From: Vitrella brassicaformis CCMP3155
Lineage: Eukaryota; Protista; Chromerida
Assembly (NCBI GenBank): GCA_001179505.1
Contig: CDMY01000449.1
Span: forward strand, 1-64,000
DNA length: 64,000 nt
Direction of reading: 5' to 3'
This document shows positions 1 to 64,000 of this stretch, piece by piece. A program made the position numbers and the translations under genes. Below the pieces are notes generated by a model. The model did no database searches, had not been told where the DNA came from, and was given only the letters and a program-made list of their open reading frames with translations. The stretch's first letter is position 1. Each line of letters begins with the position of its first letter.

Positions 1-292
1 CGTGATCCCCCCGACCCGCTGGGCGCTTGGACGGGCGCCAGGGGTGTTGGAGGTTGGTCTCCCGCGGCAGATGGCTGTGGGCGAGGCTCCTCCGAGTATG
101 CGCGGGGCGAGGCCGGGCCGGAAGCCCGTTTCACGGAATGCCGATTGCGAGCTTAGAACTGCGAGATGAAAAGCACAAGGAGGGGATGAATGCCAAGACA
201 GCCTCCCCTGGTCAGTCTGAGAATGAAGTTGCTTGGGATCTGAGCCACGACGGTAGCATCCGAGAGCAAAGGAGCTCGTTGTTGCAGCATTG

Positions 293-3200
293 ATGGTTCT
301 GCGCCACATCGTCGCCCTCTCTGTGGTGCTCATCTTCGTCCTCCACACACTCGTCTCGTCAGCCGCCCTCCTGCACCCCAGAAGAGGCACCCGCACGGCC
401 AGACCGCCGCCCTCTCTCTTCCTCCTTCTCCCCCATCCCATGATCATCCACGCGCGGCGGCGGCGCAGGCGGCCGACAGAGAGGGCGGTTCGCTGCTCGG
501 CCGTGTCTGAGCGGACAAAGTCCCTCGACGCTCTCACGGCGACGGCTACAGTGCCAGCAGATCATCGGGGTGGTGGAGTGGTGCTGGACATCGGCAGTGT
601 GGTGGAGGGCATTGGGCATGTGACGGGCAGCCGCATGCACGCCTATGAGAGGAGGAGGGAGCGGGAGAGGGGTCAGATGGAGAGGAGGGAGCGAGGGAAG
701 GATGTGGCCTTTGAGGCGCACGCCAAGATCCAGAAGAGGCTGGTGGCTGCCCAGCGGCCCAAAGAGGTAAGTAAGGGTGGTGGGCCCAGTCAATGGCAGG
801 CGAAAGCTGCACGTCGGGTATGGTGTGGTGTGGTGTGGTGTGTTGTGCTGTGTGAGTGAAGGTGCTGCGTTTGGTCGAGAAGCACCTGGAGTACTTCAAC
901 GATGTCAACGCCATTACAGCAGTACACAGGTCGGTCGGTGGGGTCAGTCAGCCGGTCATCCAAAGAAAGAAAGCATCACAACAAAGGAAACAAACGAAGA
1001 AAGCCACTTTCTTCTTCCCCTGCGCACATGCGTCAGGTTGGCCAAGATGCAGAAGGACAAAGGCTTCAGCATCAAGAAGAAGAGCCCGACAGTCCGGCAC
1101 ACCACCGACCACCAACACCGTCATCCAGCCAGGGAGGGTGGCGAGTCAGCGCTCGAGCAGGAGGTGCGCTCTCTCACGGCAGCTGGCATGGAAGCACCGA
1201 CGCCGGCCATTGTGGCGCGCAATGGGTCGAGGGGCGTGTCAGTGGACCAGCTGCCCGAGAACCCGACAACGGGCCAGTTGCTGGAGTCGGGGGTGTTCCA
1301 GCTGCTGATGGAACGACTGGACGTCGTGAGCAGCAGGGCGGGGGGAGACGACAGGCAGAATGGCGAGGCGACAGGGCACGTCCACACACGACATGTGAAT
1401 GTATGTGTGGTTTGCTCACAGGCGATCGACCGCTGCTGGTGGGATGCGCGGTCAGCTGTCAATCTCGCCTGGTCAATGGCCTCACTGCAGGTAGCACCAC
1501 GGACGCACCCACTCATCCACAGGCACACCGATCTGTGCACTTGTGGACGTCTGTGTGTGCGGTGTCGTTTGATCGCAGTTGCCCCCCTCGGCCATGTTTG
1601 AGGAGCTGCTGTTTGGTGCCTGCCATCTGCACATCGACGGCATGGTGCCTCAGGGCTTGGCGAACCTAGCCTGGGTCATCGCCAAGACCAACACACACAG
1701 CAAGGTACTGACGATAGCACAAAGTGAGCATCACCACCCCTTACCCCTTACCCCCCTCCACCTCTCTGTGTGTCATTCAGGAGCTGCTAGAGGCCCTCGG
1801 TGGTCGCGTCATCGATCTGCTGTCGGTGGCCGACAGTGAGTTTGAGCCCCGGCAGCTGGCCAACATCGCATGGGCCTTCGGACACTTCACCAAGGAAGGT
1901 GCGCTGGCGCCCGCTCTCCGCGACCGAGTGTTCGACAGCATCGCACACGAGGCCATCCTGCGACTGCGGCGGAACCAGGTGGGCAGATGGGATGTAGGTA
2001 GGTGGGGTGGGTTGGTGTGGATGTGGTGTGTGCCCGGTGATGAGACCTTACACATGTTGAGGTCGCCGATTTGTCTGTGCTGACCTGTGGCCCTCGAGAG
2101 GGGGTGAAGGGGGCACAGATGCCCGTGATTCTATCGGATTATGAGAGCTGAGGGACGATACTGTGTTTAGACAGACACGGAGACCTGCATGCTCCATGCT
2201 GTGACGTCTCGTGGTGCGTGTTGATGCGTCGCTGGATGGATTGGCCTTTCTGTGTGTGTGTATGTGTGTGTTTGGATGCAGGTCTTCCCTGCGCAAGCCC
2301 TGTCATCTCTTCTGTGGGGATTCTCCACAGCCAAAATATGGTACGCCCGAGAGGAGCCAGTGAGCCAGCACCCACTCACACACCCCAAAAAAAGCCACAC
2401 TCTCTCTCTGCGTTCATCGTCCGATTGCTAGGTGTGAGGAGCTCTTTGACCTGGCCAGCGAGCATGCCTCGGCACTTTTGCCCGACATGGCGCCCTACGG
2501 CCTGGTAACGCTCACCAAGGCATACTCCAAGGCCATCGACATACCCGAGGTGCGGCAATACGGCGGCAACCAACACGACGGCCGGGAGCAGGCCCACTGG
2601 ACCTCGCCGACCCTCATTGATGACGGATCAGGGATGAGGTTAGCGGGAGCAGGGGAGAGAGGTGGCTCTGGGTGGGTAGTTGATCGATGCCTGTGTCCTT
2701 GTATGTGTGTGTGTTGTATCAGCTTGTGGGCGTCAGCCCCCAGGCGTCCAGAGCCGCTCCCCCGGCCAGCCGACAAGCGATACCCCCACGCCATCCACAA
2801 ACTGCTCAGGTAATTAAGGAGAGAAGGCGACAGACACTCGCCGTTTACCTGCACTCTTGCCCGTTTGTGTTTCCCCTCAGTGGGGTGGCGAGTGAAGTGA
2901 AGCATCGCCTCTCTGAGTCGCCGGGTTCCATCGCCCCTGTGGACATCAAGGACATCACCTGGGCGTTCGCGGCCGCCGGTGAGTAGAACAATTGCCACAC
3001 ATGACGCGCACCGAACACCCGCCCACACATCGACATCGACGTGGTTGGTGCGGACCTGCGTGAGCTGCAGGGTGGAAGGATCGTGAGCTGTACGGGTGTC
3101 TGGCGGGTGCGTGCGGTCCCCATCTGCGTCGGATGGCGACTGACCACCTGGTGGTGCTCTTCCGCACCATGGCTGATGTGCAACTCGACGACCTCAGATT

Positions 3201-6200
3201 CTTCAAAACGTGGGCGAGACGATAAAACAGACAGAGGGAGGGAGGGAGGGAGGGAAGAAGAGGTATCGCGTATTGTGGTGTGGTTCTCTGACCCACAGGG
3301 CGTCGAGTGAGCTGCGGCGGCGGCTTCAGGACTTGGAGCTGAAGCACCTCCCATACATCATCTGGGCCTATGGAAAGGTCAGCTCAGCCAGGCACCCCAT
3401 CCCTTGAACCACGCCACGCCTTGGTCTGCATCTATCGTGTGCTGTGGTTCTTGTGGCTGTGGCTGTGGCTGTTGTGTTGCCTGCAGCTGTCCCTGTTGGA
3501 CAGTGGGTTGATCTCCGGTGTGCTGCCCCGCGTGTGCGCCAACATGGCCGCATATGAGCTGCACCAGCTGGTCATGATCGCATGGGGCCTCGCATGCCTC
3601 AGGTGGAAGGTAAGGTTACCAAGAAGGGTGGACACAACGCCCACCATGCCACCGAAACACCCATTCGCGTGTGGGTCATGTGTTTAGGACGAGGAGTTCT
3701 TCCGCCTGTTGGCTGACCTGGTGGTGGAGAGCAGCGGACAGCTGCAGGACAACGGTGGTGGCCCCATGCCCCTCAAGCCCGCCCAGCAGGGCCTCATTGC
3801 GTGGGCGTTCGCCTTCTCGGGGGTGGCCGACGACCGGCTGTTCAGCACTCTGGCGGCTGCAGTGTGTGAGCAGAGCCAGCTGGACGAGTACACGACCTGG
3901 ACGCTGTGCCTGCTGCTGTGGTCCTATGTCACCCTCGACCTGCACCGATACTACGCCCAAATGATCACGTAAGGTGGTGGATGGTGGATGGATGGATGGA
4001 TGGATCATGGCGAGCGCGGCATTGGCTCCATTTGTGTTGTGTTGGTCTGGGATTCGTTCAGGTTGGTGTTGGCTGAGCTGGACCGCCGGCCGCTGAGTGA
4101 GTTCTCGCCCAGAGATGTGCTCCAGCTCGTGGATGCACTGGCAAAGGTAAAGCCACCTTAGTGTGTTACCCAAACCGGGCGCAATTCTGGTGCATGCTCG
4201 TCGTCAGGGCGGGATGCGCCCCGAGAGCCTTCTGCGTGGTCTTGTGGCCAAAGTGCGGAGAGACCTGGCCGTATACGCCATCACGGTGAGCCGCACGGGC
4301 TACAAGAGTCCACACATCAATCATGCGAGTGCGGGCCTGTGTGTGTGTGTGTGTGTGTGCGTGTGCGTGTGCGTGTAGGATTTGATCTTTCTGCTGTACG
4401 GGCTGGTCCGTCTGGACCTGTGGGATGAGAGCATCGGCCAGATCGTCTGCTTCAGAGCCACCAAGGCCATGCAACTCAAGGTGAGTGGTCGAGTACACGT
4501 CCATGCCGTCCGTCCGTCCGTCGTATATGTGTGTGTGTGTGTGTGTGGCAGGACACGTCCCCCCGCGCCTTGGCGCTGCTCGCCCGCACCTGCACTGTCG
4601 TGGGCTACCACCAACACGACTTCCTTAAAGTCAGTCAGTAATCTGACAGAGGAGCAGAATGCAGCCACATTATGCAGGTGTCATCTTTCGCTTCTTCCCC
4701 AGGCGTACTTCAACCGGCTCGTGGCGGACGTGAGTGCCGGCGCCTGTGGTGATGATGACCTCTCGCAGTCACTGGGCGCGCTGAGGGATCTCGACACCAC
4801 ACAGTCAGCACCATAGACTGGCAGCCACTCTAGGGCGGCGGACACGGCAGCGGTGTGTGTGTGTGTGTGTGTGTGTCTGGTTGGGTGTGCAGGTATGGTT
4901 GTGTGTTGGATCAGCTGGCTGATGCGATCCTCGAGCGCTGCAAGAGGAAGGAGTCGGACGCCAGCGTCCTCGCCAACCTCGCGTGGACGCTGCACAAGGT
5001 GAGGGAGGGAGTGAGTGAGACACAACGACATGAACTGACTGACCATGGTTGTCGTGTGTGTCTGTTGGGTTGGGTGCAGTGTTCCATGCTTGGGACTGGC
5101 GAGCGCGCCGACCGGATGGCCCAGATCGCCCTGCCCATCCTGCCACACTTCACAATACAGGTTCGCACACGCCTCGACGCTGGCCAGCCAGACCTTCCCA
5201 CCTCACACACTCCTGTGCTGTGCTGTGCTCTCCCGCCCTCCCTCCCTATCCTGCAGGAGCTGAGTGGCCTGCTGGTGGCGTACGGCCGGTGCTCAGGCCC
5301 TCTTGCCGAGTCGCTGGTGGACGGCATCGCCATGCAGGCGGTGGAGCGGTGGCCAGAGGTGCAGAGTGCGGGCAGGGCGGGGGTGTTCATCTCATACCTG
5401 CCCAGGATCGCCGTCAGCCTCAGCGTGACCGGCGGAGACCCCACCAGGTGCGTTGTGTGCAACCAATGCAGAGGCGTCTTGGGCGGGGATTTGCATCTTT
5501 TGTTTTGTTTTGTTTTGTTTTGTTGTGTGTAGGCTTCCGTCGTTTGAGCTGTTCCGGCTGGCTGCTGATACGCTGAAGGCCTCGCCGACCCTCGTCAGGT
5601 ACACTACACTCACACATTGGGAGAAAGACGTTTTGTGACCCATCGTGCGTGTGCAGGGGTGACAGATTGCCTGGTGTGCTCGACTGCCTGGACTATTTCG
5701 GTCTCATCGACCAAGTAAGGCTCGCAGACACAACAAACAGGGGGCTCTCATCGGCTGTGCTGTGCACTGATGCGGGCTGGGCTGCCTGGCCGTTCGTGTC
5801 TTACGTATGGCAGGGGTGGGCCGAGTCGTTCATGGCAGCCATGACACCTCAGTAAGCGGATTAATCAAGACACATACAATCAACACGTCAACACTCACTC
5901 GGGCTTTTCATGATGTATGTCAGTGTGTCCACCTTGACGTTCCGCGATTGGGCCAAAATCCTCCCACGCATCGTCGACCTCTCATCACCCCAATACCTCA
6001 CACACGAGGCAGACACCCTCCAAGCAGCCCCCGCCGTCTCCCCCACCGGCCCCCAGCACGGCCTCCTCACGGCCGTGGGTGCGTGGGTCGGCTCGTTGGA
6101 CCTCACAGCCTCAGACACCTTCGCACACCCATCTCGACAATGGGAGCGGGAGCACCCGGTGAGTGCGAGCGAGCTGGCGGCTGTGTTGTGGCCTGTGCTG

Positions 6201-6368
6201 CTGGTGGTGGACCCGCGTGAGGAGGGGATGGATGGAGTGCGGCGGCTGATAGAGATGGTGGTGGTGCGGGTGCATGAGGTGCCCAGTGAGACGATCGGCC
6301 GGCTGACGAGTGCCTGGAGGAGCCGGGGGCTGCCACGGCTGAGGGCCCTCAGCAGTGGGGGAGAGTGA
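293..6368 (+). CDS. Multi-exon helical-repeat (OPR/HPR, FASTK-like) RNA-binding protein with signal peptide plus transit-like leader
   Basis: ATG 293 gives MVLRHIVALSVVLIFVLHTLVSSAALL (hydrophobic signal) followed by an R/P/S-rich stretch. Successive GT-AG exons give recurrent motifs ARSAVNLAWSMA, PQGLANLAWVIA, PRQLANIAWAFG, IKDITWAFAAAG, LKHLPYIIWAYG, LHQLVMIAWGLA, QQGLIAWAFAFS, ASVLANLAWTLH. Last exon ends at stop 6366-6368. Confidence 0.75.
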
Positions 6369-6941
6369 GAGGCTGAGGGAGGGAGTTGGAGGCACTGACT
6401 GGTACAGTGCCATGGTGAGGGAGTGGTGTACAGCGCTCTGAGAGAAATGAAGGGTAGAGGGGCAGAGGGGCAGAGGAGTTGGGCGGCTGCCTGTCGATGG
6501 ATGGATGGATGGATGGGGTGACAGTTTTTGTGTCCATTGATCGACCTCTGTCTGTCTGTATAGTGAGCGAGAGTGGAAGAGATACAGATAGATGTACAGG
6601 AAGCCGGCGCTGGTGTAGAGGAGAGGCTGTGATGGATTGGTTTTGAGACGGCTCTGCAGTCGTTCGTTGCCTAGGGACTGACTGACTGCAATGCTCTTGC
6701 GAAGAAGAAATGACCACAAATGACATACATCAGCTCTGCGTCGGTGGGAGTCTCAGTGAATGGCTCAATCAGCCAATCAGTCTGTCTACCTGTCGCCATG
6801 AGCAAGGCCTACACGCACTCTGCCCGCCGACTCTCTGACCCACTGTACAGGCACCACCACCAAAACCATGGCAGCAATCTCACTCACACACATGTCCGTC
6901 TCTTTGTCAAATCACTCACACCACCGAAGAGCAACCATTCT

Positions 6942-8381
6942 TCACTCCCAGCCTCCCTGCTGGCCGTCAGCCTTCGGCATCGACTGGCTCCCGTCAGACC
7001 CTGCTGACGTCTTCTGGTGCGTGCCCTGGCCCTTGATAAAGGGCAGCTGGTCCTTGATGCGCTCGATGAGGACCTTCTTGGTGCCTGTCACCTGACCGAC
7101 AGACACAGCAGCACAGCAGAAGAAGTGTGGTGCATCGATACCCTCCCTGTCTGTAAGCTGCGTGGATGGACGGATGGATGGATGGATGTGTGGGTCACCT
7201 GGAGGTGCTGAGCACGCGCGAACGCCTTCAGAGCGCCAGCCTGCAGCCCTATGATGCTGCCGTCCGCAATCATCTCCTGCACACACACACACACACACAC
7301 GTGTCAATGAATGTACACACAGCGTGAATCGTCGCCTCTGTGCTGACTGACTGACCTCCATTGCGGCCATGCTTGGGGGTGGGGGGGGCGGCTGAGACTC
7401 CTCCCTTTTGCGCTTCTCGCCGGCGACCTTGGCCTTGGCCTTGCCTTTGGCCTTTGGCGCCGCCCTCCTCTTGCGGCGCCCGCTGTCGGCTCCCAGCAGC
7501 ACGGCGCGGACCTCCAGGGCACGGTCGAGGGCCTTGACGAGCCTCGCGTAGGTCAGGGGGGTGACCATCGTCACTTCACGAAAGAAGACCTCCTCGCTGT
7601 ATCTGTCCTGGGCAGGGAAGACGAAGATAAGGCAGTCGCGGTCCGGCTGCTTGTTCTCGCTGCTGGCAGCTCCGTCAGCGGTGTTGTCGTCGCCGCCGTC
7701 GTCAGCGGACTTGGACTTGGGTGTGGTGGGAAGCGGCCCCGTCCACTTGAGCTTGAAGCCCAGCTGCTTGGCGTCCCACCCCAGCCTCACAGAACCCCCC
7801 CTGGTGGTGCTGCCGTGGTTGGTGCCGAGGAGCGCCTTGATCATTTTCTTGGCCACCTCGACGGCGTGCTCCTCCGAAATAGTGCAGTCCGGTAGCTCAT
7901 CCTCCGACACCCGGTGGGCCTCCGCCACGTCCATGTCTATGCTGGCATCAGCTCCCACGGCCTCCATGACCTGGTCGATGCGGTCGCGGAGGTCTCTCGC
8001 TTCCTTGAGCTTCTCCACCACGCCACACACCACCTGATCAATCGTAGCAACACCAGCGCACCATCACTCAGACAGAGAGAGAGGGGGCAGGTCGGTTTTG
8101 CCCACCAGAAGGCCTTGCTTGTTGAGCATCAACACGCAGGACTGCGACGCTTCACGCAAGAGCACGACACGCTCCGGCTTGCTTCGCGGTTTCCTCTTCT
8201 TGGGGGCATCCGCAGCAGCAGGCTCCGCCGGTGGCTCTTCCTTGGGGTGGGAAGGCTCGATCTCCATCGCCAACAACGCGGCAGAGACAACTAGATAGAC
8301 GGCCGCGGACGCAGCACACGCAAGATCCAGGCTCCTCGCTGTCTGCTGAATACTTGAGCTCCCGGCAACGGTTTTACGCAT
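6942..8381 (-). CDS. Multi-exon protein with C-terminal SAP domain
   Basis: Spliced C-terminus LQAGALKAFARAQHLQ|VTGTKKVLIERIKD fits the SAP consensus (LxxxELKxxLxxxGLxxxGxKxxLIxRL). It is preceded by a K/R-rich linker. Start codon uncertain. Confidence 0.65.
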
Positions 8382-9344
8382 TGGCTAGGGCATGGCCCTC
8401 ACATGCATGGGTTCCTTCGTCGGTGTACCTTTGCAGCGACTCGTTCATTAGTCCATTGGACAAGTCGGTCGCATACAAACATACACAACACACACACACA
8501 CATACGCAACGTCACGTCACGGCTGTCATCACCGATCCGGTCACTCATGTGGGCACGTGTACGTATGCGTGGATACCTGGGCGAGTAAGCAGCCAAGGCT
8601 GAGCCAGCAGCGCCACAACTTCGCACCAAAATCTGTCTTGTCCATGTCCGTGACGGACGGACGCTGATCTTTGATCGCATCAGAGATGAGGCAGAAAAAG
8701 CCCCCTGCCTTGCTCGGTTCCCATCACCCGCCGCCACATCATGATTGATCATGTTGACATCCACCAAAGATCATCAGAGCGAAAAAAGCTCCCCGCATTC
8801 TCTCTACTGTACACATCCCTTATTCGTCTCGTCTCGTCTCTTCTCCTGCCTGCGTGGCCTTCACTCCAGCAAGGGCCAATGCAGGCTGCCAGCGGTGTTG
8901 CTGGCAACGTCCATCGGCCCCGTGCTGGCGGGAAGGGCACCATGACTGACAAGACGCAACAAGGCTCACTGCAATTCACAGACCACCCATAGGTAATGTT
9001 AATTCCTTCTGACTGACAAGGGGAGGGAGGGTGCCCAACAAACGGAAAGACAGTCCATCCATCCACCCACCACACGCACACGCACATCCGTACACGACAG
9101 ACTCGTCAAGACAAGTACGTCAGCCCGTCAGCCCGTCAGCCACCCACCCATGGAATGGATGGATGGCGTGCCATCAAAAATCGGCGGGCGACAGACGGTG
9201 GCGCTCTGGCAGTTGTCCTCAGAGGCCACACTCAACCAAACTACCTACCTACCACATCTAGCCCCCGTCCTCTCTCTCTCCTACGCTACACGCTGCCCCC
9301 ATCTAGCTACAGCAGCACTCCATCCGTACGTAAACAGACACGGC

Positions 9345-12300
9345 CTAGAGGTCGAGTCCCGGGCCTTTGTAGCGTGCCGCCTCGTCGGCCTGCCTGAGGT
9401 ACGTCCACAGACACCGGGCAAGGCCGGCCGCATCGATAATTCCGCCTGGCAAACAAACAAACACACAGGAGACCACACCCAGACAGACACGGGAGGGTGG
9501 GCGCGTGAGTGAGTGACTGTGCTGTCTATCTACTGACGCACCATTTTTTGCCCTCTGGCGGCGGATCAGCCGGATGCGGTCCAGCGTCTCCTGCTCGATC
9601 GACAAGACACGCACGCACAGACAGACAGACAGACAGACAGACAGATGGGCACATGTGGCTGGCCCCGCTCAGACAGCTGCCTGCCTGTAGCTAGCTAGCT
9701 ACGGCTCGCTCACCTGGATGTTGGCTTGTGTGATGGATGGGCGTTGCTCCTCAGTGGCCATGTCCACATCCTCATCAACGCGACAACGCTTGGCCGGACG
9801 AGCATCTGGACAACGAACACATCAACAGCCAAGGCAAGGCAAGGGACATGCACGCCGTTCCTCGCTTGTGTGTGTCGTGTGGGTTCACCCACGTACCTTC
9901 TCCGTATCTCAGGTCATCAAAAAATGTGACCCTGGCGTCCTTGATGCGCTCCTCCCCGCTGACGCCCTGCGTGCGCAGCCGCACGAGGAACCCATCGTCG
10001 ATGGCAAAGGGGCAGCGCACAACACACAGGCCCTCAGGCACATCACGGCGACACGAGAACACAAACGACACCTCACGCCCCTGCCCCTCGCCCTCTCCCC
10101 CTCCCCCTCCGACACGTGACTCTAGGGCAGCGAGCAGGGCCTCCCTGTGTGCCGCCTCTCTTTTGTCTGTCGCCTGTGTGTCTGACTCTGACAGGGCATT
10201 GTCGTCATCCGAGCAGTCACTAAAGGCGTCGAAAAAGTGCATGGTGCCATCCAGCTGCTGCGCTCCAATCTCGATGGGCAGGGGCTTCGTCGTGTGCTCC
10301 AGCAGGATCGTGTCGAGGCGTGGGTGAGCCTGGATGGCCCCCAGCACGTCGACGGCGAGCTCCTGGACACCGAACACATCGAAGCCGCTGCACTGCAGCG
10401 TCATGCGACAGACGCTATCGACGATGGTGCTGCCTGCCTCTTCCCCCTCTTGCTGCATCCCCCGCTGCTGCTGCTGCTGATCTGGTTGGCCTGTCCTGTG
10501 CACCACAAACAGCGAGCCCTCCTTCTTCCCCACACACCCACTCGCGTGAAAAAGGCGACCTCCGTGCACAGGTGCATCGGCCAGAAACGAGGGGACGGCC
10601 AAATGGGCCAGCCGAGCCAGCCGCCTGCCTGCCCCGTCCTCACCCTCTGGCTGTGCCTTCCTGACGCTAAAGACAATCTCCCTCAGCTGTGGGGTGAGTG
10701 TCCTGACTGCCTTGTGCACCGCATCCTTGCCCACGTCGAACGGGCCGGGGTCCGCCAAGTTGAGCACCTTGACGGCGGGGAACATCCTGGTCATGAGAGA
10801 CTCGGGCGGCTCGGGGAAGGGGGCCTCCCTGGTGGGCGAGTGCTCCAGGCACAGCACGGAGGCGCGCGAGAATCTGAGGGAGCGGATGAGGTCGAAGAAC
10901 TCCGTCGGCATGGGGGGCTGCTCACTCCCCAACAGCGAGGTGGGGAAGATGGCCTGCATTGCATTGTCACAAATGCATTCATTGAGTTGATCGCCTAAGG
11001 GCCCCCACCACCTCCCCCCAACTCACCTTGGTTGCGTATGATGCGAGGACCCTGACGGTGGGTGCCACTGTGTCGAATTCCTCGTTGTTGAAGTGGACCA
11101 TGCGCCTCACCGAGAGGGCCAGCTCGCTGCCGCTGTAGTCCTCTACGGCATCGGTAGCTAGCACATTGGTTCGGAACGTGTGCAGCTCCTGGGATGGCAT
11201 TGCAGGACACACACGCACACTGATCCATGGCATGGCACAAATCGAGTGGGATGCTGTCTGTCTGTCTGCTCCCGCCTCACCCGGACGTGCATCGACGTCA
11301 GTTTGTCGATCCTGAGTGTGGCCTGCAGCTTGACGATGCGCGGCTGAGCCCCCTCGTGGAGCCAGCTGTTGTAGAGCTCGCCCCTGCTCTCGTGTGAGCC
11401 GCGGAACACCACACCGCCGATGGAGTACAGCTTGGGCGACTTGCCGTAGCGGTCGGGGTCGAAGAAGTCGACGATGGTGGTCGCATCCTGACACACACCA
11501 CACACACAAACACGTCAGCTGAGCGGGTCGGGCAGGTGCCACGGTGGACTTCCGGCTGGTGCATACCGCCAGGCTCCAGCCAGGAAACTTGCGCTGGGCC
11601 CACTGAGCGATACACGCAGAGACGACAACGGGAAGGTGATCTGGCCGCCGGCTGGCTGTGTGCGTGCGTGTGTGGTTACAAGTTGATTCTGGTTGCTGAT
11701 GAGTTTGATGTCGACGAATCCGGAGTTCCTGACCCACCAGGTGGTGTGCCTCTCGGCGGCGCGGACCTCCTCGGGGGTGTACTGGATCCGTCCCTTGCGG
11801 AACTTGAGCTTGTTCTTGCCCCTTCGCCACGTGGGGACGGAGACCGTCATGAGCGTGTCACGCATCGACAGCTTCTCGAGGGCCCTGTCAGACGGACAGA
11901 CACACGCACAAGAGCAACCAACACGCGAGCAGCGAGAGACAGTGGGCATCCCAGTGACGTGCCTGCCCTGCCTGTGTTGGCTTACGTGAGCTGCCAGTTC
12001 CTGCGATATGCGACCCACACCCACAACCCGCCAACGTGCACGACCTGACACACACACGGACAGACAGACAGACGGACAGACAGACGTGTGGCCCCCATAA
12101 GCTTTTCTCCCTCCCTCCCTCCCTCCCCCCTCCCTCCCTGCTGACCTTGAGTTTGGGAAAGGGCACTGGCTTTTCGTTGCGTTTGTGTGGAGCGGCCTCC
12201 TCTTTCTTGCTGACTCCCTTGTCCTTGGGGAAGAAGGGCACTGTCTCCTTGGCGGAGCCCACACGCCCCGTGTCAGCCCACAGATACTCGATTTGCGTGG

Positions 12301-13640
12301 CGAACAAGCCCTCGACGAGGATGCTGAGCGAGTGGGTGTGCGGCGTCGTGATGGTCGCCTTGGTGACCGCAGCGAAGGTGGGCGTCCATGCGGCGATGGC
12401 CTTGGCTTTGGGGAAGAGGAACCTCTCGCTCGCAATGGTAGCTTCCGGGTGCATGGTGGGGTCGCGAGTCATGACGTGGAAGATGGGGTGCGCACGACCC
12501 AGGCTGCCGATCATCGGAACGACGCCTGCACACAGACCGACCAGCCTATATTTGCCCGTGCCTTTTGGTACGTCTGCGCGCACCCACCTAGCGAGGGTCC
12601 GATGAACTTGTAGAAGACCACCTCGGGCACGTCAAACAGACTTGGAGGGCAACCCTGATACACCAGCCACGCACAATATCGACACAGAACCACTCACTGA
12701 TAGCTGCCTGTCTGTCTTTTTGCGGGTGGAGTGTGGCTTGCCTTGAAGCGCTTCCAGTAGTCCCACTTGGCGTCGACGCTGTCGAGTCGCCCTTTGATGG
12801 TGTTATAGGCCTCCAGGAGCTTCCTGACGTCCTGTATGTTCTTCTTGACGGCACAGTCACGGAGCACCTCCACACCCCCATGCATGAAGGATCGGAACAT
12901 CTGATCAACAGCAGCAGCAAGAACAGAACAGCAAACCATCCACCACACGTGTGTGTGGTGTGTTGTCCATCCATCCATCGCCTGTCACCCACCTGCTGCT
13001 GCTTCCTCATTTCCTCCAGGTGCTGGTGATCCCGCCGCAGGAGCTTGACGTTGCTGATGCCCGGCAGCAGCCGCCTCACCTCCTTGAACCTCGCGCGCCG
13101 ATCCTTCTCCACGATCGCCAGCCGCTTGTCCAAATCCTTCAGATGTCTGCTGACATGACACACGATCGACTCGGCCTGAGGGTCAACAGCAAAGTCAGTG
13201 GCCACCGGTGAAAGACAAGGAATGTGTTGATTGATGCTGGTCGCCTCACCCTTCCTTTAGCTCTGTGGAGGCTGCTTCTGATCATCTGGCCTGTCACCTC
13301 GGCCGACAGATCTTCCTGCAGCGAAACATACATACCGACAGCAGACAGAACGGAATCACAATGGCGAGTCGACTTGAAAGAAAGGTGTCCACTCACTCAC
13401 CAATTTCTGCTGCCTCTCGGCCTCGCTATGGCAGGCATCAGCCGCGGCCATCTGCACTTCCAAGTCGGCACGGGCTTGCTGACGCTCAGCTCGCCGCCTC
13501 CTGTTGTAGAACGCCCGCACCCGCACCCGCAGATCGGCCAACCTTCTTGCTACGCTCGGCAGACAACAGCGTGCCTTGCGCCGCCTTCCGTGAGGTGCTC
13601 TCCGCCCCGTCCCTGGTGAAGATCCACTCAGATGAGCCAT
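9345..13640 (-). CDS. Multi-exon hypothetical protein with N-terminal coiled-coil
   Basis: Chain of open exons bounded by GT-AG and separated by microsatellite introns (e.g. RAERQQARADLEVQ..., HLKDLDKRLAIVEKDRR..., DATTIVDFFDPDRYGK..., AIFPTSLLGSEQ...). No domain recognised; both ends tentative. Confidence 0.5.
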
Positions 13641-13694
13641 CTCTGCCAATGATGGCCGTCCACTCCCTCACTCCCTCCCCTCACCAAGGGGAGA

Positions 13695-13730
13695 TCCCAG
13701 CTAGCTGGGAGCCGGTTAGGGTTAGGGTTT
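13695..13730. promoter_or_regulatory. 16-bp perfect palindrome next to a telo-box-like (TTAGGG)2TTT
   Basis: TCCCAGCTAGCTGGGA at 13695-13710 and TTAGGGTTAGGGTTT at 13716-13730, 55-90 bp upstream of the predicted ATG 13640 (- strand). Confidence 0.3.
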
Positions 13731-14220
13731 CGATCGGCCCGAGGGGTTTGGTGGACGCGCGTTGAGCAAACCATGACGTGGACCGCGCGCGACGGGCTGC
13801 TGTTGCTTGCCTGTGATTGCTTCGACGTTAGTGAGTGAGTGAGTGAGTATCAAGGTCCTTGTCCCTTCTGCTTGACTCATATGTGTTTATGTGGATACGT
13901 ACGATGTGACGTCAATTCGAGCTGTACTATGCGGATGTCCTCTTCCTTTGATGTGGCTTGCTTGTGTGTGTGATGGATGGGTCGCGACGAATGGATGGAT
14001 CCATCATTGCAATGGACGAACCAAAGGTGTCCGTGTCGTATTCCCAACACTCCACATGGAGCGAATGAGTCGTTATGGCCATCAGAGTGACAAAGGCAAA
14101 CACAAACCATCACAGAAAAGCCCACCACACACACGCTGCACCCGTCCACTCATCGCCGATGGACCGATCGATCAATCTGCACATCAAACAGCCGACAGCC
14201 GACCCGCCATGTGTCCTTGG

Positions 14221-17200
14221 TCACCCTGCAGCTGTTGCCTGCCTGTCTGTCTGTCTGCCTCCTTGGTGTGTTGGTTGGTCACGTACGTACGTACCGTTTT
14301 GGACGAATCTGTACTCGCATAGTGGGCACTCGTAGAGGACCGTCATGCCCTCATCCATCCCGCGACACTGACCGACCGACCAGTCAAGGAAGGACATCAC
14401 ATCACATTCATCCATCCATCAGTGCATCCGTCGATGCGTGGAATATATGCGCCTGTCTCTGTGTGTGTGTGTGTGTGTCTGCATACGCACCTGTTTGGTG
14501 GCGAATCGCATGCGGGGATGGCCGCACCTCGGGCACTCCTCACAGATCTGACCCACACACAACACAACACAACACAACACAGCACAACACAACACACGGT
14601 GCAGCGCATCAGTCCCTCCCTCCCCTGCCTCCCTCTTTGCTCTCTGTGCCACTTCCCCAGATGGCTTGCTTACGTATCTGTATTGTTCGTATTTGTCGTC
14701 GATGATGAATGGGTGTGAGAGTATGGGGTAGGAGAGGCCTCTGCAGAGCGTCACGGGGCAGGCCGGGTGGCCCCACTCGCGCCACCTCCTCCAGTACTCG
14801 GGCATGTACATCCACTCCTCCTCGATTACGTGAGGCGCACACGTCACCGACTGCTGACCCCAATACTCGTCAACCTACACACACACACACACACACACCA
14901 ATCCATCCATCCATCCATGTGTCTGTCTGTCTGTCTGTCTGTTGTACTGTGGTTCTTTCTCTACCTCTGGAGGGGCGTCGCGCATCTGTGCGCGGCCCCG
15001 GTCCTTCTCGTCGTTGACCAGAAAGTCGGTTTGGGCCTTGACGTGCTGCCGCCCCCCACCGGTGCCCTTCTTCTTCCGCTCCCCCTCCTCCTTGTAAAAA
15101 CGCGGGTAACTCGCACGCTGCGTCCGCCTCTGCCGCCTCACAGGCCTCCCCCCGCCCACCTCCTCTGTGTCGGCCATGTGTCCGTCCAGCTCACGCAGGA
15201 CCTTCCTCTGTGCCATGGCAGTGAAGGCGCCCGTCCTGAAGTACTCATTGCGGCGGACGGCGTACTCTGCCTTGGAGATCTTGGGTGGGTAGTCGGGGCT
15301 GTAGGTGGGGCCCTTGAACCGCTCCCCCCGCCACTTGTGCACGTCGGGGTGCTGCCCGTCGACGGTGGCATAAATGGGGCCCGGGTTGGTCACCACGTGG
15401 TAGGCCGTCCTCGGCCGAGGAGGGATGAACTTGGGCTTGTCGTCGTCCTCGGGCGGCTGCCGGGCGGGGTCCAGGTCAGGGTGAGGCAGGTCATCCAGCG
15501 GGTCGTCAAACGGCACGCCCACCACCTTGCCCCACAGAGGGTGGTGCTTCACGCTTTCTGGATTGGCCTTCTTGCGCCGCTGGAACTTGGTCATGCTCTT
15601 GAGGTGCGCTGGGGTCTCGTTCTTCTTCCGCTCGGCCGTGTCTTTCTCCCCCTGGTCCCAGCGCCACTGGTAGCCGCTGTTCCAGGCCATCTGCCAGGGC
15701 AGCCAGCTGCCGGCGTACCCATTGCAGTCGTCGTATCCTTTGCACGTCTGCACGCCGCTATAGAGGTCCCGCTCGGTTAGTGCCTTGTCCTCCTTCTCAC
15801 TCAGCGACTGCCGCACCGTCACGCGCGTGTTCTGCTTGAACTGCAGCAGGTCCTCGGTCGTGTAGGCGGTGCCGGGGTAGCCTGTGATGATCTGCCGGTC
15901 CTTGGGCAGCTTGCGGTCGGAGGGAGGGGGCGGAAGGGGCACCAGGTCGTCGGCGTATGGGCTCGGGTCGAACCCCCGCTCCCGGGCGTCGCCCTTGACC
16001 ACACTGGCGGTCCTCTCCATCTTGCGGCGAAAGTTCTGGTTGTCCACGTACCGCCGCTGCACCTCAGCCTTGTCGCCGTGCACCGCCCAAGGGCCCCTCC
16101 ACTCGTCCCTGTGCCACCGCGGCTTCCCCACCTTATTCTCGTACTTTTGACCGTCGATGGCCACCAGTCCGGCGCAGTACTGTGTGGGGCGCTTGACGCC
16201 GCGCTTGGCGGTGGGCGGGTTGGGTGGGATGAACTCGTAGTCGCTGATGTCGTCGGGCGATGAGTGCTCCTGACAGGGGACGAACAAGTCGCCGCCGTAG
16301 CCGTGTTTGGTGATGAGGGCCAGCTGGTCGGGCGGGCCGTCCTTGAAGACGTACTTGGCCACGCTCGGACTCATGCAGTGACGCTGGATGTCCTCCTCCT
16401 GGCCCCGCTGCTGATGGTCCAACTCGTCCAGCTCTTCCTTCTGCTCGCCCTCGCCCGCACCCTCACCCTCTTGCTGCTGCTCTGCCGTCTCGACTTCGCC
16501 CGCGGCCTCTGCAGGCTCGGGAGCAGCCATCTGCCGCTGGTCCTCGACGCTCGAATCCTCCTTTGTGGCCTCCCGCACAGCAGCGTCGAGCATCTCGTCG
16601 GTAAGGATGGGGAGACCCTCGAGCGAGACCTCTTCACTGCCCTCCTCTTGCTTGACCACAGGCATCTCAGGCACCTCAGGCACCTCAGGGGCGGGTGCAG
16701 GAGTAGCAGCTGCTGCTGGTGCAGCGGGAGCAGCCGACTGTGGTGGTTGCTGGGGCGGTGGTGGTGGCTGCTGTGGCGGCCAGGGGCCTGCCGGTGGCTG
16801 GGATGGCTCTGATGGTTGTTGGGGTGGCTGGGCAGGCTGCTGCAGGGGCTGGGGAGGCAGTGGCAAAAGTGACGGGCCAGCAGGTGGCTGTGGGTGGGGC
16901 TGGGGCTGCTCGCCCTCCTCCATGGGCTCTTGCTTGATGACTGGTGGTTGCTGGGGCGGTGGCTGCTGGCCCTCTTGCAGGAGGTAGTGCATCCAGCCCT
17001 TCTGGGGGTCGAAGCCCTCCTCCAGACTCGTGAGCAGACTCTCGCTCATCGTCGGCCAGATCTGCACCTCCTCGGGCATGGGCTGCGCAGCCCCCTCCCC
17101 GCTATCGCCCTCGGGCGGCTCGGACGACGAACTGCTGCTACCGCTGCTGCTGCTGCCACTGCTGCTGCTGCTGCTGCTGCTGCTCTCCTCTTCCTCCACA

Positions 17201-19098
17201 CCCCGGCCACTGCCGTTGCCACTGCCGAGTTCTTGGCCGTGCTCGGCCTGCTCCTGGCCCTCCTCTGCCCCTCCCTCTTGCTCGTCCTCCTCTTCCTGTT
17301 CGCTGCCCTGTTCCGCAGCCATGGCTGCCCTCTGTCGGTCTCTGTCGGCGAGTCTGTTGTCGATGCAGCCATAGGTGTCGCCGTACCAGCGTGGCATGTA
17401 GTCGGGGTAGGCGTAGCGGAACTTGTCCTTGAACCAGTCGCTCTTCTTCATCCTCCCCTCCTGCAGGAAGCTCTGCCGCACGACCTCCTCCTTCTCCTCG
17501 CCATCTTCGAAGAAGCCCAGCCCCGCCATCATGTGGTAGCACCAGCGGTTGGTGCCCTCGATGCAGCCGTCCATGTCCCACATGATCCGCAGAGGGTCGG
17601 CGTTGGTGTTGTAGGGTCTGGAGGGAGGGGGGTAGGGGGCGGGGAGGGGCGTGTTGCGCGGCGCCATGGGGCCCAGGTGGGGCCACACCACGCGGGTGGT
17701 CCGGCACACGTGGCACTCGTGCGACATGAAGTTCTGGGCGTTGCTGAGGGTGCACTTGAAGGGCTGGATGGAGCTGCCGCACCGACAACCTGACCAACCG
17801 ACGACACGCACACGCACACACAGGTGAATGGTGCATCCATCCCTTCCGTGTGTTTGTGTGTGAGTGTCCCCTCAGCTCACTCACATTGGTATTCCTTGTA
17901 GGCCTGTCGCCAGGAGCCCCAGTTGGCGAACTGGCAGAGCGGGTGGAGGAGCTTGACGGAGTTGTCATCCATCCTGCCGTCGAGCTCGAAGTCCGAGGGC
18001 AGCTCGTCCTCGTTTTTCTTCCTCTTCTTGCGCGCCCTCCTCTCGGCCTTCCACTCGCGGTCCTCCTCACTGTCGGTATTCCACGGATCTGTCATGGCGA
18101 TGTCGGTCTCGACGTCCTCGGCCCTGACCTTGGAGTCCCAGAAGGGCTCGTCGTGCATCTCGAAGTCGGAAAAGTCGGGCTCGCGCGATATGTCGCTCTG
18201 CACGTCGTTGGCCTCGTTGGTGTGGCCCGAGTCGGCGTTGGTGAAGCCGGCCTGCCCGGTGAACATGACCATGTCGTGGTACGGCATATCAGCGCCTGAT
18301 GGACAGACAGAGAGGGGAGAGGTGAGAGAAGGACGGCTGTGTGTGTGTGTGTGTGTGTGGTGAGCACTTACAGGCGTATGCGCCTTCAGGGAATGACCAG
18401 TAGGAGTCGTTGTGAGTGCTGAACCAGTCGACCATCTCGGGGTACCATTCCGGGTTCCAGTAGTCCATCTCCCTCTTGCCGTCCGTACGAGTGTCCACGT
18501 AGCTCCTGATGCACGTCCAGGCGTACTCGTAGATGCACCGCCAGTGCTGGTGCCACTGCTCGATCATCCGGGGGTCCATGAACCCCACGCCCGTGCAGCG
18601 CGCCGGCTGGCAGAGCTTCTTGTCGATGAAGATCTTCTTAAGCCACTTGGTGCGCTCCATGCGCTTGGCCATCATCCTCTCGTACTCCTCCTTGACCTTG
18701 GGCAGCCGGGCCATCATCTGGTCGGTCTTGTCGCGCTTGGGGCGGTAGAGCAGGAAGCAGAGCTCCTCCCACAGCCCGTGGATGGCGTACGGCGTCCGCT
18801 CGTGGCCGCCCGGCTTGGTGTCGTCCCAGTACTCGTCGTAGAGGTCCTGGATCCACCCCGGCCGCACCCCGTAGTGCTTGAAGTTCTTGCGGAAGATGTG
18901 ACGCAGCACCTTGTCCCGCTCGAACTCACCCAGGTGCTTGACGCGCCACTCGCTCCACATCAGAGTGCCGTCCTCGTACTTGCCAAACATGTCACTCGTC
19001 GTGTCCATGCAGCCCCGGTCACCCTTGGGCGGCAGAGGCAGCCACTTGGGCCAGTCGTAACGACCCGTCTCGTAGTAGTAGAACTCCTGAGTCGTCAT
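14221..19098 (-). CDS. ~1430-aa protein with C-terminal RPA12/TFIIS-type zinc ribbon, a possible N-type ribbon and a long Q/P/E/S-rich insert
   Basis: Exons 19098-18372, 18295-17885, 17789-14965, 14874-14674, 14547-14491, 14367-14295 and 14225-14221 join in frame at canonical GT-AG sites (4299 nt). The end reads ICEECPRCGHPRMRFATKQCRGMDEGMTVLYECPLCEYRFVQNG*, matching the RPA12 C-ribbon pattern CPxCG...QxRSADEGxTVFYxCxxC. Confidence 0.7.
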
Positions 19099-19318
19099 GG
19101 TGCCGTGTGGAGGACGCACCGATGGTCAGGAGGCACCAAGGCAGATGAGATGAATGCGGACGGAGATGGATGCGATGGATCTGCCGAACTGACGGTAGAT
19201 CTGAATGGGCTAATGGTCAGTGAGTGCCCCGGTGGTCCCACAAGCGGAAAAAGAAGGGGGTGGAGAAGCTCTGGATCGCAGTGCGAGCTCAAACGAAGAG
19301 AAGTTGAAGAGCCGAAGA

Positions 19319-19491
19319 TCCGCACCAAAACCACACGCCTCGCCCGGCAGGTAAGACGCAGATCCACTGGCGACGGAAGCGCTTCATTTCGTCACCTCTC
19401 TGCCTTTCTCCATTCAGGCAGCTTCCTGCAGCAGACGTCCATCCAGGCGGCCTGCTCCTGAAAACCACAACCAACACGCATGCAGGTACCA
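19319..19491 (+). repeat. Dispersed repeat copy D (partial, 3' end of element)
   Basis: Aligns by eye with 22367-22523 and with the reverse complement of 36304-36479. Ends AACCACAACCAACACGC-ATGCAG|GTACC. Confidence 0.85.
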
Positions 19492-19747
19492 CCTTCCCAA
19501 ACACGAAAGACCTGTGGAGTGATTGGCGTCTTTCGTGGCGCTGCATGAGGTCCGGTGAGCGCTGCAGTGAGGTCAACAGACCCTCCTGACCATACGGATT
19601 TGCTAGACAATGCAGATCTGAGGCGGACTGTCGGAGGAGCGTAACTCATCGAGAGCGATAGCATAGACACGGAGGACACACCAGCTGCAGGTGAGATGGG
19701 GGCATTGACGTGAATGGGTTTGTTTCATTCATCGGGCAGGTTGGTGT

Positions 19748-20904
19748 ATGGAAATGGCGGCCTCCTCTGCCGGTGCTGGTCTTGGTGGTGATGGTGATTT
19801 GCTTGAGTGTGTGGTGTGTAAGGAGGAATACCAACCGGACGGCGACAAGGCGCCTGACCAGCTCAGATGCGGTGAACGAATGACAGCAGTGGATGGATGG
19901 CCTCACCGCCCGTCTGTGTGGCTGTGTGTACATGCTGTGTTTTCTCTCGGTACACACATTCTGTGCCAAGGTGCGTGGCTCACGCGAACCAAGACTGCAC
20001 GGCTGTCCACTGCACTGTCTGTTGTGCTGTCTTGCAGTGTGTCAGAAACCTAGTGCGCCATCACCCCTATGGTCGTCGTGCTGCCAAGTGCTCCGAGTGC
20101 AGGTAAAGACAGCCATGGAGGGGACGCCTATGGCCAGTGTGAATGGCCTCAATCCTTCCCTCTTCCTTCGTCTGTGCGTCGATCGGTCAGGGTGGAGACT
20201 GCAGAGGCTGACGTCCGTCCCAACTACTTAGCCCAGAAGGCCGTGACCTCACTGCTGGCGGTGCGCATGCAATGGGTAAGAACAATCCCACAGACAGCCC
20301 TGACGCACCATGTGCTGCCGTGCTTGTGTGTGTGTGGTTGGACAGGTGAGTCTGCCAGAGGGCACGTCGCTGACTCGGCAGGAATACTACGGCCTTGTCG
20401 GACTGATGGGGGATCACGGGGTGAAGCTGCAGTCCATCTACCGGTACGCATGCAGGCGAGACACACACCCAAATAAGCACTGTGTATGACTGTGTGTGCA
20501 TCAGGGCCTCCGTGCACGGAACCACCTACGGCGATATGCTGCGTTGTGTCGGCGACAAAAGGGGCCTGGTGTTCGTCGTCCCCAAGGGCAAGTTCAAGTA
20601 CGGCGCCTTCATCAGTGCCGGTCTGGAGCTGCCCGACGACCCCACGGACTGGAACGCCTATGACTGTGATCTGTGGCACTTCTCGCTGGCCGGCAGTTTC
20701 CCCCAGCCCACCAAGATCGACATCGACCGAGAGAAGCAGTATGTGTATGTGGCGGGGAGGGAGGGAGGGTGTCTGTCGCTGGGTCATGGCTGTGATAAAC
20801 CGACTGCCGACATCCGTGCCTGCGGTCAGCACTGCCGGATGACGGCTGGTGCGGTGGGGTACCATGCTATAGCTGATGACCTCGAGGTGCTGCATGTGTT
20901 GTAG
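19748..20904 (+). CDS. RING-finger plus TLDc-like domain protein
   Basis: Spliced CVVCKEEYQPDGDKAPDQLRCG|HTFCAK|C...CSECR fits a C3HC4 RING. The following KLQSIYR|ASVHGTTYGDMLRCVGDKRGLVFVV...KYGAFIS resembles the TLDc N-terminal motif (LLYRASxDG...FGxY). Stop at 20902-20904. Confidence 0.7.
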
Positions 20905-21324
20905 GGAATGAGGAAAGGAGATGCATCGAAGGTATGACTCGCTTCTTCACGCGTCACTCACGCCTCCACAGAGTGCGTTTTCTATGTGCAACTGCTTGTC
21001 ATGCGAGGAACGGATGGACGGATGGACTGCTGCAAGAGGGTGTCCATATCCAATTTATCCATCAATGCATTGTGTGCAATACGCATACGTCTTCCACTTG
21101 AATCGCAGTCCGTCGATTCGGATGTGACAGCACCCCCAACAGACCGAGCAGCCCCCTCTCTCACCCCATCTCTCTTCTTCCGACGTACACACGTCCAGAC
21201 CATCCACCCACCGAACTGCCAGTCAGTCACGGCAGCGGGCCGGCCGTGTTGTCTTCCAGTCCAAATCGCCTCAGCAGCTGCCGCACGGCAGCCATCGTGA
21301 GAGGGAATCGCTCATCGACAGACG

Positions 21325-22523
21325 AGCACGGCCGATCCACCACCACCTGACACACAAACAGAGGGGAAGCAACGCGATCGATCGGTCGCTGCTTGCTGCC
21401 TGCATTCTCTTGCCCTCCCTCTCTCTCTCTCTCTCTCTCGGTTGCGTGGTTCAAGTGACTGACCTGCTGCTGCCCGGTCTGTCTGTTGTTCCTCTTTAGC
21501 ATGCTGAGATTTTGGGGTCGATAAGGCAGTCGCGAGCCGACCAACTATCCGCAATTGCAAGCCATCCATCCATCCATCCATCCATCCACACGGATCAGAA
21601 AAAAGCGAGCCGCCTGCATGGATGAGCCGAGGAAACGACGGCCGAAGGGCTGAGAAGGCGCATCCGCCTCAATGCTGCAGACATGATGCGCGTGTGATTC
21701 GTTCGGGTGGCCGAGGTGTCCCCATCCTCAGTAAGTCACCAGGTAATGAAGCCGCCGTCCGTCCGCCGGTCTGTTGACGGGCACATGCTCTGCTCTCCAC
21801 ACTCCAACACACAGATACAGCCAGCCAGCCACCTGCTCAGATAGATAGACAGACAGACGGACAGACACAGGTACCAGGAGATCAATCAGCGCCGGGGCAG
21901 CCAGCCCCGGCCCTGAAGGCTATCGGAAACACCCCTGCTTGGTGCTCGATGACTGACCGATGGGTCGATCTGCCAGCCCACTTTGTCATCGTCTTGCAAT
22001 CGCGGCGGGCAGGACAGCACCTACACGAGAGAGAGGCAGACACACACAACACAGGACGGCCCATTCATCAGTTGCGCAGGAATGGACTCGCCGTCGTTCC
22101 CTTACCTTGTCTGTCAATGAGGCAGACACTTAGCGGCGTCCGTCATCCTCAATACGGCAGGTAGGCAGGCACCCGCCCGGCCGCACCGCTTTCCTCGTAT
22201 GACTCCATTCCGTCCTTTCATTTGCTTCGTTGGTCACACCTGGACACAGACACACGGACAGAGGAAAGAGGGAAACCTGTGGATCTCTCTGGTGGTCTGT
22301 TTCCGGGGACAGATCTCAGCGGATCGCGAGCTTAGCTTGCAGCGGTCGCTGCAGAAGACAGATCTCCGCACCAAAACCACACGCCTCGCCCGGCAGGTAA
22401 CACGCAGATCCACTGGCGAAGGAAGCGCTTCATTTCGTCACCTCTCTGCCTTTCTCATTCATGCAGCTTCCTTGCAGCAGACGTCCATCCAGACGGCCTG
22501 CTCATCCTGAAACCACAACCAAC
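21325..22523 (+). repeat. Dispersed repeat copy A (~1.2 kb, ungapped)
   Basis: Reverse complement of 25868-26942 and 36322-37426 on both sides of their N gaps. Confidence 0.9.
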
Positions 22524-22535
22524 GCGCACCAGGCG

Positions 22536-23225
22536 ATGCAGGATCTGCGCAAGCGCAAGAGGCTGTTGAGCGAATCGACTCGTTCGTGCCTGAAGGCGTT
22601 GCGCAAAAAAAGGCTGCTGGGGATACTGAAGGTTAAAGCGAAGAAGGTGCGGGTACGGGCAACACACACACACGCACAGAGATGCAACAGACACACCCAT
22701 GTGTTCATGTTTCAGTCGTCGCTCAAGGTTGCGGCAACCTACTGCAGCGGAGGGGAGGCGCTTGACCAGTGCGGCGGGCAACGGCAAAAGGTGAGGAAAC
22801 AGACAAGGACACGCCAACAGCGGAGCATGCATGCACACACATATGTTTCCTTTCTCCAGCTCACCTCAATGCTCATTGAACAACTGCTTGCTGCGCTGAG
22901 GGCCAAGCAGAAGGCCAAGACGCAGGAGCAGCAACGAGGTGAGGAGCCTCTCGGGCAAGTGGAGCCCACCGGCGAGACCGAGCTGCCGGTGGAGGCCACA
23001 AGGGCGCCGGGTGGCGAGGAAAGAGACGGGCAGGAGGGCGGCAAGGTCGAGAATGAGGACCTCGACGATACGAGAGCGGCGGCGCCCCTGGTGAATGTCG
23101 ATGAATTCCGGGTCTATCTGGCCCCAGGTGGTGACAGGCAGCCTGTTGAGGAGGCCAAGGCACGGCTGCGGGGGTTGCTGCAGCTGGCGGGAAAGAACGC
23201 AGGGAGGAGAGGCTGTCTTGCTTGA
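22536..23225 (+). CDS. Short multi-exon hypothetical protein (basic N-terminus, acidic C-terminus)
   Basis: MQDLRKRKRLLSESTRSCLKALRKKRLL..., two GT-AG introns with (CA)n, final exon LTSMLIEQLLAALRAKQK...GCLA*. No domain recognised. Confidence 0.45.
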   Translation: MQDLRKRKRLLSESTRSCLKALRKKRLLGILKVKAKKVRVRATHTHAQRCNRHTHVFMFQSSLKVAATYCSGGEALDQCGGQRQKVRKQTRTRQQRSMHAHTYVSFLQLTSMLIEQLLAALRAKQKAKTQEQQRGEEPLGQVEPTGETELPVEATRAPGGEERDGQEGGKVENEDLDDTRAAAPLVNVDEFRVYLAPGGDRQPVEEAKARLRGLLQLAGKNAGRRGCLA

Positions 23226-23971
23226 TGTGTAGGGGGGTTCTTTTCTTTTCCCTCTCTCTAGTTGGTGCGGATTGCACGGCAGGCAGTCATCGATGGCTGG
23301 CCGGCCGGTAGGTTGGCCGATTGCGTCTCGACACAGACAGAAAGACAGACAGACACCATAATAGGCCTGTCTGCCTGCCTGTATGTCCGTATCCATGAGT
23401 TAGCTAAGCGGTACTGAATTGAACCGTCAGTGTGTCTAATGTCTTTCTTTGCCCTGACTTGGCCCAACGTACTGACTACCACGGGCCTGATCCGACTTCA
23501 CGTAGTGCCTGCCTCGGGGATCAGCACTTGTGGATTAAGTAAGGGGCCCTTAGTGACGTGACGTCCGCTTTCCACACTGATTGATCCCCCAAGGCCCTCA
23601 CGTGCACAGGCGTCTATGTGTGTATGTGTGTATGTATGTGCTCTCATCTCCCTCCCTCCCTCCCTCCCTCCCTCACCATGGCTGTCTGCTTGTCGGTTCT
23701 CCTATCGATTCATTCGTCAAAGAAAGAGAGCACGCACCAGGAAAGCCGGACACGCGACGCGCAGATACTCGCCAGCGACGACACACTCGCCGAATGTAAG
23801 AATGCATGCATAAACCCCCCAGACACGCCATCAACCGACGGTGTGAGCGTGTGTGTGTGTGTGTGTGTGTCCGTCTCAGTGATGTGCCGGCAGCTGGTGC
23901 GAGGCCAGCGGGTGTCAGTGTGCGAAAGGCCAACCCGCTCGCCTGTGCTAAATTAAGTGGAAGAGAACTTC

Positions 23972-25866
23972 TCAGTCTGTGCATTTATGTGCATTGTTTA
24001 GCTTGGGTACACACTTGATTGATGTGCTACCATCCAGGCCCTTGACGAAGATCTGCATGAACTCCACGAGGCGCAGCATGTCATTGTCCTGGATGCCGTA
24101 GGACGCCAAGCTCCGTTCGTTCTCCGGCCCTACCAGTTCTCCAACCGTCCGTCCTCCGAACATCAGCAGCTGCTGGAAGGGCGGGGTGCCCTCACGGTGC
24201 TGTATGTCGGCCTTGACGTCCTCGATGGTGTCAGACGGGGCGACACACAGCGTAAAAACATTGCCTGGATACATACATTGCCAAAGATACAAAGACGAAC
24301 AAATGACGAGGTCACAGAGCGATTGTGTGTGTCCGACCGGATGCGGCCTTTACCAGTAAGGGCCTTGACGATGATCTGCATGGTTGGTTTGTGCTGCGCC
24401 GGACGCTGTTGCTCGTCCACAAACATCACGATCTTGGGCTTTGCTGCAGCAGGCAGTGTGCGCATCTCGCCATCGACCCGCACCTTGAAGCACCCATTGG
24501 CGGCGGCATACACAGGGAGGCCGTCGAGCAGGCCGACCGCTTTGCTGCTCGTGGTGTCGTGTGGTGTGGGCAAAGGAGTGGGCGGGGCGGCCACTGACGG
24601 ATGGTTGGTGGCGACAGGGAGAAGAACAGAGGAGGGGAGGCCACGTATCGGATTGGTGGGTCGTACGTGTCTGTGTGTCCGTCTGTGTACCTGTCAGTGA
24701 GAAGTCGTCTCCCGGCCCGCGTATGTCCTCTCGATACTTGTGGAAGACCATGCGGCAGAGGTCCTGATGTTCATTATCGTCCCTGAGAATCGCACACACG
24801 CGTCAGTGGGGGTCTTTGGGTGGTGCATGTGTGTGTGTGTATGTCTACCGTACCTAACAAGATGCACCCACAATCGCGTGGCCGATTTTTTTGCCATGCG
24901 GAGAGGCACGATGCCGTAACCATCGTAATGCGCCGGGCATCTATCATAGATCTCCGCACACAGGCACCCAGCCACAATACATGCACACACAGACGTCCAT
25001 GTATCCGTCACCCACCCGCCCACCGCTGATGAGGGTCTCGACGAGCGGCCTTTGGAAGTGCTGATATCCCAGCTCGCCGAGGGACTTGATGATGCGGGTA
25101 ATGTGCAGCTGGTGCTTCCCGCATGGGCCCCTCATGAGCAGGTAGTTGATCCTCCGGGGGTACTGCGACTCGTCGGCACGCTCGACCTCACCAGTTTCGT
25201 CACACGCCAGACGGAACCCATAAAAGTCTGAACGAAGCACACGGCCAACAGCATGGAGATGAAAGTGCGGATGTGTGTGGCAGCCCCTTCCGTGTCTGCG
25301 TGTGTGGGGTGGGGTGGGGTGGGGTGGGGGGGCTCCGCTTTGAGACTGATTGACTGACCTAGCATCATCTTGTACGCGCGTAGCACTCTGCCCCTGACCG
25401 ACTCGTTCGTCGCCATGAACTCGGCCTCAGGTTTGGTCAGAGGCGGTGCATCGCCAGCCAGGCCCTTCTCACGGATGGGAAACAGCCACTGACGGACAAC
25501 ACACACAACAAGACAGCGACCGTTCGTTGCAGTGACTGACGTGACGGGAAATGAAAATGCGTCTGTCTGTCTGTCTGTCTGTCGCACACACCTGAATGTA
25601 CCCGGACAGGTACTTCGCGAGCAGCTCGTAGTCCCCGTGACAATCCGCCAGGATGGCCTCTATCTTGGCGCCGCCGTCAGGCGTGGACGCAATGCGGTTG
25701 AGGTAGAAGTCCAATATTGTCGTCGACTGGCCATCGCGCTGGCCCGGATAGCCACGGCGGTACCTGCACCAAGACGGTAGCAGGCAGCAGCAAAGGTCGA
25801 AACAATGCCGCGCGGGAAAGGATGGCACGGCGCTGTTTGCTGTTGTCACCTGACAGTGTCGCGCAT
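23972..25866 (-). CDS. OGFr_N (opioid growth factor receptor conserved region)-like domain fused to a ubiquitin-like domain plus a truncated second Ubl
   Basis: ATG 25866, exon 25866-25850 spliced to 25763: MRDTVRYRRGYP...ILDFYLNRIASTPDG...YIQ|WLFPIREKG...VLRAYKMMLG|FYGFRLACDETGEVER...LHITRIIKSLGELGY, the OGFr_N motif series. Then MQIIVKALTG|NVFTLCVAPSDTIEDVKADIQHREGTPPFQQLLMFGG...LASYGIQDNDMLRLV and MQIFVKGLDG. Confidence 0.75.
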
Positions 25867-25867
25867 T

Positions 25868-48361: not shown

Positions 48362-51085
48362 CAGGTGCGTCAGAGGAGCTCATGCGGCTGGTTGTGACCA
48401 GCACAGCGGCAGGCTTCGGACAGCACTGGCTTGTGACGCGTCGAGACGTCACGGCCGATGAGCTGAAGGCGTCGCTGTGTCAAAAGATCGGCCTCGCTGC
48501 CAGCCAAATCAGTGTCGTCGTCAAGCCGGCCAATATGGTGCTGGAGGGCTGCAAAGGCCTGCGGTCGTGCGGCATTGCTCATGATAGCCAACTCGTCATC
48601 GGTAGTCTAAGAGAGACAGCAAGACAGTGGTCCTTCTTAACGCGTTGTGCCTCCATGTTGTGTATATCAATCTCCCGGAAGTGCCCACGTTGAGAGCGGC
48701 TGCCAGGGACGACAACCGGCAGGTGAGCAATGGCTGCATGCAATGGACAGGCGAGAAAACTCCTGTGTGTGAATGCGTTTTGGCCAACGCAGGCCCCGAA
48801 CCAGAGCGTCTCGGCCTCAGCGGCCCCTGGTCCAGCGTCTAGTGTCGATTCCCAAGTCCGAGGCCAGGGCGTGGCAGAGGGCGCCGAGCAATCGCGTCAA
48901 CACGAGCTGCACGTGAATCAGATCGATAGTGCGCCACGTGAGGAAGGCAGAGGCGGCCGTCCCGACGCATTTCCAGTGTCGATGTGTGTGTGTGTGCATT
49001 CCAGCCTCTGATCGCATGCTGGTGTTTCTTGCCGAGGAGCTCACGGCGGGCGACTCGTTGCCGGACGGGCGCAGGCGTTGGGCTGATGTCCATGGCGGCA
49101 AGCGACTCGCTGTCCCCCCGAGACACCAAACATGTGTCATCTGTGGATGTAACGACCAGACTTGCCACAAGCAGATGGATATCAGCTTGCCACAACCAGA
49201 TGGATATTTCCTGTGTGTGTGTGTGTGTGTGTGCGTGCGGCTACCAGGGGCGTTGAACGCCTTCGAGGCGAACCCGGGTCTCAGATACGAGGATGCCACG
49301 TCCGAATACCTCGTGAGCTGACAAGGGAAAGGAAGGCAGCTCCTTGAGTGATCTGTGGCTGGTTGTGTGCAGGTCATCTCAAACTGTAACACACCGGCGC
49401 ACACAAGACAATGATGGATGGATGGATGGATTCCATTAATCAGGTCCGTGCTCGGTCGTCCTGCATTTGAGCTGCCTGCGGCGACTCGTCGAAAACAAGC
49501 GGCTCGAGGAGGTTCAGGCAGAGAACCGTCTGGGGCAGGTCAGAGAGCAGCCAGTCGCACCTACACATGCGCTCGCAATTCTCGACTGTGTGTGTGTGTG
49601 TGTGTGTGTGTGTGCCCTTTGCTTGCCAGGAAGTGAACCGTGCCAAGGCTTCAGATGCCGAACAGAACAACACGACCATCGATGAGATTCTCAAGGAGGT
49701 GAGTCTATGTCGGTGAGGGCACGGAAGAACACAATCATTGCAGGGCGTCTTCCGTGTCACACACAGGATTCGCGGTACTCGGCTGTGCCCATCCCCTCCC
49801 AAAGCTGCGCTGCCAAGATGCAATGTCTATTCAATTGCCCAGGGTGAATTGTTCCAGCAATGGATCCATCAACTTGTCTGTCTTGTTGTTCTTGTTGTTG
49901 TTGTTATTGTCGTCGTCTGTTTGTTTCCGCAGGGAGCAGTCGGTGGTCCAGCTCTGTCAGTCGGTCGGTCGCCGAAACACACAAGCACTGCACACACAGA
50001 CAGGCAGCCACACACCTACATCGAGTGAGTGCATTGCTGTCCCCCCGCAGCTCTACACCCCGACCAACAAAAACCTTCTCGCCCTGGAGTGCCGTGAGCT
50101 GAAGCTGTCCGACCTCATCCCCGACACACTTCACCATCTGGCCAAGACGTGTGAGGAAATACGCCACGACCTGCGGGCGAGACAAGAGACAGTGCAGCTG
50201 AATGAGGAAGCCCTGGCGATGGCAGAGCGAGGTACGCCACACACACACAGAGAAAAGGGACTGCATTTGTCTCTGTGTTTTGCATGCAGCCGACGCTCTG
50301 AGGGTTTTCGATATTGGTACGGTTCAATCCACCGTGACAGAGAGAGGGACGCTGCTTTGTCTGCAGGCGACTGGAATGCCGAGACGATGGTCTATTCAAG
50401 TGTCCCGGCAGGGCTACCCGGCAGACAGGTACGGGCTCACGGCATTGTCGTACACTCACTCACTCACCATCTGTTTCTGCCAACCTGTTTCGTTGTCGGT
50501 CCTTGCAGATCGTAGACCGAAAGGTTCTCATTTTCCCCAGCACATACGCCAGCATCGAGTCGATCGAGTGCTGTCACCCAGGTACAAGGCCAGAAAGAAC
50601 ACACACAAATGTGTATCAGTACGTGTCTCACTGTACGGTACACTGATGGTCATCAATCGATGCATTGGTGGTGTGGCCAGGTTGTTCCAACCCCGCAGTT
50701 GTCTTCTGCTGCGGCGAAGTGCACGCGAAGCCACCACACATGCCTGTCGAGGTACGGCACATCCAGGCAATGCGCTCACAATCGATGGGGATGCGCATTT
50801 TTGATAGGAGTACGACGCCATCGCCGCCAAGCCCACCTACAAAACTGGTGAAACACAAGGAAAACAGGTGCAGGCAGGCGGCCAGAAATCGTTGTGGTCT
50901 CAGGTCATTGTGTGGAGCACTCTGGTCTGGCTGATGTGCCCGGCAACAACAGTGTCCTACGCTTCTGGCTGCTTCCAGAGACCAACCGCGCTACCATGGT
51001 CAGCGCGAGGAATGACAGATACTTGATGGAGAGCCTTTCTCTTTCCGATTCAGTGGTATTGTCCTTCTTGTCGCGCCGACGCTGA
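48362..51085 (+). CDS. Multi-exon hypothetical coding region beginning with a ubiquitin-like domain
   Basis: MRLVVTST...VTADELKASLCQKIGLAASQISVVVKPANMVLEGCKGLRSCGIAHDSQLVI has the beta-grasp pattern. Later exons include CVICGC and coiled-coil stretches. Gene limits uncertain; may continue into the next region. Confidence 0.4.
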
Positions 51086-51380
51086 GTCGTTCCCCCATGA
51101 CGACTGCTGCACAGACTGTGGCGTCAATCGCGGTAACATGATAATGACCTACACATCCCGTCTCTTGTCTTGACTGGCTCTTGGGCAGATGAGGAGAGCG
51201 TCTATCTTGCATGCGACACCACGGGTATCCTAAGATACACATATAGAAGCAAGAGACACAAGATGTGGGCTGCGAATGTGTCATCTGTGTGTCTGAGAAC
51301 CAGGCTGCAGCGGCACAATTATGTGCAGGTCAGCCACCAACCCACACACACACTCTGGTTCCCACACCACCCCTCTCTCA

Positions 51381-51417
<37 letters not shown>

Positions 51418-51699
51418 TGTGTCTCGCTCGCTAGTCACGAAGGGGTTGGAAGGAGGAAGTGCGACCAAGTGAGAGAGAGCCCTGTGGCTGACACAAGGCT
51501 GCTGCGCTTCTGTGTCTCACGCCTGATCAGTGCGTCCGCCAAGATCCTCAGCGCAGGAGGGGAGATGAGGATCCCCTGTGGAAGTAGGGAGGGGTATGGG
51601 AACGCACCCAGCAATCTCTCTGCACCGTCTTGTGTGGCTCTCTGTTAATGCAGGGACAGGAAAGAGAGAATGACAGGACAAATGCATACAAGTGACGGG

Positions 51700-54600
51700 C
51701 TCTACATATTGATCTGTGTCGCATTTGTGCGTCAGGGACTGCATTGTCTGTGGCGAGCCGCTGACGGGGCCTGACTTCGGTGAGACACTGAGCTGGTTCT
51801 TCCATCGATTATGTGCATGCCGCCCACCTTTGTGTGCAGTCCACTTCAATACTCTCGCCCCAGGGTGCCAATACAACCCAGAGGAGGGCAACAATCGCTA
51901 TGAGGGTACCCAAGCAGACAGAGACACAGCACTGGAATCACATTCTGACTTTCTGTCTGTCGTCTTTGTTCAGTAAGTGGCTACTTTAAACCAGCGGAGG
52001 CTGCATATTATCCCCCTTTCTCTTTCAGACGCTGTGGATGTTCGCGCATGCACCCACAGACGGCAGTCCGTCATGGTATGATACACACACGGCATGACAC
52101 GTAGGGGAATAGCTGTGTCACCTGTCGATCTACTGTCCATTCAGTTTGGAGAAGTGGTTGAGCCACCTGCGGTGAGGCTCGGCTCGGCGCTTCGCGCCTC
52201 ACCTTCGCAATGTTTGTTTTGTTTTTGTTGTGAGGCCTGGCGAAAATCGAGGTCTTGGGCCATTCTGCCGCTCATGCAACAAGCACCACGCGGTGACCAA
52301 CTTGCAAAAACGCAGCAAACACACACAGCCACACAGCAGTCCACCTCCTTTGGCTGTGTGGCTCGCCTTCGCAATTGCCTCTTGCAGATGTGTTTCTGGC
52401 AGTACCCACCCTGGGTAAGGTGAAGTCGCACATACACACACACACACACATACATGACTGCCGCATACACGCATTTGCTGCGTCTGATGTGTGTGCAGCC
52501 GCCACAGAAGACGGACTTTGCAAACGGTTCCAGCATCATCACGACAGAGGCTTGATAGTCGCAGCCCCATATCTTCCCTGCTCGTCAATGCAGACTCACT
52601 CGTGCAACCTGGACGCAAAGGCAACGACACGGGCGGAGTGGGGGGCGACTCCAGTGCCTTGGGGAGCATCTCACACCACTGCGGCTCTGCGTGTGTGTGT
52701 GTGGGGTGTGTGTGTGCAGGCAATGAGCTGCGCAAGCAACAACTCGCCGTGAGCGCATACCAGCCCATACAGCTTTTTGAGCACCGCCTTTTGTCTTCAG
52801 GCCCTCGAGCTGGCAGGGACGTCATTGTGGCCGGTCAGCAAGAGAAAGAACACACACTCCTCAACATGCAATGCCCCCACCCCTGTCTATTCCTTGCCTA
52901 TGTGTGCAGCTGACTTCAGGTGGGGCTGGCGACGGATAGCACTCAACCATTTGTTTGTCTCATCCATCCTGTCAATGAACAGAGAGCGAGTGGCCGGCTT
53001 ACGTCGCGGATCAGAGGCAGCGCGAGAGGGAGGACAAGAAGGCCGACAAGCGCCGCAAGGCAGGGCAGAAAAGACAGAAAGAGCGCAGTGCCGACGCAAC
53101 GGACAACGGCTGTGAGGTCAACTCTGAGGCGGACGGTAACAAGGCCTTTGCAGTCTGTCTCCAGGTGCGCTTTGACATGTGTCTTCTCTGGACTGTTTGC
53201 TTTTCTGGACAGGTAGAAGGAGGAAGGGTAAGCAAAGTGGCGCACGCAGGTGGTGCGATTGATTGCTCTTTTCGTGGCAGCAGCACCAAGCGACGATGAC
53301 ATGGAGTTGGATGCGGCAGACGAAGACGACGACAATGGCAGCGAAGCTGAAAGCCAGGTGTGCCTATCATTTCTCTAGGCACTGATATGTTTGAGTCGAT
53401 GTGTGGTTTTACCCTTCGCTCGGGTCAGGACGAGAGCCGTGCGTCGCGTGGTAGTCGCGTAAATGACGGCGACAAGACCTGCAGCCACCCTCTCCGTCTT
53501 GCGCTGTGTACAGGCAAACACAAGACGCACGAGGCCGCCAAGAAGGAGAAGAGGAAAAAACGTAAGACGACTCATCATCCCTACTAATCTCTTCTGGGCG
53601 TTCTGCGGTCGTGTCGCTCCCCGTCAGGCAACGACGCCCAGACCAGGGACGCAGCATCCGACTTCAGCCGTGCAAGAGCGAATGACGATGCCATGGCAGA
53701 CGATCATCGTGAAGGAGACGGCGAGCAAGAGCTAGAACAGGTGCGTCGCGTCGTGGCCAGGTAGACTCATGTCTTTTGTACTTGGCTTGTGTGCAGCTCC
53801 ACGATGATGACGGCGAAGGGCAGGGCAGTGGCGTGTCGGGTGCCGACAACGACGGCGGTGACCAGCCCAGTCGGCAGGCACGCTCTGGACCGCCAGAGGG
53901 GCACGTGTCGGGCCGTCCCGAGCTCGTCAAGAGAGCCACGCGCGTATGTGCACCATGTGTATGGCCACTATCGCTGCGTCTATGTGAGTTGTCTGACTGA
54001 TGTCAGGTCATGAGTTCCGGCTTCTCCTCGCTGATGGTTGAGCCCGAGTAAGGAGCGCAGAGCCAACGATGCTGTCAAGTGGATGCAGTAGTACGCTACT
54101 CCGTTCTTGTCTGCAGGTCTCCGTTTTCTCACTTCCAACCTTTCTGGACTTCGGAGGACCTCTCTAATGTCATGTACTTCGGAGTGAAGAAGGTAAAAGT
54201 CAGCTGAAGCCACGAGAGAACATGTCACCACGACGGCTCATGGCACTTGCTCTCGTGACCGTCTCAGATTCTTCTCGACGATATTCCCAACCGTCTGCAG
54301 AATTTGAGCAGGGAATTCTCAAAACGTAAGCAAGCAAGCAAACAAGGGAGGGAGGGAGGGAGGGAGGGAGGGCGGATGAGAGTTGCATGTCAAAACTGCC
54401 TTGTTTAGTGGTGGACGAGTTAGCCATGTGTGAGAGGATCAAAGATCGGCAAGAGCGAGAGCGGACCAGGACGGGCGTAGACCGGTACGGTGGATCCCTA
54501 CATGCCTCGCACGCACACGAGACAGACGACATACTTGTTCGCACACAGGAAGCTGCAGGAGCTCGGCGAGCAACTGGCAAGAGCTATAAAGCGACAAACG

Positions 54601-55177
54601 AAGTCTCAAGCTAAGGTAAGTGACGGGAGGGGCAATTGTGTGCATCTGGCATTGCTGACGTCACTGTATTTCTCATTGGCTTGGGTCAGGAGGAGGGCCG
54701 CGTGCGGATCGATGAGTTGGTGGGAGAGGTCAGCCTGGACGATTCAACCTTCACCACAGACTTCGAACTCCCCAAGAAAGAGTTGCGCCCGCAGGTACAC
54801 GTGACACATATGTCTCATCCATCCATCCGATTTGGATGGGGAGTCCAACACACACACATACACATGCACACACACGGAGACCACACATACACATGCACAT
54901 GCACGGAGACCACACACAGACACAGACATCAATCACGAACCCCCTTCTCTCCCTCTGGACATCTCTCTGCGTGCCGTTCGTTCGTTGTGCGTGCGCGTTC
55001 GTTGTGCCTGCAGGTGCGCTGAGACACATTGTATTGGGAGGGGGGCAGGCTGTTTGTCGTTGTCAGGACTCGCTGAGATCGGCTTGCGTCGAAGAGCTGG
55101 CCTTGTTGCTGGATAGGTTCCATCGTCAGCAGCTCCCGGACGACGATCCAGCGGCTGTGTCGGAGAAGCGCGAGTAA
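51700..55177 (+). CDS. Multi-exon hypothetical coding region with Cys/His-rich finger(s) and acidic low-complexity segment
   Basis: DCIVCGEPL...FFHRLCACRPPLCAVH, CRIH...CKRFQHHH, DDDMELDAADEDDD; final exon ...AAVSEKRE* at 55177. Confidence 0.4.
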
Positions 55178-55491
55178 GACTGCTTGGCATGCGAATGCAC
55201 TCATAAATGTCCCATTCATGTATGTATGTATGCATGTAGGCTGTATGGCGCACAGTTCGCAACCCCACGAAGAAACAAGGCTGCGTCTGATCGTGACGAG
55301 CGAGATATGAGATGGTACGTATGTCAGACACACTCGTGCACCACACACACGTTCATTCATGCCGTGTGCGAACAGGTTGCTCGAGTTCATCCTCAACGAG
55401 GACGAGCAGGCCCGCGCCAAGCATGACGGCTGGCAGAGCGGCACACTGAGCTATGTACGCAGACACAACACAACGAACACCATCTGGACCG

Positions 55492-58400
55492 ATGCGTGAC
55501 TTTTTGCACCAAACAGATCATCTGGTGGCTCTCGTCGGGCAGATGCATTGGTGGGCGCCTGTCGTTTTCGCATACAAAGCACCTTGTGTGTGTGTCTGCA
55601 TTGTGCCTTGCCCGCCGCCGTGTGTGAATGTGTACCGCAGCTGCGATATGTTTCCTGGATCAAGCCTTGGCCCAGCTCATTCAGGTGCGGTGATATTTGC
55701 CTTGGCCCCATTCAAAGCACAGATTGGCTGTCTCTCTCTCTGTGCTTGGTTGGTTGGTGGGTTGATGGGTTTGTTGTTCAGGAGGGTGAGCCTGCGTCCG
55801 AGAGGGCGAACGAGTCGACCCCAAGTCTCGCCTGGAGGCTCATATCCATCGTAAGCCAGCCAGCTGACAGCCGCACCCCTTCTCACTGTGTCTTGACGAT
55901 CACATCTACCTTTCCCTTCCCACGCACAGGTGCTGGACTCGGCCACCGTAGACGAACGAAGTCAGCAGCTCCCAAGTTTGCACGAGACGGTACCAGAGAC
56001 ACGCGTGCACACTGTGGGGCTGACAGCTGTGTTTGTATGTGGTGCTGTGGGGGCCCTCAGGAGCTGAGAGACATCCGCAAGTTCCGGAAAGTCTTGTTGC
56101 GATGCTACCAGGTGACATGCTGGTGGAAAGAGACGGACGAAGGAAGCTGCGTCTTTTCATGTGATCCTCAGCAAACTGAGGCGCTGTGCTATCGATGTGG
56201 CAAAGACATCGCCAGGTACCCGAAGCTACATCACACACGAGACGCTTCGCATCCGTGTGTGGATCTCTCTGGGTGTGTCTGGTGCATACGTGCAGCCACC
56301 CTGAGCAGAGCGGAGAAGGTGAGACTTGCCGACCGGTACATGGCGGACTTGTCCTCTGTGTGTGCCTCCACAGGAGTTGGTATCCCTAGGACCAAGAAAT
56401 GCCCATTACCGAGTGAATCCTTCTGTGACGGCATCGACAAGGTACATGAATGACACGCGCCTCACACGCAAATCCGCTTGGCACGTATGTATCGGAAACC
56501 AGGCGAGACTGCGGCATCTGGTGTACAAGCGGATCCAGGACTACAGAGAGCTGAAGGTGCCTTGGTTGTGATTTCACCTGCTGTTTACCTTTCGGTCTCT
56601 GACGTGTCTCTCTTTTGTCATTTTGCGTCTTTGCCTGTGACAGTCGTTGCTCGAGCTGATGCCCAACATAGGTGCGCGATGGTGGCATCAGTGGGAGCGC
56701 ACACACATTGGCATGTGCTTGGCATTCGCTCTCTCTGTCACACACAGATCTGATCCGAGCTGCGCTGCCGCTGAGGGCGTGGGCCGACCAGAAGGTGCCG
56801 CTGCTGGTGTACCTCCAGTAAGTGGCACGTGAGTCGACAGTAGATAGTTGATTGGCTTGTGTCTTATCCAAGGCACACGATGTTCGAGACGTGGCGATGT
56901 GAGCCAGGGGCGACGGCTCTCGGCCGTGGTGTCAAGGTGTGCGGGTAAGACTGACGAAAGGGCTCATGGCGTGGGATGAGTCGTGTGTTTGTGTGCAGGA
57001 AGCATGTCTTCGACACGTTCGGTGGCGGCGATTTTCAGGTCACAGCTCACACACACATTCACTCATGGCCACAGACATTTGCCGCGTCGTGCAGATGGAT
57101 TACGAGGGCATTCATGTCCAGAAGGCAAGAAGGAAAGAAAAAGAAAGACAGACAGACAGACAGACAGAGACACAGTGCACTGCGAGTGCACGTGAGTTAC
57201 TCAGAGACACACAGAGACGGGCACAGTAACGCACCTTTTCCGTCTCAATTAATTTTTACATGGAATCCCTCTTCAGGCACACCTGCAGGTCGACATCTTA
57301 CACTCTCATCTATGGCCATCCATCCATCGATTTATCCATCTGCAAACCAACCACACGCGACGTTTCCTTGTTTCTTGTTCCAGGAGGCAGACACCAACGC
57401 ATACGTCAACAGCATCATCAACCTGATCAAAGTCGCAAACAACAAGTTCGAGGGCCTCAACCAGGTAAAGAAAGGAAGCTGATCAGGTAGAGTGACACCA
57501 TCAATATCACACTTCAATCCCCCTCCCTGTGTGGGTACGGATGTACATGTATTAGGTCTACAATGAAAGCGTCTCACCGCTTTCGGCCGAAACCCTCCAG
57601 CGTTTTGCCGGTACTGCACAGACATCGTCTTGTAGCCATGGTGCACCTGTCGGTCTGTCTGTCTGTCTGTCTGTCAGGGATGGCATGGCTTGTTCGAAGC
57701 AGCAGTGAGCAGCCCACACTCGACTTCGCTGCTCTGGCTGGTGGCGACGTCCGCATTCGGACACTCCTCCAGAGCTTCGCACGAGTACCAAACACGCGAT
57801 GTTTCCTTTTCTCCGTACACACACAAAGTCAGTGTGGTTTGTGTGCGTGTGTGTGTGTGTGTGTGTGCTGTCGGACTCAGCTGTGTGACGCGCGGACAAG
57901 AGACCTGTACTTCGGCATACTCATCGCTAAGATTTCGGTATCCTTGATCCACATCCAAACCACTGCATGGACATGTGTGTCGTCTGCTTTACAGGAGGCT
58001 CGGTTCGGGGAGAGCGGCAGGAAGATCTTCACAGAAAGTCCTGTCCACCCAAGATCCAAACGGAATCTTGGGAATGAGGACGACTGCCCGACTCTCACAG
58101 CTCTTGCAGAATTTGTGTAAGTGGCTGCGACGTGATACGTGACGCGTGAGCTGTTGTGTCGTGCTGTGACAGGAATGAGGCCCAGCAGCACGTCAGCAAG
58201 GACCTCTTTGGCGTGAGTGGCGAGCAGCATTCGACCCATGCTATGAGAAGTAAGTCGTCAAGAACTCTCGACCAAGCTGAGCACACACAGCACACACAGC
58301 ACACAATGGTCATATGCGGGCGGCTTTTGTGTCTCTTGCCCATACCCTGAACAAAAGTGCGTTTGATGAGGTGAGCGGAGCACACGACCATCCATATGCA

Positions 58401-58710
58401 CGTCCTTGGATGATGCACGTTGTCTTCTCCTCCTTCTAGGATTCGCGACAAGATGTTCACGTTCAGTCGCATTCCCATACTTAGGTTTGCGCCCATCGGG
58501 GCGGACGCGCCGGGCATCAGAACTGGCGTGGACGCGCTGGATGCGTTGAAGCAACTAGTCAGACACGACAAGCTTTTCCGCGGGTACAACTTTACAAGGG
58601 AGACGAGAACAAACAAAGAGATGACACCCATCCGCACGAACATCGTACCGTACTATCTGCTGCACTTTGCCTTGCAGGATTCTGAAGTTGGTGTTCGACA
58701 GCTCGGCTGA
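55492..58710 (+). CDS. One or two multi-exon hypothetical genes
   Basis: Exons such as ELRDIRKFRKVLLRCYQ, ALCYRCGKDIAR, EADTNAYVNSIINLIKVANNKFEGLNQ and final IRDKMFTFSRIPIL...VRQLG*. Frames ambiguous. Confidence 0.35.
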
Positions 58711-58884
58711 GTCGTATCCGCCCTCGAGAGACGTCGACGGTGACCATTCACACTTTCAGGCTGCTCGTTTGCCTTTCACGTCTGTCTGCCTGTCTGCCTG
58801 CCTGTCTGTCTGTCTGTCTGTCTAGCTGAGAAGCGGCGAAACGGCGCAACGGCGAATCAGAAGCCGGTGAGAGGGGTGGATTGC

Positions 58885-60887
58885 CATGGCATCTCCTTGT
58901 TTCTTCGTTTGATTGTGATGGTACTCTGCAGTTTCCGATGTATCGCTTTTCCGAGGATGGACTCCTCATGTGCCTGAAGCGCATGCTGGGGCTGAGTGAG
59001 GATTTGTCCTTCCGCTTTCGGTTCCTAGGTGAGTGGGTCCGAGGGGAGCTTAACCACACACAAGCCCCGTCCTTTCAATTCTCTATCGTGGCAGACTCGG
59101 ACAGCTGCATGGAGTACTGGAAGATCCTCCAGCAGCAGGTAGCAAATGAATGCATCGCGTGTGTCTCAATTTGGAGAATGTGTGGATTGCCTGCATGTTG
59201 TGCCATCAGGACGACAAGCGCCCATTCATGTGAGTGGCCAGTGCCCACACGTGAGCCTGTAGCACCGTGGCATGTCTCCCATCGTCAGGTTCGGCCCCAT
59301 TCCGGGTTTCATCCGCGACATGACAGAGGTAAGCAGCCAGACAAAGGTCACAACATCGGGGACAAACACCTGTTGACTACATTCGTCAATTTCTTGCAGC
59401 CGGAGCTGTTGAAGTGCAACGAAAATGGCGTCGTAAGCCTCCCGCAGCGAGAGAGAGCGCTGCATCAAGAGACTTCAACTCAGTCCTCACTGATTTTGAT
59501 CCCTCAGGTCCAGTGGGACAAACCGGCCCCCAAAAACCGAGGCGGGAGATCAGGTAACGCTCTCGAGACTGTGTCCGACACTGCACACGGGGCTCACTTT
59601 ATGCTGTCTTGACGGGCATGCAGATGCGAGGGCTGCGGCCGCTGGCAAGAAACGAGCACGCAGCCAAGGTAAGGTGGCGGGCGGGGCGTCCACTGCAGCC
59701 TTTCCCTGGTGGTGGCGTTGCCGTTCAGCCCACTCCTCGACAGGGGAGCGAGAGCGAGAGGTCCGACAGCGGAGCGAGAGCGAGAGGCGGTATGAAAGGC
59801 GGAAGCAAGGCGGGGATTTGCCTTACGAGGTGACATTTCTCTTCGCCAAACAGGTCAGTACTGATGCCTACCACGCGCCGTTGACCAGTCGTGAGTGAGG
59901 CATGTGTTGCACCTTCACAGATGGCAAGTGCAGAGCGAGTGCTGTATCGCGCCGAGAGTTCGCGCCTCACTGCCGGTAGAGAGAAAGGACAGAGGAGGGA
60001 GGTGTGTCGCGTGTCGATGATGGGTTTTTTCGCTGTCCGTGTACTTCGTTTCAGAGAGGATGGGCTTCCTTCTCAGCTACGAGCCGCTTACCGTAAAAAG
60101 GGAAAGGGAGGGGTATCACCGTGCCCACGACAAGCCTCACGCGCCTTGCGTGTGTGCGTCTATGTACGGCATCATCAGGTGCACAAGGGCGCTTGGCGCG
60201 GGCACCAGGTGGGTGACGAATGCGAGAGAAGACGCGCCGTCTCAGTCTCACATGCCTGTGTGCTTGTTTTGTTTTTATGCTTATGCAGTATGTCGTCAAA
60301 CGGAAGAATGCCGGAAGCGGACGGCAGCAGATCGTGCACTCTGAGGCGATCACGACGCCTGCTGAGGTGAGCTTGGGCGTTGTGAAGGACAGCAAGAGTC
60401 TTTGACCACTTTGACCAGCTACGCTCGCTTCGCTCGCTACGCTCGCTACGCTGTCAGGTGAAGGAGCTGCCGGAGAGTCATTTTGACGACAAGGCGCTCC
60501 TGCTACTGGAGACGTAAGATGCGCAACAATGTGGAGGCCTCGCGTATGCACTTTCTTTGTCTGCACAGGTCATGCCAGACGGCTCTCAACGCATGTCTGC
60601 GAGTTGTGGGCATTGGCCCGGTTAGTGTTGTCGACACCGATGCGGCCGCCCCAGCTGCTGCTGCTGCTGGTGGTGCTGGTGAGGGTGCTGCTGGTGCAGG
60701 TGCTGCAGGTGCTGCAGACGATGTAGACATGGTGCCAGTCGTAGAGGCGGCCGCAGAGAATGGATCGGAGCAGCAGGATCATGGTGCGTGCAAGAATGGC
60801 ACTGTGACGATTAATGTGCATTGCTGCTCTCATTGTTGCTCTGTAGTCCCAGAGGGCGAGGGCGGCGGACAGGCAATGAGAGACTAG
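58885..60887 (+). CDS. Multi-exon hypothetical protein
   Basis: MPWHLLVSSFDCDGTLQFPMYRFSEDGLL..., many short exons, Ala/Gly-rich last exon ending at 60887. Confidence 0.35.
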
Positions 60888-61224
60888 CCACGGTAGGTTT
60901 GACCGAAGGATATTTGCTCAAGTGAGTTGATTCTGATGCAGGTCCGTCGCAAGCCGAAGTGGTCGGTGGCATGCGCATGCAAGCGCGCTTAGCATCTATG
61001 GATTGTCCTTCTTGCTGGATGTGTGCGTTGAGACGTTGACGTAGATTGAGACACATTCGGTAGGTAGGTATCAATGGACCGATCCAGCTGCCTCAATCAT
61101 GCCACGATCATGACGCATCAAAGCCTCGCCACATGGGAAAGTGAAAAAATCGTCGCGTCTCGCATGAAACAGGCTGACTCACATGGCCATGGCGTCCCTC
61201 ACTTGTGCTCTCATCAGCAGCCCC

Positions 61225-64000
61225 TCACCACCCACGTCTTCGAAACAAGCAGTGCATGCGCCTGAGGGACACACACACACGCACGCACGCACGCACACAG
61301 AGAGAGAGAGAGGGAAGAGCGGATGGATGGCGCCTACATGTGCTCGAAGAGCAATAGGGTGAGGCTGAGCGCAAGAGAGAAACAAGGGGCGTGTGTCTTC
61401 CTTCTTGTCAAGCTTCTGCCGCACACGAATGCTTACTGATCCCAGGTCAGATGACACCACGAGTCGTTGAAGCCTGGGGTTCAAGGACCAAAACACAAAT
61501 GACACACCATTGCACCATGTGTCAAAGGGCACCATTGAGCCAGCTGAACAGACGCTGAAACAGACATACATACCCGATCTCGATTCGTCGTATTCAAAGA
61601 TTCTTTGAATACGATCATGCACAAATTTTTACATACCTCACACACTTGCGTGTCGACGTTCTGCATGATGTCTTTTAGCTCGTCTCGATCAGGTCCGAAC
61701 GTCTCCTGGCATTTCTCTTGGCTGAACACATGAGACACAGCACAGCGAGGCCTTGCCATTCAGTTTCCTCACTGGTGGAGAGGTTGCTCACTGGTTGTAC
61801 ACGTGCAGCCGATCCAGGCAGTACTTGAGGCCCGCCAGCACGTGGGTCATCTCCGTCGCGTAAGCGGCCTTCACACACAGACAGCCACACATATACACGT
61901 CGGGCTGTTCGCTTTGCGTCTGTTATGACCTCGGCTTGGTTCTTCGCGTACGCTGCCATCATACAGCCGTTGTCATAGCATACGCACTCCACCTCCGGAT
62001 GGCGCCGTTTTCTAAAGGACAGAAAGCTCATAGACAGGAGAATACGGTACCAAACTGAAGATGTCGGCTTCAATCCTGTACATTTCCGCACACAGGAAGT
62101 GAGCTGAGCAAACACAAAAGACAGACACATGTGTGGTCGATGCATCGTTGTCTCTCCGCGACCTTGCGTGAGTGATTCGGAGGCAGCCATCATTGAGAAT
62201 CCCAGGACCTCGCCGCACGGGCGCATGGCGACCAGGATTCCCGCCGTTGCCTTGTTGGTGTCTGTGCTCTCCTTGTCCCTGACGCGTGCATGGAGACAAG
62301 GAAACATCGCGTGGCTTTCAAGTGACGCAATTGACCTACGTCCTGCAGCCGGTGAGATTTGTTGTCTTGTCGATGCCGGCCAGCTCTGATGACAAAGGGA
62401 GATAGACACATTGCATCAGGCCAGGGTGGGCCGCTCTATGCTTCTCACGAGAAGACAGGTGGACAAGCGAGTCATCTGCCGAGCCGCGCCTTCCTGGGCT
62501 GCCAGCTGGAGAAACGGCGAAAAGAAAAAAATCGACATCTCAACAACAGCTCCACTGTGTCTTACTTCGTCGTCTTTTCGACGCATCAGACTCCGATCTC
62601 TTGCCTCTTTTCACGGACGAGACCTGCCAGCTCCTTGACGTGTGAGCTCTTGGCTTTGCCTTACTTGTTGTTGTTGAAGTACGGAACTCATTCAACGCAT
62701 ACCAGCCGCCTGACACACACAGTGCCAGATGTGTGCGCGAACCATCCGCTTGACAGACCTCTTACCGACGTATTTTGATCGGTCGATCAATTCCTCCATG
62801 GACACGCCTTTGACTGTCGTTTGATCCTTGAGAATGACGTCATAGAAAAGTTCCTGCGTAATAGACATCATATGTTTTGCCGGACGCATGTCTCGACCAT
62901 GTCTCCGCGAATGTCATTGGCTTTTCCTGCCTGCCGACTCCCTCCCCTGTATGTGCGCCCCACCTGTGTGCCGTCCTCGGCCACCCGGCACTGCTTGGAG
63001 GTGAGCCTCTCCACTCTTCGAGCCATCCCATCTTCGTCGACATCAGCATCATTCAACTGAAGGCGCGACATCTCGATGGCCTACCGGCGAGAGACAGGCA
63101 CTCATGGCGGTTCAGGGACGCACAGATAAATTGATCAGACTCACAATGAGGCAATCCTCGCAAAGCTTGGACCCACTGACTGGACGTCCCAGACAAGGAA
63201 GCAGCATGGACCGCCCCTGATATCCGAGATGAGGCATCGCAGAATATCATCGAAGCGGTCTGAGCTTACGAGCTCCTTGCTGTAGAGCTCTGAGAGGCCC
63301 TCAGTCGCACAACGGGGGATGGTTAGCTTCCTGCCGCCATCGATAATAACCACTGAGTGCACACCCCATCAAAGGTACATCGCTCGTCCTCTTTGAACCC
63401 ATCTATTCCCTAACCCTTGCTGCAGTGCTCGTGACTGCACTGATGCTCGGCAGTCAGCTCCTCAAAGTCCTGTACAGACAGACACACACGCAATCGACAA
63501 AGCAGGGACACAACGGATTTGGAGGGATCAACTTTCTTGACTCTAGCCACCAGTAGTCGCTACCAGTGAGTACGCGTCGAGGAAGTCGCTGATGTTGACT
63601 GCCATGTCGATGTTGACAAAGGAGTTTGGTGCTATGAGCTTGACCATCTCTGTGTTGGCGGAATCGTGCTCACGACATGCATTGACTGTCGCCCGATTCA
63701 ACCGACGCTGAGACACCAAAAATGTGGTTCGTGTCTGTGCATATCTTTTTGCTAGCCTGTTGACTGACCTCTGCGAAACGCGCCAGTCGATACAATGTGA
63801 ACGCCCTCGTGAGCTGCAACAATCCATTTAGACGGAAAAGGTGCGTTACTCTGCCCGTCTTTGTGTGTCTCTGAGTGACTGACGTGCACTCGCAGTGCGC
63901 CCTTTGACAGCCCAGTGCGCCGCACTTGCCCAAACACAAACTCTTCCTCCAGGCAATCCTGCGGAATGAAAGCAGACACAATGCTCTCGTCTCACTGTCT
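61225..64000 (-). mobile_element. Intron-containing KDZ (Kyakuja-Dileera-Zisupton)-like transposase with CxC-type zinc module; 5' part outside the window
   Basis: Spliced motifs in order: HQCSHEHCSK|VVIIDGGRKLTIPRC, PCLGRPVSGSKLCEDC, KATAGILVAMRPCGEVLGFSMMAASESLTQ, CVCYDNGC, CLDRLHVYNH|QEKCQETFGP...NVDTQVCE|RLFSWLNG. This matches the KDZ series DGxxK, TAGxxxxxxPCG, YDxxC, DxxHxxxH...C, NTxxxE. Confidence 0.75.

What the first reader, a model, noticed from the sequence alone, without database searches (positions are those of the whole stretch)
14221..19098. Giant RPA12-like protein: Pol I cleavage-subunit ribbon at the end of a ~1430-aa polypeptide
Seen: canonical splice sites join the 2.8-kb exon in frame (CCAGAG|GT at 14965, AG|GTT at 14874) to exons encoding CPRCGH...DEGMTVLYECPLC, ending 7 residues after the last Cys as RPA12 does. 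A second CxxC...CxxC (YQCCRCGSS...HECHVC, spanning the 17885/17789 junction) lies ~1000 aa upstream and could be the N-terminal ribbon. Known: RPA12, RPB9 and RPC11 are ~110-125 aa two-ribbon proteins. Inference: either an RPA12 with a huge Q/P/E-rich insertion and a W/Y-rich N-extension, or a new protein that captured a transcript-cleavage module. It lies ~10 kb from an rDNA unit.
Basis: partly seen in the sequence, partly recalled or inferred. Interest (0 to 1): 0.8.

Follow-up and report, generated by a model that had tools for sequence, protein, structure and literature searches.

The report
Giant RPA12 gene of Vitrella
This is a real, spliced seven-exon gene for a 1432-residue protein that ends in the zinc ribbon of the RNA polymerase I cleavage subunit RPA12. 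It is the only RPA12-like gene in this alga's assembly, but both the protein model and its odd size are already in public databases and in a 2025 review.

Summary
On the minus strand, seven GT-AG exons (19098 to 14172) encode 1432 aa. Spliced transcript contigs from three studies carry the disputed 14965/14874 junction and link 2.2 kb of the long exon to the ribbon exons.

There are two corrections:
- A sixth intron (14294-14177) follows the ribbon, so the stop is at 14174-14172, not 14221.
- The protein ends 8 residues, not 7, after the last Cys.

The last ~50 residues are an RPA12-type ribbon:
- Pfam PF01096 scores 47.5 bits.
- The best solved relatives are S. pombe, yeast and human RPA12.
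- All 11 invariant columns of an RPA12 profile are kept, including the D-E-G hairpin.
- That profile finds no other RPA12 locus in the 72.7-Mb assembly. RPB9, RPC11 and TFIIS genes are separate.

Residues 860-1356 have no relative among 1.84 billion cluster representatives. Residues 1-460 have none by word search, and neither part has a paralogue in the genome.

The upstream CxxC...CxxC (380-408) is not supported as the N-terminal ribbon (-4.5 bits; hhalign 1%).

This is Vbra_96 (UniProt A0A0G4FJQ8). PMC12235521 already lists it as the RPA12 orthologue with the largest extension. Another reader of this scan noted the same stretch (s1-221686). Verdict: real and validated here, but already known.

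The parts
19099..19348 (-). 5' UTR (at least). The transcript contig stops where a dispersed high-depth repeat begins.
   Evidence: X5 contig 7 reaches 19348. Depth jumps from ~60 to 450-1000 at 19272-19650.
18372..19098 (-). Exon 1: ATG at 19098, residues 1-242 plus the first base of Cys243. Aromatic-rich (W/Y/F), no known domain.
   Evidence: Junction in contigs. Pfam gave nothing significant.
17885..18295 (-). Exon 2: residues 243-380 (acidic/basic stretch). It ends in a split Cys380 codon.
14965..17789 (-). Exon 3: residues 380-1321, one open 2.8-kb exon.
   Evidence: Contigs cover 17787-17200 and 17129-14963. Only 17130-17199 (a Ser-run repeat) is not bridged.
17704..17885 (-). Candidate Zn motif C380/C381-x-C383 ... 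C405-x2-C408, interrupted by intron 2 (17884-17790).
   Evidence: The sequence is there. Homology to the RPA12/RPB9 N-ribbon is not supported.
16408..17307 (-). Low-complexity P/Q/E/S/G/A-rich region, residues 541-840. Probably disordered.
   Evidence: These six residues make up 67-90% of each 60-residue window, 230 of 300 (77%) overall, with almost no aromatics or Cys.
14674..14874 (-). Exon 4: residues 1322-1388, W/Y-rich. It contains C1333-x2-H1336 and C1360-x4-C1365, and its last ~15 residues align with the RPA12 linker.
   Evidence: The AF2 model is of low confidence here.
14491..14547 (-). Exon 5: residues 1389-1407, the first half of the TFIIS-type ribbon (CPRC knuckle, C1393/C1396).
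   Evidence: 17.7 bits against PF01096 positions 2-19. 26.2 bits against the RPA12 profile.
14295..14367 (-). Exon 6: residues 1408-1431 plus the first base of Asp1432. It holds the catalytic-type hairpin R-G-M-D1412-E1413-G (14355-14350) and the second knuckle C1421/C1424.
   Evidence: PF01096 at 27.5 bits. Best PDB match is S. pombe RPA12, E 3.5e-6. 37.1 bits against the RPA12 profile.
13977..14176 (-). Exon 7: the last two bases of the Asp1432 codon, stop TGA at 14174-14172, then the 3' UTR (to at least 13977).
   Evidence: Contig pieces 14177-13977/14026/14089 are joined to 14296 in X1, X5 and X6. Codon check.

Best explanation
The locus is the single RPA12 (A12.2/POLR1H) gene of the window's organism. 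The matching public protein names that organism as Vitrella brassicaformis CCMP3155, gene Vbra_96.

Seven exons give one mRNA and a 1432-residue protein. Its last ~50 residues form the RPA12 C-terminal zinc ribbon.

Inferred mechanism: as in yeast and human Pol I, this ribbon reaches the active site through the polymerase pore, and its Asp-Glu hairpin (D1412-E1413) stimulates cleavage of backtracked rRNA.

The preceding ~1380 residues are lineage-specific sequence with no detectable relatives. They comprise an aromatic-rich N-terminal part, a 300-residue low-complexity middle and a basic, aromatic part.

Inferred position and role of this part: it stays outside the polymerase core. It would have to supply the anchoring to the lobe that the canonical N-terminal ribbon normally gives. 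It may also take over work of the A49/A34.5 subcomplex, which is not detectable in this genome.
For: Shown:
- The gene model is confirmed exon by exon against the public model P0001.
- Spliced contigs from three studies carry all six junctions, including 14965/14874.
- PF01096 scores 47.5 bits.
- In a PDB sequence search, RPA12 of S. pombe (1.4e-12), S. cerevisiae (8e-9) and human (2.6e-8) rank ahead of RPC10 (1.6e-5) and RPB9 (>0.05).
- In an exhaustive HMMER search of 1.84 billion representatives, all 300 non-self hits (E <= 1e-3) touch only residues 1357-1432. They are short proteins ending in the same ribbon, and the named ones are RPA12.
- Their profile matches solved RPA12 chains full-length at 5e-36 to 3.5e-23, against about 3e-11 for RPC10.
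- All 11 invariant columns of that profile are kept.
- The AF2 ribbon has pLDDT 84-96, and its best Foldseek hits are Pol I chain I of yeast and human.
- The RPA12 profile finds only this locus plus the RPC11 gene in the genome. RPB9, RPC11, TFIIS and a second TFIIS-like gene are separate loci.
- PMC12235521 assigns Vbra_96 to RPA12 and reports no RPA49/RPA34 in any queried species except Tetrahymena; its wording there is 'apicomplexan species', though the set includes Vitrella. PF06870 and PF08208 find nothing here.

Inferred: the cleavage mechanism, Pol I association, and any role of the extension.
Against: - No RPB9-type N-terminal ribbon is detectable. In yeast that domain holds A12.2 on the polymerase.
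- No contig bridges 17130-17199. Contigs cannot show transcript starts, so a shorter 3' isoform is not excluded.
- Association with Pol I is untested.
- The searches for A49/A34.5 had no positive control, and six-frame searches lose sensitivity on split exons.
- The N-terminal 460 residues were tested for relatives only by word search, Atlas, Pfam and PDB, not by the exhaustive search.
Confidence: 0.78

Rival explanations
1. The functional RPA12 is a short product. An internal start (for example Met1342 or Met1344 in exon 4, or an internal promoter) or proteolytic processing yields a ~90-110-residue protein. The 1432-residue reading frame would then be a fusion or read-through form of little functional weight.
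For: - Exons 4-7 encode 111 residues, the size of a normal RPA12.
- In a MAFFT alignment, C1333-x2-H1336 falls under the second knuckle of the N-ribbon. The C1333-to-C1393 spacing (60 residues) matches the canonical 54-64.
- 3' contigs are deeper than 5' contigs in X6 and X1, but contig depth cannot rank parts of a gene.
Against: - Every contig that holds exon 4 also holds exon 3 spliced to it in frame, in three studies.
- Exon 4 has no start codon at its beginning and lacks the first CxxC knuckle.
- The public gene model and the review treat it as one protein.
Confidence: 0.1
2. It is a new, non-Pol I protein that captured an RPA12 cleavage ribbon by gene fusion. The true RPA12 has been lost or lies in unassembled sequence.
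For: - The N-ribbon needed for Pol I binding in yeast is not detectable.
- The first 1356 residues are orphan.
Against: - RPA12 is near-universal in eukaryotes (established knowledge, not tested here), and this is the only RPA12-type locus in the 72.7-Mb assembly.
- The catalytic hairpin and all invariant residues are intact, which argues for continued selection for the Pol I function.
- Apicomplexan and Chromera RPA12 orthologues also carry extensions of up to ~300 residues (lengths 221-442 aa) and show only PF01096.
Confidence: 0.1
3. It is an artefact: a mis-assembly or a chimeric gene model.
For: None found. The only gap in contig support is a 70-nt Ser-codon repeat inside an open frame.
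Against: - Independent spliced contigs from three studies agree with the genome and with the public model to the base.
- All six introns are canonical GT-AG.
Confidence: 0.02

Closest known systems
RPA12 / A12.2 / POLR1H (Pol I cleavage subunit; PDB 7aoc_I, 4c2m_I, 7ob9_I)
   Same: - A C-terminal TFIIS-type ribbon at the very end of the chain.
- Motif Q-x-R-x-x-D-E-G-x-T-V-x-Y-x-C-x-x-C with all invariant residues kept.
- About 15 residues of linker upstream also align.
   Different: - 1432 residues against 119-126 in the solved chains.
- No detectable N-terminal RPB9-type ribbon.
- The hairpin reads C-R-G-M-D-E-G instead of L-R-S-A-D-E-G.
Extended RPA12 orthologues of apicomplexans and Chromera (PF3D7_0407300, TGME49_250060, Cvel_23889; PMC12235521)
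   Same: - An N-terminal extension in front of a conserved C-ribbon.
- Only PF01096 is recognised.
- The organisms have no recognisable RPA49/RPA34.
   Different: - Those proteins are 221-442 residues; this one is 3-6 times longer.
- In the exhaustive search every non-self hit touches only the ribbon end, so no protein in that library shares the 860-1356 part. The listed top 150 are all 46-204 aa, so those 221-442-aa orthologues are not among the closest ribbons either.
TFIIS
   Same: A large protein whose C-terminal ribbon carries an acidic hairpin that enters the polymerase pore.
   Different: - TFIIS has a central TFIIS_M domain and a D-E-P hairpin.
- Vitrella has its own TFIIS at contig C244 and a TFIIS-like gene at C271.
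- TFIIS chains rank far below RPA12.
RPC11/RPC10 and RPB9
   Same: The same ribbon superfamily.
   Different: - Separate canonical two-ribbon genes exist at C384 (RPC11-like) and C850 (RPB9-like).
- They score lower against this ribbon.

Membership tests
RPA12 (A12.2/POLR1H) | C-terminal TFIIS-type zinc ribbon (CxxC...CxxC, PF01096) | tested here: met
   47.5 bits, E 1.6e-12, profile positions 2-38 of 39. AF2 pLDDT is 84-96 over the ribbon.
RPA12 (A12.2/POLR1H) | Acidic hairpin D-E followed by Gly (the RPA12 signature, against D-E-P in TFIIS/RPC11), plus the other invariant columns | tested here: met
   All 11 invariant columns of the 40-sequence profile A1 are kept: C1393, C1396, Q1407, R1409, D1412, E1413, G1414, T1416, Y1419, C1421, C1424.
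RPA12 (A12.2/POLR1H) | Closer to RPA12 than to RPC11, RPB9 or TFIIS, and the best RPA12-like locus of its own genome | tested here: met
   PDB ranking. The own-genome search with the RPA12 profile gives this locus 37.1 + 26.2 bits, RPC11 32.7 bits, and nothing else.
RPA12 (A12.2/POLR1H) | N-terminal RPB9-type zinc ribbon (PF02150) that anchors the subunit on the lobe | tested here: not met
   - No PF02150 match in the protein or at the locus.
- The only CxxC...CxxC (380-408) scores -4.5 bits and 1% hhalign probability.
- Per PMC12235521, the apicomplexan, Chromera and Tetrahymena orthologues also list only PF01096.
RPA12 (A12.2/POLR1H) | Small size (~110-130 aa) | tested here: not met
   1432 aa.
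RPA12 (A12.2/POLR1H) | Physical subunit of Pol I with RNA-cleavage-stimulating activity | not testable with these tools
   Needs purification of Vitrella Pol I or localisation.
TFIIS | Central TFIIS_M domain and a D-E-P hairpin | tested here: not met
   No TFIIS_M match. The hairpin is D-E-G. A separate TFIIS gene exists.

The most novel reading that the evidence does not exclude
The ~1380-residue orphan part is a built-in replacement for missing Pol I parts. It would anchor the cleavage ribbon without a canonical N-ribbon and do the work of the undetectable A49/A34.5 (TFIIF/TFIIE-like) subcomplex. It would have arisen when an unrelated upstream gene fused onto an RPA12 whose first zinc knuckle was lost; exons 4-7 look like an RPA12 lacking its first ~15-25 residues.
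Probability: 0.15. Interest if true: 0.6.

Novelty: already known. Interest (0 to 1): 0.3.

Why it matters
RPA12 is normally one of the smallest and most constant Pol I subunits. A 165-kDa version whose canonical anchoring domain is undetectable bears on two questions: how the cleavage ribbon is held on the enzyme, and how alveolates manage without recognisable A49/A34.5.

The protein and its size are already in UniProt and in a 2025 review. This check adds four things:
- Transcript-level proof that the gene model is real.
- The corrected 3' end.
- Evidence that the extension is orphan and single-copy.
- Evidence that no canonical RPA12 hides elsewhere in the assembly.

Tried and rejected
- Exons were searched by reference. 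The full protein was used only as the public record P0001 returned, then checked against the window exon by exon.
- Word searches found only the protein itself or nothing: residues 860-1321, the 111-residue C-terminus and residues 1-460.
- ESM Atlas: nothing for 1-460. For 841-1432 there were only ribbon-driven leads at 0.82.
- Pfam on every exon and on four parts gave only PF01096.
- PDB sequence searches of 1-380, 365-430, 841-1325 and 1318-1392 gave only chance-level hits. These were alphavirus E2 at E ~0.01, a U-box at E 0.8 and RNase H2B at E 0.7.
- AF2 of residues 1-470 without an alignment was useless, with mean pLDDT 34.8.
- AF2 of 1310-1432 with an RPA12 alignment was confident only for the ribbon. 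Exon 4 stays at pLDDT 39-53, so this gives no evidence that it folds as an N-ribbon.
- Self-comparison found no internal repeats.
- Own-genome searches found no paralogues of either half of the extension.
- Weak PF01096/PF02150 hits elsewhere in the genome were read. C581 is a SET/MYND-like protein and C271 is a TFIIS-like paralogue. The others are not RPA12. C759 stays unresolved at 17.8 bits.
- The Toxoplasma crosslinking preprint has nothing on RPA12.
Full report
**What is in the sequence**

The window is GC-rich eukaryotic DNA. It carries an rRNA unit (28S 29132-32436, 5.8S, 18S 33021-34797), a 5S gene and a U6 gene, all on the minus strand.

Between 19098 and 14172, also on the minus strand, lie seven exons:
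- E1 19098-18372
- E2 18295-17885
- E3 17789-14965
- E4 14874-14674
- E5 14547-14491
- E6 14367-14295
- E7 from 14176

They are separated by six GT..AG introns of 76-126 nt. The 17885/17789 junction makes the split Cys codon inside YQC|CRCGSS.

**Transcript evidence**

Logan contigs of three runs from three studies (X5, X6, X1) are spliced.
- One contig type runs 17129 (or 15077)..14965 | 14874..14674 | exon 5 | 14367..14295 | 14176..~14000.
- The other runs 19348..18372 | 18295..17885 | 17789..17200.
- Run X7 retains the introns and serves as an unspliced control.

The ribbon exons are not in a separate short gene, and the long ORF does not end unspliced at 14875.

Two caveats remain:
- No contig bridges 17130-17199, a Ser-codon repeat inside the open exon.
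- Contigs cannot show transcript starts.

The contigs also correct the 3' end. Exon 6 splices at 14295|14176 (G+AT = Asp) and the stop is TGA at 14174-14172. The protein therefore ends ...CPLCEYRFVQND, 8 residues after the last Cys. The coordinate 14221 is only the stop of the unspliced frame.

I did not build a joined model. [quoted passage not shown] Every exon translated by reference, and every split codon, matches it.

**What the ribbon is**
- Exon 6 alone reaches PF01096 (27.5 bits). The whole ribbon reaches 47.5 bits.
- Against solved structures, the last 58 residues match S. pombe RPA12 (E 1.4e-12, residues 60-118 of 119), yeast RPA12 (8e-9) and human RPA12 (2.6e-8). These rank ahead of RPC10 (1.6e-5) and RPB9 (>0.05). 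The 24 residues of exon 6 alone give the same order.
- An exhaustive HMMER search of 1.84 billion cluster representatives with residues 860-1432 gave 301 hits at E <= 1e-3, one of them the protein itself. Every other hit touches only residues 1357-1432. The 150 best listed are proteins of 46-204 aa whose own C-terminus is the ribbon. The named ones are RPA12.
- A profile of 40 of these hits matches solved RPA12 chains over their full length at 5e-36 to 3.5e-23, against about 3e-11 for RPC10, 8e-8 for TFIIS and 8e-7 or weaker for RPB9.
- All 11 invariant columns of that profile are kept in the Vitrella protein, including R1409, D1412, E1413 and G1414. D-E-G is the RPA12 form of the hairpin. Both RPC10 chains aligned read D-E-P there, and so do Vitrella's own TFIIS and RPC11-like genes.
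- An AF2 model built with an RPA12 alignment is confident over the ribbon (pLDDT 84-96). Its best Foldseek hits are chain I of yeast and human Pol I.

**Is there another RPA12?**

Six-frame searches of the 72.7-Mb assembly with PF01096 and PF02150 find:
- a canonical two-ribbon RPC11-like gene at C384,
- an RPB9-like gene at C850,
- a TFIIS at C244,
- a TFIIS-like paralogue at C271,
- a SET/MYND-like protein at C581.

The RPA12 profile finds only the present locus (37.1 and 26.2 bits in exons 6 and 5) and, more weakly, the RPC11 gene at 32.7 bits. So this is the only RPA12-type gene in the assembly.

**The rest of the protein**
- Residues 1-540 are aromatic-rich, 541-840 are P/Q/E/S/G/A-rich low complexity, and 841-1388 are basic and aromatic.
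- Nothing beyond the ribbon has a Pfam family, a solved relative by sequence, or a paralogue in the genome.
- There is no relative in the protein collections. Residues 860-1356 were tested exhaustively. Residues 1-460 were tested by word search and Atlas only.
- Single-sequence AF2 of residues 1-470 failed.

**The 'second ribbon'**

The motif C380/C381-x-C383...C405-x2-C408 exists. It is the only place where an RPA12 profile can lay its N-ribbon columns. However, the score is -4.5 bits, hhalign gives 1% probability, PF02150 is silent, and the PDB hits are chance.

A second, equally unsupported candidate appears in a MAFFT alignment. C1333-x2-H1336 in exon 4 falls under the second knuckle of the N-ribbon, and its distance to the C-ribbon (60 residues) is the canonical one. 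AF2 gives no confident fold there.

So the data cannot decide between an insertion between two ribbons and an N-terminal extension with the N-ribbon lost or halved.

**Comparison with what is known**

The review PMC12235521 (Nucleic Acids Res 2025) lists Vbra_96 (UniProt A0A0G4FJQ8, 1432 aa, PF01096 only) in its RPA12 table. It makes these points:
- Chromera has 390 aa, T. gondii 348 and P. falciparum 320/370.
- No RPA49/RPA34 was found in the queried species except Tetrahymena (the review's wording is 'apicomplexan species', though the set includes Chromera and Vitrella).
- The authors speculate that RPA12 extensions may compensate for that loss.

Here, PF06870 and PF08208 also find nothing in the genome, though without a positive control.

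The finding is therefore already known at the level of prediction. This check adds transcript validation, the corrected 3' end, the orphan and single-copy status of the extension, and the absence of a separate RPA12.

**Mechanism**

Shown: there is one spliced message, and its protein ends in an intact RPA12-type ribbon.

Inferred from the yeast and human Pol I structures and biochemistry:
- The ribbon enters the pore, and D1412/E1413 promote cleavage of backtracked rRNA.
- The large remainder sits outside the core. It must provide or replace the lobe anchor.

Rivals are a short isoform or processed product (0.10), a non-Pol I protein with a captured module (0.10), and an artefact (0.02).

**rDNA neighbourhood**

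The full 18S occurs only once in the assembly, in this window. The gene therefore lies 10 kb from the only assembled nuclear rDNA unit. This is a post-hoc coincidence that I could not test further.

Noticed in passing
window 19272-19650: A dispersed element lies just upstream of the gene's 5' UTR. Its depth is 450-1000 in transcript contigs, against about 10-68 for this gene's own spliced contigs in X5 and X6. A joint 19350>19427 with CTTCCT between the two sides occurs in three spliced runs. The gene's own contig stops at 19348, at the element's edge. This fits the earlier notes of a portable 5' module.
   Followed up: partly
window 28393-35712; G000 whole genome: The full-length 18S is found only once in the 72.7-Mb assembly. 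It is in this window, in a unit that also carries 5S and U6 on the same strand. Other hits are fragments of 54-115 nt. This could be a single unit or a collapsed array.
   Followed up: partly
L010 (G000:C271:47013-47135, minus strand): A second TFIIS-like gene. It has a TFIIS central-domain-like exon followed by a ribbon, CPNC...x27...CTEC. Its hairpin reads E-M-E-E-T instead of S-A-D-E-P, so it may be a cleavage-inactive paralogue.
   Followed up: partly
L006 (G000:C759:64482-64544, minus strand): An isolated open frame reads like the second half of a TFIIS-type ribbon (Q-M-R-R-A-E-E-P...V-V-C-V-P-C, 17.8 bits, E 0.3). No first knuckle is visible nearby. It could be chance, a pseudogene or a split exon.
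   Followed up: partly
window 14368-14964: Introns 3, 4 and 5 are 90, 126 and 123 nt, all multiples of three. Intron 4 has no in-frame stop, so retaining it would keep the frame. The introns are full of (GT)n, (GACA)n and (GGAT)n microsatellites.
   Followed up: no
window 13850 and 17482: A joint skipping 3631 nt (side only 21 letters) appears in all four runs, including the unspliced one. It lies in simple repeats and is most likely a repeat artefact, not a splice.
   Followed up: no
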